The position numbers were made by a program, and so were the translations under genes. Below are positions 1 through 64,000 of a stretch of DNA of 64,000 nt, piece by piece. A model generated the notes under the pieces. The model was given only the letters and a program-made list of their open reading frames with translations, searched no databases and had not been told where the DNA came from. Within the stretch, counting starts at the first letter, position 1, and the number at the start of each line of letters is the position of its first letter. The stretch comes from a virus, in the IMG/VR virus record IMGVR_UViG_3300032285_000892, positions 1 to 64,000 of that record; one strand, written 5' to 3'.

Positions 1-1
1 G

Positions 2-1396
2 ATTGCTAAAAGCACTATCAGTTGTCCAGTCTTTGCTCTTAGAGAACAATGTGAAAGGTTTGCTCTTTCTAATGAACTTTACACTTTGTTTTGCCCATAG
101 CTCCTTGATGTAACGACGCTTACGATCAGGAAACGATCCCTCATACACTGCTAGTTTAGTATCACGACGTAGATTAGATAATCTAATGTCTTGATCCCAG
201 TGACTTCTACACTCAGCCAATCTGCTTCTGTATGCACTCAATTCATACTTACCTTCATACTCATTAAGTAAATAATCTCTAAGCTTATACACTTGCTCTG
301 CTGTGAAGAACTTGCAGTTAAGTAGTGTTGGTGTACGCTTTGCCACTGTTGCAAACTTCAACATGTCAGATACTTCCCACTGGTCACCATTGTGATTTTT
401 GATGTGTTTACTATGATTACTATAATAATCAATTACAGCACGTACGTCATCAGTATCTACAATAGTCTCGTTATACTTAACCATCATCTCATTAGCAATC
501 ACCTCAACTTTATTTCTAATGAGTTCTTTAGCTTCCTGTGTATATCGTAATGACTCACGATTAGGTGTAGGAAACAAACCATCTGTCAAGCTGAAGCGTA
601 AACCTATACCAACAGATAGACGCTTGTATGTGTTACCTGACTTATCAGTGAGGTCAAGCTTATCTAGATCTAATGGATAATACACGTTGTCTAAACAAAC
701 ATGCATATAACTATCACGACACAATTCTGAAACTTGATAATGCTCAGCACGATGTATCTTGAAATTGTTATCAATTCCATCTACATTGAAATACACACTT
801 TCAAAGTATGCTAGCTGCTCTTTGATTTTATTCTTAAAATCATAAACATCAACATATTTAACAGGGATGATAATCTTAACACCATTGCGCTCAGCTGTTG
901 GCTTCTCATACAACAAATCTATGGAGTTAGTTTCTTCTCCCTCATACATCATATACTTACGCTCTACACCATTCTTACGACATGTGAAATAGAAACTAGA
1001 AGCATACGCTAATGGAGCTTTGAAACCTAAGCCCATCATACCAAGCTCTGTAGTACTGTTACGCTTGGTTGACTTACCATACTTACTGATGATGTTTTCA
1101 ACATCATGTGCATCTAGTCCTATACCGAAATCCTCCACTGTGAATTCCCATGAACTAGATCCTCCACTTTGTTGTAAACCTACAACAATTGGATCTGTTA
1201 CTCCTGCTCTACGGTGACTGTCAAGTGCATTACTTGCACATTCTCTAACGGTGGAACCGATAGAATCTGAATATAAACTCTTACTCAACATTTGCATCAA
1301 CACCTGTGCGCTGTCCAAGTCTAAGGACATCTCCACAGTATCATGAGACACTCCGTCTTGATAAATTAATGATTGTGTTTGTTTTTCTAATATCAT
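2..1396 (-). CDS. rIIA: rIIA-like protein with N-terminal GHKL (HATPase) domain; 3' end lies outside the window
   Basis: Translated by hand; not in the ORF track because it has no stop. MILEKQ...SKSLYSDSIGSTVRECASNALDSH...VEDFGIGL...YGKSTKRNS...LGMMGLGFKAPLAY matches the GHKL N, G1 and G2 boxes as seen in phage rIIA proteins. The frame is also open at position 2. Confidence 0.8.
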   Translation of the reverse strand, partial: MILEKQTQSLIYQDGVSHDTVEMSLDLDSAQVLMQMLSKSLYSDSIGSTVRECASNALDSHRRAGVTDPIVVGLQQSGGSSSWEFTVEDFGIGLDAHDVENIISKYGKSTKRNSTTELGMMGLGFKAPLAYASSFYFTCRKNGVERKYMMYEGEETNSIDLLYEKPTAERNGVKIIIPVKYVDVYDFKNKIKEQLAYFESVYFNVDGIDNNFKIHRAEHYQVSELCRDSYMHVCLDNVYYPLDLDKLDLTDKSGNTYKRLSVGIGLRFSLTDGLFPTPNRESLRYTQEAKELIRNKVEVIANEMMVKYNETIVDTDDVRAVIDYYSNHSKHIKNHNGDQWEVSDMLKFATVAKRTPTLLNCKFFTAEQVYKLRDYLLNEYEGKYELSAYRSRLAECRSHWDQDIRLSNLRRDTKLAVYEGSFPDRKRRYIKELWAKQSVKFIRKSKPFTLFSKSKDWTTDSAFSN

Positions 1397-1401
1397 AATT
1401 T

Positions 1402-1713
1402 CTAATATTTAACTGGTAAAATCTTTGTTTCTCTGATAATTTCTAGTGCTTGTTCTAACTTTTCTCTATTCTTTGTTACAAAATCTGGATGACTTCTTAT
1501 AACTCTCCAGTTCTTAGATCGTCCAAAGACAACATTTATTGTAGGCTTACCACCATGTTTGTTAGCCCAGACTATACCATGAACGTCTAACACTTGAATA
1601 GTGCCATTACCCGTTCCTTTATAGAACCCATAATATAAATTGTTTTGAGTGGTGTACACTACAAAATCACCTGGTTCTAACTGGTCATTATACTCTGCTT
1701 CTTTGTAAATCAT
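1402..1713 (-). CDS. hypothetical protein
   Basis: 103 aa ORF; stop overlaps and spacing fit the minus-strand operon. Confidence 0.7.
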   Translation of the reverse strand: MIYKEAEYNDQLEPGDFVVYTTQNNLYYGFYKGTGNGTIQVLDVHGIVWANKHGGKPTINVVFGRSKNWRVIRSHPDFVTKNREKLEQALEIIRETKILPVKY

Positions 1714-2426
1714 ATGTCTATCTTTTTAAGCCAATCAATTGTGTAACCATTGTTCTCCTTGATTAGCGTGTTAACTTTTGTAAATACTCCCTCTGTACTC
1801 CATTCACCATTCCTATAAGAAGCTGAAGCTGGATGACTAATTGGAAACTGCCAATCAAATCCTGTTAGATATCTTCTAACCTTCGACGCCTCCTTACCTA
1901 AGAATATTGTAGGAATTCCTGAAAATGCAAACACATTAGTAAACAGATAATCATTAAATGGCTCCCATAAATCTAGATGAGCTCCTGCTTTATTGATTTC
2001 TGTTGTTAATGCGGCATTATACATGAGCACTCCCTGGTGTGCTAGATAGCTGACATCTGGATCCTTAGCTCTATCAAGAGCAAATCCATTGTACAATTCT
2101 CTTTCTATACCACCATAGAACTGCTCCAAGCTTGGCTGTAATGCACCTGTTGTGCTACAGCCCATCAGTAGACCGTCTGCTACTGGAACTCCACTCCTTA
2201 GTACATGATATGGACACATGCCTACAATAATAACCTTCACTTCATTCAGAGGCGTTTCTTTAAAACATCTAAACACATTGTGAGAGAGAGGGACAATCAT
2301 TTTGCCCCTCTTACTCTCTGATTTCAAATGTGCATAGATTTTATCGCACTCCTCACTTTCAATGAATGGTCTCATCTTGTCATGCCAACTCTCATGAAAC
2401 ATATCTTTGAAATTGTCCCAAATCAT
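1710..2426 (-). CDS. ung: family-1 uracil-DNA glycosylase homolog with non-canonical active-site motifs
   Basis: VFRCFKETPLNEVKVIIVGMCPYH, PSLEQF, QGVLMYNAALT, FLGKEA and SHPASAS correspond to the UNG motifs GQDPYH, PSL, GVLLLN, LWG and HPSPLS. Confidence 0.85.
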   Translation of the reverse strand: MIWDNFKDMFHESWHDKMRPFIESEECDKIYAHLKSESKRGKMIVPLSHNVFRCFKETPLNEVKVIIVGMCPYHVLRSGVPVADGLLMGCSTTGALQPSLEQFYGGIERELYNGFALDRAKDPDVSYLAHQGVLMYNAALTTEINKAGAHLDLWEPFNDYLFTNVFAFSGIPTIFLGKEASKVRRYLTGFDWQFPISHPASASYRNGEWSTEGVFTKVNTLIKENNGYTIDWLKKIDI

Positions 2427-3205
2427 AATGATAATTCTAATTGTTGAGTTAATTGTGGTACATTAATGATTGCTGGTTTTCTTTGTGTAATAAGCTCACC
2501 TTGAGCGTTAACAAAGAAACTATGTGCACTCATGTGATCTGTCATCCAGTTAACAGGATGTGTCTCTTTCAATGAGAATGTAGTGTGCTGATATAGCTCC
2601 CACAAACTGCTCTCAGCGCCATAATTGTGTGTAGGTGTATGTAGTTCCTTACGAATGATATTCAACTCACTAGAGCTAATAAATCCTTCTTCTACAATCA
2701 TACGTCCAATCAATTCACCTTGCTGTCTCTTGGTAAGCTCTACTTGCTTCATCAACTCACGTTGAATCTGCATCTCACGGAATGAATCACCTGCACTCTT
2801 GATGTACTCAGTGATGGATTGTGGTGTGAATTCTTGAATATCACCAACATGCTTACGCTTGAACGTACCCATATCACCATTCACCATACCATTAGAGCAA
2901 ATGAATACATGAATACCAATAGCAAACTTCAAGCTCACTTGCTTGTTGTAGCTATTTTGCCATGCAATCTGTATCTGCATCTCACTGTCTGCAATGTTAC
3001 TGATGGTGTATTTACCATTAGCTACTTGTCCATCACCTGCCCAAGTATAAGATTGTCTGTCAAGCTTAAAGCCTGAATTCTCTATACTGTTCAATGTGGT
3101 GTCAATTAATTGTGCGTGACTAACTGGCTTGTAGCGATTAGTCTGTGCTGGTAGCTTCACTGCTACCAAGTCTTGCAATGTTGTTTTATACTCTGGTCTT
3201 TTCAT
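2423..3205 (-). CDS. DUF932-like phage protein
   Basis: YKPVSHAQLI...NSYNKQVSLKFAIGIHVFICSNGMV...FKRKHVG resembles the DUF932 signature (NS.D...G..R..C.NG..H.G). Confidence 0.65.
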   Translation of the reverse strand: MKRPEYKTTLQDLVAVKLPAQTNRYKPVSHAQLIDTTLNSIENSGFKLDRQSYTWAGDGQVANGKYTISNIADSEMQIQIAWQNSYNKQVSLKFAIGIHVFICSNGMVNGDMGTFKRKHVGDIQEFTPQSITEYIKSAGDSFREMQIQRELMKQVELTKRQQGELIGRMIVEEGFISSSELNIIRKELHTPTHNYGAESSLWELYQHTTFSLKETHPVNWMTDHMSAHSFFVNAQGELITQRKPAIINVPQLTQQLELSL

Positions 3206-3375
3206 GATTGTGATATTCTGATTTTAAATCCAAAAAACTTACTTAATATTCCTTCTAGGTTTTCTATACCTATACATTCTACAGAATCTCCTTCTGTAGT
3301 CTCTAAGTATTCTGTCTCTTGTTGTATCTCATACACAAGATCTTCTACAGCTGCTGCTAATTCTTCTACGTTCAT
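3202..3375 (-). CDS. small acidic hypothetical protein (57 aa)
   Basis: Hand-translated MNVEELAAAVEDLVYEIQQETEY...; fills the gap with 4-nt overlaps at both ends. Confidence 0.6.
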   Translation of the reverse strand: MNVEELAAAVEDLVYEIQQETEYLETTEGDSVECIGIENLEGILSKFFGFKIRISQS

Positions 3376-3617
3376 AAGTCTATTAATGTCTGTTTTAACT
3401 TATTAAAATTGTATTTATTTATTTGTAAATGTATATCTAAACGTGGTGGAGAAATTTTAACATTTAAAGTATCTAGTACTAAATTTATTGCAACCCTTGC
3501 ACAATCTCTAGATGTATACTTTCTTGCAAATTCATCACTAATTTCATTCATTAAGATTGAATCAAATTGATCAACTAATTGATTTAGTAATTCTTTTGCT
3601 CTTTCTTCGTCTGTCAT
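3372..3617 (-). CDS. hypothetical protein
   Basis: 81 aa ORF with 4-nt overlaps to its neighbours. Confidence 0.6.
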   Translation of the reverse strand: MTDEERAKELLNQLVDQFDSILMNEISDEFARKYTSRDCARVAINLVLDTLNVKISPPRLDIHLQINKYNFNKLKQTLIDL

Positions 3618-4627
3618 AGTAGTTCTTTTTCTTTTAAATAGTCTTCTATTGCTTGCATACCATGGGCTCTTGCTAAATCAGCCCAATCCTTAATACCCTC
3701 AGCTAAATACTTCCTGGGTACATTACAATAATCAAATCCAAACATCTGTGTGATCTGTTGTGAATTCTCTACGCCTGTTACGTCTGAATCAAATGATAAT
3801 ATCTGACTAGCAGAATTACTCTTGATATACTCAACGTTCTCGACAGAGAAACAACCTAGACCCTCGTTCTGTACAGCACAGCTGCATGGAAAGAGTTTCT
3901 TCATCACCATATAATCCTTCTTTGATTTGTTGATAAATGCTACATCACATAGTTTGATGTCATCTTTACCATCCATTGCAGTAATGGGTACATTGTTAGG
4001 CACCCACTTGTTCTTCTTATCCTTAGCATGTGGACGATATATCTTCCACTTGTCACCATATAGATAACCAAATCTAAGCTCATCTATACCTGCTGAAAAC
4101 AGCTGTTTGTTTAGATACACCTTAGACACACTATAGACATTGTTAGCCTTTAGATCTTCTATGTCTAGATGATACTGAGCCCAATATGCCAATTCCTCTT
4201 TAGTAAACTTCTTTACTACCACCTGAATATTAGAATAAGTCTTAGCCATCTTTACAGGTTGTTTATATTCTGTAATGATACGTTTATACTCTTCTGTATT
4301 GGTAGTTTTAGAAAACCCTAGTCCAAGATCTCTATCGATGACTTCTAGTGTCTGTCTCAAATCCCTGAGATTAAATAACATTCTGACGAAATCAAAACAT
4401 GATCCTCGTTTACTAGTGTCTGCAAAATCAATAAAGGTCAATCTTCCTTGTTTGTTACCAATCATGAAAGATGGATTGTTCTCGTTTCGAAATGGAGAAA
4501 AGGTTATAACATTTGGTACCCAATCAGTATTAGGCATATAATATCTAAAAACATCATACTCACTCACTTTGTCAAGTACCTTCTCTGGAGTGATAATAGA
4601 AGGACGCTTCATTCCGTTAATTGCCAT
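3614..4627 (-). CDS. DNA primase, crAss-type (Toprim)
   Basis: N-terminal SPFRNENNPSF...FIDFA...GSCFDFV origin/Zn-finger-like region; Toprim-like FINKSKKDYM and SFDSDVTG; KDWAD near the C-terminus. Confidence 0.8.
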   Translation of the reverse strand: MAINGMKRPSIITPEKVLDKVSEYDVFRYYMPNTDWVPNVITFSPFRNENNPSFMIGNKQGRLTFIDFADTSKRGSCFDFVRMLFNLRDLRQTLEVIDRDLGLGFSKTTNTEEYKRIITEYKQPVKMAKTYSNIQVVVKKFTKEELAYWAQYHLDIEDLKANNVYSVSKVYLNKQLFSAGIDELRFGYLYGDKWKIYRPHAKDKKNKWVPNNVPITAMDGKDDIKLCDVAFINKSKKDYMVMKKLFPCSCAVQNEGLGCFSVENVEYIKSNSASQILSFDSDVTGVENSQQITQMFGFDYCNVPRKYLAEGIKDWADLARAHGMQAIEDYLKEKELL

Positions 4628-4650
4628 GTTTCTAGTTTTTAGATAATAAG

Positions 4651-4679
4651 AAAGCCCAATCTAATATAGACTGGGCTTT
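4651..4679 (-). terminator. intrinsic terminator-like hairpin
   Basis: AAAGCCCA...TGGGCTTT inverted repeat between the SSB-like gene and primase. Confidence 0.6.
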
Positions 4680-4715
4680 TCTGGTTTCATTTAAACTCAA
4701 AAATAAAGTACAATC

Positions 4716-5576
4716 TTAAAAATCAGCTCCTTCCTCAGAAATTACTTTATCTGATTCTACAAGATTAGAATCAGAATCATAATCATGAAGCTCTTTGAAT
4801 GTATAATAATCTTTACATCCATACTCTCCTGTTACATTAAGTACAAATCGCTCATGCTGTTGTAATTCTTTAGACTTCTTGAATGATACGCCTCTGATTA
4901 CAGCAGGATCATTATAGTTAATTAAACGCATCTTCTTGATAGAATAACCTGGAAAGAATGCTTTGTTGTAAATGTTCTGATAAGACACAGGTCCATCTTC
5001 TTTCTCTAATGTTTTAACTGTTGCTAATACACCAACACTTGCACACCACTCACCACCAATCTCATCTCTCCACTCTTTCAAGTTACCAGCAATAACCTTC
5101 TTCCAATCCAAAGTTACTTCGCAGTCATCTTTAGAGAAATCTAGATTACCTAACCAAGTACGGAAGAATGTGATTAACTCCTCCTCACCTGTATATGCTA
5201 CACGATAGTCACGCTTGCTGAACCAGCTAGGAAGAGTGTCTTCACTACTAGCCCAACTACACATACCAATGCTATTAACATATTGCTTCTTAGTGCCATC
5301 TTTATTAACACGCTTTGTATCTTCTAAGAAGAACGTTGCTTTCTCAATAAAATCACTTTTAACATCTTTTAACCAGATGTCAACTCTCACCTTTGCTACA
5401 CCATCTTTCTCATAAAGATATTCTGTAGCCTTACTATCTTCCTTCAATTCACGCCCAAGTATATCTTTATACTCTTGCATTGTAGGATTAATTGCAATTA
5501 CATCTCCCTCAAAGATTCCTACTTTCTTTGCAAATTCTTTTGCTGTTACTTCTCTTTTTTGTCCTGATACGGCCAT
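4716..5576 (-). CDS. probable single-stranded DNA-binding protein
   Basis: Beta-rich, aromatic-rich 286 aa protein with an acidic C-terminal tail (DYDSDSNLVESDKVISEEGADF), next to an AAA NTPase and primase. Confidence 0.5.
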   Translation of the reverse strand: MAVSGQKREVTAKEFAKKVGIFEGDVIAINPTMQEYKDILGRELKEDSKATEYLYEKDGVAKVRVDIWLKDVKSDFIEKATFFLEDTKRVNKDGTKKQYVNSIGMCSWASSEDTLPSWFSKRDYRVAYTGEEELITFFRTWLGNLDFSKDDCEVTLDWKKVIAGNLKEWRDEIGGEWCASVGVLATVKTLEKEDGPVSYQNIYNKAFFPGYSIKKMRLINYNDPAVIRGVSFKKSKELQQHERFVLNVTGEYGCKDYYTFKELHDYDSDSNLVESDKVISEEGADF

Positions 5577-5601
5577 GGTTTCTAGTGTTTATTGTTAAAA
5601 A

Positions 5602-6273
5602 TTATTTGTAATACTCGTCAATTGTGTCTACTACAGTTTGTAAGTTATTAGGAATCTTGATGCTAGTAAACATTCCATCAGGACTCTTAGCAGGAAACTT
5701 TTTAAACCTATTGGTTACAAAGTTATACGTAGATGTGCCATCTTTATTCTCCTCTACATAAGTGTAAAGACAGATTGTCAATAAGCCCTCTAATACAATC
5801 TGATTGTCGATCAACTTACCTGCTGTCTTGATCTTGTATCCTGTAACTTCACCACCTTCCTCAATAGTCTCTGGATGTGTGAAATAGAACACTTTCAAAT
5901 TGTCACGCAATTTACGAGCCTCTTGAAATAAAGCCACCATATCTCTAGCCATGATGCTAAATTTAGTGAAGCCAACTTCTGTTGCTCGTGACACAATGTT
6001 AAAACCCATGATGTAGTTTGAATCCTCAATCACAATGTTCTTGATGTGTGGTGCTTTCTCAGAGATTACATGTAACAATCGAGTGATCTCAACTGCATCA
6101 TCTAACTCTTTGTAGTTCTTCTTCTCTGTGTTGTACAGAGCTTCAGCTCCTTTGAACGGTAGCTCTTTCTTAGCTACATTAATAATGTAAGTTTCTGCTG
6201 GATTCAGGTGTTTAACTGATGTTGATTTACCTGTACCAGTGGATCCAACGATCCCAATTAGCTTGCTTGCCAT
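5602..6273 (-). CDS. P-loop AAA NTPase (AAA_24 / Sak4-like recombination protein)
   Basis: Walker A GSTGTGKS, Walker B IVIEDS, C-terminal PAKSPDGMF. Confidence 0.75.
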   Translation of the reverse strand: MASKLIGIVGSTGTGKSTSVKHLNPAETYIINVAKKELPFKGAEALYNTEKKNYKELDDAVEITRLLHVISEKAPHIKNIVIEDSNYIMGFNIVSRATEVGFTKFSIMARDMVALFQEARKLRDNLKVFYFTHPETIEEGGEVTGYKIKTAGKLIDNQIVLEGLLTICLYTYVEENKDGTSTYNFVTNRFKKFPAKSPDGMFTSIKIPNNLQTVVDTIDEYYK

Positions 6274-6316
6274 GTTATAATATTTAGTTGTTATTTAATA
6301 CTCTAATTTACGGATT

Positions 6317-7402
6317 TTATGTGAAATTTACAACATTGATTTTGTCTTTATCAAAGAATTCCAACGCTTTATTTAACCATTTTTCCTCTACAGATTCATC
6401 AGTGGACAGTATGTATATAACAGCTTTCTTGTCTGGATTATTATACTCCATAGCCATACATCTATTTATCTTTTGTGCCAAGTTTTCTGCATTACTATCA
6501 AAATAGTTAATAATCACTTTGTTTAATGGTTTGTATGTAACACCTGTATTACCAATCTTTACAACAGCCATGTGATTACCCTCTCCTTCTGCAAACCTTT
6601 TGAAGCCTTCTTTGTCAGGCGATTTGCTATGGTGTGACGGAATCCCTAAACTGTCTGCACTATTAGTAGTACCACAAAATACAAGAACACGTTCGTCCTT
6701 ATACTTCTCTAAAATAACCTTGGTTAATCTAACCTTGGCTATAGATGATTGAATAATCCTCATACGTTTCAAGCGTAAGTGCATTGTGTTCTTACCTTGT
6801 CTCTCTAGTTGATCAATCACCCATGTACATGCATCAAAATGTTTCTTCTCAGTTCTATCTTTACCCTTTAATGTTTGAACTATCTTGTTATCTAGAGGAG
6901 TCTTAATCACTGTGATCTTGTAATCAACAATAACTCCTTCTTGAATAGCTTGTTCAATAGGATAATGAGCTAGCACTGGAAGATTTAGTCTCTGCTCGAT
7001 CTCTGATTCTGTCCAGCTTGATAGAGTACCTGTAAGTCCTAATACTTGTTTGTTATTTCCAAGTAGTTCTTCACAAGCATCTAGCTGCGCATCACTCAAC
7101 AAATGTATCTCATCTATAATTACAATATCATATTTGTTTGCAATATGCTTGTGCAAAGATAAGTGTGTTGTATACGTGATGTTTGAATTATTGTATCCTC
7201 TTGCTTTGAAATCCTGTTCCCAACTATCCTTGATTTTAACGTCAGGATAGGCGATTATGATAGATATATTTGAATTCATCTTTTCCAAAATGTTAATTGT
7301 TGTATATATCTTACCAAAGCGTGGACAGAGATTTAGGATACCCCATTTCTTGTCTAGCCATACCTGCGCAAACTCTCTTTGTCTCTGGTCTCTTAAACTC
7401 AT
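6317..7402 (-). CDS. superfamily 2 helicase
   Basis: Motif I PRFGKI, motif II IIIDEIH, motif III LGLTGT, motif VI-like QKINRC. Confidence 0.8.
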   Translation of the reverse strand: MSLRDQRQREFAQVWLDKKWGILNLCPRFGKIYTTINILEKMNSNISIIIAYPDVKIKDSWEQDFKARGYNNSNITYTTHLSLHKHIANKYDIVIIDEIHLLSDAQLDACEELLGNNKQVLGLTGTLSSWTESEIEQRLNLPVLAHYPIEQAIQEGVIVDYKITVIKTPLDNKIVQTLKGKDRTEKKHFDACTWVIDQLERQGKNTMHLRLKRMRIIQSSIAKVRLTKVILEKYKDERVLVFCGTTNSADSLGIPSHHSKSPDKEGFKRFAEGEGNHMAVVKIGNTGVTYKPLNKVIINYFDSNAENLAQKINRCMAMEYNNPDKKAVIYILSTDESVEEKWLNKALEFFDKDKINVVNFT

Positions 7403-8463
7403 GATAGAAAAAATGATTTATTAACTACAGATTGATAGTCAGACTCTGTCATCTCTTTAAGTCGTGGTAGTTCCTTGAACATACCAATCTGACCTAAGAA
7501 ACCTAGACCTATTCTAACATCGTCCTCACCATAGCTATTCTTGATTAATCTTAAACTTCTAAAATACTTAGCACCATATTCATCTTTAAGCTTATCTAGT
7601 TGATAACCACTAGGGTCTTCCACTTTATAACGCATAGGATCAAATAATGCCACTACAACATCAGCATCGTTCTGTGTGCTTGAACTATCAGCAAAGTCTT
7701 CTAGCTGTGGTTCTACATCACCATTCTTAATCCTCATAGGACTAGAGATGTCACGATTAAACTGACTGACAACAACAGGTGTATATCCAAAGAAGTCACG
7801 AGCATATCTCAGCTCATCAGACATCTTATCAATCGCTGCTTTCTTTGTGGAATAGTCTTTGGTTAGCTTTAATAGACCAATATGATCGATAACAACAATA
7901 GTGATAGTATTACTATCATTAGGTTCATACACTCTATTGTATTTGTCTATCTCATGTATCACACCGTTCTCTTCTGCATGCTCTTTCAACTGCTTAGCTA
8001 TACCTACTGGGTTCTCTGGTCCATCAATGATTGTAATGACATCTTTCATCCTATCAACATATGATTCATATGTCAAGAATAGATCATGCTCATCATGTGT
8101 CATCTTCTCCTTTTGCCAACCCAATAGTTTAGGTACAGATATAATCATACCATGATCCATAAAGATCTTTCTACTCACCCACTTTGCATATTTATATGTT
8201 CTACTACGCTCCATGGATCTATATATAATCTTTAGCTTAATGTCTGTATTATTAGCCTTAGAGATATACCAATCAAATGGATTGAGAACATACGCATCAT
8301 CGATGAAACTAGTCTTACCTGAACCAGTTAAGCCACCCACCAATGTGTACATAGACTTACGGATACCAATGTATCTATTGAGTCTATCAAATCCCATAGG
8401 AATACCGTTATTCCTACCATCAAGTCCGTTCTGAACTTCTTTTGCCAAATCTTGAAAACTCAT
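7399..8463 (-). CDS. dnaB: DnaB-like replicative helicase
   Basis: GGLTGSGKTSF, VVIDHIGL, VVSQFNR, DFADSSSTQNDADVV, LIKNSYG. Confidence 0.88.
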   Translation of the reverse strand: MSFQDLAKEVQNGLDGRNNGIPMGFDRLNRYIGIRKSMYTLVGGLTGSGKTSFIDDAYVLNPFDWYISKANNTDIKLKIIYRSMERSRTYKYAKWVSRKIFMDHGMIISVPKLLGWQKEKMTHDEHDLFLTYESYVDRMKDVITIIDGPENPVGIAKQLKEHAEENGVIHEIDKYNRVYEPNDSNTITIVVIDHIGLLKLTKDYSTKKAAIDKMSDELRYARDFFGYTPVVVSQFNRDISSPMRIKNGDVEPQLEDFADSSSTQNDADVVVALFDPMRYKVEDPSGYQLDKLKDEYGAKYFRSLRLIKNSYGEDDVRIGLGFLGQIGMFKELPRLKEMTESDYQSVVNKSFFLS

Positions 8464-9092
8464 TATATATCCGTGCCTCCCACTGGTTTAGTTGATTCTT
8501 TAATTGTAATACCTTCTCTAACCAGTTCAATGAATGGTTCAAAGCTACGTTGTGTGAGATATGTCAAACTGTTCTGCATGTATTTAAGCTTGTTATCATT
8601 GTTCTTTACAGAGTTCTCTTTCTTCTGCAATACATCAAACTCTAGCGCAGCGATTAGATCATCAGCTGTATATTCTCCTTCAGATAGAATAGCATTGAAC
8701 TTAAGTTTACAGTTCTCTATATCTCTACGTAGAGCTCTGGTACCTGAGAATGTTTTACCTGCATGCTTGAATGTATCAGTACCTGGAAAAGCTTTCCACC
8801 ATCTCTCAAAGTCTTCGGTAGCTGGTTTCTTCTTGATGATTTTCTTATCATCAGGCGCATCCTCTTTGAGAAACTTCAATACATTCTTACCTGTAAGGGT
8901 TAGTTTATTCTCTCCTGATACCAATCCTTTACGATACACGCCTTGACATATAATCTCCATCTTAGCATCGCCTTGGCATACATCCTTGATATCATGGCCT
9001 TCCTCCACCAATTTGAGGAGAAAGACCATGTCAAGAGTGAATCCAGATTTAAGAAGTTCTTTGAAATGATAGAGCGTTAATTTTATGTTCAT
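8463..9092 (-). CDS. possible replication initiator / helicase-loader-like protein
   Basis: FERWWKAFP...KYMQNSLTYLTQRSFE resembles the C-terminal domain of phage replisome organisers; directly upstream of DnaB. Confidence 0.4.
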   Translation of the reverse strand: MNIKLTLYHFKELLKSGFTLDMVFLLKLVEEGHDIKDVCQGDAKMEIICQGVYRKGLVSGENKLTLTGKNVLKFLKEDAPDDKKIIKKKPATEDFERWWKAFPGTDTFKHAGKTFSGTRALRRDIENCKLKFNAILSEGEYTADDLIAALEFDVLQKKENSVKNNDNKLKYMQNSLTYLTQRSFEPFIELVREGITIKESTKPVGGTDI

Positions 9093-9327
9093 AATTTCTA
9101 ATTATTCTTCTATCTATTTTATCAATTAAACTTTCAGGAATACAAACGTTAATCTTAGCTTTTTCTTGTAGAGATTCTAACACTCTTAAATCAAGTTTAT
9201 CACTCATAAAAGCTTCAATTTGAGCGATACCTGGGTCATTTAGTGAGCGATAAAATAGCTCCTTCTCCTCTTGCAAATATACTAAATCTTTGTGAGCCTC
9301 GAGCTCATAGTCTTCGATATGTATCAT
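9049..9327 (-). CDS. hypothetical protein
   Basis: 92 aa ORF in operon orientation. Confidence 0.55.
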   Translation of the reverse strand: MIHIEDYELEAHKDLVYLQEEKELFYRSLNDPGIAQIEAFMSDKLDLRVLESLQEKAKINVCIPESLIDKIDRRIIRNYEHKINALSFQRTS

Positions 9328-9557
9328 TATTCTTTATCATTATAATGTTCGTATTCTCTAAACTTTGGGTCCAAGGTGCGTCCTTCAGTATCCCAATACT
9401 TTTCACATTTATCCCCCTCACGAGGTGATTCAGCAAAGACAGATTGTCTAAACTGATTCCACGGTGCTGTGTGTCTGTAGCACCTAAACTTCACAGGACA
9501 TTGCATGTCCATACACATTGTTATATCAGCCATTGTTTTGTTGTTTAGTAATTCCAA
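9327..9557 (-). CDS. small Cys-containing hypothetical protein
   Basis: DITMCMDMQCPVKFRCYRH...CEKYW; four Cys that could bind metal. Confidence 0.6.
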   Translation of the reverse strand: MELLNNKTMADITMCMDMQCPVKFRCYRHTAPWNQFRQSVFAESPREGDKCEKYWDTEGRTLDPKFREYEHYNDKE

Positions 9558-9844
9558 TCTTCAGCATGATTATCTGGACTATTAATACTTTTTTCCCAAG
9601 CTTTGGCAAACCATTTAGAAAAACCTTTTTTTCTTTTCTCTTCCTTTTTTGCCTTTTTATCTTGTTCTTTAACTACCAACATAATCTCTCTTGTTAGTTC
9701 ACCTGCTGTTTTAGTTCCATCAAGATTCCAACGTATAATAGCTGCTTCTATAGCACTATATAATTCATCTTCAGTCATTTTCTTTTTGTTTAAATAGTTC
9801 ACACATTCCGTGTTCTTTGTCAAAAAAAGTAGCAATTCTTTCAT
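9545..9844 (-). CDS. hypothetical protein
   Basis: 99 aa ORF in operon orientation. Confidence 0.55.
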   Translation of the reverse strand: MKELLLFLTKNTECVNYLNKKKMTEDELYSAIEAAIIRWNLDGTKTAGELTREIMLVVKEQDKKAKKEEKRKKGFSKWFAKAWEKSINSPDNHAEDWNY

Positions 9845-10001
9845 TTACAGAAAAAAATCCGATGCAAGCGTATCCCATTGTTTCACTCATCCTTCCCTTC
9901 CCTATATCTAAATTCATTGGGTGTTTCATTAAAGGTATATTGTATTCACATTTACAACAACATCCTTTAAATTTATCTATAACACAATCTTTATTGCTCA
10001 T
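9771..10001 (-). CDS. small Cys-rich hypothetical protein
   Basis: GCCCKC...YAC...HGMCELF; 76 aa. Confidence 0.5.
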   Translation of the reverse strand: MSNKDCVIDKFKGCCCKCEYNIPLMKHPMNLDIGKGRMSETMGYACIGFFSVNERIATFFDKEHGMCELFKQKEND

Positions 10002-10392
10002 TATCTTGTTGTTTAGCTATTTCTATTAATTTATCTATACAAGCATTCTCTGCTTCTTCGTAGGTTTTAAATGGAGTCCAACCATGAGCAGAATCAGGAG
10101 TTCCATATATCTCATACTCGTGATATGTACCTAACTCTGGTTCATGAATCCAACTTGATATATTAGCATACCATGCATACTTCTCCCTAAACCATCTAAA
10201 TACTTGGCTTTTAAATGGAGCTGTCACTTCTAAATCAGTACCATTAATATCAAAATAATTATCATCATTTTGCCAATAATAAATTCTTATCGTCAGGTTG
10301 TCTACTTTATACCAATGACAAAGACAATGTTCATCAAAACCTAATTCCTTCAAAGCTAATGCTTGTTCGTATGTTACAAATTCTTTAGTCAT
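9991..10392 (-). CDS. phage hypothetical protein (MTKEFVTYEQALALKELGFDE...)
   Basis: Track ORF is 9991-10431. The downstream Met at 10392 is preferred because it limits the overlap with the upstream gene to a few nt. Confidence 0.65.
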   Translation of the reverse strand: MTKEFVTYEQALALKELGFDEHCLCHWYKVDNLTIRIYYWQNDDNYFDINGTDLEVTAPFKSQVFRWFREKYAWYANISSWIHEPELGTYHEYEIYGTPDSAHGWTPFKTYEEAENACIDKLIEIAKQQDNEQ

Positions 10393-10576
10393 TGTCTTTT
10401 TGTTTATACTTTGGTATTTTAATCCAACCAAAAACCTGTCTTATTGTATTGTTATCAAATAACCAATTACTACCATCCCAATGACCTAATTGCACTCCCA
10501 TCATATAAGGACCTAGATAACAAATGTATAATCCCTCATTTTCAGGATCTTCAGTATTCCATGTTAGTTCTTCCAT
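10385..10576 (-). CDS. small Trp-rich hypothetical protein (DUF551-like pattern)
   Basis: W...PENEGLY...GHWDGSNW...VFGWIKIP. Confidence 0.55.
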   Translation of the reverse strand: MEELTWNTEDPENEGLYICYLGPYMMGVQLGHWDGSNWLFDNNTIRQVFGWIKIPKYKQKDND

Positions 10577-10577
10577 G

Positions 10578-11156
10578 TTATTCAGCAGCTATACCAAACA
10601 ATATGTACACACCTTCTCTCTCTTGTGTAGACTTCTTGTATTTGATACAAGCTACATTAGGATCTTGATTGAGAAGAAACTTCTCCATGCGTACAAATGT
10701 GGTGTTCTGTGTCTTCTCTGTGTGCTCACGAGCAAACTTAACAGCATCAGTCTTGGTCTTGAATGACTTCAATTGTCTATCCTCCCATCCTGTGTACACA
10801 TTGTATCTAAGCTCCCATTTACTGGTACCTTTAACAACTGTGTGCTCAACAACAGACTTGATCTTGTTGTTGTTCTTGATAGGCGCTACATCTTCAATAG
10901 CATAACAATCACGCTTACGTGCGTTCTCTATCACGTCATCAAGAAACTGACGTCTCTCTTTCTTACTATCACGAAACTTCTTAGTTACATCAATACAACT
11001 AACTGTTGTACTGATTGTACCATTGTAGGCATCATTGCCATGTTCTGCAATTGCTTCTTCTACAGCACTTGTGTATGCCTCATTGACATTTGATCCTCTT
11101 GATCTAATAATAAAAACTTGTCCTCCCATTGTTTTATGGTTTAAATTGTGAAACAA
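10578..11156 (-). CDS. hypothetical protein
   Basis: 192 aa ORF; likely start at MGG (11129); HGNDAYNGTIST motif. Confidence 0.65.
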   Translation of the reverse strand: MFHNLNHKTMGGQVFIIRSRGSNVNEAYTSAVEEAIAEHGNDAYNGTISTTVSCIDVTKKFRDSKKERRQFLDDVIENARKRDCYAIEDVAPIKNNNKIKSVVEHTVVKGTSKWELRYNVYTGWEDRQLKSFKTKTDAVKFAREHTEKTQNTTFVRMEKFLLNQDPNVACIKYKKSTQEREGVYILFGIAAE

Positions 11157-11182
11157 AAAAGCCCCAGATTTCTCTGAGGCTT
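11155..11182 (-). terminator. intrinsic terminator
   Basis: AAGCC.CAG...CTG.GGCTT hairpin followed by a U6 tract on the minus strand. Confidence 0.65.
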
Positions 11183-11203
11183 GTACTAAAATTTAGCTTA
11201 TAA

Positions 11204-11398
11204 TTAAGCTAATGTCTGAAGAGTTTCGTTGAAACCAACGATTGGAATGGTAGTTCCATCTTCAAACTCACAAGTTCCTTCATTTGATTCTGCTTGTGCA
11301 CCAGAAGTTTGAGATAATACCTTGATTGAATCTTGATCCAACCAACTAAATGTAAACCCACCTTCATTTACTGTTGTAATTTTTACGAAATGTGACAT
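11204..11398 (-). CDS. small hypothetical protein
   Basis: 64 aa ORF followed by a terminator. Confidence 0.65.
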   Translation of the reverse strand: MSHFVKITTVNEGGFTFSWLDQDSIKVLSQTSGAQAESNEGTCEFEDGTTIPIVGFNETLQTLA

Positions 11399-11462
11399 AA
11401 GAGCCTTTGTTCAGATACCTGTTCCCATGTTTAGATTGATAATACACAAATATATGCAATTA

Positions 11463-11873
11463 TCAATAATATCCTATAAAGAACTTTTTAACTTTCTGCC
11501 AAAATGTAGGCTGTTGATCCTTAAGAATATACGCATCAGGTGGTATTGTTGTATGAATGTGCGTTGTTTCTCTTGCATCAACATCCCAGAAATACTCTTC
11601 CTCAACCATATCAGGATTATACTCACGTAGTCCTAGATTAAGCTCAAACATACCCATGATTAGTTCAGCTTTTCTACGATTACATTTGAATGTCTTCTGT
11701 ATAAGTTTAAGAGCATCCTTACGCCAAGCTATTGTTTGTGCTGTAGTCAATGTATACACTCTCCAGAATTCTGGTGTGTTCACTGCGTCCTCATATGTTA
11801 ATCCTATGAGTTCCATTTGCATAGAGACCAACTTCCTGTTGATCTCTTCACGTTGTTTCTCTGTACCTGCCAT
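11463..11873 (-). CDS. hypothetical protein
   Basis: 136 aa ORF in operon orientation. Confidence 0.65.
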   Translation of the reverse strand: MAGTEKQREEINRKLVSMQMELIGLTYEDAVNTPEFWRVYTLTTAQTIAWRKDALKLIQKTFKCNRRKAELIMGMFELNLGLREYNPDMVEEEYFWDVDARETTHIHTTIPPDAYILKDQQPTFWQKVKKFFIGYY

Positions 11874-11874
11874 A

Positions 11875-12243
11875 TTATTTTAATAGTTTATGCCACCATT
11901 TAGTGACAGCTTTTATAGGTGCTTGTACTGTAGATAATAAACGTAACTGTTCTTCTAACTCTTGAATACGTTTTTTATATTCTAATTCAAGCTCTGCATT
12001 TCGTTTCTCAACTCCATCTAAATGTATTTGCATTTTACTAAGTAATTCATCTTTTTCAACTATTGAACCACTCATTTGATGTACTCCAGGGCTACGTAAA
12101 TAACCTCTAGAATCACGATCTGCTAAAGTTAAATAAACCATCTTTTCTTGTTTCAGGTCATCAAACTGATTTTTATACAACTCATTCTCTATTGACATCA
12201 TTTGATAATCTTCATATGACATCGTAATTGTTTTCTTTCCCAT
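11875..12243 (-). CDS. coiled-coil hypothetical protein
   Basis: 122 aa with a heptad-rich C-terminal half. Confidence 0.65.
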   Translation of the reverse strand: MGKKTITMSYEDYQMMSIENELYKNQFDDLKQEKMVYLTLADRDSRGYLRSPGVHQMSGSIVEKDELLSKMQIHLDGVEKRNAELELEYKKRIQELEEQLRLLSTVQAPIKAVTKWWHKLLK

Positions 12244-12244
12244 G

Positions 12245-14194
12245 TTAGAATAAACTTAATTGATTAGGAATTACAACTGGTCGTTTCTTACCATTATAAC
12301 TAATCTTGTTAATAATACGTTCTGCTCTCTCTATATAATAAGAATGATTAATATTATCTAGAGGATGATCTTTTGTAAGATGATTACATACAGTCATTAC
12401 CCATTCACCTGCCTCTACTTGTGATACAGATGCAGCGCCAGACATAGAATCTTCCTTCTTAACCTTTAAGAGCTTCTCTCCTGTGTTTGAGACATAGTAT
12501 CTAATAAGTTTGTTATACTTTGTAACATTCCCATTAGCTCTTCCCTCGAAATGAAAGTCACGTGTAGCTCTCTGACGCATAGCAAAATCATAGATATTTC
12601 TATGATTGAATATAGTATCAGAAACAGGTACATCATTAATGAAATACTGCTCAAGAGCAATAGGGATAATCCTACCAGACTTATTCTTATGCAACTCAAA
12701 ATCAGTAAGGAAATCGCCTTTCTTCTTGACGTCTCCGTTAGTCTTAATCGCAAGGTAATCATTAACAGTCGAGAAGATAATCTTTGCGTAGTCGGTTCGT
12801 TCGAGTTCATATTCTGTTAGTGTGCTCCACCATTTATTGATTATGTCCATTTGTTCTAAATGAGTTTTCTTTATTCTAATGGTGACACCATCAGTGTTAG
12901 CAGAGATGACATGAATACCTGCTAGCTCATACGCTTCAATAAGCATAAGCAAACTAAGCTCACCAGTGATAGTAGTAAACATAGTAAGCTGTCTGTCATA
13001 GATCCAGTTCTGCATATCAGACGACTTACCGTATACGGAATTAACAGAAAGCTTAAGAGCGTCAACAATACCTGCAATGCGTTTGTCTTTCTTAGCTTGA
13101 GGCTTAAGTTCAAGACGCCTCTCAAACATACGCTTATAGCCAATAAGAAAACCCTTACTAAGATGTGCAGGATATTTACCATTATTGATAATAATAGCAG
13201 GATAATAACTAGAAACATCCCAATCAATAATCTCATACTCTCCATCAGCCTCAAATACTTCAGGTTTGTTCTCCGTGTGAAGGCCACCTTTAGCAAACGT
13301 ATAAGTGTTGCCATAAAATATTATACTCTCTTTAAAATCATCATTTAATCCTAATACCAATTTCTTCATTCTCTTGAGAAACTCTTGTAACTGTGGCGTT
13401 GTAAAACTTACATATGTGCCTATACACTGTTTCACTTTAATCTCCTTACGAAAGAATCCTTTCTTTGGTAGATTTTCATACGTTGTCTTTGTCTGCTCAC
13501 AATAATACTTCTTGATCATCTCATCACCAATCTTACTATCTGAATAGTTAAGACACGGAATGTTAAACTCTTCCTGGATGTCAAGCCTCAATTGTATTTG
13601 ATCTTTACCTTTGTATAGAGGATGACTAGTATTACCTCTAGTCACCTTATAGAATTCATATGTTGCAAAGACATCATTACGACAATATCCTCTAGTGATT
13701 TCTATTTCTTCAAGAGTCATATCAGTTTTAGTATGGTGTATGGGCATCTCTTCGATGTTTTCCAAATCCATTTCAAACTCTAGCCTCTTTAAGCTCACCA
13801 TCCTATTCTTATTGTCATAATGATTGACCTTAAACAAATCAATCTGCTTCATAGTCAAATCATTTTCTCTATACTCTGGAAACACATCAAAGTTAGCATC
13901 ATGTATAACATCTTGAGCCTTCTGTGCTATCTTAGCACATATCTCTAGTCCTGTTAAATCATGCCAATGTTCACAATTACGTAGTATCCACTCAACCACC
14001 TGACTGTCAAATCGTAGATTATTATAGCCCACCCAATAATAATCAGGATGGTCTTCTATGAATTTACTCAATGCGTCAAGATTGTTGTGCCACCCACTCA
14101 CCATGAATTCATGTTGTTCATGTAATTCAGGATCGAGTATATTAATGAGAAACAACTCTTGCATTGTTTCAATGTCATAGATTAATACTTTCAT
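12245..14194 (-). CDS. polB: DNA polymerase family B (crAss-type) with 3'-5' exonuclease domain
   Basis: ExoI IYDIET, ExoII VGYNNLRFD, ExoIII YCRNDV; Pol motif A DWDVSSYYP, motif B KLSVNSVYGK, motif C ISANTDG. Confidence 0.93.
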   Translation of the reverse strand: MKVLIYDIETMQELFLINILDPELHEQHEFMVSGWHNNLDALSKFIEDHPDYYWVGYNNLRFDSQVVEWILRNCEHWHDLTGLEICAKIAQKAQDVIHDANFDVFPEYRENDLTMKQIDLFKVNHYDNKNRMVSLKRLEFEMDLENIEEMPIHHTKTDMTLEEIEITRGYCRNDVFATYEFYKVTRGNTSHPLYKGKDQIQLRLDIQEEFNIPCLNYSDSKIGDEMIKKYYCEQTKTTYENLPKKGFFRKEIKVKQCIGTYVSFTTPQLQEFLKRMKKLVLGLNDDFKESIIFYGNTYTFAKGGLHTENKPEVFEADGEYEIIDWDVSSYYPAIIINNGKYPAHLSKGFLIGYKRMFERRLELKPQAKKDKRIAGIVDALKLSVNSVYGKSSDMQNWIYDRQLTMFTTITGELSLLMLIEAYELAGIHVISANTDGVTIRIKKTHLEQMDIINKWWSTLTEYELERTDYAKIIFSTVNDYLAIKTNGDVKKKGDFLTDFELHKNKSGRIIPIALEQYFINDVPVSDTIFNHRNIYDFAMRQRATRDFHFEGRANGNVTKYNKLIRYYVSNTGEKLLKVKKEDSMSGAASVSQVEAGEWVMTVCNHLTKDHPLDNINHSYYIERAERIINKISYNGKKRPVVIPNQLSLF

Positions 14195-14283
14195 TTCTTT
14201 GTTGTTTTATCAATAAACCAACCAGCTATCTTTAATACAATAACTACAACATTAAAGACCATGTCTTCCAATTTGCCTTTCAT
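14191..14283 (-). CDS. 30 aa hydrophobic micro-protein
   Basis: MKGKLEDMVFNVVVIVLKIAGWFIDKTTKK; ATGA overlaps at both ends. Confidence 0.4.
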   Translation of the reverse strand: MKGKLEDMVFNVVVIVLKIAGWFIDKTTKK

Positions 14284-14453
14284 TGTTCAAGTGCTGTTCT
14301 AGGTTTATTAGTTCTAATCTCTTTCAATCCCCATTTTTCAAGGTATTGTCTTTTCTGACGCATATGCTCAATATTTAGTTCTCTATCTACTGATGCAAAT
14401 ACATTAATGATACCTCTAATGGTATCTTGCGTTTCTATTTCTGGTGCTTTCAT
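14280..14453 (-). CDS. small hypothetical protein (57 aa)
   Basis: Hand-translated MKAPEIETQDTIRGIINVFASVDRELNIEHMRQKRQYLEKWGL... Confidence 0.5.
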   Translation of the reverse strand: MKAPEIETQDTIRGIINVFASVDRELNIEHMRQKRQYLEKWGLKEIRTNKPRTALEQ

Positions 14454-14465
14454 AGTTTATTTATT

Positions 14466-14491
14466 AAAGCAGCCATCATTACGATGACTGC
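14466..14491 (-). terminator. intrinsic terminator-like hairpin
   Basis: Minus strand reads GCAGTCATC-GTAAT-GATGGCTGC then TTTAATAA. Confidence 0.55.
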
Positions 14492-14528
14492 TGTTATTAA
14501 AATATACAATATTGGATGCTTACTCATT

Positions 14529-14804
14529 TTAATTATCGTCTCCATCATAACCATCAGCCATTATGTCAATACCTTCCATTAATTCATCATTAGTTACCCA
14601 ATCAGGGATAGGTGTACCCTTAGCTACAGGTTTATCATTAAGTGCTATTAATGTAGCATTATCGATATCTAGTTCTTCGTAAGGTGGATTATGATAATCA
14701 CCATGGTCATATGAAAAGATCCAATCAACTTTAACTTCACACCATTCATCCTCATCTGTAGGATGATAACATGTGATGTATGAACGTCCTGATATCTGTG
14801 TCAT
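14529..14804 (-). CDS. acidic hypothetical protein
   Basis: 91 aa ORF. Confidence 0.6.
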   Translation of the reverse strand: MTQISGRSYITCYHPTDEDEWCEVKVDWIFSYDHGDYHNPPYEELDIDNATLIALNDKPVAKGTPIPDWVTNDELMEGIDIMADGYDGDDN

Positions 14805-14805
14805 A

Positions 14806-15000
14806 TTAGAATATATTAATGTTAAACAATTTACCTGCTCTGGTTTGATGATAATGATAATTCACTCGTAAGTTACGCCTTGTTCTTGCTAATGTCTTAG
14901 TGTGCTTTTGTTTAGCATTAAGACTTGTAGGACAATTTGTTTTACGTGCACATGATGACAACACTCCCGTTATCATCATTACTAAAATTAATTGCTTCAT
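14806..15000 (-). CDS. putative small lipoprotein
   Basis: MKQLILVMMITGVLSS-C signal peptide II / lipobox. Confidence 0.55.
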   Translation of the reverse strand: MKQLILVMMITGVLSSCARKTNCPTSLNAKQKHTKTLARTRRNLRVNYHYHQTRAGKLFNINIF

Positions 15001-15206
15001 TTGCTGTATATGTATGATAATATTCCTCCTTTATTCCAACATGGATTACCTGTAGTAGAACCAGTTTGTTTAATTAGATTTTCATCCCAAACTATTTTTG
15101 TTCCATCTTTACATGTACATCCAATCTTGATTTTTAATGGAACAATATTTTGTTCCACTTCGCAACTCATCAGTCCACATGCAAGTATAAAGATTAACTT
15201 TTTCAT
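14997..15206 (-). CDS. putative small lipoprotein
   Basis: MKKLIFILACGLMS-C signal peptide II / lipobox; CTC and PC residues in the mature part. Confidence 0.6.
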   Translation of the reverse strand: MKKLIFILACGLMSCEVEQNIVPLKIKIGCTCKDGTKIVWDENLIKQTGSTTGNPCWNKGGILSYIYSK

Positions 15207-15490
15207 TTTACACGTTCTTTATCAACATAATGAATACCCCAATCATCTGTGCGCTCACTGACAGTCTGCTCATCATAGTCTTCTGTACCTGTTGTATCAC
15301 CAAGAGGCATAGAGAAGCGTTGAAACTTCTCATATGCCACAAGGTTAACCGATTTATCTTTCATAGGACGAAGGATATATCCATATACACAACACGCAAC
15401 AATGATTATGATGCAGAATACAATGATAGCAGCTTCAATCTTACGCTTCAAGCGTTCGATGAGCTTATCCATCTTCTGATCAGGATACAT
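15203..15490 (-). CDS. single-pass membrane protein
   Basis: IEAAIIVFCIIIIVACCVYGYIL hydrophobic helix. Confidence 0.6.
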   Translation of the reverse strand: MYPDQKMDKLIERLKRKIEAAIIVFCIIIIVACCVYGYILRPMKDKSVNLVAYEKFQRFSMPLGDTTGTEDYDEQTVSERTDDWGIHYVDKERVK

Positions 15491-15708
15491 TAGTCTAATA
15501 AATTAGAGATAAATGTACGCCCTACTACATCTTCAGGATTCTTACGAGCACGTTCAAATGCTACTGCAATCTCCACCTCTGTAAATAGATATGAAGCATA
15601 GTTAGTGCTGTTCTTTAATACTACAGCATAATATTCATTATTAGCTGTTTTCTTCTTGTTCTGGTTCTTAATATGAACAAGATTACCTACACGAGTTTTT
15701 ACTGACAT
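15490..15708 (-). CDS. hypothetical protein
   Basis: 72 aa ORF. Confidence 0.6.
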   Translation of the reverse strand: MSVKTRVGNLVHIKNQNKKKTANNEYYAVVLKNSTNYASYLFTEVEIAVAFERARKNPEDVVGRTFISNLLD

Positions 15709-15720
15709 ATAATTATTGGT

Positions 15721-16095
15721 TTAAAAATAAATGGTTAATGATTTCTTTTGTAATACTACACGCTTAACATTTGTAAAGTCAAAGCTTGTGCCTTCAGGTA
15801 CATCAATACCAATAGTTTTTGGTACTGTCACCTTCTCCACTTTGATCTTTGCAGGCTTTTGAAGCTTCTCTTTCTTTGGTCTAGATATACCTTTAGCAAG
15901 GGTATGTAATTTCATCAGTACACCTATTTGTCCACGACCAAACTTTTTAGCAAAGTCTTTGGACAATGATACAACTGAATTATGTGATGTTGAAAGAGCA
16001 TGAATCATATCTTCAAGCTCAGTTTGTGAGTAAAAATAATTCTTTTCCATTTCATTAATTGATTTTTGCAATAGTACACATAGGTGATGTGTCAT
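15721..16095 (-). CDS. basic hypothetical protein
   Basis: Lys-rich ORF; the true start is probably the internal Met (MEKNYFY). Confidence 0.55.
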   Translation of the reverse strand: MTHHLCVLLQKSINEMEKNYFYSQTELEDMIHALSTSHNSVVSLSKDFAKKFGRGQIGVLMKLHTLAKGISRPKKEKLQKPAKIKVEKVTVPKTIGIDVPEGTSFDFTNVKRVVLQKKSLTIYF

Positions 16096-16597
16096 AATAT
16101 TGCGTGAATAAATATTTTCCTTTGGTTGTGATGAATTCAGTATGATTTATAGGTGATGTAAATTCTCTACGTGATACTATTAGTTCATCTCTTGAACCAA
16201 AAAATATCTTTGTAGTAGCATCTGATCCTCCCTTTATTCTTATACTGAATGTCATCATGAAGTTGTTTTGAAACTTCCTGACATGTGGTGTTAAATGTGT
16301 AACAGACCTACAGAAATCAAGATCATACAATGTATCCTTTCTGTTTGGGTCTGCAGTTAATATATCACCATATATCATATGAACAGGCTTCTTGAGATTA
16401 AACACCTGAGACATAAATGTTTGAGAATCATTTTCATATATCTCAAATTCTTTACATCCCTCTGATGCTAATCTATCAATGTATTGATTAATGTCTGGAC
16501 CTGCTAGTCCAACAACATTCTCAAACTTAAACTTAGCTAGAAAGAAATCTCTCACTCTTTGCTTTTGTGTGGCACTTAAATACGTATACTTTAACAT
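16055..16597 (-). CDS. possible class I SAM-dependent methyltransferase-fold protein
   Basis: VVGLAGPD (motif I-like), EIYEND (acidic end of beta2), IYGDIL, LYDLDFC. Confidence 0.4.
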   Translation of the reverse strand: MLKYTYLSATQKQRVRDFFLAKFKFENVVGLAGPDINQYIDRLASEGCKEFEIYENDSQTFMSQVFNLKKPVHMIYGDILTADPNRKDTLYDLDFCRSVTHLTPHVRKFQNNFMMTFSIRIKGGSDATTKIFFGSRDELIVSRREFTSPINHTEFITTKGKYLFTQYYDTSPMCTIAKIN

Positions 16598-17103
16598 TTA
16601 GTTTCCCATTGTGAAGTTTCGTCATTCCAATCAAGGTCTTCATTATCCTCGTCGTAATACAATAGATAATCTACATCACATAGAATTACCTTTCCATCCT
16701 CATCCAATACAGCTTGGTCATTCTCCATATATATTGCCACATACCCATGATCGTTTAATGATACATAATTCATCATATCAACGTCCATTTGGTATTCATC
16801 ACCATTGTATTCTATCCAATCAATCTGATCAGGATATGCTACAACAACTTCGGGTACATCTGGATTTGTACTAACCGCTTGTACTAAATAAGGTTTAACA
16901 GGAAAGCCATTCTCACGTATATATTTCTCAATATCACGTGGAATGGCTTCAAGTGCATGCAAATGTAAATACTCATAATCATTTACATTTGCTATAACAG
17001 CAAACAACATACCTTTCTCTAATGGTCCAGGCTCATAATGTCTGTATACTAACTTAACTGCTTTGTACATCTTTTGGTAAATTAGAAGCCTTAAATATAG
17101 CAA
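16591..17103 (-). CDS. acidic hypothetical protein
   Basis: 170 aa ORF; probable start MYKAVKL. Confidence 0.6.
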   Translation of the reverse strand: MLYLRLLIYQKMYKAVKLVYRHYEPGPLEKGMLFAVIANVNDYEYLHLHALEAIPRDIEKYIRENGFPVKPYLVQAVSTNPDVPEVVVAYPDQIDWIEYNGDEYQMDVDMMNYVSLNDHGYVAIYMENDQAVLDEDGKVILCDVDYLLYYDEDNEDLDWNDETSQWETKC

Positions 17104-17416
17104 TATCTTCTTTAGTACGCAAAACTATGGCATCTAAATCCTCATCAGTCAATTCTTCTGCATTCATAGTGATAGTATTATTTACAAATGCATCACGCTG
17201 AAATAATCTCATTTCTAATGGTTTAGGCCATGGATTACAATCCATAGAAAAATAATTATGATGTGCATTCCATGTCAAATGACTATTGTCTGAAATAACC
17301 AATGCTATTCCAGTAGGCTCACCTTGTGCATTAAATTCTAATGGAAGATTTAATGATTTGACATATTCACGTAATTCTTTAGCTATGTTCAATAGCTCAA
17401 TTGATTGTGTTCTCAT
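17054..17416 (-). CDS. hypothetical protein
   Basis: 120 aa ORF. Confidence 0.6.
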   Translation of the reverse strand: MRTQSIELLNIAKELREYVKSLNLPLEFNAQGEPTGIALVISDNSHLTWNAHHNYFSMDCNPWPKPLEMRLFQRDAFVNNTITMNAEELTDEDLDAIVLRTKEDIAIFKASNLPKDVQSS

Positions 17417-17446
17417 GTATATACATGTTTAAATGGTGAATAATAA

Positions 17447-17710
17447 TTACTCTGTCTCAAAGAACTCTATTCTAGAAGGACTACTAGTCATCTTCTTATA
17501 GATGAGTTGTGCTTTAACAGCATTAATAGCTGTAGCATAAGCACTAACAGCAGCTTGTGCAGCTTTAATATCAGCTGTTTTATTATATGTCTTGGTTAAC
17601 TTATCACCAATCTTTTGACACATAATACGTACATCATCTACAGTTATTGTTTGTTCAGAGTTAATTACTACTAACTCTGCTACTTCTTGTTTTTTTACTT
17701 GCTTTTTCAT
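17447..17710 (-). CDS. helical hypothetical protein coupled to the Zn-ribbon gene
   Basis: 87 aa; ATGA overlap with the upstream gene. Confidence 0.65.
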   Translation of the reverse strand: MKKQVKKQEVAELVVINSEQTITVDDVRIMCQKIGDKLTKTYNKTADIKAAQAAVSAYATAINAVKAQLIYKKMTSSPSRIEFFETE

Positions 17711-18321
17711 AATTGTTTTAATTGTTTTATTTGACGTGATAATGATAATTGTTTTCTTTTAATTTCAATTAACTCTGCTGGTACATCTTTAGACTTAAGA
17801 TCATTTTGTCGAGTAATTATAGATCTAATATAATAGTCAGTTAAATTATCTCTTTGAAAATTAGTATATGCTTTAATTTTATCTGGATTTCTATTATTCT
17901 TATGAAAATTCTTTGCATATTCTATTCTTTCACGCTTAAGATTATGCTTACGTACATATTCTTTTTGACAAGGTTTACACTTAGCAACTATTTTCCCATT
18001 TTTTTTAACATCATACTCAGATACATGCTTATGTTCATTACAAGCTGTACATCTCTTATGATCATTAATGATAGGATATCTTTTGGTAGGTTTAAACCCA
18101 TTTAGTCTATTATATTTTATAGCAGCTGCTCTATCACACTCTTTGCAATTAGTTTGTGATGCAAATGAACCATCCTTATTAGATTTACTTCTTAATGAGA
18201 ATTCAGATACTGGTTTTATAATATGACATCTACCACATTCTTTGTGGTTATCAATAACTGGATAAAGTAGTTTCATAAGATTGTTATTTAATAAATGAAT
18301 AAAATAAGAGCTCAAGGACAA
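17707..18321 (-). CDS. tandem Zn-ribbon protein
   Basis: Two repeats: YPVIDNHKECGRC...EF...CKEC and YPIINDHKRCTAC...EY...CKPC. Confidence 0.7.
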   Translation of the reverse strand: MSLSSYFIHLLNNNLMKLLYPVIDNHKECGRCHIIKPVSEFSLRSKSNKDGSFASQTNCKECDRAAAIKYNRLNGFKPTKRYPIINDHKRCTACNEHKHVSEYDVKKNGKIVAKCKPCQKEYVRKHNLKRERIEYAKNFHKNNRNPDKIKAYTNFQRDNLTDYYIRSIITRQNDLKSKDVPAELIEIKRKQLSLSRQIKQLKQL

Positions 18322-18335
18322 TGTCCAAGAGCTCT
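18307..18335 (-). terminator. intrinsic terminator-like hairpin
   Basis: AGAGCTC-aa-GGAC-aat-GTCC-aa-GAGCTCT followed by TTATTTTATT on the minus strand. Confidence 0.6.
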
Positions 18336-18353
18336 ACACTAATCTCTAAACCC

Positions 18354-18494
18354 TCAAAAACCTAATGCTTGCAACAATTCACTGTTTGCCTCGACTATAA
18401 CAAAGCCACCCAATACACGATATGAGTATTGAAACTTTGCTAGCTGTACAAACAATGAACAGAACACCACTGGTGTTAACTTTACAGTTGTCAT
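18354..18494 (-). CDS. small hypothetical protein (46 aa)
   Basis: Hand-translated MTTVKLTPVVFCSLFVQLAKFQYSYRVLGGFVIVEANSELLQALGF. Confidence 0.45.
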   Translation of the reverse strand: MTTVKLTPVVFCSLFVQLAKFQYSYRVLGGFVIVEANSELLQALGF

Positions 18495-18530
18495 CTTGTG
18501 CTAATTTAAAGTGTGAATAATTTATTTTTA

Positions 18531-18692
18531 CTACCTACGCGACTCCATATATAATATTGCACCAAATACTGATGCAACTAATGCACAGCCAATAGCTGTA
18601 GCATAATGACCATGTACACACATCTGTATGAACATTAAAATCATAAGGACACCTAGTGTCCCTATGAATATTTTATTAATGAGCTTATCCAT
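18531..18692 (-). CDS. small two-TM membrane protein (53 aa)
   Basis: MDKLINKIFIGTLGVLMILMFIQMCVHGHYATAIGCALVASVFGAILYMESRR. Confidence 0.55.
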   Translation of the reverse strand: MDKLINKIFIGTLGVLMILMFIQMCVHGHYATAIGCALVASVFGAILYMESRR

Positions 18693-19066
18693 TATACATC
18701 TCCTCTTTCAGAGCGTGATAACAAATAGACAAAGAAGCATGCAATGATACCAAAGAACATGAATGCTATATGTACATCCATATCAAATGGTTCTGTCATT
18801 ATTTTATACACCAATGTGTATAATACAATGATGCAGCAACAAAGAGCATAAATACAACTACGCATTAATATGCGTCTGTGATGATTAGCTGCTTTCTTAG
18901 CTAGATTATAATGAACAATATTGTCCGTATTAGCAATATGCTTATCAGATACAACAATACGTCCATTATATTGTCTTTTAGCAAATTCAGCCCAATCTTT
19001 GTCTTGATGTGAGCCCATGTGTAAACCTTTCTCATTGTACACAGTGTAATAGTTTGAATCTTTCAT
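18692..19066 (-). CDS. membrane protein with two C-terminal TM helices
   Basis: 124 aa; CIYALCCCIIVLYTLVY and IAFMFFGIIACFFVYLL. Confidence 0.65.
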   Translation of the reverse strand: MKDSNYYTVYNEKGLHMGSHQDKDWAEFAKRQYNGRIVVSDKHIANTDNIVHYNLAKKAANHHRRILMRSCIYALCCCIIVLYTLVYKIMTEPFDMDVHIAFMFFGIIACFFVYLLSRSERGDV

Positions 19067-19099
19067 TTGAATAATATATTAAAGGGTTGAAAATACAAT

Positions 19100-19520
19100 A
19101 AAATAAGAGGACTGATTACCCTCTCTGTACCGTTTAGCAGGTTGAAGCCATCTATCTCCACACCAGGACGTATCCTTACAGTGGCTGGTTGTTACCAATG
19201 AATGACTGTGATAGAACATGTTCATCATTCATTAGGCTCGAGACTTATCCCCTCTGCATTCAATTGTAATACTAACCTGATATTTTTGCACTCCACATGG
19301 CATGGACTAATTCTCATTACTGAGACTGCATATTTCCTAGTTTACAATTGCTATCCCTTGGGAGATGATTAGTTAAGCTTTTTCAATAAATGATAACATA
19401 CGTTACACATCAATTGATTGCTACACAATCCTACTAATCATGTGGTTTCACATCTTATGAGTACTAACAGAATAGCCTTTAGCATAAGAAGTCTTTATAT
19501 CCACGATAGAATGATGCATT
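19100..19520 (-). ncRNA. candidate large structured non-coding RNA of unknown family
   Basis: No ORF over ~20 codons on the minus strand; at least seven mutually nested helices of 4-9 bp; GUAA and UACG tetraloops and G-U pairs on the minus strand; terminator-like 3' hairpin. Confidence 0.6.
19106..19124 (-). terminator. 3' hairpin/terminator of the candidate ncRNA
   Basis: Minus strand AGAGG-gtaatcagt-CCTCT then TATTTTATT. Confidence 0.45.
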
Positions 19521-19527
19521 AAATAAA

Positions 19528-19549
19528 AGGGAGAAACATTATTCTCCCT
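19528..19549 (-). terminator. intrinsic terminator
   Basis: AGGGAGAA...TTCTCCCT 8-bp stem followed by TTTATTT on the minus strand. Confidence 0.6.
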
Positions 19550-19558
19550 ATGTAATAA

Positions 19559-19705
19559 CTAATTAGAAGAAACAAGCTTACATGCAAATAAACCATAAGG
19601 TTCATTATTAAGTAATGACTCAACTTTTTCTTTTGAATTTACAGTGAGTATGTGATGATAAATTATAGAACATCTACTATACTCAATAGAATATATATGA
19701 TACAT
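19559..19705 (-). CDS. small hypothetical protein (48 aa)
   Basis: Hand-translated MYHIYSIEYSRCSIIYHHILTVNSKEKVESLLNNEPYGLFACKLVSSN, followed by a terminator. Confidence 0.45.
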   Translation of the reverse strand: MYHIYSIEYSRCSIIYHHILTVNSKEKVESLLNNEPYGLFACKLVSSN

Positions 19706-19833
19706 ATCTTTATTATTTAAAAGGGTTATTAATGCTATATATTTTTATGTAGCATGTTATTTTACACTATTGATTTACACTTATTATCACCCACAAGTGG
19801 ACACGTCGCTTCTTTTACATCCACTTAATCAAT

Positions 19834-19903
19834 CAAACTAATGCTATTTTACCATAAAAGTTTATTTTCTCCTAAGAGACAATGTTAAGATAGCATTAGT
19901 TTG
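19834..19903. repeat. 14-bp perfect inverted repeat
   Basis: CAAACTAATGCTAT (19834-19847) and ATAGCATTAGTTTG (19890-19903), 42-nt spacer. Confidence 0.85.
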
Positions 19904-19954
19904 TCAATTACCCACCCAACTGAGTACTTACTCCCACCTTGTATATAAAAGAAT

Positions 19955-19972
19955 GAGAGCCCGAAGGCTCTC
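19955..19972 (-). terminator. strong intrinsic terminator with C(UUCG)G tetraloop
   Basis: Minus strand GAGAGCC-TTCG-GGCTCTC then ATTCTTTT, right after the stop of 19979-20362. Confidence 0.8.
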
Positions 19973-19978
19973 GTTCTA

Positions 19979-20362
19979 TTATGATGGAATTTCATCAGTT
20001 GATTCAACCTTAACAGTTGGCTTGAAACCACGAGATTTGATGGCTTCGATCTTGGAAGCTGTTTCTACCATTCGCTCTACCTTATCGGCACTAGCTGCGG
20101 ACTGAACCTGCCAAGAGTATTGGCCTTTCTTATCCTCACGCTCCACTAAACCAAGCTTGGCACGATACAACGTATCGTTGTTATAAAGCTTGACAAACTC
20201 GTCATCTTCATTGGCAGTAAAAGCTTTGCCTTCGAAGGAGAAGGTAAGATAGTTCTTGCCGTGGTTCTTGCTACCTTCTTTAGTGTTCTTGTAAGGACGA
20301 GCACCTGCAATTAAAGAGATGTCAAAGATTTCAACACCCTCAATGATTTTTGGATTTTCCAT
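19979..20362 (-). CDS. first gene of the leftward module, hypothetical protein
   Basis: 127 aa with its own terminator; C-ending codons (TTC, AAC, ATC) are more frequent than in neighbouring genes. Confidence 0.75.
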   Translation of the reverse strand: MENPKIIEGVEIFDISLIAGARPYKNTKEGSKNHGKNYLTFSFEGKAFTANEDDEFVKLYNNDTLYRAKLGLVEREDKKGQYSWQVQSAASADKVERMVETASKIEAIKSRGFKPTVKVESTDEIPS

Positions 20363-20804
20363 TTGTATTATAAATTAAATTGTTATTGGCTACAAGCACG
20401 GGGACCACCCGAACCCAGCCAATCATAGGTGGGGTCGCTGTTGGAAGTGGTCAACACAGTCACACCCACGATCGGTATGGGGGGTGCATAAAATTTTGGG
20501 AAAAGTTTTTTTTGGAATTTGGAAAAACATTTCTCACCTTTGGGGGGGATAAAGGGGGGGCTACATCAATCTCCGTGCACACCATGATACATATATCTTT
20601 AAACGATTCTAGAAATTTTGGAATAGGATTTGAATATAGGGGTAAGTCTCTTTCAAATTACAGTATTAAAAGGTTTGATTTTCATTTGTTATTGATTACA
20701 GTTTCATTTGTATTTACAAGATTTAATACATAATATAGCAATGGAATTATCTAGTCATCATTGGAATTCCAAACATTATACATATATTTGCCAGCAAACT
20801 AAAT
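20363..20804. promoter_or_regulatory. divergent control region between replication and structural modules
   Basis: Strand switch point; GC-rich hairpin segment, G6-G7 tracts and A/T tracts, then an AT-rich promoter region. Confidence 0.6.
20783..20790 (+). promoter_or_regulatory. Bacteroidota-type -7 promoter box (TAnnTTTG)
   Basis: TATATTTG 14 nt upstream of the first rightward ATG. Confidence 0.6.
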
Positions 20805-21167
20805 ATGGAAAAGACTGACAAGAAGATAATCATCCAGAAGTTTCTACGTAAAGTGGAAGATGATTATGCTATGGCAGAGAAATATTACAGTGTTCTGTCT
20901 ACGATTAATGATCTCCATTTGACAACAAGGGAGATACAGCTTGTAGCATTCACAGCTATACATGGTAACATCTCATATTCCACTATCAGAGAGGATTTTT
21001 GTAAGAAATACAATAGCACCAGTCCTACGATTAATAACATCATTAGCAAACTAAAGAGGATAGGAGTGTTTGTAAAGGATGGAAGTAAGATAAAGGTTAA
21101 TCCTGTCATCATTCTCAATTTCAGTAATAATATTACGCTAGAGATAAAGGTGGAACACAATGAATAA
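20805..21167 (+). CDS. putative winged-helix DNA-binding protein
   Basis: LTTREIQLVAF...STSPTINNIISKLKRIGVFVKDGSKIKVNP (helix-turn-helix plus wing). Confidence 0.55.
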   Translation: MEKTDKKIIIQKFLRKVEDDYAMAEKYYSVLSTINDLHLTTREIQLVAFTAIHGNISYSTIREDFCKKYNSTSPTINNIISKLKRIGVFVKDGSKIKVNPVIILNFSNNITLEIKVEHNE

Positions 21168-21513
21168 GCCTCAATCATTATCGGTTAAAGATTTTCTTAT
21201 AAGGACGCTAGCTGTTAAGCTTGCAATTAATGAGAAGGTAATTGAGGCTGTAGTTAATCATCAGTTCCAAGCTGCTAATGAGGCATTAGATACAAATGGT
21301 AGTGTAGAAATAAGTGGATTTGGTAAGTTTGTGTTTAATGAAAAGAAGGCTGAAAGAAAGACATTGATTCTTCTAGCAAAGATAGAAAAGGCAGAGAAGG
21401 ATATGGTTGATGAGAATGCAACAGAAGCATATAGGAAGAGAGCAAGTGTTATATATACAAAAACTAAAGATCAATTAAGATTGCTAAAACCAACAAAAAG
21501 CGATAATGATTAA
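21160..21513 (+). CDS. HU/IHF-like DNA-binding protein
   Basis: LAVKLAINEKVIEAVV...ALDTNGSVEISGFGKFVF matches the HU/IHF GFGxF motif. Confidence 0.7.
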   Translation: MNKPQSLSVKDFLIRTLAVKLAINEKVIEAVVNHQFQAANEALDTNGSVEISGFGKFVFNEKKAERKTLILLAKIEKAEKDMVDENATEAYRKRASVIYTKTKDQLRLLKPTKSDND

Positions 21514-21811
21514 TTTTAAACAAGTGTACGAAGGGTGGAAGAACAAGTTAGTTCCAGCCCAAGAAATGAAAGTGTTAATACATGATGTTAGTTCAGAGCG
21601 TTTAGCATTATGTGGAAAGTGTCCATTTCATTCAAAGTTTCATAAGACGCCTTTAAGGCCAGATGATCATTGTGTAGAATGTGGATGCACCTTGTCAGCA
21701 AAGACAGCATGTTTGTCATGTGAATGTCCGCTACCAGGAGAGAGAAAAGTATGGGATGCTGTATTGCATTCTAACGAAGAAGAAGAAGAATTGAAAAAAC
21801 AAACCGTCTAA
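21506..21811 (+). CDS. Cys-rich putative Zn-binding protein
   Basis: RLALCGKCPF...CVECGCTLSAKTACLSCECPL...W. Confidence 0.65.
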   Translation: MINFKQVYEGWKNKLVPAQEMKVLIHDVSSERLALCGKCPFHSKFHKTPLRPDDHCVECGCTLSAKTACLSCECPLPGERKVWDAVLHSNEEEEELKKQTV

Positions 21812-22050
21812 TGGCTATTATAAAGAAGGTTCCCCTCGATGAGATTATAGATGTCTTTATGGACTTATATAATAAAGGTGTTGATTTCATTGATCTCATT
21901 GCCTCAGAAAATGATAACAGAATTTCTGTTATATTCTCTGAAGATTACCTCAATGAAGATGCTAAAGATAACTTCGAAAATATTGAAGTGGACATAGAAG
22001 AGGAAGAGCAAAAAGCTTTAACAGACGAAGATCTAAATCAGTTGATATGA
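21811..22050 (+). CDS. acidic hypothetical protein
   Basis: 79 aa, translationally coupled. Confidence 0.65.
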   Translation: MAIIKKVPLDEIIDVFMDLYNKGVDFIDLIASENDNRISVIFSEDYLNEDAKDNFENIEVDIEEEEQKALTDEDLNQLI

Positions 22051-22316
22051 ATTATTACGCACAGATCATTAATGTGCTCAACGAGCTAAAAGAATTGTTT
22101 CCTAGATACAATTTAGGAAGGCATTTAGAAACAGCTCTTGATGGACATAAAGATATGTGGGGACTGTCAGACAAAGACATGCTCAATGCCATCAATGCAT
22201 ATAAACAAAAGCTCACAATTGACACTCAACATAGAGATGACTCAGAGCTTGCAAAGATTATAAATGATGGAATGCATTTAGATAACATTTTACACGAGGA
22301 TGAAGAAGACGACTAA
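22047..22316 (+). CDS. hypothetical protein
   Basis: 89 aa, translationally coupled. Confidence 0.65.
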   Translation: MNYYAQIINVLNELKELFPRYNLGRHLETALDGHKDMWGLSDKDMLNAINAYKQKLTIDTQHRDDSELAKIINDGMHLDNILHEDEEDD

Positions 22317-22319
22317 ATC

Positions 22320-22652
22320 ATGGCAGCAATAAAGAAAACTACATACATTAATACAGAGCTTGAATGGGCTGAAGAACAACTATCCTCATGGAGAACCTAT
22401 GTTGATGCTCATCCAATGCATGAATTAAAAGATAGAATTGAATGGAAGCCCACAGGAAAGGGCGGACTTTTACCTATGGTGATTGCGTCTATAGAAGCTC
22501 AAGGTAAATTTATACAAGAGACAATGAAGAACTATCTAGCCCTCTTGGAAGTGGTAGATAAATTGCGTGAAAAGGAGGAAGCTAAGGTTGAAGTGAGAGG
22601 AGGAGCTGGAATGAGCTCAAAAGCGGAGAAGTTTCTTAAAAATAGAGGATGA
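22320..22652 (+). CDS. hypothetical protein, possible terminase small subunit
   Basis: 110 aa helical protein overlapping the terL start; function inferred from position only. Confidence 0.4.
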   Translation: MAAIKKTTYINTELEWAEEQLSSWRTYVDAHPMHELKDRIEWKPTGKGGLLPMVIASIEAQGKFIQETMKNYLALLEVVDKLREKEEAKVEVRGGAGMSSKAEKFLKNRG

Positions 22653-24682
22653 TAGAATTACATAATGTAGATTATAAGGACTGGATGATGAACCAGAAAC
22701 GTCTGCCTACACCAGATAGTGCGGAGCATCAGGAGTTCTTTGACTTCCATGAGGAGCTATGTACAAATGGCTGCATGATGGGAGGAGTTTACATTAATCC
22801 TTTTCTATATTGGCACCTTAATGCATGGCATACAGAGGTGGACGTTATAGATGATAGAGGAAGAATCAATCAGATGTATGCTAACCCATCATTACGTGAT
22901 AATGAGTGGATAGTAACAAATGAAATTGATAGAGCACAGCTAGAAAAAAAAGGGCTCATTATTCTTGGTATTCGACGTTTTGCCAAGTCTGTTCTAGAGG
23001 CGTCATACGTGGCACATGGAGCAACATTTGATGAGAACTCACAGAACATTATATCAGGGCTAAATGCACCCGATATAAAGCTAATTACAGACAAGATAGA
23101 TAAGGGACTTAACTATCTTCCAGAAGCTTGGAGATGGCAACGTGTAGAAGATAACTGGGCCAAGCAAGTAACATTAGGAATAAAGACAAGAGGAGGAGAA
23201 CGTATCCCCTTCTCACAGATATTAATACGTAACCTTGATGAAGGTAATAATGAAGAAGCAATTGCAGGTACAAAACCTAGAAGATTAATTATAGATGAGA
23301 TTGGTAAAGGTAGTTTCCTTCGAGGTTTACAAGCGGCTATTCCAGGCTTCACTACACCCTTTGGCTGGGGTTGCTCACCGATTCTTACAGGAACTGGTGG
23401 GGATATGAAGAAGTTTATGGATGCAAAGAGCTTAATGTTCGATGTAGCCAATTATAACTTCCTAGAATACAATAATGCTAAGGATGAGTCAAGGATACAT
23501 GGGCTATTCATTTCTCATAAGTTTAGAATGGAAGCTAAGGAGGAATCAAGCCTTGGTGAATATTTAAATGAACCATTAGAATCTGAGCTTTATAATGTAA
23601 AGATGCTTGTCAGCAATGAGGAGCTAGCTACAAAGATCACTAATGATAACTTAGATAGACTTAAGAAAGCAGGAGATAGAATTGCATATTTAAAAGAGAA
23701 GATGTACTATCCACAGGAAGTGGATGACATATTCTTAAATGAAGACTCTAACATATTTGATATAGAGGGAGCGAAACGACAGAAGTCCAGACTCTTATCT
23801 CAAGAGCGTACAGGTACACCAGTCGTGCTATATGATGATGGTGATGGTATAAAGCATGAGTTTACGGACAAACTGCCCATCACCAACTTCCCTCTTAAGA
23901 ATATAGATCAGAAAGATGCTCCTATAGTAATATATGAGTTTCCTATTGAGAGTCCACCTTATGGTTTGTATGTAGCAGGGGTCGATCCATATCGTCAAGG
24001 TAAGTCGGCCTACTCTACATCACTAGGAGCTGTATACATATATAAAAGGATGCATGCCATTAATGGTGAGAAGTATCAAGATATGTTTGTAGCCTCCTAT
24101 GTAGCACGTCCTGATAAGAAAGAAGTGTGGGACGAACAAGCAAGATTATTAATAAAGTATTTCAATGCAAGGGCCTTGTGTGAGAATGATGAGATTAGCT
24201 TTATTGATTACATGATTGCAAAAGGAGATGCTCATTATTTAGAGAAACAACCAGATTGGTTGAAAGATATTGTACCTAACACCACTGTGAGACGTGACTA
24301 TGGTATTCACCGTTCATCAGATAAGATTAGAGACTTTCTCCATAACTGTCTGAAGAAGTACACAGAGGAAACGCTGTTAAAAGAAACAGATGAAGAGGGC
24401 AATGTAACAAAAGAAACAAAAGGAATGGCCAAGATATTTGACCCTGTCCTTTTAGAAGAGATGATTCAGTACAATGAGGAAGGTAACTTTGACCGTATCA
24501 TTGCAGCTGAATTAGCTGTAGCATTAGCTATGAAAATGGATCCTATCATGGGAAGGATAGGAGGACAGGGAGATGGAAGAGTACAAGCAATGTATTCTCT
24601 CAAGAAACAAAGTAGATTATTTGGTCAATCATCCCCAGGATTATTTGGTTCTGGAAAGCATAAACAAAAACTGTTTACATAA
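22649..24682 (+). CDS. terL: terminase large subunit
   Basis: Walker A-like GIRRFAKS, Walker B LIIDEIG, coupling motif TGTGG, RNase H-like YVAGVDPY, C-terminal NFDRIIA. Confidence 0.92.
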   Translation: MIELHNVDYKDWMMNQKRLPTPDSAEHQEFFDFHEELCTNGCMMGGVYINPFLYWHLNAWHTEVDVIDDRGRINQMYANPSLRDNEWIVTNEIDRAQLEKKGLIILGIRRFAKSVLEASYVAHGATFDENSQNIISGLNAPDIKLITDKIDKGLNYLPEAWRWQRVEDNWAKQVTLGIKTRGGERIPFSQILIRNLDEGNNEEAIAGTKPRRLIIDEIGKGSFLRGLQAAIPGFTTPFGWGCSPILTGTGGDMKKFMDAKSLMFDVANYNFLEYNNAKDESRIHGLFISHKFRMEAKEESSLGEYLNEPLESELYNVKMLVSNEELATKITNDNLDRLKKAGDRIAYLKEKMYYPQEVDDIFLNEDSNIFDIEGAKRQKSRLLSQERTGTPVVLYDDGDGIKHEFTDKLPITNFPLKNIDQKDAPIVIYEFPIESPPYGLYVAGVDPYRQGKSAYSTSLGAVYIYKRMHAINGEKYQDMFVASYVARPDKKEVWDEQARLLIKYFNARALCENDEISFIDYMIAKGDAHYLEKQPDWLKDIVPNTTVRRDYGIHRSSDKIRDFLHNCLKKYTEETLLKETDEEGNVTKETKGMAKIFDPVLLEEMIQYNEEGNFDRIIAAELAVALAMKMDPIMGRIGGQGDGRVQAMYSLKKQSRLFGQSSPGLFGSGKHKQKLFT

Positions 24683-27267
24683 TGGCAATTATTAGATATA
24701 CAAAAGATGCAACGATTAGGTATGCCTATCTAAACATCTTTCCTGATCAGTTCAAGACTGATAAAGAGAAGCAAGATGAGAGTTGGATCAAGAATACAAT
24801 GGACTATTTTGCTAATAAGTCCTATGCTGAGTATGTAAAGAACAGAGATACATTTGTTAAGAACTACGACTTAGTAAAAGGTATTCTTCGTATGGATGAC
24901 TTTTATCAAGATGTGCCTGAGGTAAAGAGCTTTACAGATATGCTCACTCAGAATCTAGAGCTTCCTGCATACGTGAAGATGTATTCCATCATCACCACTC
25001 CTTTAAATGAACTTATTGGTGAGATATCAAAGAGACCTGATGCATTCCGTGTTAAGGCATTTGATGATGATAGTAAAGCTGAAGAGCTTGAATTCAAGAC
25101 AGGTATTCTTCAGGAGTATATAATGAATGAAGCCAAACAAAAGATTCTTGAGAAAGCAGCTATAGCAGGGCAAGAATTAGAAGATGAGCAAGTTCAGCAA
25201 ATGACAATGGATGAAGTTAAGGATGAACTTGACAGCTATACATCTATTGCAGAGAAGTGGGCTAATCATGTTCTTACATGTCAAAAAGCAGACTTTGTTC
25301 TTAAAGAGAAATCAGAAGATGCGTTTCGTGACATGTTGATTTCAGCTCGTGAGTTTTATCATATCTATGAGGATAACTCTAAGGTGGGATATAATGTAGA
25401 AGTGGCCAATCCTAAAAATACTTGGTTCCTATCTACACCAGACCGTAAGTATATCTCTGATCCTACAGGACGTGCACAAGGTGCATATGCTGCAGGAACG
25501 GTTCAAGTGATGGAGCTCTCTGAGATTATCGAAGCTATTCCTGATCTTACTAAAGATGAGATTGATCACTTAAGATCATCTTTACAAGACTATGGTTTAA
25601 TTAACGTACGTGAATCTAACCTTGGTAATCCAGATGCAGGTAATGGTATTGACTCTGTACAATACGATACCTATGATCCTCTTGTTCTTCAGACACGTAT
25701 GATCATTGAATCTGAGATGAAGAATAATGATGATGGCTTACAAGACTTCTTAGGGTTAACATCGAATGTGTCTTCATTTGGATACAAGTATGTAGTGGTG
25801 AGAGCTTATTGGATCTCTAAAAAGAAGATTGGTAAACTTATCTTTCTTGATGAGATGGGCAATGAGCAATCAATGCTTGTTGATGAAAATTACAAATCAG
25901 GAACTGTTGATACACAACAGTCATTAGAATGGGGATGGATCAATCAATGGTATCAGGGTATAAAGATTGGACCAGATATCTACCATATTAAACCATTCAA
26001 GCTTCTTAACTACTGTCCAATTATTGGTGTGGTGCATGAAATTAAGAACACAGAAGCAAAGAGTTTAATTGATATGATGAAACCTTTCCAGGTTCTTTAT
26101 AACGTTTGTATGAATCAATTGTACAAGCTATTAGAGAAAGAAGTTGGTAAGGTATATTTAACATCTATTCGTCACATTCCTATTCCTAAAGATGGAGATG
26201 CACAAGATGCTCTTGATGTATGGGAAATGGAAGCACGTAACCGTGGTGTTATGTTTATTGATGACAGTCCAGAGAACTTAAAATCTCCAAGCTCATTTAA
26301 TCAATTCCGTGACATTGACCTTACACGTACGCAGGAGATTCAATCTCGTTACAACTTAGCTATCCAGTTAAAGAATGAGTGTTGGGAATTAGTTGGTATG
26401 TCTAAACAACGTTTAGGGTCTGTCTCAGCCTCTGAAACTGCCACAGGTACCAATACTGCCATCACACAATCATACTCTCAAACTGAGCCATTGTTTGTGG
26501 CACACGAGTATGTATTAGGACAATTGTATCAAGCAATTATTGATGCATCATTATACATTGAAGCTAAAAAACCTCAATCAACTATTTCATACATTACATC
26601 TGATGGAGAATCTGCATTTGTTCAAGTGAATGGAGACGATCTTAAGTTTCGTGATCTTAAGGTGTTCTTAACTAATCGTCCAGAAGATCAGAAGATGTTT
26701 AATGAAATTAGAGGATTATCTCAAGCAGTTCTTCAGAACGGTGGAAGCTTATATGATATCATTGAATTGTATTCTACAAATTCTGTACGTCAGATGAAGA
26801 AAGTATTCAAGAGTCTTAAAGAGCGTCAAGAGCAAATGCAAGATCAGCAGATGCAACAGAAGCAACAAGAGATGGAGCAGCAACAACAAATTGCCCAAGC
26901 TCAGATACAGCAGGCTCAACAGCAACATGATTCAACTATTGCTAATGAGAACTATCAGAAAGAACTAGATCGCATCAATAAAGTACAGATTGCAATGATT
27001 GCTGCTGAATCTAAAGCAGGACCATTGTCTGATGCAGATGCATCTGGAACAGCTGATGTATTAGAAATGTCTAAGTTATCTACAGAAACAAGTAAGGCCG
27101 CTAAAGAATACGAAGCTAAGATGGCTGAGATTCAAAACGAGAATAAAAAAGAAAACAATAAAATGACTATTGAGCGAGAGAAGCTACAAGTGGATCGTGA
27201 GAATCAAGCTAATGATGTTAAAGTAGCTCAGATAAATGCTAGGAATCGAGCATCTAAAAGTAAGTAA
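24682..27267 (+). CDS. portal protein (crAss-type)
   Basis: 861 aa directly after terL; Gln-rich coiled-coil crown region near the C-terminus; canonical terL-portal-scaffold-MCP order. Confidence 0.85.
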   Translation: MAIIRYTKDATIRYAYLNIFPDQFKTDKEKQDESWIKNTMDYFANKSYAEYVKNRDTFVKNYDLVKGILRMDDFYQDVPEVKSFTDMLTQNLELPAYVKMYSIITTPLNELIGEISKRPDAFRVKAFDDDSKAEELEFKTGILQEYIMNEAKQKILEKAAIAGQELEDEQVQQMTMDEVKDELDSYTSIAEKWANHVLTCQKADFVLKEKSEDAFRDMLISAREFYHIYEDNSKVGYNVEVANPKNTWFLSTPDRKYISDPTGRAQGAYAAGTVQVMELSEIIEAIPDLTKDEIDHLRSSLQDYGLINVRESNLGNPDAGNGIDSVQYDTYDPLVLQTRMIIESEMKNNDDGLQDFLGLTSNVSSFGYKYVVVRAYWISKKKIGKLIFLDEMGNEQSMLVDENYKSGTVDTQQSLEWGWINQWYQGIKIGPDIYHIKPFKLLNYCPIIGVVHEIKNTEAKSLIDMMKPFQVLYNVCMNQLYKLLEKEVGKVYLTSIRHIPIPKDGDAQDALDVWEMEARNRGVMFIDDSPENLKSPSSFNQFRDIDLTRTQEIQSRYNLAIQLKNECWELVGMSKQRLGSVSASETATGTNTAITQSYSQTEPLFVAHEYVLGQLYQAIIDASLYIEAKKPQSTISYITSDGESAFVQVNGDDLKFRDLKVFLTNRPEDQKMFNEIRGLSQAVLQNGGSLYDIIELYSTNSVRQMKKVFKSLKERQEQMQDQQMQQKQQEMEQQQQIAQAQIQQAQQQHDSTIANENYQKELDRINKVQIAMIAAESKAGPLSDADASGTADVLEMSKLSTETSKAAKEYEAKMAEIQNENKKENNKMTIEREKLQVDRENQANDVKVAQINARNRASKSK

Positions 27268-27407
27268 TTCTAACTTTTTTGGTTAGAGTAAACTTTTTTA
27301 ATGCTATATTATCCAGAATATTCAGTGATTTTAGACTTATTCTATTTGTTATTACTTTAATGTAACATATTTTTATATCGAAAAACCAATTCAAAAACAA
27401 ACTACGT

Positions 27408-28643
27408 ATGGCCGAGAATAATTTAGAAACCCCATTTGGAGGAAACTTCAGCATTCAAGATACAATGGAAATGGGCATGGGCAATGCAGAACTATTAAAT
27501 GATTTAATGAGTCCTGATACAGCTTCTGCTAGTCCTGATGATATCAAAGATTTATCTGCTGAAGATACACCTGCACCAGCTGCTCCTGTGAAAGCAAAAG
27601 CTACAAAAGCTGATGATGCTCCAGAAGAAGAAAAAGAACCAGCAAAAGATATCACTAACTTCTTATATGGAGATGATGATGAGGAAGAAGAGGAAGGTGG
27701 TGAAGAAACTGCTCCAAAAGCAAAAGCTCCAGCTGCTTCAGAAGAGAATGAAGAAGAACCAGAAGTTAGTCGTTTTACAGCATTAGCTACAGATCTTTTA
27801 AAACTTGGAGTGTTTACAAATGATGAAGATAGTGAAGAAGAACCAATCACTACACCAGAACAATTCCTAGAACGTTTCCAAGAAGAGAAAAAGAAAGGAG
27901 CTATTGAAGTTGTACAAAACTTCATTGGACAATTTGGAGAAGACTATCAACAAGCATTTGATGCTATCTTTGTTAAGGGTGTTGATCCTAAAGATTATTT
28001 CGGTACATATAATGCCATTCAGTCATTCTCTGATTTAGATTTATCAGAAGAGGCAAATCAAGTGGCAATATTAAAACAAGCTTTAACAGATCAAGGTTAC
28101 GATCCTGAAGATATTACAACAGAAGTAGAAAGATTAAAAAACTATGGTGATTTAGAAAGCGTAGCTGCTAAACATCATAAAGTGCTGATTAAAAAAGAAG
28201 CTGCAAAGCTTCAACAATTAGAAGAAGTGAGGAGTAAACAATTACAACAACAAGCTGCTTATAAGCAACAGTATATACAGAATGTAAGTACTATTTTGCA
28301 AGATAAGATTAAGGCTAAAGAGTTTGATGGTATTCCTCTCAATTCAAAGTTGGCAACCGAACTACAAGATTTTTTAATAACAGATAGATACAAGACTGGG
28401 TCTGGCGAAATGCTTACTGAGTTTGATAAAACTATTCTGGAACTTAAACGTCCCGAGAATCATGAAATGAAAGTCAAGGTTGCTCTACTTCTAAAGATAT
28501 TAGAAAAAGATCCTACACTTTCAACGATTCAAAAGACAGGTGTCACCAAAAAGTCAAATGAATTATTTGGTGAAGTTGCGAGACAAGCAAGCAAAAGTTC
28601 GATTAAATCTTCTAAGTCAACTCCAACTTCTTGGTTTTCGTAA
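27408..28643 (+). CDS. acidic scaffold-like / capsid assembly protein
   Basis: Very acidic low-complexity N-terminal half and coiled-coil C-terminal half; sits between portal and MCP. Confidence 0.6.
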   Translation: MAENNLETPFGGNFSIQDTMEMGMGNAELLNDLMSPDTASASPDDIKDLSAEDTPAPAAPVKAKATKADDAPEEEKEPAKDITNFLYGDDDEEEEEGGEETAPKAKAPAASEENEEEPEVSRFTALATDLLKLGVFTNDEDSEEEPITTPEQFLERFQEEKKKGAIEVVQNFIGQFGEDYQQAFDAIFVKGVDPKDYFGTYNAIQSFSDLDLSEEANQVAILKQALTDQGYDPEDITTEVERLKNYGDLESVAAKHHKVLIKKEAAKLQQLEEVRSKQLQQQAAYKQQYIQNVSTILQDKIKAKEFDGIPLNSKLATELQDFLITDRYKTGSGEMLTEFDKTILELKRPENHEMKVKVALLLKILEKDPTLSTIQKTGVTKKSNELFGEVARQASKSSIKSSKSTPTSWFS

Positions 28644-28674
28644 TTATTAACTATTAAATTAAACATAAAAAACA

Positions 28675-30228
28675 ATGGCAATTCAAACAATCCCAGGTTT
28701 AACTGGCTTTACTTATGCTCGTGTGGCCTCGATGGACAAACGTGCTGTTGGTAAGTTGACAGACTCTAACCACTTGGAAAGCTTTCACTCGACTGAGCCA
28801 GCAGACTATGATAAGAAAATTATCAGTTTGTACACTCAGAGCTCATTGTACAGTAATGACTTCTTGGACATGATCAACAAGTCAACTCCGTACTACATTG
28901 ACAACAACAGTGATGCTTGGAAGTGGCAAGTACAAGTCCCTTACAAATTCCCTAAAATTATTGACATTCCTGATTCAACTTTGATGTTGAGCAAGCCAGG
29001 TATCGATGGTCAAGAATTCCAATTAGTGATTGACACTAATGAGTTCTCTAAGAATGCTATCGTTTCTGTAGGTACTCGTCAGTACGGTCCTCGTTTCTAT
29101 GTCATCAAGGATCCAATGCCTTGGAACATGGGATATTTGTACACATTTACTTTGGTTTCTGACAACCCTCAAGTTGATTTTGTATCTCCTGTATTCTTAC
29201 AGACTGGTATTGAATTAGAATTGGTTGATGCAGCTATCGGTGAGTTTGATCAAGACTTATTAGGATTGCCACGTTTAGGTGAGCAAATCACTATGTTTGA
29301 ATCATTAGGTTCTGCATATGGATATGAGCACAAAATCACTGAATGGGCTGATGATAAGATGATGGTTGATGCTTCTGGTAAAGCTTTAGATATCTTAGTA
29401 TATGCTCCACAACGTCGTAACCAATTACCTTTAACTCGTAATGATGTTAAGTGGGAGCCGTTTATCGAGTTCTGGATGCGTAAGTCTATGTTAGAATTGA
29501 AAGTTAAGCGTATGATCTGGTCTAAGCCAGGTACTGTTAAGACTAATGGTTCTAAGCAAGAGTTAAAACGTACGTCTGCTGGTGTTTACCATCGTATGCG
29601 TAACAACGGTAACTTAGTTCAATACAACCGTGGAGAATTCACTGCTAACTTGATTCGTTCGGTATTTGGTGATTTGTTCTATCGTCGTGTGGATGTTAAG
29701 GATCGTCGTGTTAAAATGTACACTAACGAAGCTGGTTTTGACGTATTCCAACAAGCTTTGAAAAACGATGCATTGAATTCAGGTTTGACTTTCATGGCTG
29801 ATTCAGGTAATCGTTATATGCAAGGAGAAGGACAACACATCACTTACAACTTTGCATTCGATGCAATGGTTACTCGTGAGACTGGTCGTGTTGAGTTAAT
29901 TCACTTAAAAGAATTAGACCTTCCTCAAACTAATTTAGAATTTGGACAAAACAAGAAATCAACTCCAGTATTTATGGTGTTTGACGTTTCTCCAATGTCT
30001 GATGGTTCTATGATTAACAACATCCGTGAGGTACGTATGAAGGGTGCTCCTTCTATGACTTGGGGTTATATCGATGGTACTCGTCACCACTTAGGCTTTG
30101 CTAAGTCTCAAGGTATGAGTTCTGCGAACAAATTCCCAGGATACGAAATCTGGATGAAAGACCGTTGTGATGTATTTATCGAAGATTTGTCTCGTACAGT
30201 CTTGATCGAAGAAATCCCTCAGTTCTAG
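28675..30228 (+). CDS. major capsid protein (crAss-type)
   Basis: 517 aa; strongly biased codons (CGT, GGT, TTC, AAC) indicate very high expression; position after the scaffold-like gene. Confidence 0.88.
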   Translation: MAIQTIPGLTGFTYARVASMDKRAVGKLTDSNHLESFHSTEPADYDKKIISLYTQSSLYSNDFLDMINKSTPYYIDNNSDAWKWQVQVPYKFPKIIDIPDSTLMLSKPGIDGQEFQLVIDTNEFSKNAIVSVGTRQYGPRFYVIKDPMPWNMGYLYTFTLVSDNPQVDFVSPVFLQTGIELELVDAAIGEFDQDLLGLPRLGEQITMFESLGSAYGYEHKITEWADDKMMVDASGKALDILVYAPQRRNQLPLTRNDVKWEPFIEFWMRKSMLELKVKRMIWSKPGTVKTNGSKQELKRTSAGVYHRMRNNGNLVQYNRGEFTANLIRSVFGDLFYRRVDVKDRRVKMYTNEAGFDVFQQALKNDALNSGLTFMADSGNRYMQGEGQHITYNFAFDAMVTRETGRVELIHLKELDLPQTNLEFGQNKKSTPVFMVFDVSPMSDGSMINNIREVRMKGAPSMTWGYIDGTRHHLGFAKSQGMSSANKFPGYEIWMKDRCDVFIEDLSRTVLIEEIPQF

Positions 30229-30369
30229 GACAGTATGTCCTTTGCTCATCAACCGATGGGCACAAGAAGACCTCCCTACCCCTCCCTCCTTGTAGGGAGG
30301 CTCTTCTTGATACAGAGTGCTTGGACTGGGGTGTCCCCGATCGCTATCTCTTCGATGAGAAGCACTCTG
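30227..30369 (+). ncRNA. structured cis-acting RNA element between MCP and the next gene
   Basis: Four consecutive stems, including a 17-bp interrupted stem and a 10-bp stem closing a three-way junction. Confidence 0.55.
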
Positions 30370-30397
30370 CCAAAAACCAAATTAAATTAAACTACAT

Positions 30398-31366
30398 ATG
30401 GGTAAGCAAGGTAAAATCTCTACTATTAAAAAAGAGTATAACAACTCTCAGTTACAAACTATGCAAGGTGGTCTTGCATCACAAGGTATGACACGTATTC
30501 CTGGAACAGGAGTGTTTAAATATCCTTATAAGGAACTTGATGGTCAGTATCGTACAGGATTAAATCCTAGTGCTGCATATATTCAACGTATATCTGATCC
30601 TACAGAAAAAGAACTTGAGATCGAACGTGTAACTAAATTACATGATAGATTAAAAGCTGCATTAGGTGATGTTGATTTGAGTCCTCGTTCTAAGTTTTGG
30701 AACTATGGTTTATCTCAAGGTAATGATGACTTCATGCACGTGCAAGCAGTTAAATTAACGGACGGTGATAACTATTTTGATTTCACTAATCCAATGCAAG
30801 AGTTAGCGTTTGCATGGTTGAGAGTTCATCCAACTATCGCTAGTTCATATCAAGCATGGGAACGTGGTGAATATCCTGCAGACATTCAGTTCTATGTTGT
30901 AGATGATGAGATTGAAAATGCTGTATTGTATAAGAAGAAACAAGTTATCAATAAAGCTATCATCAAGTTTGACTCAATGAGTCCTGAGAAGAAAAAGAAA
31001 GTAGCTCGGATGTTAGGCTTACCTGTATCAGATGAAACTAAAGAGGAAGTTGTTTATAACTTAGTGGATAATGTTTTAAAACAAACAGAATTCAAAGATG
31101 GTAAATACCAAGGATTGTCTCCAATTGAAGTATTCAATAGATTTGCAGACATGAAAGACAACTTACTCCATATTAAAGACTTGGTGAAACAAGCTATCGG
31201 TCACTCGATATATCGTGTAAAACCTAATGGTAAGGTGTATATGGGTGAATTAGAAGTTGCAATTGATGAGGAAGAATTGGTTAAATATTTAGCTGACGAA
31301 GATCACCAAGACGACTTATTACTTATAGAGCAGAAATTAAAAGGTAAAAAATTAGCATCAGTATGA
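30398..31366 (+). CDS. conserved morphogenesis protein downstream of MCP
   Basis: 322 aa; position in the crAss-like structural block. Confidence 0.6.
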   Translation: MGKQGKISTIKKEYNNSQLQTMQGGLASQGMTRIPGTGVFKYPYKELDGQYRTGLNPSAAYIQRISDPTEKELEIERVTKLHDRLKAALGDVDLSPRSKFWNYGLSQGNDDFMHVQAVKLTDGDNYFDFTNPMQELAFAWLRVHPTIASSYQAWERGEYPADIQFYVVDDEIENAVLYKKKQVINKAIIKFDSMSPEKKKKVARMLGLPVSDETKEEVVYNLVDNVLKQTEFKDGKYQGLSPIEVFNRFADMKDNLLHIKDLVKQAIGHSIYRVKPNGKVYMGELEVAIDEEELVKYLADEDHQDDLLLIEQKLKGKKLASV

Positions 31367-32094
31367 TCCCAGTAGACAGTTTATTATATAAGATCGACCA
31401 AAGACTAAATAAGCTGTCTACCAATGAACATCAACAGATTGCATTAGAAGACAAGATCTTAGCTTTGAATGAGGCCCAGATCAAGTTGATTAAACAAAAA
31501 GTAGATGGTTTTAGTACAGTTTCTGGTATGGGCTTAGATGCCTTTAAGAAACGATACGAAGACTTACAAAGTCTAGTGGTAAATTACATTGATGGTGAGT
31601 TACCACTAACTTTGAAAAACACTGAGTTAAATCAGTGGACTGCTTATATCCATAATCTAGTACCAAAGTATATGTTCTATGTAGATAGTTATGTACTAGC
31701 AGATAAAGGTCGTTGTACTGATAGAAAGATTTGGATTAATAAAGATCTTGCTAAACATGGTGATTTGTCTTTGTTACTGAACAATGTTCACTACAGACCA
31801 TCATTTGAGTATCAAGAAACATTTAATTTTATCTCATCAGATGAGATAAGTATATTTACAGATGGTACTTTCACTCCAAGTAATATATACGTCTCATACC
31901 TACGATATCCTGTATACATTAATAAAACAGGATATATAATGTTAGATGGCGAACCTTCTTATGATGAAGATTGCGAACTAGAAACTTATTTAGAAGATGA
32001 GCTTTTAGATTTAACAGTACAAAACTTAGCAATGTACACCGAGAATCAGTCTGCTGTACAAAGTTCAGTATATAGAATTCAAACAAACGAGTAA
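31363..32094 (+). CDS. probable head-tail ring/adaptor protein
   Basis: 243 aa; YVSYLRYP...CELETYLEDELLDLTVQNL resembles crAss ring-protein C-termini. Confidence 0.55.
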   Translation: MIPVDSLLYKIDQRLNKLSTNEHQQIALEDKILALNEAQIKLIKQKVDGFSTVSGMGLDAFKKRYEDLQSLVVNYIDGELPLTLKNTELNQWTAYIHNLVPKYMFYVDSYVLADKGRCTDRKIWINKDLAKHGDLSLLLNNVHYRPSFEYQETFNFISSDEISIFTDGTFTPSNIYVSYLRYPVYINKTGYIMLDGEPSYDEDCELETYLEDELLDLTVQNLAMYTENQSAVQSSVYRIQTNE

Positions 32095-32120
32095 ATTTTT
32101 AACAATAAATAAATATACAA

Positions 32121-33263
32121 ATGGCTGATTTTTCATTGACCACCCTGTTTGTAGTTCCTGTAGGTAATACATTACCTAGTTCTGGTTCTACACAAAACCT
32201 TACCGCAGGACGGTTTGGTATTTTTACAAATACTTATGCTGCTGATAACGTTGGTACTGCCATCGCTGCTGCTCCATATTTCTATTTGGCTCAAGGACGT
32301 ACTAATACGTACTTACAAGGATCTAAGCGTTCTGACAAGATTTCTGCTGCTAACGTATCTGCATGGTACAAAGTTGTAGGATCTCCAGTAGCTGCTAACC
32401 AAGTAACTGATGTAACTAACTTTACTGTTACTCCAGGTACTGATGTAACTATCACGTTACGTGCATTCTCTTCTTATTTAAGCACATTGTACTTCAATGG
32501 TTTCACTCGTTCAGTGACTGTTAAAGGTGAGTGTTTAGCTTGTGGTGGAGATCCATGTGCTGATGTTAATGTTCCTGCATTGATCGATGCATTTATTTTG
32601 AAGTTTGAAGAGCATGCTCCAGGTGATAACCCTGATAACATCTACTTCACTCAGTTTTACCAATTCCAACGTATTGGTAATGATCAAAATGCTATCTTAC
32701 GTATCTCTGGTAAGCCATTAACTAAATATGGTCAACCTTGCGACGTGGCTGCATTCCCTTGGGAGTATGACCGTATGTGGTTCCGTACTTTCGTTTATGC
32801 TGGTCCTGCTACAACTGCTGATTTTATCGTTGCAGATTCTTGTAACATGGTTGCTGATGCTTATGTAACTCAGCGTTCTTCTTATATCTCTGGTACTTCT
32901 GGTGAAATTGCTCAATTAGAGAAAAATTACTATAGCTACCAAGCTGGTTATTTGAAGCACTTATATCGTATGGTTGGATACAATGAGAACTTTGAGTCTT
33001 GGGTATCTGATGGAACTACTTATGACACTTACTATATTCGTTTTAACGAGTATGACAAGTCTGCATACAAGTGGGGTGATTTCATCATCGAAGATTCAAT
33101 GGTAATCATTGCTGCTCCTCAGTCGTTAGCTGCTGACATCGAAGATGTATTAGCTACTGCATTAGGATTGCCTGTTGATGAGACTGGTGATATTGTGTCA
33201 ACTACTAGTACAACTACTACTATTTGGCCTTCAACTAGTACAACAACTACTTTGATTCCTTAA
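32121..33263 (+). CDS. abundant virion protein, probable auxiliary capsid protein
   Basis: 380 aa with MCP-like codon bias; C-terminal Thr/Ser tail; followed by a terminator. Confidence 0.6.
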   Translation: MADFSLTTLFVVPVGNTLPSSGSTQNLTAGRFGIFTNTYAADNVGTAIAAAPYFYLAQGRTNTYLQGSKRSDKISAANVSAWYKVVGSPVAANQVTDVTNFTVTPGTDVTITLRAFSSYLSTLYFNGFTRSVTVKGECLACGGDPCADVNVPALIDAFILKFEEHAPGDNPDNIYFTQFYQFQRIGNDQNAILRISGKPLTKYGQPCDVAAFPWEYDRMWFRTFVYAGPATTADFIVADSCNMVADAYVTQRSSYISGTSGEIAQLEKNYYSYQAGYLKHLYRMVGYNENFESWVSDGTTYDTYYIRFNEYDKSAYKWGDFIIEDSMVIIAAPQSLAADIEDVLATALGLPVDETGDIVSTTSTTTTIWPSTSTTTTLIP

Positions 33264-33287
33264 TAAAAGAAGTAATCATATAACCTA

Positions 33288-33325
33288 TGCCAGAGGGTAA
33301 GAGGATAATCTCTGTCCTCTGGCAT
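33288..33325 (+). terminator. intrinsic terminator-like hairpin
   Basis: ATGCCAGAGG...CCTCTGGCAT 10-bp perfect stem followed by TATTATTT. Confidence 0.7.
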
Positions 33326-33339
33326 TATTATTTAACGCT

Positions 33340-33909
33340 ATGCCAACATTAAAATTAGAATTCTTAGTAATTCCTACATACAACACTTTAACGTTAGGTG
33401 TTGCAGATGCTTCTACATATCCTACAAATCCTCCTAATGTAACAGCTCCGACAATTGAATTCACTATTCCAAAAGTATTAGCACCTGTATCTTTACCATT
33501 TGTTCCTAATGATTTTAATATCTTTAATTCATTATCATTAGGGTTAACTGATGTAGATCATGATTTAGCTCCTCTTCCTGACGGTGTGTGGATAATTAAA
33601 TACTCAGTAGCTCCAGCATTTGATAACAATGTAACGCATACAATCATGCGTACAGATGTAATTCAAGAAAAGTTTGATAATGCATTTATGAAACTTGATA
33701 TGATGGAATGTGATATGGCTATCAAGACACAATCTAAAGTACAATTGAATAGCATATACTACTTAATTCAAGGATCAATTGCTGCTGCTAATAACTCAGC
33801 AGTAGTTACTGCTAATAAGTTATACGCACAGGCAGATAGATTATTAAATAACTTTATTAGAAACAACTGTGGATGTACTGGTAACAACTACATCGTAAAC
33901 TTTACATAG
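33340..33909 (+). CDS. virion structural protein (probable tail adaptor)
   Basis: 189 aa; PDGVWIIKYSV motif; location in the structural module. Confidence 0.55.
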   Translation: MPTLKLEFLVIPTYNTLTLGVADASTYPTNPPNVTAPTIEFTIPKVLAPVSLPFVPNDFNIFNSLSLGLTDVDHDLAPLPDGVWIIKYSVAPAFDNNVTHTIMRTDVIQEKFDNAFMKLDMMECDMAIKTQSKVQLNSIYYLIQGSIAAANNSAVVTANKLYAQADRLLNNFIRNNCGCTGNNYIVNFT

Positions 33910-33910
33910 T

Positions 33911-34045
33911 ATGGCTAATTGCAAAAGATGTCAAGTAAAAGTTGGCTGTGGATGCCAATTGGTTAATGGTTATTGTTCAGCATGTAATTACGCTGTTCAA
34001 GAAGAAATAAAACAACAACAAGATGCTAACGCCCAGGCTAACTAA
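33911..34045 (+). CDS. 44 aa Cys-rich micro-protein
   Basis: MANCKRCQVKVGCGCQLVNGYCSACNY...; fills the gap exactly and is below the ORF-track cutoff. Confidence 0.6.
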   Translation: MANCKRCQVKVGCGCQLVNGYCSACNYAVQEEIKQQQDANAQAN

Positions 34046-34289
34046 TTATATCGCCAATTCTACAATTCCTGTACTGCTAGCTGATATAGATGAGCGAATA
34101 GCAGAACTTGCTGGTTTAGAATACAACAATATTGTATATGCTGTAAACAATTACATCAATACAGTAGCACTACAAGATTTGTTAAACTATAAACGAATCT
34201 TGTTATTTAAGAATTGTAATGCTGATTACTGTAAATGTTTTACAGTGGAGATGATTGCAAGTAGAGTTAAAATATTGATTCATAGATAA
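34023..34289 (+). CDS. small structural-module protein
   Basis: 88 aa ORF. Confidence 0.55.
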   Translation: MLTPRLTNYIANSTIPVLLADIDERIAELAGLEYNNIVYAVNNYINTVALQDLLNYKRILLFKNCNADYCKCFTVEMIASRVKILIHR

Positions 34290-34301
34290 AATTATTAATA
34301 G

Positions 34302-37229
34302 ATGGCTTGTGTACCAGGAATGCCTTGTTATGATCAGAATGCTTTTCCATTAAAGAATGCTAGTTCTGATTGTGATAGCTGTTGTCCAGTTGAATCCACA
34401 CGTGTTATATACGATGGACCAAATCTTCCAGTATCAGGTATAAATACAGAAGATTGCTTAACTCTTGCTTTAGAAAAGTTAGATGAAGCCATCTATAGAT
34501 ATAATGGATCCACTTCAGGTACAGCAGGTACATCTGGATCAAATGGCACTAGTGGATCAAATGGATTAGCTGGAACTAGTGGAACTAATGGTAGATCAGG
34601 AACTAGTGGAATTAATGGTGCTGCAGGAACTTCAGGTTCAAGTGGGTCATCTGGTAGAGAGGGTTCTAATGGCACATCAGGATCATCAGGATCATCAGGA
34701 TCTACTGGACGTAATGGTTCTAACGGAACATCAGCAACAGCAGGCACATCTGCAACAAGCGGTACAGCAAGTACTGCTGGTACTAGTGGGACTAATGGAA
34801 CATCAGGTATTGATGGAACTTCTGGAACTTCTGGAACCAGTGGAACTAGTGGAACCTCAGGTACAAACGGAACATCTGGTACTAATGGTACATCAGGTAC
34901 TACTGGTACAACAGGAACATCAGGTACAACTGGTACTAATGGTACCTCAGGTACTACTGGTACTAATGGGACCTCAGGTACTAATGGTACAACAGGCACT
35001 TCAGGAACAACTGGAACATCTGGAACTAATGGCACTTCAGGTGTTAATGGTACATTTGGAACTAGTGGTACTAATGGTACCTCAGCTACAAGTGGAACTT
35101 CTGGTACATCAGCTACAAGTGGTACTAATGGCACAAGTGCATCAAGCGGTACCAATGGTACAAGTGGCACTAATGGTACGTCAGGAACTAATGGTGATAA
35201 ATTTTTAACATCATCAACAACTACAAAAACTATTGCTACAGGTCCATGGACTTTATCAGTAGATCCAGGTTTAGCATATATACCAGGACAAGGTGTATTA
35301 ATATCATACGATTCTGCTAATAGCATGACTGGTGTTGTTGTTAACTATATATCAGGAACAGGGTCATTAAGTGTTGATATTACTACAACACTTGGTAGTG
35401 GTTCACATAGTCTTTGGCTTGTTAATTTATCAGGTGTAGCTGGAGGTGCAGGTACAAGTGGTACTAATGGAACCTCAGGTGCTAATGGTACTTTTGGTAC
35501 TTCTGGTACATCTGGTACACATGGAACATCAGGTACAAATGGAACATCAGGTACAACAGGTACTAATGGTACATCTGGTACATCTGGTACAAATGGTACA
35601 TCAGGCACTAACGGAACATCTGGCACTAACGGAACATCTGGTACTAATGGCACATCAGGTACTACTGGTACAAATGGAACATCAGGTACTACTGGTACAA
35701 ACGGAACATCTGGTACAAATGGTACTTCTGGTACAAATGGTACTTCTGGAACGACAGGAACATCTGGCACTAATGGTACAACAGGAACAACAGGTACTTC
35801 TGGTACTAATGGTACATCTGGTACCAATGGTACAACAGGAACATCAGGTACAACAGGTACCTCAGGTACAAATGGAACATCTGGTATTACTGGTACAGCT
35901 GGTACTACAGGAACTAGTGGAGCAAGAGGAGCAAGTAACTGGACTCCTAATTTAACAAACGTTACACAATCACTTACAGATTCTCAAACATATACAAAGA
36001 CTGGCGGTAGTAATACTGCTTTTGATGCCCAAGTATATTCATCACAAGGATATGTAACAGGAGCATTTGTCACAGCTAGATTCTCTACAATTACTGTTGA
36101 CACAATGTTTGGATTAAACTCTGATCCAGCAACAGATCCTAATTTTACTTCTATTGATTATGCAATTTATGCTTCAGCTGGATATATTTATACTTCTGAG
36201 GGTGGTACAGTAAGTGCAGCATATGGTCAATATTTTGCAACAGATGTATTTACAATAACTTATGATGGATATAATATAAGATATTATCAAAATAGTACGT
36301 TACTAAGAAAAGTCGTTAGACCACTTGGTAATGCATTATATCTTGATTCATCATTTGCTAACATAGGAGATGCTATTAACTCTGTAGGATTTGGTCCTAT
36401 GGGTGGAGCTGGTACAAATGGTACTTCAGGAACAAACGGTACACATGGAACATCTGGTACAAATGGTACACACGGTACATCGGGAACTAATGGTACAAGT
36501 AGTATAATAGATGCTATTCCACCGTTATCAATAAGTGGAGGAGGAACAATATCTATTCCTGCAGCTAATTCAGTTACTAATGGTTATTTGACTTCTACCT
36601 ACTTTAATATATTTAATGGTAAACAAGATCCATTAAGTATTAATAACTTATCAGTATCTCCAACAGGCGTATTAAATTTAACAGGAGGTACTGGAGCAGT
36701 GATAGGATCTGGTACAGCTATTTCACTTAGTCAAGCAACTAGTTCACAATCAGGATATTTAAGTTCTACTGACTGGAATACATTCAATAATAAACAAGGA
36801 GCATTAACTAATCCTGTAACAGGAACTGGTACCACTGGTACAATTGTTAAGTTTACAGGAAGTTCTACAGTAGGTAATAGTATAATTACTGAATCTGGGG
36901 CTGCAATTAATGTTGCTGGAACTCTTACTGCTACAGGTAACATCACATCACCTGGATTCTATCAAAGTTCTTCTAGAGAACTTAAAGATAACATTAATGT
37001 ATTTGATAGAAGTGCTGTAGATATTATTAACGAAACCACTATTGTAGAGTTTATTTATAAGAATGATCCAGACAAAAGAATTCACTATGGTTTCATTGCT
37101 GAAGATACTCCTGTAGAACTATCTACAGAAGATCAAAAAAGTATGGATACTAACTCCGTAGTAGGTATATTAATTAAAGCCATTCAAGAATTAGACGCTA
37201 GGGTAAAAGCATTAGAGAATGAAGACTGA
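34302..37229 (+). CDS. collagen-like (Gly-Thr-Ser/Asn) tail or head fibre with C-terminal peptidase S74 chaperone
   Basis: Long Gly-X-Y runs; [15 protein letters not shown]-type fibre repeats twice; C-terminal SSRELKDNI...YGFIAED...[15 protein letters not shown]. Confidence 0.85.
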
Positions 37230-39573
37230 TAATTATATAGTTACAGCTACTGAGTTTAATGAGATGGCCCTTCAATTTGGTTATACTCGTAAAAATGGTA
37301 TATCTAATAGTAATAAGGGTAATACAAAAACAGAGTCAAGTGCTGCTTATTACTTAGATGAGAATGCTAATCCATGGTTTACATATACAGGTAACAGATG
37401 TCCTAGATATCAAGACTTTGTATGTGCTCCATCAGGATTAACTGTTACAGTGGATACAGTTTCAGTTTATGATGAAACTCATACTAATCCAGTATATCAT
37501 TCTTATTACAGTTATTTATTTAAGATAAAAGCAACTGTTCCTCAAGTAACGCCCACTGTTATATTTGATATTACGCTCCCTAACAATATTGTATTAGGTG
37601 ATTTTAGATATGTACATTATAATGGTAGTCCAGTACCATTACCTACATCAGACTATTACTATGTAGATATATATGACATACCTTCAGGTAGAGTGAGAAT
37701 ATTTCTATACAAACAAGTTACCACTGAGTATGAAATAGCATTCAATGCATATCCTGCTGCACAATACGGTACATTTACAGCAACTGCAAATGTATCTGGT
37801 ACATGGTGTAATACAACAGTGACAGTACCTGGAACATACTCTTATGTGTTACTTCAACCAAATGTTGTAATATCAAAAACAATTTATTATAGTGCTAATA
37901 CTAATTGTGTATCAACTAAAGGATACTCTATAGATATTACTAACACAGGAGGAAAACTAATTGGTGGTACTCTTTCAGATACACTTCCATCAGGATTAGT
38001 GCTTGGACAATTTCAAGCAGTTAAATATGATGGAAATTTTGTATCATCTACATCTGATTATTACAATTTAACTACGTATCAAGAGGGAGTAAATGGTGGA
38101 CAGATAGTTCTTGAATTACTTAAAGAGATTAGTCCTGCTCATTACTACACGTTATATTTCTATGCATCAAATGTAGCAGCTGGATATTATACAAACACTG
38201 CAGTATATCAAAATTATGCATATGCGACAAGTGGATCAAATACAACATATTGGGCAGCAGCGGCAACAACTGCTTACTATGAATTAGAAAACTGTGCTAC
38301 GTACGATTATTTATATACTACAATTGCTCCATTAGGATATGGCAATAGATATAAACTTGCATCAAATCCAGATCCTTGGTATACATATACAGGATCATCA
38401 ATTGTAGACTGTGTTCCTCCACCAGGATATGAAACAGGATTCGAACAAACATCTTATTATGGATGTTGTACTAGTGCAGCTCATTGGGTTCCGATTGGAT
38501 ATTCATGTTATGGAACATGTAATAAATATGAAACAGTTTATGATGATAATCCATGTTCTCCAACATTTGGAACAACTAAACAAGGAGATGCTGTACAATA
38601 TAACTCTTCATATTGTTATGTACCTGGAGGCGCATTTCAATGTTGTGGACAACCAACTGGTCCTGTTTGGGCAAATAATGGTGACACTAATTGTTTTGGA
38701 AGCTGTACATTATATCAACCTCAAATAAATACAAATCCGTGTTATACAGGATCTCCACAGACTCAAAATAATCCATTAGGAACTAGTGATAGTTGTGGAA
38801 CTTGGGTAGGTGCACCTTATTGTAAAGGAACTAATAATTGTGAGGAATGGTATAAAGAAACAAATTCTTGTACTGGTAATGTTCGAAACGATCATTTAGT
38901 AAACTCAAATAGCACATATTGCGGAGGATGTTGTGGTCAATCTACAACACCTAATTGGCAAAATAGTGGATGGGGTTGTTATGGAACATGTAATAAGTAT
39001 AACATTGAACAAGATTTAAACTCTTGTTCTCCTACATATGGAAACCAAAGACAAGGAAGTTTAATACAGAGTAATTCAACTGATTGTAATGGATGTTGTG
39101 GAATATCTCCAGCTGCTAACTGGGTAGACACTGCCCCTGCTGCATGTAATGCTTGTCATCTAGTACAACCACAGATAGATAATAATGTTTGTTCAGCAAC
39201 ATATGGTGACACTAGAGATGCTGACCTTGGTTTAAATTCAGATTGTGGTGGATGGCCTACAGTTTACTATTGTGTAGGATATGATAAATGGTCTAAAGAA
39301 GTTAATATTTGTACAGGAGCTATACGTAATGAGACATTAGTAGAATCAAATAGTCCTTATTGTGGATATCATCCTTGCACTACTTGGGATATAAGTGCGT
39401 ATGATGCTGATACTTATGTAAGTGGTACTTATACTAACTGCGCAGGATTCTCTGATAGCTTCTCATTCTACTCTGCATTTGGAGGATATGCAGGAAGTAT
39501 ATGTGTAAGAAATGGTACATCACCAAGTGTAAGTGGTGGTGGAGCAAGTGATACAGGAAATGTATGTTCGTAA
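37219..39573 (+). CDS. Cys-rich virion protein with two DUF11-like beta-sandwich domains and Cys/Trp repeats
   Basis: VVISKT...YSIDITNTG...LSDTLPSGL...YTNTA; repeated W..G..C.G.C......D.N.CS.T.G units. Confidence 0.7.
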
Positions 39574-39601
39574 ACTAACAAAATAAAATAAATAAATAAC
39601 A

Positions 39602-40654
39602 ATGAATGTCTTAATCACATTAACAACAGCAGGTGCAGATACAGGACCTTTTAATCTGTATTCAAATACAGATAGCTATGTTACAGCTTTTGCAACAGGT
39701 ATTGCAAAGTCTGTATTAGTTGCTGGGTATACAAGTACAGTGGTGCCAGCAGGCACAAACACTATACGTGTAAAATCTACAGGTGCATGTACTAATTTTG
39801 TAGACTTAGCTGTTGCAGGTGCAACTACAACTACCACTACTAGTAGTACATCTACAAGTACTTCTACATCAACAAGTACATCTACTAGTACAACTAGTAC
39901 AACAACTACACACCCTCCAGCTGATCAATGGTATCAACTTACTAACTGTACTACATCAGCAATTGATTACTCAGCAATGTATCCTACATCAGGACCACAA
40001 TTTGCATTGAATGATCGTGTAATTGATCTTGGAAGTAATTATTGGAAAGTTACTCAGATATATTATTCAAGCCCAGGTGGTTCTGGATTATTAATAGGAG
40101 CAACAGGTTTGACAGGATGTCCTGGTGATACAACAACTACTACATCTACTAGTACATCTACATCTACTAGTACAAGTACGTCAACAAGTACGTCAACAAG
40201 TACATCCACTAGTACGTCTACCAGTACGTCTACCAGTACTACAACTAGTACTACTACAGCAGCTCCTGGTACAACAACTACTACCACAACTGCACCGTTA
40301 CCTACTATCTTTGTTGATTTCTTATTACAATTAGATGCTGGTAATACAGGATCAATGGATATCTATACAGCATCCCCTATTGGTGCAGGATTTATATTGA
40401 GTCATACATTAACATCAAATGGTGAGAGTTGGTCAGTTGGATTACTTGCAGGTGATGGATACAAAGTAACTGTTACACAAGATACTAGAGCAACAAGTGG
40501 TCAAAGAGGTCAAATTGCAGATACAATAAATAGTACAACTACTTACTATTCTACTGCAGCTGGTGCACTTCCTCAATCAGTAACATCTGCTGATAGAACA
40601 CTTGCTAATGGAAATACATATAGTGTCCTTGGAATTTGTGGAGACGTTGTGTAA
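39602..40654 (+). CDS. Thr/Ser-rich (mucin-like) virion protein
   Basis: Three small globular domains joined by (TS)n/Tn tracts. Confidence 0.75.
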   Translation: MNVLITLTTAGADTGPFNLYSNTDSYVTAFATGIAKSVLVAGYTSTVVPAGTNTIRVKSTGACTNFVDLAVAGATTTTTTSSTSTSTSTSTSTSTSTTSTTTTHPPADQWYQLTNCTTSAIDYSAMYPTSGPQFALNDRVIDLGSNYWKVTQIYYSSPGGSGLLIGATGLTGCPGDTTTTTSTSTSTSTSTSTSTSTSTSTSTSTSTSTSTSTTTSTTTAAPGTTTTTTTAPLPTIFVDFLLQLDAGNTGSMDIYTASPIGAGFILSHTLTSNGESWSVGLLAGDGYKVTVTQDTRATSGQRGQIADTINSTTTYYSTAAGALPQSVTSADRTLANGNTYSVLGICGDVV

Positions 40655-40695
40655 TTGAAGATATAAAAAATCCTGTTTGTTGGTTTACAGGGTTT

Positions 40696-40726
40696 CTCCT
40701 AGGGGCACATGGTCCCTAGGAGTTTT
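40696..40726 (+). terminator. intrinsic terminator, preceded by a second hairpin at ~40668-40695
   Basis: CTCCTAGGG-gcacatggt-CCCTAGGAG then TTTTCATTTT. Confidence 0.8.
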
Positions 40727-40837
40727 CATTTTTATAATCAACTTTGTTAAACTATATAACTAATTCAATTACAATTATTTGGTAAATACAAAATTAAATT
40801 TATATATTTAGGATAATTTAACTAAACTACGAATAGG

Positions 40838-42064
40838 ATGACTGAAAATCAGGACATGCTTTTTCGTCTTGAAGCACTTTTAAGACGCAAGAAAAGCAAA
40901 TCATTCTATGCCGAGAGGCTTGGAATAACTGAGATTGAAGTAGATGAATTGTTAAAAGAGCTAAAAGAGAGAGATCAAGAACCTAACGATACATTGAAAA
41001 CACCTTTATTGTGTGAGTCAATAAGAAAGACAAACAACGAACGAGGAACTATTGAGAGTACAGTAATAGCTGATTTTGAACCGAAGGACGACATAGAGCT
41101 TGCTGCTCTACACAAGATCAACTTAGACAAATACATTATAGTAAACTACTGGTCTAAACTATTACCTAATGGTAAGTTTACATCATCAATCTTCTCTAAG
41201 AAAAAAGAGGCCAAAGACTACACTGCAGAGGACTTTGCAAAGTTCTTAGAGAATTATAAATCCAACTACATACCCCAGTTACCACCAGAGCTAGAACGTG
41301 CTAAGCTAATAGATGTTGAGATATCATTATCTGACTTCCATTTAGCTAAGAGGCATATTGATGGAGATAATTCACCAGCTGTTAGATGTAAGAGATACTT
41401 CAGTACAGCTGTAAGTCTTGCATATAATGTAAAATCATTATATGATATTGATAGAATTGTATTTCCAATATCAAATGACTTCTTTCATACAGATAACTTT
41501 CAGCATCAAACAACAAACGGAACACCACAAGAAACTATTGTTGACTATGCACATGAGTATGAATTAGGATTTGCTTTACTTGTAGATACAATCAAAGCAT
41601 TAAAGACTGTATGTAAAGAGTTGCATGTTATACTAGTACAAGGTAATCATGACAGAACTAAGTCTTATTATTTAGCTCATGCTCTTGATGTTTACTTCAA
41701 TGCAGAACCTAAGATATACTTTGATAGAGATCATTCTACAGTGAAGGCTACTTTGTTAGGAGAAACATTTATTGGTTATCATCATGGTAACTGTAAGATT
41801 GAGGATCTTCCTTTATTGTTTGCAACCCATCCTGATTACAGCCAAATGTTTGGATGTTCTAAGTACAGAGAAATACATACAGGTGATAAACATCACTACA
41901 TGGCTAAAGAAGTAAAAGGGGTAAGGATACAACAAATGCCTAGCCTGTCTGGTACAGATAGATGGCATCAAGATAATAACTTTGTCCACAGTGTGAGGGC
42001 AGCACTTGCTTTAGTCTATGATAAAGAGTTAGGCAAGATTTGTGAATTTGAAGAAAGAATATAA
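40838..42064 (+). CDS. calcineurin-like metallophosphoesterase with N-terminal HTH-like region
   Basis: SLSDFHL, SNDFFHTD, VQGNHD, GYHHG, HTGDKHH. Confidence 0.85.
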   Translation: MTENQDMLFRLEALLRRKKSKSFYAERLGITEIEVDELLKELKERDQEPNDTLKTPLLCESIRKTNNERGTIESTVIADFEPKDDIELAALHKINLDKYIIVNYWSKLLPNGKFTSSIFSKKKEAKDYTAEDFAKFLENYKSNYIPQLPPELERAKLIDVEISLSDFHLAKRHIDGDNSPAVRCKRYFSTAVSLAYNVKSLYDIDRIVFPISNDFFHTDNFQHQTTNGTPQETIVDYAHEYELGFALLVDTIKALKTVCKELHVILVQGNHDRTKSYYLAHALDVYFNAEPKIYFDRDHSTVKATLLGETFIGYHHGNCKIEDLPLLFATHPDYSQMFGCSKYREIHTGDKHHYMAKEVKGVRIQQMPSLSGTDRWHQDNNFVHSVRAALALVYDKELGKICEFEERI

Positions 42065-42066
42065 CA

Positions 42067-42813
42067 ATGGCAACATTAAGAAAACTAGTCTCGGATGTGC
42101 GTTCTATGCACAAGTTATTATCAACTGACAACTTGATAACAGATAGAGCTATATCATCTGAGGTTAGAAACTGCACTCTATTATTGGTTAAGCGTGAAAC
42201 AAATCTTCGTAAGCTTTGGGCTACAGATACTTTGTTCACTACAATACCATGTCTAGAGATGGTAGAAGTTCCTATTTCTGATTGTTGTGATTACACAGAT
42301 CCTTGCACTGTTGCTAGAAGTGTAGAAAGACTTCCTCGCATTGCAGAAGGAAACTATCAGTATCTCATCCAGGGAGTATGGTCAATCAACGCTATGGGCG
42401 GAACAGGTAAAAGATTTAAAGATATTACAATCAATAGATACTTGAACTTATTAAAGCTTCCATACATTAAGAACGAAAGTTATTTCTGGATAGTTGATGG
42501 ATACTTATACATCAGTGATCCATCATTATTAAAGGTTAGAATTGCAGCGTTATTTGAAGATGATCTTCCTCCTGAGGTTAGATACTCTGGTAAATGTGAA
42601 GAAGATATAACTGATGAAGAATGGTGCATGAATCCTTTAGATAGGCCATATGCTTGTCCTGGTTATCTTGAGAAACAAGTATTAGAATTAGCCTCTCAGA
42701 AGTTATTATCTACTTACTTTAGGATTACTGATGATAAGACTCAGAATAATAATGATGAGCAAGTTGCTGCTCCACAATACAGAACCAACCAAAGTAATTA
42801 TAATAATGGCTAG
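42067..42813 (+). CDS. probable tail ring / tubular protein
   Basis: 248 aa; position just before the IHF-like, ring and muzzle genes as in crAss-like tail modules. Confidence 0.5.
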   Translation: MATLRKLVSDVRSMHKLLSTDNLITDRAISSEVRNCTLLLVKRETNLRKLWATDTLFTTIPCLEMVEVPISDCCDYTDPCTVARSVERLPRIAEGNYQYLIQGVWSINAMGGTGKRFKDITINRYLNLLKLPYIKNESYFWIVDGYLYISDPSLLKVRIAALFEDDLPPEVRYSGKCEEDITDEEWCMNPLDRPYACPGYLEKQVLELASQKLLSTYFRITDDKTQNNNDEQVAAPQYRTNQSNYNNG

Positions 42814-43285
42814 AGTAAAGGTTGATTGGAGAAGCTCCAGCAAAGATAACTACAAAAACTTCTGTAAGAAGAACTCATCAGTAAAGATAAATTTTGATGA
42901 TTGGAGAAACATCATCTACTCATTCAGTGACGCATTCAAAAACTACATCTTGGAAAGTGGAGATAAAGCAAGGCTACCTTATGGCTTTGGTGAATTCTCT
43001 ATTAACAAGAAGAAGCGTAAGAAGTTTAAAATGGTTGAGGGCAAAGAGGTAATTAACTTACCAATTGATTGGCAGAAGAGTAGAGAGAAAGGTAAAAGAA
43101 TATATAACTTTAACTATCACACAGAAGGTTATTTCTTTGGTTGGATGTGGTTCAGAGAAAGTACAAGACTAAGAAATGTAGACCTTTGGTATTTTAAACC
43201 AAGTAGAAACACATCAAGATTATTATCTCATTATATCAAAACTGACGATAAGTATCAACATCTTTATAACGAGTGGAAAAAGTAA
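42806..43285 (+). CDS. IHF/HU-like protein of the tail module
   Basis: ILESGDKARLPYGFGEFSINKKK; start moved from 42731 to the in-frame ATG at 42806. Confidence 0.6.
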   Translation: MARVKVDWRSSSKDNYKNFCKKNSSVKINFDDWRNIIYSFSDAFKNYILESGDKARLPYGFGEFSINKKKRKKFKMVEGKEVINLPIDWQKSREKGKRIYNFNYHTEGYFFGWMWFRESTRLRNVDLWYFKPSRNTSRLLSHYIKTDDKYQHLYNEWKK

Positions 43286-43291
43286 AATAAC

Positions 43292-44284
43292 ATGTCATAC
43301 TACTACAAATATAATTTCCTTTCTCCTGAGCCTGTATATTCTACAGTGAAAGAAGAGCTTAAGAGCTACTTTGATACAGGAGCTGTTGATGACTTAATGT
43401 TTCCCACTTATTTAGATAAATGTCTACGTAAGCTTGGTCGGAATAACTATGTTATCCGTGAAGTAATATTAGATGTATGGGACTTTGAAGCTCGTCTTCC
43501 AGATAACTTCTTTGCTGTAAGAGAAGCATGGATGTGTGCAGAGACACCATTAACTCCATATCAAACAGCTAATTCATTCTACTCTCAAGCATTCACTCAG
43601 ACCACTATTCAAGTGAGTCCTATTACAACAGACTGTGCTATTCCTAGTCCGTGCTGTGGCAATGTAGGATGTGATGGATCATGTATGCCTGAGATCATAG
43701 ATACAATATATAAGACTAATCAGCAAACGACACGTTCTATTACAAGAAACTATTTGATGCAACCTGGAAATATTAACGGTGCTGCTTATTGTAATTTAGA
43801 ATATGGATCAGGACAGGCATGTGTTTCTAATGCATGTGACTTTGATAATGGTCCTTCTCTTGCTTCTCGTAACACACCATTTTCATCTGCTGCTAATTCG
43901 TTTGACATTAGAGATAACAAGTTTGTTACTAATGTAAGATATGCAGTGATACATTTAGTATTTTATGCTACTGAGTACGATGCAGTAGGTAATCAAATGA
44001 TTCCTGACAACTTCCGTATCAGGGAATATATAGAATCATTCCTTAAATTTAAAGTTTTCGAAACCCTATCTAACCAACTAACTGATGAGACGTTTGAACA
44101 AATACAGAAGAAACTTGGCTATTATAAGCAACTTTCTGAGGAAGCATTCATTATGGCAGACATTGAGATAAAGAAGCAAGATGCTTGGACAAAACAACGT
44201 AGAATAAAGAACGATTTGAACAGATTCAATATGTACGAACTGCCAAATAGATCATATAGATATGGCCGCAGAAGAAACAACTAA
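43292..44284 (+). CDS. probable tail ring protein
   Basis: 330 aa; directly upstream of the muzzle gene. Confidence 0.5.
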   Translation: MSYYYKYNFLSPEPVYSTVKEELKSYFDTGAVDDLMFPTYLDKCLRKLGRNNYVIREVILDVWDFEARLPDNFFAVREAWMCAETPLTPYQTANSFYSQAFTQTTIQVSPITTDCAIPSPCCGNVGCDGSCMPEIIDTIYKTNQQTTRSITRNYLMQPGNINGAAYCNLEYGSGQACVSNACDFDNGPSLASRNTPFSSAANSFDIRDNKFVTNVRYAVIHLVFYATEYDAVGNQMIPDNFRIREYIESFLKFKVFETLSNQLTDETFEQIQKKLGYYKQLSEEAFIMADIEIKKQDAWTKQRRIKNDLNRFNMYELPNRSYRYGRRRNN

Positions 44285-47200
44285 TAAAGGAAACATTAAC
44301 GCAAATTACAATGTTGCCCAGACTGGTCTGAACATGGATAACACCATTGGTCAAATCAAGAAAGGTATGCTTACGTATGCGTTAAATGCCAATGTTGAAA
44401 ACTTTGATTCTAACTCTGTCAACTATCAGAATGAAGAGGGTAATGAAATATGCATAAATTTTCCTGAAGGGTATCAAGTTATAGGAAATCATTTCATTCC
44501 TGAAAAGAATAAGCATGTATTTTTTCTAGTTAATGCTACTACAGGTGAATCTGAGATTGGATACATGTATAACAATAACTGTGAATATGTATCTTATTTA
44601 AACTTACCATGTTTGAATTTTAATATCAATCATCCAATCCAAAAGGTAGTACATCGTATTACAAACTGTACTACAGAAATATATTGGACTGATGGATATA
44701 ATGTTAGAAGATATTTAGATATAGAGGGAGATGCTCCAACAAATTGTAATACATTAAGTATACAACCAAACTTTAGTATTCCACAATTAGATATACTTGA
44801 AGTTATAACAGGAGGAGAATTAGTTGCTGGTACATATCAGTTTGCTATTCAATACTGTGATGCATTAGGATTTGGATATACATCTTACTATTCAGTAACG
44901 AATCCTGTATCTATTGCTAATAATAAAATTGAGACTGCAGATTTTAATTATCCTGTAAATCAATCAATTAGATTACAAATCAGTAATCTAGAAATAAATG
45001 GATACTTTAAATACTATAACTTAGCAGTTATCAAATTCATTAATTCAATTGAATCAGTTGAGTTAATAGGGACATATTATATTGATACTGTAACCACTGA
45101 CATTACATATGCTGGACAAAACCAAACTCAAATCAGACTATCAATCAATGATATCTTTGAGAAGTTCCCATATTATGATATTGCTCAAGATGTAACAAGT
45201 GTTCAAGATATTCTTGTATGGGACCAACTTACATCTAATGATAGAGTTAACTATCAATCTATTGCTAGTAAAATCTCTTTAAAGTGGCAGACATACAAAC
45301 TTCCTGCTACAGAGAATTATTCTAATGAGATTAATACAGCTGAGTTGAGAGGATATCTTCGTGATGAAGTGTATGCTTTTGAAATTGTATTCTTGCTAAA
45401 GAATGGTAGACAAACAGATGGTTTTCATATCCCTGGTAGAGATCATATTCCATCTGACTTAGTTCCTATTCCAAGTACTAATCCTGACTTTATTGGTACA
45501 GGAACAACTGCTCCTACATGGCAGATATATAACACTGCATATGGAGTAACTGCTGCTACAGGATCGTCTATAAACAATGCTACGCCATATCAATATGGTG
45601 AGTTTGCGTATTGGCAGTCTGACGTAAAATATCCAAACAATCCACTTGTATGGGGAGATCTTGCTAATACATATATTCGTCATCATAAGTTTCCAGATAT
45701 TCTTGTAAGTCCTGCATTTGATAGTCCTACACCAACAATTGTTGCTGGTAAGTATGATGTTTACATGCAGACCAGTGCAGCTGTATATCCTATGGGTGTA
45801 CGGATTGATACTGCTCAAGTACAAGCAGCAATTGCTCAAGCTGTCACTGATCATAAAATCACTCAAGCAGAAGCAGATAATATTGCAGGATATAAAATTG
45901 TACGTGCTAATAGATCAACTAATAAGTCTATTATAGGTAAAGGAATTCTACGTAACGTAGGTAAATACAATCGTAATGGTACTGATTATTACTTTCCTAA
46001 CTATCCTTATAATGACTTAAGAAAAGATCCATTTCTTCTTGAGAACAATAACGCATATGGTAGCCAAACTATCAATTGGAAACTATCTGTAACTGTTGCA
46101 GGACAAGCTCAAATTACTAACCCTTACACTAATCAGTTACAAACAATTAATCTCACTGTAACAGGAATTGGTGAACTACTAACAATTTGTTCACTAACTA
46201 AACCTAAATCATTAGGTACAGCAGTATTTGTTGCAGCAGATCCATATAGTCCAGTAAATGTACAAGGTGATAGTAATTTTTTTGAGCAACAAAAAACATA
46301 CGTTATTGTTAATAACAATCCAATAGACTTAGGATTTTTATATGCAAAAACTGGAAACTTACCATATACCTTTTATTCATATACTGCTCCTGCATACAGT
46401 GTTACATACTTATCAGCATGGTCTCCTCCAACTTTACTTGCACCAGCTGGTGCTGTTAATTATATAGTTGGTGGAAGTGATACAGTTAATCCTGAGTGTT
46501 TACCTGCTAACTTAAATGCATTTGCTACAGATGAATCTAAGTACAGACAAATCTTTAATTCTCCTGAAACTTCTTTTGGACAGCCTACATTAGGATCTGT
46601 TCTTAAGATAGAGAATGTATTGTTTGGTGCAGGAAATTCTCACTTTGTAAAGGTTACAAATAATGCAAAGTATAAACTATTAACAAAAGATATTCAATAT
46701 CAAGCATTGTTAACTAGTTATACAACAGCTAATGCAGTTGCTCCATTTAATGCCACTGCAATGTTTACAATGTACCAAGCATATTTAACTGTTTGGATTA
46801 ATGGCATCAATAGACAAAACTTTGCGTATTCATACAACTCTATAGCTACATATGATTATCAAGCACCTGTTACTAATAGTGGATACAAACAACGTCCATT
46901 AGATAGATATCAATACATATCTCCTGGTGTTCAATCTGTTAGTGATATACATGATGTTAATAATTTCCAAAGAGAATCTTCTGTTTATCTTAGAACTGAT
47001 TTAACTAAATCAGCATTACCTTTTCCTGATAAAGTTCCTTCAGTGATGTCAAGATCAAACAGTTTAATTAGTGATGAATCTAGATTAACTGTAGGACAGA
47101 TGGGTAACTGTGGTACTCCAGAACATCTAGAAAAGATTAAAGTAATATCTTATTATGCATCATTAAAAAATATTATTCCTGGTCAGTATGGTCAGATATA

Positions 47201-48746
47201 TACATATCAAACTATTGACACAGGATTCCAAGTAGATTTAGATAATCTTCCTGGAGTTACTACTGTATTTGGCGGTGATACATTCATCTCTCGTTTTGCA
47301 TTCAAGACTAAACTTCCATTCTTTATTGATAACAGAGTGGGTGCTCCTGATGATAGTGATATAAACTATGATGAGATCGGTAATGTTGCTTATCCACAAT
47401 ACTGGCATTCTGCAAGGTCTGTATTATTTAATTTTAATAAACCTGTAATTAATGCAAGCATTGGTACACTAGATAACATGATATCAATCAAAGCTCATAA
47501 CTTTGATTGCGGTTGGATTGATCCTATAGTTCCTTATTCTATTACTACAACAACTACTACTATTATTGGTGGAACAAGTCCAGGTACTTTAAATTCTGGA
47601 TACAATGGTAAGTTCTATCTATTTGCATATGGTATTCCTTATTTCTATTGTGAGAGTAGTATTAATTTAGATTTACGTCAAGCATTTAATAATAGAGAAG
47701 GGGACTTTTATCCTCGTGTAAGTTCTGGTATTCCAGATAACTGGTTACAGCAGATTCACGTACCTATTGAGTTTGATAATACATACACTTATAATGTAAG
47801 CTACTCTAAACAGAATACAGATAATTACTTTTCTCATCTACCTGCAAACTGGGATGATAGTCAATGTAATACAATTTTTCCATTTAGAGCAATCTATTCA
47901 GATGCACAGAGTTCTGATCCAACAGTTAAAGTAAATAACTGGTTGATATATCGTCCTATATCATTCTTTGATTTTCCTCAGAACTATGGAGACTTAGTAT
48001 CTTTGGATGGGATTCAAAACAAAGCTGTGCTTGCTCGTTTTGAGAATAAGTCATTGTTATACAATACAATGCTTACAATCAATACAAGTAATCCTCAAGC
48101 TGCTTACTTGGGTAATGATTCATTATTTAGAAGTGCTCCTCCAATTGACTTTGCTGAAACAGATTTAGGATATGTAGGATCTCAGAACAAGATGTTATTA
48201 AAGATTCCTCAAGGTCAGATAACAATTGATGCTAAACGTGGACAGATTTTCTTAATCTCAGGAAATCAAGCTGATGATCTTACAGCATTTGGATCAGGTG
48301 TTAACCGATTCATGACGGATCACTTGGCATTTGAAATAATAAGATATTTCCCAAATGCTGATACTGATAACAATTTCAGTAAGGTGGGAATACATGGTGT
48401 ATATGATAGTAAGTATGATCGAGTGATCATCTCTAAGCTTGACTATATTCCACAGCCTGAATGGATATCAACAATGACTTATAATACTGTCACTAAAGAA
48501 TATGAAGTGAATGGTACTGTAGTACAATTGTCAGATCCTAAATACTTTTGTAATAAATCTTGGACTCTTTCATTCAATATGAATACAAAGAGTTGGATAA
48601 GTTTCCATAGCTATATTCCTAATTACTATATAGCTGAGAATAACTTCTTCTATTCAGGATTAAACGAAGGATGCAATCTTGATTTTGTAGCTGCTGAAGA
48701 GATATCATCAACTTGTGAATTAGCTGGAACTGCAATAACACCATAA
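44262..48746 (+). CDS. tail stabilisation / muzzle protein (P22 gp10-like role)
   Basis: 1494 aa; N-terminal GLNMDN...YALNANV; C-terminal GIHGVYDSKYDRVIISK and SWTLSFN...WISFHSYIP, as in crAss-like muzzle proteins. Confidence 0.7.
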   Translation: MAAEETTNKGNINANYNVAQTGLNMDNTIGQIKKGMLTYALNANVENFDSNSVNYQNEEGNEICINFPEGYQVIGNHFIPEKNKHVFFLVNATTGESEIGYMYNNNCEYVSYLNLPCLNFNINHPIQKVVHRITNCTTEIYWTDGYNVRRYLDIEGDAPTNCNTLSIQPNFSIPQLDILEVITGGELVAGTYQFAIQYCDALGFGYTSYYSVTNPVSIANNKIETADFNYPVNQSIRLQISNLEINGYFKYYNLAVIKFINSIESVELIGTYYIDTVTTDITYAGQNQTQIRLSINDIFEKFPYYDIAQDVTSVQDILVWDQLTSNDRVNYQSIASKISLKWQTYKLPATENYSNEINTAELRGYLRDEVYAFEIVFLLKNGRQTDGFHIPGRDHIPSDLVPIPSTNPDFIGTGTTAPTWQIYNTAYGVTAATGSSINNATPYQYGEFAYWQSDVKYPNNPLVWGDLANTYIRHHKFPDILVSPAFDSPTPTIVAGKYDVYMQTSAAVYPMGVRIDTAQVQAAIAQAVTDHKITQAEADNIAGYKIVRANRSTNKSIIGKGILRNVGKYNRNGTDYYFPNYPYNDLRKDPFLLENNNAYGSQTINWKLSVTVAGQAQITNPYTNQLQTINLTVTGIGELLTICSLTKPKSLGTAVFVAADPYSPVNVQGDSNFFEQQKTYVIVNNNPIDLGFLYAKTGNLPYTFYSYTAPAYSVTYLSAWSPPTLLAPAGAVNYIVGGSDTVNPECLPANLNAFATDESKYRQIFNSPETSFGQPTLGSVLKIENVLFGAGNSHFVKVTNNAKYKLLTKDIQYQALLTSYTTANAVAPFNATAMFTMYQAYLTVWINGINRQNFAYSYNSIATYDYQAPVTNSGYKQRPLDRYQYISPGVQSVSDIHDVNNFQRESSVYLRTDLTKSALPFPDKVPSVMSRSNSLISDESRLTVGQMGNCGTPEHLEKIKVISYYASLKNIIPGQYGQIYTYQTIDTGFQVDLDNLPGVTTVFGGDTFISRFAFKTKLPFFIDNRVGAPDDSDINYDEIGNVAYPQYWHSARSVLFNFNKPVINASIGTLDNMISIKAHNFDCGWIDPIVPYSITTTTTTIIGGTSPGTLNSGYNGKFYLFAYGIPYFYCESSINLDLRQAFNNREGDFYPRVSSGIPDNWLQQIHVPIEFDNTYTYNVSYSKQNTDNYFSHLPANWDDSQCNTIFPFRAIYSDAQSSDPTVKVNNWLIYRPISFFDFPQNYGDLVSLDGIQNKAVLARFENKSLLYNTMLTINTSNPQAAYLGNDSLFRSAPPIDFAETDLGYVGSQNKMLLKIPQGQITIDAKRGQIFLISGNQADDLTAFGSGVNRFMTDHLAFEIIRYFPNADTDNNFSKVGIHGVYDSKYDRVIISKLDYIPQPEWISTMTYNTVTKEYEVNGTVVQLSDPKYFCNKSWTLSFNMNTKSWISFHSYIPNYYIAENNFFYSGLNEGCNLDFVAAEEISSTCELAGTAITP

Positions 48747-48757
48747 ATAGAATACTA

Positions 48758-49687
48758 ATGCCTAGATGTAATTTATCGGGAACTGCTGTAGATACTTGTG
48801 CAATAATTGGCAATGCCCTTTTATTAAGAAAGGTGTTTGTTAAAATAACAGAGATGGGTTATAGAACAAGCTACTTTAATGTTACTGATGATTTAGGTAA
48901 CGTTTTAGGAACTAATGTCTATAAGAACAATTTATGCACTGGTATTTATTATTATGTTCCATATAATGCTACAGAAATTATTCTTGAATCATTAGGTAAA
49001 TGTAAGTTCTTTTTGCATAAAGATATCATTGAATTAACTGCTCAACAGATTGCTAATCTTACATGTAATGCAGTTAATACAGGAACTCTTTGGCGTCATC
49101 TCACTGATGTAAGATTAACTAATAACTTCTACGGAAATATAGAACCTTACATTATTGAGTATCCGTTTATGTATCAATATCATGATGAGATATTACAGAA
49201 TGTAAAAGACTATACACGTGCATATAAGTATCTGCCTATACCTGATGGTGTATATAATGATAATGCTAAGATCCAAACAGATAATCAATACTTCAACAAA
49301 GTAATTATTTACAATGGACAACAGTGTTCAGGTATGTTAGAATTAGTTAAGAAACCATTGAATAACTTAGCTGCTTATAATCAGTATCCAATATATAATG
49401 CGGAAAGCAAAACTATTCTTTATACTAAGAGTGATAGCTTCTATCAATACAATACATTCTGGAATGTAGTGATTGATAAAGAAGAGCCATTGTTTAATGT
49501 TAGTTGTGAGTCATTATCTATTGATAAAGTACTCAACCAAGACAATATGAACTATGGTGTAAAATCATTCAATAAAGATACAATGAGAGCTAAAGGTGTA
49601 TTGATAAGACACATCTTAGATGATACATCAAACGCTCACCTTGTTAGTCAATTCATTATAGCTCCAAGTCAAATCTCTTACAAGTAA
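48758..49687 (+). CDS. muzzle-associated protein, possibly the detached C-terminal part of the muzzle
   Basis: 309 aa; LWRH...NNFYG..EPYIIEYPF and IIYNGQQCSGMLEL; shares the C.L.G.A repeat with the end of the preceding ORF. Confidence 0.55.
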   Translation: MPRCNLSGTAVDTCAIIGNALLLRKVFVKITEMGYRTSYFNVTDDLGNVLGTNVYKNNLCTGIYYYVPYNATEIILESLGKCKFFLHKDIIELTAQQIANLTCNAVNTGTLWRHLTDVRLTNNFYGNIEPYIIEYPFMYQYHDEILQNVKDYTRAYKYLPIPDGVYNDNAKIQTDNQYFNKVIIYNGQQCSGMLELVKKPLNNLAAYNQYPIYNAESKTILYTKSDSFYQYNTFWNVVIDKEEPLFNVSCESLSIDKVLNQDNMNYGVKSFNKDTMRAKGVLIRHILDDTSNAHLVSQFIIAPSQISYK

Positions 49688-52569
49688 TGGCAATAGAAAA
49701 ACCTAAAGGCTGGCTAGATAAATACAGTGACAATGTTGCTGCAAGCGATGCTACACGTGTTAGTAAACAACTAACTCCTACAAATAAGAATAAAGTAACC
49801 CAAGCTCAATTAGATGAAAGAGAGGCTCAAGAACGTAGAAAAAGAATTGCTTTATCTAATTCACGTCAAGCAAATGACTTTGATAAACCTGCTGAGGATC
49901 TTGCTACATATTCATCAGCCACTGCAGATAAACTAAGATTCTCAGACTATCCTAACTTCTTTGATGATTATATTAATCCTGGGGTACAGTTTGGTCACTT
50001 AGCTTCTGGCTTAGGACAAGTTCCATTGAATATTAAAAATAAACAATGGGGAGAAGCTGCTATGAATGTATTTAATCCTGTATTAGCAGGTGCTGGAGAA
50101 GCTGTATTAGAACCTGCAATATCACAATATATAACAGATCCTGCAAAGAAGTATGTATTAAATCCTGCATTAAAGAAAGCAAAGAAGTTAGTATTAGGTG
50201 ATAAACCTAAAGTAGCTAGAGAGATCCCTACAGTTAGACCATCTCATGAGATAGATGATTTATCTGGTACAAATATAGGTAGAAGTTTTTATGATGAAGC
50301 TGGTCAATATGTTACTCCTGAAATTGCAGAAGCGTTCAAGCTTCCTTTGTACAAGCCAGGATCAGGAGCAGGAATAATAGACTTTTCAAATATTAAAACA
50401 GGAAAGCAATTAAGAAAAGCTGTAAATGATAAAAATGTAAGTCATCTATTTGAAAGAAATAAGTTAATGCATGGTTGTAAGTCAGATGCAGAATGTGCAA
50501 GACTTGCTAATGCAATAGCATCTTCTGTACATAATAAAGTTTCACCTGATGATCTTTATGATTATTCTGCTAATGCTGACAATGCATGGTATACAACTAA
50601 TCAGATGTTAAAGAATAATGGAGAAGTAGTATACAATGAAGGGGTACATGGTCCATTAACTGCAGATCATTTAGAAAATCTACAAGTGGGTGATCAGGTA
50701 ATGATTGGTCCAGACTCACCAACTCCTCATCCTTCTTACTCTAGTGCTACAGGAAACTATAAAGAACCTAAAGTTAACCATAGAGCAACTGTTACTGGTG
50801 TTGATGAGAATGGCAATTTTTTAATTTCTGAAAGCTTTAATGGTAAATTGGTAACAGTACCTATACAGAACAATCTTTATTATAATGCTAATTCTAACTT
50901 TGGAATTAGAAGTATAATAAGACCTAGTCAATTTAAAGATAAAGCAGGAAGTATTGTTCAAAAGGCTGTAGAGAATGATTTGAACCTGAATAGAGGTACG
51001 ATGAACTTTGAGGTGAGTCCTGAACTAAAACCATACAAAGAGATTTATGATAAAGTAAAACCAACACTTATTGGTAACTTAGGTATTAATGCTGATGAGG
51101 CTGATCAAATCTTTAGACATGTATTAGGTATTGGTGTTCAAGAATCTAAGATGTCTGGTAAGATGGCTAAAGGTTTAAGTAAAGCCAAGGTATTGATTCA
51201 AGATAAACTAAGAGAAGCAGGATTAACTAAACCTGTTAAAGAGGTTATGAATCTTGCCAAGAAGTATGGTAATAGAAAGTATGAAGAGAATCCAGATTTA
51301 CTTCCTTTCCCAGGAAATAGTAAGGTACAGATGGAGGCTAATAAACTATCACAAAGTACAGGTATATCAGTTGACGATGCATTAGATCAATTATACACTA
51401 ATACTTATAATAGACCTAAGCCTTTTGCTCTATCTGATACAGATCCTTCTATTGGTACATTTAGACAAAAGCATTTATCTAAAACTGCAAAGAGACTAGG
51501 ATTAAAAGAAAGTGATTTTCCAGTGGGTAAAGGTAGCAAGAATGCATTCTACAATAATCCTGAGAATGAATTGATGGCAGCCTTTGCTAACTTCTATGAT
51601 ATTAAGAAAGGACTGAAGAAAAAGAATCCTGATTGGAGTGAGCAGAAGTTACATGACATGGCTACATTATCTTGGAACTCTCCAAGTAAAGCTAATAATC
51701 CTGAGCTTGTAGATTACTTCTATGAGTTTAAAGATAACCCTACCTTTGAAGGATTTGATTACTTAAACAAGGTGAAGAAAAACATTCAGACTCACACACC
51801 TTTAAAGTCAGTTACTCCTAATAACTATTCACCTAGAGCACCATTCTTACAGTTCAATGATGGAGGCCCTGTTCAACCTAATTATAATGATTACAGTGTA
51901 TCAGCAGGACCAGACTTTGAAGGTGATGGATATAGTAACAGAGGACGTAATTATTCTCCTGCATGGGGAGGACAGTTTGAACAAGGTGGTAAAGTTCCTT
52001 TTGACCAATGGTATAAAACAGTTCCTAAAGCTAAGAATGATACAATAAACTATAACTTAAGAAGAGCTTATGACCTAGCTCCTCAGAAAGATTTAGATGC
52101 TTTTGTAAAAGATCCTAATGCTCATTTAATGACTGCATATGAAAACCCAGAAACAGGTATATATGAGTTCATGAAATCTAAACATCATTCAACCATAAAC
52201 AAAGAGTTAGATTGGTACAAGAGTAAAGGGGGTAAAGATTTTAGAAACAAATACGATCTTGATACAACTGGTGATTACTATCGGTATGTACCAAAACAAT
52301 TTGCTATGGGAGGATCTATGCCAGGAGCTGTAGGATTCACATACGCACGTGTAGCAGGAGCTGCTCCTGACAATGGTAAGTATGCTAAGAAGACAAAAGC
52401 TTCTGCAGAGAATGGAGCAGAGATGAGATACTATCAAGAAGGGCTTGACTTCAAACCTAAGACTATTTCCAGAGATGGTAGTCAGTTGGTAAAACTGGAT
52501 CAATTAACTAACTTTACAAATTACAACACTAAACAACCAGGGGGCTGGTTAGATAAATATGAAGGCTAA
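49687..52569 (+). CDS. ejected cargo protein with CHAP-like and lysozyme/SLT-like domains
   Basis: ECARLAN...NAW...LQVGD...NHRATV...LISES (CHAP-like); GIGVQES...IGTFRQK...LSWNSP (SLT-like); GWLDKY at both termini. Confidence 0.6.
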   Translation: MAIEKPKGWLDKYSDNVAASDATRVSKQLTPTNKNKVTQAQLDEREAQERRKRIALSNSRQANDFDKPAEDLATYSSATADKLRFSDYPNFFDDYINPGVQFGHLASGLGQVPLNIKNKQWGEAAMNVFNPVLAGAGEAVLEPAISQYITDPAKKYVLNPALKKAKKLVLGDKPKVAREIPTVRPSHEIDDLSGTNIGRSFYDEAGQYVTPEIAEAFKLPLYKPGSGAGIIDFSNIKTGKQLRKAVNDKNVSHLFERNKLMHGCKSDAECARLANAIASSVHNKVSPDDLYDYSANADNAWYTTNQMLKNNGEVVYNEGVHGPLTADHLENLQVGDQVMIGPDSPTPHPSYSSATGNYKEPKVNHRATVTGVDENGNFLISESFNGKLVTVPIQNNLYYNANSNFGIRSIIRPSQFKDKAGSIVQKAVENDLNLNRGTMNFEVSPELKPYKEIYDKVKPTLIGNLGINADEADQIFRHVLGIGVQESKMSGKMAKGLSKAKVLIQDKLREAGLTKPVKEVMNLAKKYGNRKYEENPDLLPFPGNSKVQMEANKLSQSTGISVDDALDQLYTNTYNRPKPFALSDTDPSIGTFRQKHLSKTAKRLGLKESDFPVGKGSKNAFYNNPENELMAAFANFYDIKKGLKKKNPDWSEQKLHDMATLSWNSPSKANNPELVDYFYEFKDNPTFEGFDYLNKVKKNIQTHTPLKSVTPNNYSPRAPFLQFNDGGPVQPNYNDYSVSAGPDFEGDGYSNRGRNYSPAWGGQFEQGGKVPFDQWYKTVPKAKNDTINYNLRRAYDLAPQKDLDAFVKDPNAHLMTAYENPETGIYEFMKSKHHSTINKELDWYKSKGGKDFRNKYDLDTTGDYYRYVPKQFAMGGSMPGAVGFTYARVAGAAPDNGKYAKKTKASAENGAEMRYYQEGLDFKPKTISRDGSQLVKLDQLTNFTNYNTKQPGGWLDKYEG

Positions 52570-55500
52570 AATATTAAAAATTGCTGGTGTTAAGGACGAG
52601 AAAGAGTTCTACAAGAAATATCCTACAGAGGAGGCTTTCATGAAGAAGCATGGTCATAAGCTTAAGAAAGCTGTTGGCGGTGCTGAACTTGATGCTATTG
52701 ATTATATGAATAATGGTAGCATGCCTTTTGATAATCCTATTGATATTTCACAAAGTGCATTTGGTGGAATTGATAAGTTCATCAATAGTGATTTTGGTGC
52801 AACAGTAAATAATAAAAAAACTAAAAAAGGTTTTGATTGGAATAAATTAAATCAAATAAGTCCACAGCTAGGAACTATTGTAGGATCTATACAACAGATT
52901 AATCAAGATGAAAAAGATCTTAGGAATGCAGAAATGTATTCTAAGATCAGTGACCTTACACGCTTAGCTGCTTCCTCTAGACCAGAAAGAATACAAAAGA
53001 AATATGTACGTCCTGAAGATCAATTGAGTCAAACAGTTAGTCCTCTAGGTGTTGGTACAGACTATTTACAAGCAGCAAATGGTGCAGAGATTGCAAACTA
53101 TTATAACAGCCCCGATACAATTTATACAGATGGAGGATTTGAACCATTGAATGATAGTAATGTAAAGCAATACAAGAAAGGTGGTAAACTTAAAAAAGCA
53201 GCAAATGGATTTGATTGGTCTTCACTTTCTGGACAAGTAGGAGGTATTGGTGGAGCATTAGGTTCTGCCATAGGTGGAGGGAAAGGTAGAGGTGGAGCAT
53301 ACTCTCAACTTGGTTCTACTGTTGGTAGAGTTGCTGGATCTCTTCTTCCATTCCCAGGAGGAGACGTTCTTGGAGAATTTGCACTTGGAACAGTTGGTGG
53401 TATAATTGATGCTTCTGGTCAAAATAAAATGCAAAAGGCTGAAGATGCAATTAACAATAATTTAAATGCAGGGATTCTTCAATCAGGTGGACAAAATATA
53501 CAATCACAAAATAAGTCATTCATGAAACAAGGTGGATGGGTAAGTAATGATTGGCAGCCACAAGTAATTACAAAGTTTGGTGATCTTGATGTATCTCAAG
53601 TACATTCATTTGCTCATGATGGTATGCCTGAATATCGTGCAGGTGGACATCTTAAAGAATACACTCCTCCTACTGAAAGAGCTATGTATACAGATAGGGC
53701 TGAAGATGGTACACAAATGGCATTTGGTGGAGATGTTCGAGTTGGTAAAGGTTATATGAAACCATTATCAGATGATGTTTATGAAGCAGTTGGACCTTCT
53801 CATAAGAATGGAGGAATGCCTATTGTTAATGGTGATAATGAAGTGGAGATGGAAGGAAAGGAAACTATTAGAAAAACATATGGAGATGGTGGTCCTATGG
53901 ATGATGGGTCTATAACAATCTTTGGAAATAGAGTTATTAATAAACATGCTGCTGACTTTGTAGGAATTGATCCAAACAAGAAATATAAAACACAAAGTAA
54001 AGATATGGCTCTTGATCAAACTAAGTTTGAAAATAAGTCAACAAAGAACTTTGAATTAGCAAATAATATGAAGGCACTTAATAGCATTGATAAAATTGAA
54101 CAACAAACTTTATTACTCAATGGTAAACAATTTGCAAAGAAAGCAGAAGGCATTAAAGATAAATTAACAAAGCTAGCAATATATCAAAATGAAACAGATG
54201 ATATTGCTAAATCTGCAGGATTAGATATTAATGCATTTGATAAAGGTATCATGAAGCCTATTAAGCAAAGTGATAAAGCTGCGTTTGGTGCTAAGATGGA
54301 AACTGCTGCTGATGGTGCTAAGAAGCCTAAGTATGATCCTGAGTTTGAAAACTTCATTGATAAAGCTATGCAATTAGAGCAAGCTAATAGTTCTGCTGCT
54401 GGTGATTATCGTGGAGGTGCTTATAATTATGGAACAGCTAATAGAGATAATGGAGCTTATAATACTCCTGAGAAAGCAAAAGACTTCTACTACAAGAACT
54501 ATTGGTCTAAGGTGAAAGATCTTCCTGCAGGATTAAGAACTCGTGCTTTACAGATGGCTATTAACATGGGTGATCCTTATGGAGAACTTATGGTAGCTGC
54601 TGGTAAAATGAGTCTTGATGAAAGAAGAGGTACTGTAAAAGAACGTAAGGATAAAAGTATTACAGGCAATAAAGCTTGGGAAGCTAATAAAGCTGATATC
54701 ATTAAAGCATATAATGAAGATCCTCAAGGTTTCTTAGGTAAGTTAGATACTGAGCAAAATAGATATTATGATAGCTACATTGCTAATAATCCTTCTGATA
54801 TTAATAAAGATACACGTAAAGAGTTTTTTGATGACTATACAGGACTAGCACGTTTTGCTTCTCAAGATTATATACCTTCTAAGAATATAACTCCTATTGC
54901 TCAACCAGCTGCTGTCACTCCTATTAGTAGAACAAATACTCCTCCACCTATTCAATTAGGAGATTTTGAGGATCCAGGAATGCTACAACAGTTAATCCCT
55001 GAAACAAGATCTAATTCATTTATTCCAGCACCATCAAGAGTTCCTGTATCTGATCTTCCTACTTATGATACTACAGGATTACAACAAGGTATGATTCCTG
55101 AAGGGTCACGTAATGGATATATTCCTAATCTAGCAGATCAAATTTCTAAAGCTAGGTATGACCAAAGTGCTCAGAATACTACAATGCTAGATGATGTAAA
55201 AGTTGTAGCACCAATGGGCACAAGTGCACAATTTCCATCTCCTACAGATGAGGAAGGTAACTACTATATGCCTATAAGTGAACCCAATGGTTCTGGATTA
55301 GTTGATCCTAGAAATGCTGGATGGGATGGTACTGATGAATATCAATATAAATACCCATCTAATGATTCTAATCAAAAGCCTACTGTTCCTACTTCTAAAA
55401 CTAATAATTGGGGAAATGTATTAAATTCTGCATTATCTTCAGTGGCACCGTTCTTCCGTCCAGGTGTAGGTAAACCTTTGGATCCTTCACAATTAATGGG

Positions 55501-56173
55501 AGAAATGTATGCATTAGGTAATAATCAAATTGAGCCAGTACAAGCTCAATTATATAGCCCAATGTTACAAGCTCAACCATATAGAGTTAGCTTGCAAGAT
55601 CAATTAAATGAGGTGACAGCACAAACACGTGCTGCTGAGAGAATGGCACAAGGCAATCCTTCAGCATTAGCAATGATTGCTGCTCAAGGAGAACAAGCTA
55701 AGAGTAAGATATTAGGTGAGCAGTTCAGAATGAACCAAGCAGAATCATCTCGTGCTGCTGAAACTAATCGTGCACAATGGAATGATGCTCAACAAAAAAA
55801 CTTAGGAATCTTAGATCAACAATACGCAAGACAAGAAGAGTCTAAGAGTAAAACTAAAGCTCAAACAATTGAAGCATTGAAATCTATTTCTACTAAACAA
55901 GCTCAGAATAAGTATGAGAACTTGCAAGGAAACATTGCTGCAAACATGTACAACTATAGATTTACTCCTGAAGGTGTAGCATATAACTTAAATCCTCCTG
56001 CACAATTTAATCCGTATGGTGGTGTTGGTAAAACTGGAAAAGGTCAAATTCCTGAAGGCATGTCTCCGACTTGGGAATCAGATGATTCTGGAAATCCAGT
56101 ATTAAGTGGATACAAGAAAAAGAAAGAAACTGCTAGAAATGGTTCTCTTGTTAAAGCATTTAAAAATCTATAA
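52559..56173 (+). CDS. ejected cargo protein with GH108-like lysozyme domain
   Basis: 1204 aa; GPSHKNGG motif; LEQ...D.RGG.YNYG...TPEKAKDFYYKNYW...LP..L...AINMG; C-terminal coiled coil. Confidence 0.6.
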   Translation: MKAKILKIAGVKDEKEFYKKYPTEEAFMKKHGHKLKKAVGGAELDAIDYMNNGSMPFDNPIDISQSAFGGIDKFINSDFGATVNNKKTKKGFDWNKLNQISPQLGTIVGSIQQINQDEKDLRNAEMYSKISDLTRLAASSRPERIQKKYVRPEDQLSQTVSPLGVGTDYLQAANGAEIANYYNSPDTIYTDGGFEPLNDSNVKQYKKGGKLKKAANGFDWSSLSGQVGGIGGALGSAIGGGKGRGGAYSQLGSTVGRVAGSLLPFPGGDVLGEFALGTVGGIIDASGQNKMQKAEDAINNNLNAGILQSGGQNIQSQNKSFMKQGGWVSNDWQPQVITKFGDLDVSQVHSFAHDGMPEYRAGGHLKEYTPPTERAMYTDRAEDGTQMAFGGDVRVGKGYMKPLSDDVYEAVGPSHKNGGMPIVNGDNEVEMEGKETIRKTYGDGGPMDDGSITIFGNRVINKHAADFVGIDPNKKYKTQSKDMALDQTKFENKSTKNFELANNMKALNSIDKIEQQTLLLNGKQFAKKAEGIKDKLTKLAIYQNETDDIAKSAGLDINAFDKGIMKPIKQSDKAAFGAKMETAADGAKKPKYDPEFENFIDKAMQLEQANSSAAGDYRGGAYNYGTANRDNGAYNTPEKAKDFYYKNYWSKVKDLPAGLRTRALQMAINMGDPYGELMVAAGKMSLDERRGTVKERKDKSITGNKAWEANKADIIKAYNEDPQGFLGKLDTEQNRYYDSYIANNPSDINKDTRKEFFDDYTGLARFASQDYIPSKNITPIAQPAAVTPISRTNTPPPIQLGDFEDPGMLQQLIPETRSNSFIPAPSRVPVSDLPTYDTTGLQQGMIPEGSRNGYIPNLADQISKARYDQSAQNTTMLDDVKVVAPMGTSAQFPSPTDEEGNYYMPISEPNGSGLVDPRNAGWDGTDEYQYKYPSNDSNQKPTVPTSKTNNWGNVLNSALSSVAPFFRPGVGKPLDPSQLMGEMYALGNNQIEPVQAQLYSPMLQAQPYRVSLQDQLNEVTAQTRAAERMAQGNPSALAMIAAQGEQAKSKILGEQFRMNQAESSRAAETNRAQWNDAQQKNLGILDQQYARQEESKSKTKAQTIEALKSISTKQAQNKYENLQGNIAANMYNYRFTPEGVAYNLNPPAQFNPYGGVGKTGKGQIPEGMSPTWESDDSGNPVLSGYKKKKETARNGSLVKAFKNL

Positions 56174-56237
56174 CTGAATTGATTATACAAGATTACTAAG
56201 TTTTGTTAGTCTTCATTGTATATGTAATATTTTAAAT

Positions 56238-56245
56238 TATATTTG
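56238..56245 (+). promoter_or_regulatory. Bacteroidota-type -7 promoter box (TAnnTTTG)
   Basis: TATATTTG 16 nt upstream of the ATG at 56262; same 8-mer as at 20783. Confidence 0.55.
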
Positions 56246-56261
56246 TTAATTATACTAACTC

Positions 56262-59063
56262 ATGGCTTCATTTACAGATTCCATATCGCAATTCAACCCC
56301 TACATACAACAGCTTCCTGTTGATATGATGACAAAGGTGGGCATGTATAAACAAGCTCAGTACGATCAGGGTGTGCAAAAAATTCAAGGATATATTGATA
56401 ACATCTCAGGATTAGATATTTCTAGACCTATTGATTCTCAATACTTAAATTCTAAGCTTAATGAATTAGGCGGTAAATTAAGAACAGTTGCTGCTGGAGA
56501 TTTTTCAAATCAGCAATTAGTCAACTCTGTTGGTGGTATGGCCGCACAGGTTATTAAAGATCCTCATATTCAATCTGCTGTATATTCAACTTCTAATATT
56601 AAAAAACAAGAAGAGGTAATGGATAAAGCTAGACAGAAAGGTGAACTAGCTCCAGAGAATGAAGACTTATATAATACAGAAAGAAACAAGTATTTAAATT
56701 CTACAGATTTAGGTGCAAAGTTTGATGGTAAATATATTCCTTATGTAGATGTATATAAGATCTTAAAAGAAGTTGCTGCAGATACAGGCATTGATGAGAG
56801 CATTATTCCACAGTTATTTGAAACAGATCGTAAAGGTGAGCTTGTAATGCAAAAGGTTAAGCAAGCTGATGGTAGTATTAAAGAACAACCCATCATGAAT
56901 CCTTTAATGGCAGAGAAACATCTTAAAGGTAAGTCTCCTGAGAAGATCTATCAAGCATTTGAGAACGCATTAACTCCTGCTGCAAGAAGACAATTAGCTA
57001 TTACAGGTATATATAAAAACAAAAGTTTAACTCCTGAACAACTTGTTCCTAGAGCTGCTGTTAAATACAATAAACATATTCAAGAAGTTTCATCTGAGAT
57101 TGATCAAATCAAACTAGCATTATATAATGAGGATAATGGTGATGATAAAAACTTAACAAAAGTACAAGATCTTGCTGAAGCATATCAGAATAGTAATAAG
57201 GTATTAGATAAACTTATTAGTGAAAGAGATAAAAATACTAACATTGATTATGTTACTAAAAATGCTGATGCTGTAAGAGCTGATCTTTATAGCACTGATT
57301 ATCTACAAGGCATTGCTAATCAAATGAAGAGTGTTGCTTCATGGACTGAATACAAAGTTAGTCCATTGCATACTATTCAAAACGATAATGATAACTTAGC
57401 TTTAAGAATTGAAGAAAAAGAAATAAGTATTAATCAATTCAATTACAAAAAACGTAGAGATATAATTGCTGATGAAAAATGGGCAGCAGAATATTATGCT
57501 AAGACTGGAATGACTCCTGATCAAGCAGCAAGACAAGCTGCAGGATTAGGTGCGCCAGGTACTATTTCAAAACCTTTAGTTATTGAAGGAAATGAAATTG
57601 GTATCAAACATGATTTTGAAAATGATTTTACAAATGATGTAGTTGCAACAAATCAACTTGGTTTACAATTAACAAAAGAATTTTATAAACAAGCTTTTCC
57701 TAATTTAAGTGATTCAGAAGTAGATAAAAAGATGTATAAAGATGCTGCTGCATCTGGTCAATCACTTGATCCAAATTCTGGAAAACAAAATTCCATGACT
57801 ACTTTTTATGCTAATAAAATGTTAGCTAAGTGGCAAAATCAAAAAGGAGGTATTCCTAAGAACATGCTTGAGTCAGTAAATGACTATAGTCAATTAGTTA
57901 AATCAGTTGCTGACAAAGGTAATTATATTCGAACTGTAGAAAAAAGAGCTCTTGAAGAAGCCAAGGCGTCAGGTATTGATGTTGAAAGTTATAAAAATGC
58001 AATAGCTACTGTAAAGCCTGCTATTATGAAAATAATTGATCCTAGTATTCCTCAAACAGGTATTGCAAAACGTAATAAATCTGTTGCATTGAGTAAAGAA
58101 GATGTAATAGATTTTACTAGAATAATTCCAGAACGCTTTAATGAGCTTGGTTCATTTACAATAGATGATGATCAAGAATCTGCTAAGAGACAAGCAATAA
58201 ATAGATTAAAGTTAAAGTTTGGAGATTTAGTTTTTTATCAATTAGCAGAAGATTTAACTGGTAAAAACTTTGATCCTAATTTTAAAGAACGTCTTAAATT
58301 TAATAAAGTTGCACTACAGTCAGGAGCCAATCCTGAAATAGATAGAGTAGGAGAGATATTACATGGTTCAAAAAATCTAGCTATATCAAAAATAATAGGA
58401 TCTACTTATGCTAAAGATGGTTACGTACCAGTCCCTGTATCTCATCCTATATTATCAGGTAAAGATAATGAAGGTGTTGTAACTGCTAAGCAAGCTGCTA
58501 TTATTGGTAAGTATCCAGAAGCTAATGAAATAGAAGGATATGATCAAGCAAAATATAATGAAGTGTTAGGTGGAAAAATAACAGGACGTTATGTAGATAT
58601 TAATATGGTGGGGGGAGTTCCTCAATATGATATGGTAACTGTTTCTGATAAAGGAACTGCTAAAGTTAGAATCAGTGCTGACGACTATGCATCATTAGGA
58701 TATAAGCCTTATAATAAAAATGAGACTCCTACAATGTTCCTTAATCTAAATGCTACTGGAACAACTAATAAGAAACCTTCATCAGATGCTCGTACAGATC
58801 GTACTACTGCAGAGTGGGGAGTTAGTCAATTTAAAAGAACAAAGAAATGGGATGTTGCTGGAGATATAGTTTCAGAACCAAGAAATCCTAATCTTGCTTA
58901 TGTAAAGTTATATGTATCAAAAAAAGGAAGTAATGAGGTCACTCCATATTTTATTCCAGTACAAAAGATTATAGATGGTAAATTAAATGTTGATTTGGTT
59001 AATACACCATTAACAATCACAGATGATTTTATTGATAACTTAGTAAAACAAAATAACAAGTAA
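56262..59063 (+). CDS. large helical cargo protein
   Basis: 933 aa; N-terminal YIQQLPVD...QYDQG; immediately upstream of the giant ORF, as in crAss-like cargo/RNAP blocks. Confidence 0.6.
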   Translation: MASFTDSISQFNPYIQQLPVDMMTKVGMYKQAQYDQGVQKIQGYIDNISGLDISRPIDSQYLNSKLNELGGKLRTVAAGDFSNQQLVNSVGGMAAQVIKDPHIQSAVYSTSNIKKQEEVMDKARQKGELAPENEDLYNTERNKYLNSTDLGAKFDGKYIPYVDVYKILKEVAADTGIDESIIPQLFETDRKGELVMQKVKQADGSIKEQPIMNPLMAEKHLKGKSPEKIYQAFENALTPAARRQLAITGIYKNKSLTPEQLVPRAAVKYNKHIQEVSSEIDQIKLALYNEDNGDDKNLTKVQDLAEAYQNSNKVLDKLISERDKNTNIDYVTKNADAVRADLYSTDYLQGIANQMKSVASWTEYKVSPLHTIQNDNDNLALRIEEKEISINQFNYKKRRDIIADEKWAAEYYAKTGMTPDQAARQAAGLGAPGTISKPLVIEGNEIGIKHDFENDFTNDVVATNQLGLQLTKEFYKQAFPNLSDSEVDKKMYKDAAASGQSLDPNSGKQNSMTTFYANKMLAKWQNQKGGIPKNMLESVNDYSQLVKSVADKGNYIRTVEKRALEEAKASGIDVESYKNAIATVKPAIMKIIDPSIPQTGIAKRNKSVALSKEDVIDFTRIIPERFNELGSFTIDDDQESAKRQAINRLKLKFGDLVFYQLAEDLTGKNFDPNFKERLKFNKVALQSGANPEIDRVGEILHGSKNLAISKIIGSTYAKDGYVPVPVSHPILSGKDNEGVVTAKQAAIIGKYPEANEIEGYDQAKYNEVLGGKITGRYVDINMVGGVPQYDMVTVSDKGTAKVRISADDYASLGYKPYNKNETPTMFLNLNATGTTNKKPSSDARTDRTTAEWGVSQFKRTKKWDVAGDIVSEPRNPNLAYVKLYVSKKGSNEVTPYFIPVQKIIDGKLNVDLVNTPLTITDDFIDNLVKQNNK

Positions 59064-62000
59064 TGGCAGATCAATTACCAGAGCAATTAAAACCTGTAAA
59101 CTTAGCGGCATACATGCCTAGTAGAGTACCAGATCTTTCTGCACTAGTACAGAGTGGTAATGTTGGTGGAGGTGAGCCAGATTTAGATATTGCAAGTCAG
59201 TTTCAATCTCTTATATCTCAAAACTCTAGCAAAGGTAATCCTCTGCCTGTGGTCTCTGGTGGTGATGTAGATTTTTCTGGTCGTTACCCATTGTTCTATA
59301 CAGATAGAGACAATGAAGAAATGTATGCTCAAGCTCAAAGCTTTGGTGAAAAAGCATACAATGGTATTGCTAAGTTTACTGGTGTCACTACAGCAGCATT
59401 TCTTAATGGTACTGTTGGAGTAGTTGATGGTATATATAGTGCTATACATGATTGGGATGCTTCTAAGTTTTGGAAGAATGATACATCTATAGCTCTAAAT
59501 GATTGGACTAAGAATATGGAAGATTCTTACGCACATTATAAAACATTGCGTGAGAGAAACGGTAACTGGTGGGAGCCTGAGAATTTATTCACAGGTAATA
59601 TGTTCTTTGATAATATTGTAAAGAATTTAGGATACACTGTAGGTTCTATGGGAGCTGGAGTTGTCTGGGGAGGAGCATTGGGTCTTATTGGTAAAGCTGC
59701 AAAGTTATCTGCATATGGTACTGAAGCTGCTTCTATAGCAGATAGTATTATTGCTGAAGGTGCTATGACAGGAGATGCAGCATCTATTGCTTCTAGTTCA
59801 GCCAAACTTGATGGAGCATTATCTAGTTTCCAAGCTAAGCTTGGTAAAGCTATGTTAGGATCAAATAGAGCAATAGTTGCTGCTACAGGTACTGCTGGTG
59901 AAGCAGGCTTTGAAGCATTGAATAACTCTCAAGAATTCAGACAAAGAATGATTGATCAATTTAAAGCTACTCATGGTTATTCTCCTACAGAAGAAGATTT
60001 AAAAACAATTGATCAGTATGCTACTAGTGTTGGTAACTATAGCTGGTTAGCTAATTCAGCTTTGTTAACTGCTACTAACTATATCCAACTTCCTAAGATA
60101 TTCTCATCTACATTCAAAGGTGAAAGATCTATTGCCAACACAATGCTCAGTGAAGGTAAGTGGGTATCTTCTTTAGCTGATAAAGGTATTGGAAAGTTTG
60201 CAACTAAGGCAAAGAACGTTGCTGGTTTATTCTTTGCTAAATCAGAAGCATTTGAAGAAGGTGCACAGTTTGCTATTCAAACTGGTACACAAAATTACTT
60301 TGATAAAAAATACAAAGGTGAAGGTGCATCTATTCTTAATGATGCAATTGGACATGGTATTAAAGAAGCAGTAAGCACAGATGAAGGTTTATTAAATATC
60401 TTTCTTGGTGGTTTCTCTGGAGGTATGTCCATGGCTTATGGTAATATCAAACAAAGAGGAGTAACAGGATATGGTGGTCAAGAAGCTAAACTTAGAAACG
60501 AAGCTCTTGGTGCTTGGAAAGATTCAATGCTTACTGATAAACTTAAAGCATCTGTCAATGATATCAGGATTGCTGAAGCTGTACAAGAAGAAAGGAAGCA
60601 GGCTATTATTGATAACGACATTCAATTAGCTAAAGATAAAGAGTTTGATTACGCACATACATTTATCAGATCTCGTTTGAGATATGGTGCTAAAGAAGCT
60701 ATCGATGCAGAAATTGCTGACTTAAAGCAACGTGCTATAACTGATTTCATCAAGTTACAGACAGAAGGTATAGCTGCTAATACAGATACAAAAGAAGCAT
60801 TCTTAAATCGTTTAGAAACAGTTCAGCAACAAGCTAATGATGCTGCTAAGTTAAAAGAAGCTCTTGATGTTAAATACAAAGGCATTGTTGATCCTACTAC
60901 AGGCAAACGTGCATACTCAGATGCTACTCTTGAGAAGTTATTATATGCTGGATCTAAGATCTCAGATTACAATAGACGTATCCCTCAACTAGATCAATCA
61001 TTAGCTTCTTATGGAATCAGTACAACTGATGCATTAACTGAAGTGGTAGATACAGGAACTCTTTCTAAGGAAACTCAGGATGAGGTAATGAATGCTATTC
61101 AATCATTAACTAAATCTGGTATAGATTCTGATATTCAAGATACACTTACTACAGACTTCAACGACATGATGAAGCTTGGTGTATTAAGAAAGAAGTTCTT
61201 AGAAGAATACAACAACCTTAAAACTACTCCTGAGAAGTTTGATAAACTAGATGAGAAGGCTGAAGAAGATAATAAGCCAGTAGATGAGAATGCTCCTAAA
61301 GAAGTTGTAACATACAAGAACGAAGAAGGAGAAGATGCTACACTTGATACTAATGAAGAGTATTACATTGGTACAGAAGCTAAGAACCGTAAAGATAAAA
61401 CTGTTTATAGCTTCAAGAAGTTTACAGTATTGGGTGAGAATGAAGACGGTACCATTAAGGTTAAGACTGACGAAGGCGAAATAAAAAGTATTGACAAATC
61501 TTGGTTTACTGATAATGGTAAATACTTAGGTAAGACTAGTGATGTTAAAGCTGATCCAAAGAAAAGATTCTTTTTAAATAATAGAAACACTGTTTACACT
61601 TTTAACTTTGGTAAAGATAAAGGTGGAGAAGTAAATGGACGATTGAGATATTCTGAGAAAGAAGGAGTATTAGAATTTGTTTATCTAGATAAGAAAGGAA
61701 AAGAAAGATCTCTTGAAGTTACAGGTGATCAGTTTACACCTAAGCCAGGATATAAGCAAGCAATCATTCGTGCAACAGCAGTAATGTCCCCATTACAAAA
61801 AGCTTCAGAAGAAGAGTTCATTGCAGATTCTAAAAACGATCCTCGTGTATTAGAAAAAATTGCAAAACGTGCTGCCTTGTTAGAGACATTCTTTGATGAG
61901 ATGGCTGAGAATCTTGCTAAGACTAAACGTATGGTTGAGTCTAAGAAAAGAGAACTCAACAAAACAGTAGAGAAGATCAAAGGTTTAAGAAAAACAGTGG

Positions 62001-64000
62001 AGGGCCCTGAGGCAATCACTGCTAAAACTAAACGGATTAAAGCTACTGTTCACACTGCTATTCAAAACATTGCATCCTTAACAAAGATGCAAGATCAGTT
62101 AAATGACGAGATCAAAAGTCTTGAAGCAGAACAAGAGCAATTAGAAATCAATCTTGAGTATGTAACTGACTTAGCTTCTAGGTTAGATGAAATGCCAGCA
62201 GATCTTACTAAGTTCTATGCTGTTGTTAGACAAGAACGCAATGCATTAAAAGAAACCATATTAGAAAAAGGTAAGTTGATGAACGCTCTCCATAGAGTTA
62301 TGGAGAACTTAGAATCTGCTCTTCAAAGCTTGATTAATCAAGTGATGGATTTGATTGGTGGTTTTGAAACTAAGTATCCTGGCTTACCAATGAGTGCAAG
62401 TCAGATCAGTGAGTTCTTAACATACTTTAAAGGTAAGCCTTGGGAAAGACCTTCCTTCATGAGCGTACATCCTGAGCTTATTCCTGACTTACAAGAACTA
62501 GATGCAGAGGTTGCACAAATTGATGAGATACAGATTACTCCTAAACAAGCTGCTATTGATAAAACATTAGAAGACATTATTACTTTAGAAGAGGAACTCA
62601 CTCAATTAGATAAACAATTAAAAGCTGTTAGTGAAGTAGATACAAGACTTAGAAAGATCTATGATGAGTATGTAGCTGGAATAAAGGAGACTGAAGACAT
62701 CAAGAAAAACAAGGAGTTAAAAGAACAGGCTTTAGGAACTATTGATAATAGTTTAGCTAATGTTCAATATGATAGAGCGTATAACCCTAGTAGTAAAAAA
62801 GCTACTGCAGTTATTCCTAATGCTACAATTGCTCCTTCTGAAGAATCTGAAGGTAAGCCATTAGCTGAACATCATTTACGTGCTAACTTGTTTGGTGCTA
62901 AGCTAGAAAATCTTCCTAATAGAGGAAACATTCAAGCTGTATATGTAACTAAAGGTAATGAAGCTGAGTTAGGATTACCTGGCTTAATGGATGATCTTAA
63001 AGGAGACGCTGAAGGATTCTCTTCTAGTGATACTATTGCAATTGTAATGGTACAGATGGTAGATGGTAAACCACGTCCTGTAGGAATTGATGGTGAAGTA
63101 TTAGAAACTCCTAGCTTTGAGAATGCTATCTTCCAAGTAAAACCCACTGCTGAAAAGCTTGGTGATTTGTTTAGAGATGAGAAAGAAGGTGGCCCAACTA
63201 AAGATCAAAAGGATTTTATTGTTAATGAATACAGAGCTTGGAGAAAAGAAACTTTAGCAAATCCTTCATTAACTGCTTATCCTGTTGATGCATCGTTTGG
63301 TATTCCTGTACGTGAATCTTCATTAGATAGTGAACAAAACAAAGTGATTGATTACACTGCTTCTACAGACGTAGTGTCTGCAGGACTTGTTGCTTCTAAT
63401 GATAAGAAGAATGATCTTTCTACTAAGCAATTAGTCACTGTACCTACAACAGAAGGCACGTTAAACCAAGGAACAACTAGCTATGCTAATCCAGTTGGTA
63501 GACCATTCTTGACTCTACCTAATGGTAATGTACCATTGAAAAATAGAAACCTTACTAAGGCTGAAGCTGAGACAATCTATCAAGCTCTATTAAGACTTGC
63601 TATGCTTAAAAACTTCAAGTCTGATGAGGCTGTTAGATTAATGGACTGGTTGAGAACTATTGTATATTGGGGAGTTCCTAAAAACAATCCAGGATACAGC
63701 AGCTTATTCTTTAATGTTAAAGAAGATGGTACGTTAGCATTGTTTATCTCTGGTAAGGGAACAAACATTCCTTTCACTACATCTTCTATCAAATCTAATA
63801 AAGATAATCTATTAACTCTTCTAGGAGGTATGTATAACAATACCAATTCTAGATTAGTAGATAATGAAGAAGACTATAGAAAACCTTATGAGGAGATTGT
63901 ATCTGTCTCTGAGGATGGCACTGTTCAATCTGTAACATGGAAGAACTACCAAACCTATCTATTGTCTCCTAAGAATCCTGATGGATCAATTCGTAAGAAT
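59063..64000 (+). CDS. giant virion cargo protein, probably the virion RNA polymerase-bearing polyprotein; 3' end lies outside the window
   Basis: Starts MADQLPEQ at the TAATG overlap. The frame was spot-checked as open at 59063-59440, ~61200, ~62400 and 63960-64000 (at least 1646 codons). No RNAP catalytic motif was seen within the window, so the function is inferred from context. Confidence 0.6.
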   Translation, partial: MADQLPEQLKPVNLAAYMPSRVPDLSALVQSGNVGGGEPDLDIASQFQSLISQNSSKGNPLPVVSGGDVDFSGRYPLFYTDRDNEEMYAQAQSFGEKAYNGIAKFTGVTTAAFLNGTVGVVDGIYSAIHDWDASKFWKNDTSIALNDWTKNMEDSYAHYKTLRERNGNWWEPENLFTGNMFFDNIVKNLGYTVGSMGAGVVWGGALGLIGKAAKLSAYGTEAASIADSIIAEGAMTGDAASIASSSAKLDGALSSFQAKLGKAMLGSNRAIVAATGTAGEAGFEALNNSQEFRQRMIDQFKATHGYSPTEEDLKTIDQYATSVGNYSWLANSALLTATNYIQLPKIFSSTFKGERSIANTMLSEGKWVSSLADKGIGKFATKAKNVAGLFFAKSEAFEEGAQFAIQTGTQNYFDKKYKGEGASILNDAIGHGIKEAVSTDEGLLNIFLGGFSGGMSMAYGNIKQRGVTGYGGQEAKLRNEALGAWKDSMLTDKLKASVNDIRIAEAVQEERKQAIIDNDIQLAKDKEFDYAHTFIRSRLRYGAKEAIDAEIADLKQRAITDFIKLQTEGIAANTDTKEAFLNRLETVQQQANDAAKLKEALDVKYKGIVDPTTGKRAYSDATLEKLLYAGSKISDYNRRIPQLDQSLASYGISTTDALTEVVDTGTLSKETQDEVMNAIQSLTKSGIDSDIQDTLTTDFNDMMKLGVLRKKFLEEYNNLKTTPEKFDKLDEKAEEDNKPVDENAPKEVVTYKNEEGEDATLDTNEEYYIGTEAKNRKDKTVYSFKKFTVLGENEDGTIKVKTDEGEIKSIDKSWFTDNGKYLGKTSDVKADPKKRFFLNNRNTVYTFNFGKDKGGEVNGRLRYSEKEGVLEFVYLDKKGKERSLEVTGDQFTPKPGYKQAIIRATAVMSPLQKASEEEFIADSKNDPRVLEKIAKRAALLETFFDEMAENLAKTKRMVESKKRELNKTVEKIKGLRKTVEGPEAITAKTKRIKATVHTAIQNIASLTKMQDQLNDEIKSLEAEQEQLEINLEYVTDLASRLDEMPADLTKFYAVVRQERNALKETILEKGKLMNALHRVMENLESALQSLINQVMDLIGGFETKYPGLPMSASQISEFLTYFKGKPWERPSFMSVHPELIPDLQELDAEVAQIDEIQITPKQAAIDKTLEDIITLEEELTQLDKQLKAVSEVDTRLRKIYDEYVAGIKETEDIKKNKELKEQALGTIDNSLANVQYDRAYNPSSKKATAVIPNATIAPSEESEGKPLAEHHLRANLFGAKLENLPNRGNIQAVYVTKGNEAELGLPGLMDDLKGDAEGFSSSDTIAIVMVQMVDGKPRPVGIDGEVLETPSFENAIFQVKPTAEKLGDLFRDEKEGGPTKDQKDFIVNEYRAWRKETLANPSLTAYPVDASFGIPVRESSLDSEQNKVIDYTASTDVVSAGLVASNDKKNDLSTKQLVTVPTTEGTLNQGTTSYANPVGRPFLTLPNGNVPLKNRNLTKAEAETIYQALLRLAMLKNFKSDEAVRLMDWLRTIVYWGVPKNNPGYSSLFFNVKEDGTLALFISGKGTNIPFTTSSIKSNKDNLLTLLGGMYNNTNSRLVDNEEDYRKPYEEIVSVSEDGTVQSVTWKNYQTYLLSPKNPDGSIRKN

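Follow-up and report, generated by a model that had tools for sequence, protein, structure and literature searches.

The minus strand of a non-coding gap of about 420 nt in a viral genome encodes, with a probability that we would put at roughly 70%, a composite non-coding RNA. Its first module belongs to a variant subtype of the twister ribozyme class (positions 19244–19527), and it is followed by a second RNA that we call X2 (19100–19243). This reading is based on the comparison with around 60 related phage contigs. Sequence comparison establishes the fold and the conservation of both modules, together with their recurrent linkage, while self-cleavage, the ends of the RNA and its biological role are what we infer from them. 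The window is the whole stretch of DNA analysed, i.e. the first 64 kb (64,000 nucleotides) of a complete 119,148-bp virus record from IMG/VR with direct terminal repeats, and all positions refer to it unless a locus is named.

A non-coding gap in a run of small minus-strand genes

The gap had been flagged as a candidate structured RNA (19100–19520) and lies among consecutive small genes of the minus strand whose functions are unknown. Transcription diverges near 20362–20380, ~0.9–1.3 kb away, and the portal gene belongs to the plus-strand arm beyond that point. On the minus strand, the gap is preceded by a 127-aa ORF (19979–20362) with its own terminator (19955–19972, found in a terminator scan), a conserved non-coding block (19701–19954) and a 48-aa ORF (19559–19705), and it is followed by a 124-aa ORF (18692–19066). 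Immediately 3' of the 48-aa ORF there is an intrinsic-terminator-like hairpin at 19528–19549, and a second one, at 19105–19125, precedes the 124-aa ORF. In both, a G+C-rich hairpin is followed by a U-tract on the minus strand. The scan, which gave eight terminator-like sites within 18600–20500 against 0.8 expected, thus recovered the two bracketing hairpins of the original prediction. The U-tract of the first of them (19522–19527) doubles as the 5' strand of the twister P1 stem, and the same hairpin with its U-tract is also found directly 5' of the ribozyme in the related loci L006, L009, L018, L019, L027, L029 and L033.

The absence of a meaningful ORF was also confirmed, as the longest one in the gap has at most 56 aa and, in relatives, the gap cannot be aligned as a coding sequence. 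We tried a coding reading and rejected it: the 49–56-aa ORFs are not conserved, and the frames that start at the ATG in AAUGCAUCAU differ by one base from one module type to the next and soon run into stops. ARAGORN found no tRNA and no tmRNA in the window, megablast and blastn gave no match against 50,697 phage records, and relatives of the 127-aa ORF were not found in IMG/VR. The window gave no Rfam match at the gathering threshold, nor did 14 relatives match the twister-P1 model at that threshold, and lowering the stringency to E ≤10 in positions 18900–20100 produced only chance-level matches, in line with the earlier failure to place the element in a known family.

Other features of the neighborhood are worth recording. 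The non-coding stretch at 19701–19967 of the minus strand is ~79% conserved in relatives, with recurrent GTGGGTG-like words and a 13-bp inverted repeat (19890–19902/19835–19847, loop of ~42 nt) that L018 shares; the stretch could be a further RNA, or else a region with a promoter or operator. The motif AACC(C/T)TTT(T)AA is located ~12–15 nt 5' of the ATG of small minus-strand genes in the window (19079–19088 and 19712–19722) and in L008, L011, L012 and L014, and resembles a phage-specific signal of a promoter or leader. Besides, two genes from the gap, a 204-aa protein (17707–18321, minus strand) matches zinc-finger endonuclease VII, Lar-like and HNH PHROGs with E values from 1e-10 to 1e-12.

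Conserved islands reveal a widespread module with covarying stems

Starting from the 124-aa neighbor, we retrieved three IMG/VR loci with coding DNA ~79% identical. In these loci the gap is unalignable except for three islands of 22–36 nt that are 92–100% identical: 19505–19526, 19342–19363 and 19239–19273, with 22 nt of the 5' half being 100% identical. Exact-pattern scans of IMG/VR yielded 14, and then 36, loci carrying this core. A pattern scan of genome contigs gave 72 matches, although only about a dozen had a paired P4 stem; model R1 confirmed 12 copies in 11 of the scanned loci, all of them MAG contigs, and the remaining matches are due to chance.

The architecture was uniform across the 31 modules that we parsed, which have 13 different P4 stems. 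In the minus sense, it starts with a variable P1, followed by U^AA, UGCA, UCAU with 1–3 nt, and a 5-bp stem (P4) capped by the loop L4, UUCCCAAGG. The 3' part consists of a second hairpin (P5), whose tip contains 3–106 nt that are unrelated between phages, and then AA, UGCA, GAGGG and the 3' strand of P1. L014 and L018 contain tandem copies; in one of these, the first stem shows four compensatory changes and the second shows one or two.

Pairs were counted in 17 sequences and then in 46 from IMG/VR and MAG contigs. Among the 46 copies, all five pairs of P4 show changes on both sides, with 98.7% of the cells paired, and the same holds for both-side changes in all nine modelled pairs at the base of P5. 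P2 is usually formed by UGCA/UGCA, with UGUA/UACA (a CG to UA change) in three copies, and a fifth P2 pair is UA in 28 copies, CG in 12, UG in four and CA in one. P1 is weak across the subtype (60% of the cells paired). Regarding the single-stranded elements, UUCCCAAGG is found in 46/46 copies, and UAA and GAGGG in 42/46 each. The CCC of L4 is complementary to the L1-side GGG in 98.5% of the cells, and neither ever varies. None of 500 shuffles reached the observed covariation values and slid controls paired 34–52% of the cells, compared to 90% for the modelled stems, in an alignment (A6) that was fitted to our own model and favours modelled pairs, with the 18/324 pair exempt; the covariation of the positions equivalent to G13 and A40 of known twisters is free of this bias. 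The original prediction of a structured RNA on the minus strand is borne out here and by X2: the covarying folds of both modules are on that strand, and the G-U pairs fit only there. In L009 and L013, the minimum-energy fold is the ribozyme fold itself.

Degenerate copies also exist, namely L017, without a proper 5' half, and L045, with 34 bits and upstream of X2. The 121-kb IMG/VR phage contig of L017 also carries a tmRNA gene (L017:1728–2150; 78.7 bits in Rfam, tag peptide identified by ARAGORN). A weak match to the subtype model (19.5 bits, with GAAGA instead of GAGGG) is found in the window at 17144–17280, minus strand, inside an ORF (17054–17416), and is probably due to chance or a decayed relic.

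The window copy is interrupted by a unique insertion

In the window, the 5' half of the twister module spans 19505–19527, a segment type parsed in the 31 modules and whose UAA/P2 part is aligned by the Rfam twister-P1 model. It contains the 5' strand of P1 (19522–19526), the predicted scissile bond U19521^A19520 followed by A19519, the 5' strand of P2 (UGCAU, 19514–19518), the T2 partner C19513, L2 (19510–19512) and the 5' strand of P4 (CUAUC, 19505–19509). L4 (UCCCAAGG, 19356–19363) and the 3' strand of P4 (GAUAG, 19351–19355) form the conserved loop and complete the covarying stem, and are followed by the hypervariable P5 domain of 90 nt (19261–19350), in which a conserved 9-bp base (19342–19350/19261–19269) surrounds a 72-nt insert. 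The 3' half (19244–19260) comprises A19260, the 3' strand of P2 (AUGCA, 19255–19259), GAGGG (19250–19254), which holds the equivalents of the general base G45 and of the T1 guanines, and the 3' strand of P1 (GAUAAG, 19244–19249).

The islands 19505–19526 and 19342–19363 lie next to each other in relatives, and the window thus has 141 additional nt (19364–19504), exactly between the 5' strand of P4 and L4. Among more than 46 copies, only that of the window has this insertion, and neither the search of an exact 23-mer in IMG/VR nor BLAST against every fetched locus gave a match. In the predicted fold it forms two closed domains (a 9-bp stem and GUGG...CCAC; z −1.5), which hold two arms of the original prediction, the 7-bp helix 19483–19489:19453–19459 and the 9-bp helix 19433–19441:19365–19373. 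The 72-nt P5 insert is also unique to this phage (fold z −2.3) and includes the GUAA hairpin at 19312–19325. These three elements have no homologues for comparison. Altogether, ~210 of the 420 nt (the 141-nt insertion and the P5 insert) are without a homologue anywhere.

Since the unique insertion splits the core, the activity of the window copy is uncertain, and from the modelled fold we would set the odds of self-cleavage close to even. One could argue that the copy is a broken relic in which the insertion abolishes the folding of L4, so that the RNA is not cut and only X2 and the terminators work, the gap being a recombination scar in a fast-changing cassette region. The position and uniqueness of the insertion fit this explanation, as do the existence of degenerate copies elsewhere and the score of the window copy under model R1: the 5' strand of P4 is not directly before L4, as in the contiguous core of the model, and the copy obtained 45.4 bits, compared to 58–108 for 44 of the 46 other copies, with preference given to a degenerate, local 5' half located where the insertion ends. 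However, both halves of the core are intact, with core nucleotides identical to those of active-looking relatives, and the two closed domains of the insertion bring its ends together. Besides, forcing P2, P4 and P5 in the window costs just +2.0 kcal/mol over the minimum-energy fold, which already forms P2 and P5 when unconstrained, and twisters in nature withstand auxiliary arms as well as many imperfections (PMC11662667). Hence, we consider a relic a serious but doubtful explanation, and describe the window copy as an unusually expanded, possibly disabled, copy of a variant of the ribozyme class.

The phage subtype departs from known twisters in P2, T2 and the auxiliary arms

The twister class was described by Roth et al. 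2014, as reviewed in PMC6154101, and both a mutational map of the Osa-1-4 ribozyme (PMC5113685) and a survey of natural variants (PMC11662667) are available. According to our sequence comparison, the first module belongs to this class, as a variant subtype that current Rfam models miss and whose catalysis would follow from that membership. We define the subtype by a type P1 organization, a P5 arm that is always present, no P3 arm, a 5-bp P2 and a T2 interaction reduced to one C-G pair. When the Rfam twister-P1 model (RF03160) was run on a minimal copy, L021, it scored 18.8 bits against a gathering cut-off of 67.2. The alignment nevertheless covers P1, UAA, P2 and GAGGG end to end, with both inner hairpins treated as local ends.

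The order of the elements is the one found in RF03160: P1, U^AA, P2, L2, P4 with CCCAAG in L4, P5, P2', GAGGG and P1'. Osa-1-4 is cut at U6-A7, with A7 as general acid and G45 as general base, and has the tertiary contacts T1 and T2 between L4 and L1/L2 (PMC6154101, PMC5113685). Counterparts of U6, A7, A8, P2, P4, the L4 CCCAAG, G45 and A46, as well as of the guanines of T1, are found in the phage element. Invariant in it are the adenine that follows the cut, the guanine in the place of G45 and the complementarity between CCC and GGG. P1 is dispensable or weak, as it is in known twisters.

There are also clear differences. L4 has 8 nt ending in GC in known twisters, whereas that of the phage subtype has 9 nt and ends in GG; its first U and last G, neither of which varies, presumably close P4. 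In Osa-1-4, T2 consists of two G-C pairs, G13-C31 and C14-G30, and G13 is essential (PMC5113685). In the phage subtype only the equivalent of C14-G30 is possible, and is invariant, while the G13-C31 pair is absent: the nucleotide in the place of G13, after UGCA, is U or C and covaries with the equivalent of A40, before the 3' UGCA, which means that P2 has five pairs in the subtype. The single change A40C lengthens P2 in Osa-1-4 and abolishes its activity (PMC5113685), so the subtype departs from known twisters at a sensitive place. Regarding the auxiliary arms, P5 is rare (1%) and P3 common (78%) in known twisters (PMC6154101), the opposite of what we see in the phage subtype, where P5 is universal, with up to 124 nt, and P3 absent.

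These differences raise the question of whether the conserved module could be a look-alike that does not cleave, such as a protein-binding or regulatory scaffold displaying the variable P5. The score under the Rfam threshold, the altered T2, the weak P1 and a lengthened P2 that is enough to inactivate Osa-1-4 are all compatible with such a scaffold. Yet the residues known to be catalytic or to form T1 are all invariant, the elements follow the twister order P1-P2-P4-P5, and the unpaired UAA, CCCAAG and GAGGG are invariant as well, as a catalytic core predicts. For these reasons, we find a non-cleaving scaffold quite improbable and keep the assignment to the twister class.

X2, a second RNA family linked to the subtype

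X2 occupies positions 19100–19243 of the minus strand. In the window it comprises hairpin A (19197–19233) with the loop motif CUAUCACAG, the linker UAACAACCAG (19185–19194), hairpin B (19158–19184), formed by CCAC...GUGG with a UACG-capped extension, and the stretch AGAUAGAUG (19149–19157). The 3' core follows, with a small stem or possible pseudoknot (GGC-UUCAACCU-GCU and AAAC-GGU, 19126–19149) and the terminal hairpin GAGAGGG-UAAUCAG-UCCUCU with its U-tract (19105–19125), which is the one found in the terminator scan.

The homologues of X2 are 98.6% identical in L009/L010/L015 and 85% in L027/L033. We found 17 distinct versions of its 3' core, which is composed of a 3-bp stem around UUCAACCU, AAAC-GGU-ACA and a 7-bp hairpin with the loop UAAYCAG. 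Four of the seven pairs of the hairpin and two of the three pairs of the small stem change on both sides among 16 versions, and 0 of 500 shuffles gave values as high. The loop of the terminal hairpin is conserved, and its U-tract is missing in some relatives. The ACC of the small loop and GGU, both invariant, could pair as an H-type pseudoknot. The window and eight other versions also share the upstream architecture, i.e. hairpin A, the linker and the CCAC/GUGG hairpin. Hairpin A has been rebuilt on unrelated stem sequences in eight of these nine versions, with the YCACAG loop motif kept, and the extension of the CCAC/GUGG hairpin, which corresponds to the UACG hairpin of the original prediction, is variable and covarying (AGGA/UCCU becomes AGGG/CUCU in L027). 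X2 gave no match in Rfam, and its folding energy alone is ordinary (z −0.36).

Nearly all X2 loci contain a same-strand twister of this subtype, at most 700 nt upstream or directly downstream. The twister is directly upstream of X2 in the window, L027, L010, L052, L059 and L060, directly downstream in L048, L050 and L054, and within ~700 nt upstream in L046, L047, L049, L053 and L056; the two modules also occur apart and in reverse order. From these comparisons, we conclude that X2 is a genuine family of RNAs with no Rfam entry, and that it accompanies the ribozymes of the subtype.

Two known ribozymes were considered for X2 and rejected. CUGAUGA, present in X2 of L027 and L045 and suggestive of a hammerhead, forms one side of hairpin A, and reads CUAAUGA in the window. 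The 3' end resembles the substrate/loop A of the hairpin ribozyme, and here no H2 helix is possible and Rfam gave no match.

Probable exchange of segments around a conserved core

Comparison with L009 gave an indication of how the region changes. From the 3' strand of P5 through X2, the window (19103–19271) and L009:6465–6633 are 98% identical over 169 nt, against 75–78% in the flanking genes, and their P5 inserts are wholly different. The near-identity of the 3' part of the twister and X2 suggests, at the level of sequence, a recent exchange of an RNA cassette at the conserved core, or an RNA under very strong constraint. Neither the P5 insert nor the 141-nt insertion is conserved, and we take both as cargo or expansion segments; the invariant ribozyme core is probably a recombination joint for swapping such segments between phages.

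In relatives, the twister/X2 unit runs on into tRNA-like genes of 100–139 nt. They are found 3' of the twister or X2 in L006, L009/L010/L015 and L012, and those directly 3' are at L010:7255–7393, L006:5482–5581, L013:3340–3620 and L012 ~9446–9527. These genes score 29–43 bits with the Rfam tRNA model, contain long inserts in the anticodon/variable region and are missed by ARAGORN. That of L012 is a mimic of the acceptor plus T arm, with no Rfam score, and the window has none.

Two RNA modules rather than one large RNA

The six helices and both tetraloop hairpins listed in the original prediction are present on the minus strand as perfect Watson-Crick complements. Among them, comparison supports 19342–19350:19261–19269, which is the base of P5, 19225–19233:19197–19205, which is hairpin A of X2, and the UACG hairpin at 19165–19176. 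The global nesting into one ornate RNA of ~420 nt, resembling ROOL or GOLLD, did not survive. Its closing stems (19505–19510:19151–19156 and 19489–19494:19241–19246) clash with conserved pairings and are thus unsupported, because 19505–19509 is the 5' strand of P4, which pairs with 19351–19355 in all relatives, and 19244–19249 is the 3' strand of P1. Against shuffles, the folding energy of 19100–19520 is ordinary (z −0.47 for the minus strand and −0.61 for the plus strand), so that, with a z of around −0.5 for the whole region, the candidate fails by thermodynamics alone the test that had been proposed to refute it. Perfect 9-bp inverted repeats are somewhat enriched (3 versus 0.49 expected, p ~0.04) and the proposed bounds nearly agree with the ends of the RNA that we predict, from ~19520 to ~19100. 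In contrast, neither ROOL nor GOLLD matched in Rfam at the gathering threshold or at E ≤10, half of the length has no homologue, and the conserved modules are also found separately and in other orders. As a single RNA of that kind the element is very unlikely, and roles in host takeover, anti-defence decoying or scaffolding, which had been proposed for it, are not supported.

A further reading, in which the conserved islands act as DNA (recombination sites, an operator or single-strand DNA hairpins), is scarcely credible: CAATTG-centred inverted repeats do flank a segment that is wholly different between near-identical phages, but pairing is maintained by compensatory changes through a complete turnover of the sequence, the G-U pairs are specific to one strand, and the islands lie in sense orientation within a terminator-bounded unit and match the twister core. 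CRISPR-like repeats, an integron attC site, an inverton and a retron were also discarded, as the repeats are inverted, their covariation is that of an RNA, and the neighboring ORFs that we scanned include no matching enzyme gene.

Implications and comparison with known phage RNAs

According to the two-module reading, transcripts that read through the terminator at 19528–19549 would enter the ribozyme module. If folded, the ribozyme would cleave the U19521^A19520 bond, immediately past the terminator hairpin that follows the small gene upstream. The RNA downstream of the cut would then be released with a 5'-OH end, and the terminal hairpin and U-tract of X2 (19105–19125) should stop transcription after 19105. 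The predicted product has ~420 nt, with the ribozyme and its inserts in the 5' part and X2 in the 3' part. Since a twister cuts at its own 5' edge, it would stay attached to the downstream RNA.

X2 could itself be self-cleaving or bind a ligand or a protein, because it accompanies ribozymes and has many invariant unpaired nucleotides. A bolder proposal would be that X2 is a new functional RNA class of this sort, and that the twister core serves as a universal joint for swapping folded RNA cargo (P5 inserts, X2 and tRNA-like genes) and cuts the composite RNA out of early transcripts; we regard this as a long shot.

The phage subtype offers a defined setting for asking what twister ribozymes do in bacteria and phages, with a ribozyme directly after a terminator, heading X2 or tRNA-like genes, and with a P5 arm that is exchanged as a whole between near-identical phages. 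A subtype whose P2 is longer and whose T2 is reduced, and which escapes the current Rfam twister models, also bears on the tolerance of the fold to change, and X2 adds to this an RNA family absent from Rfam that has several invariant single-stranded stretches.

Finally, the element can be placed among the non-coding RNAs of phages. It resembles ROOL and GOLLD in being phage-borne, non-coding and hundreds of nucleotides long, with copies that adjoin tRNA-like genes in relatives. It differs from them in that it matches no model, only around half of its 420 nt are conserved, and it is made of two separable small modules. In gut phages, theta (HDV-like) ribozymes adjoin tRNAs, and phage T4 has the stable RNAs C and D in its tRNA cluster. 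Theta ribozymes are of another class, and the window is without a tRNA; what the phage twister subtype has in common with them and with the T4 RNAs is the presence of small ribozymes or stable RNAs in phage transcripts together with tRNAs or other non-coding RNAs.
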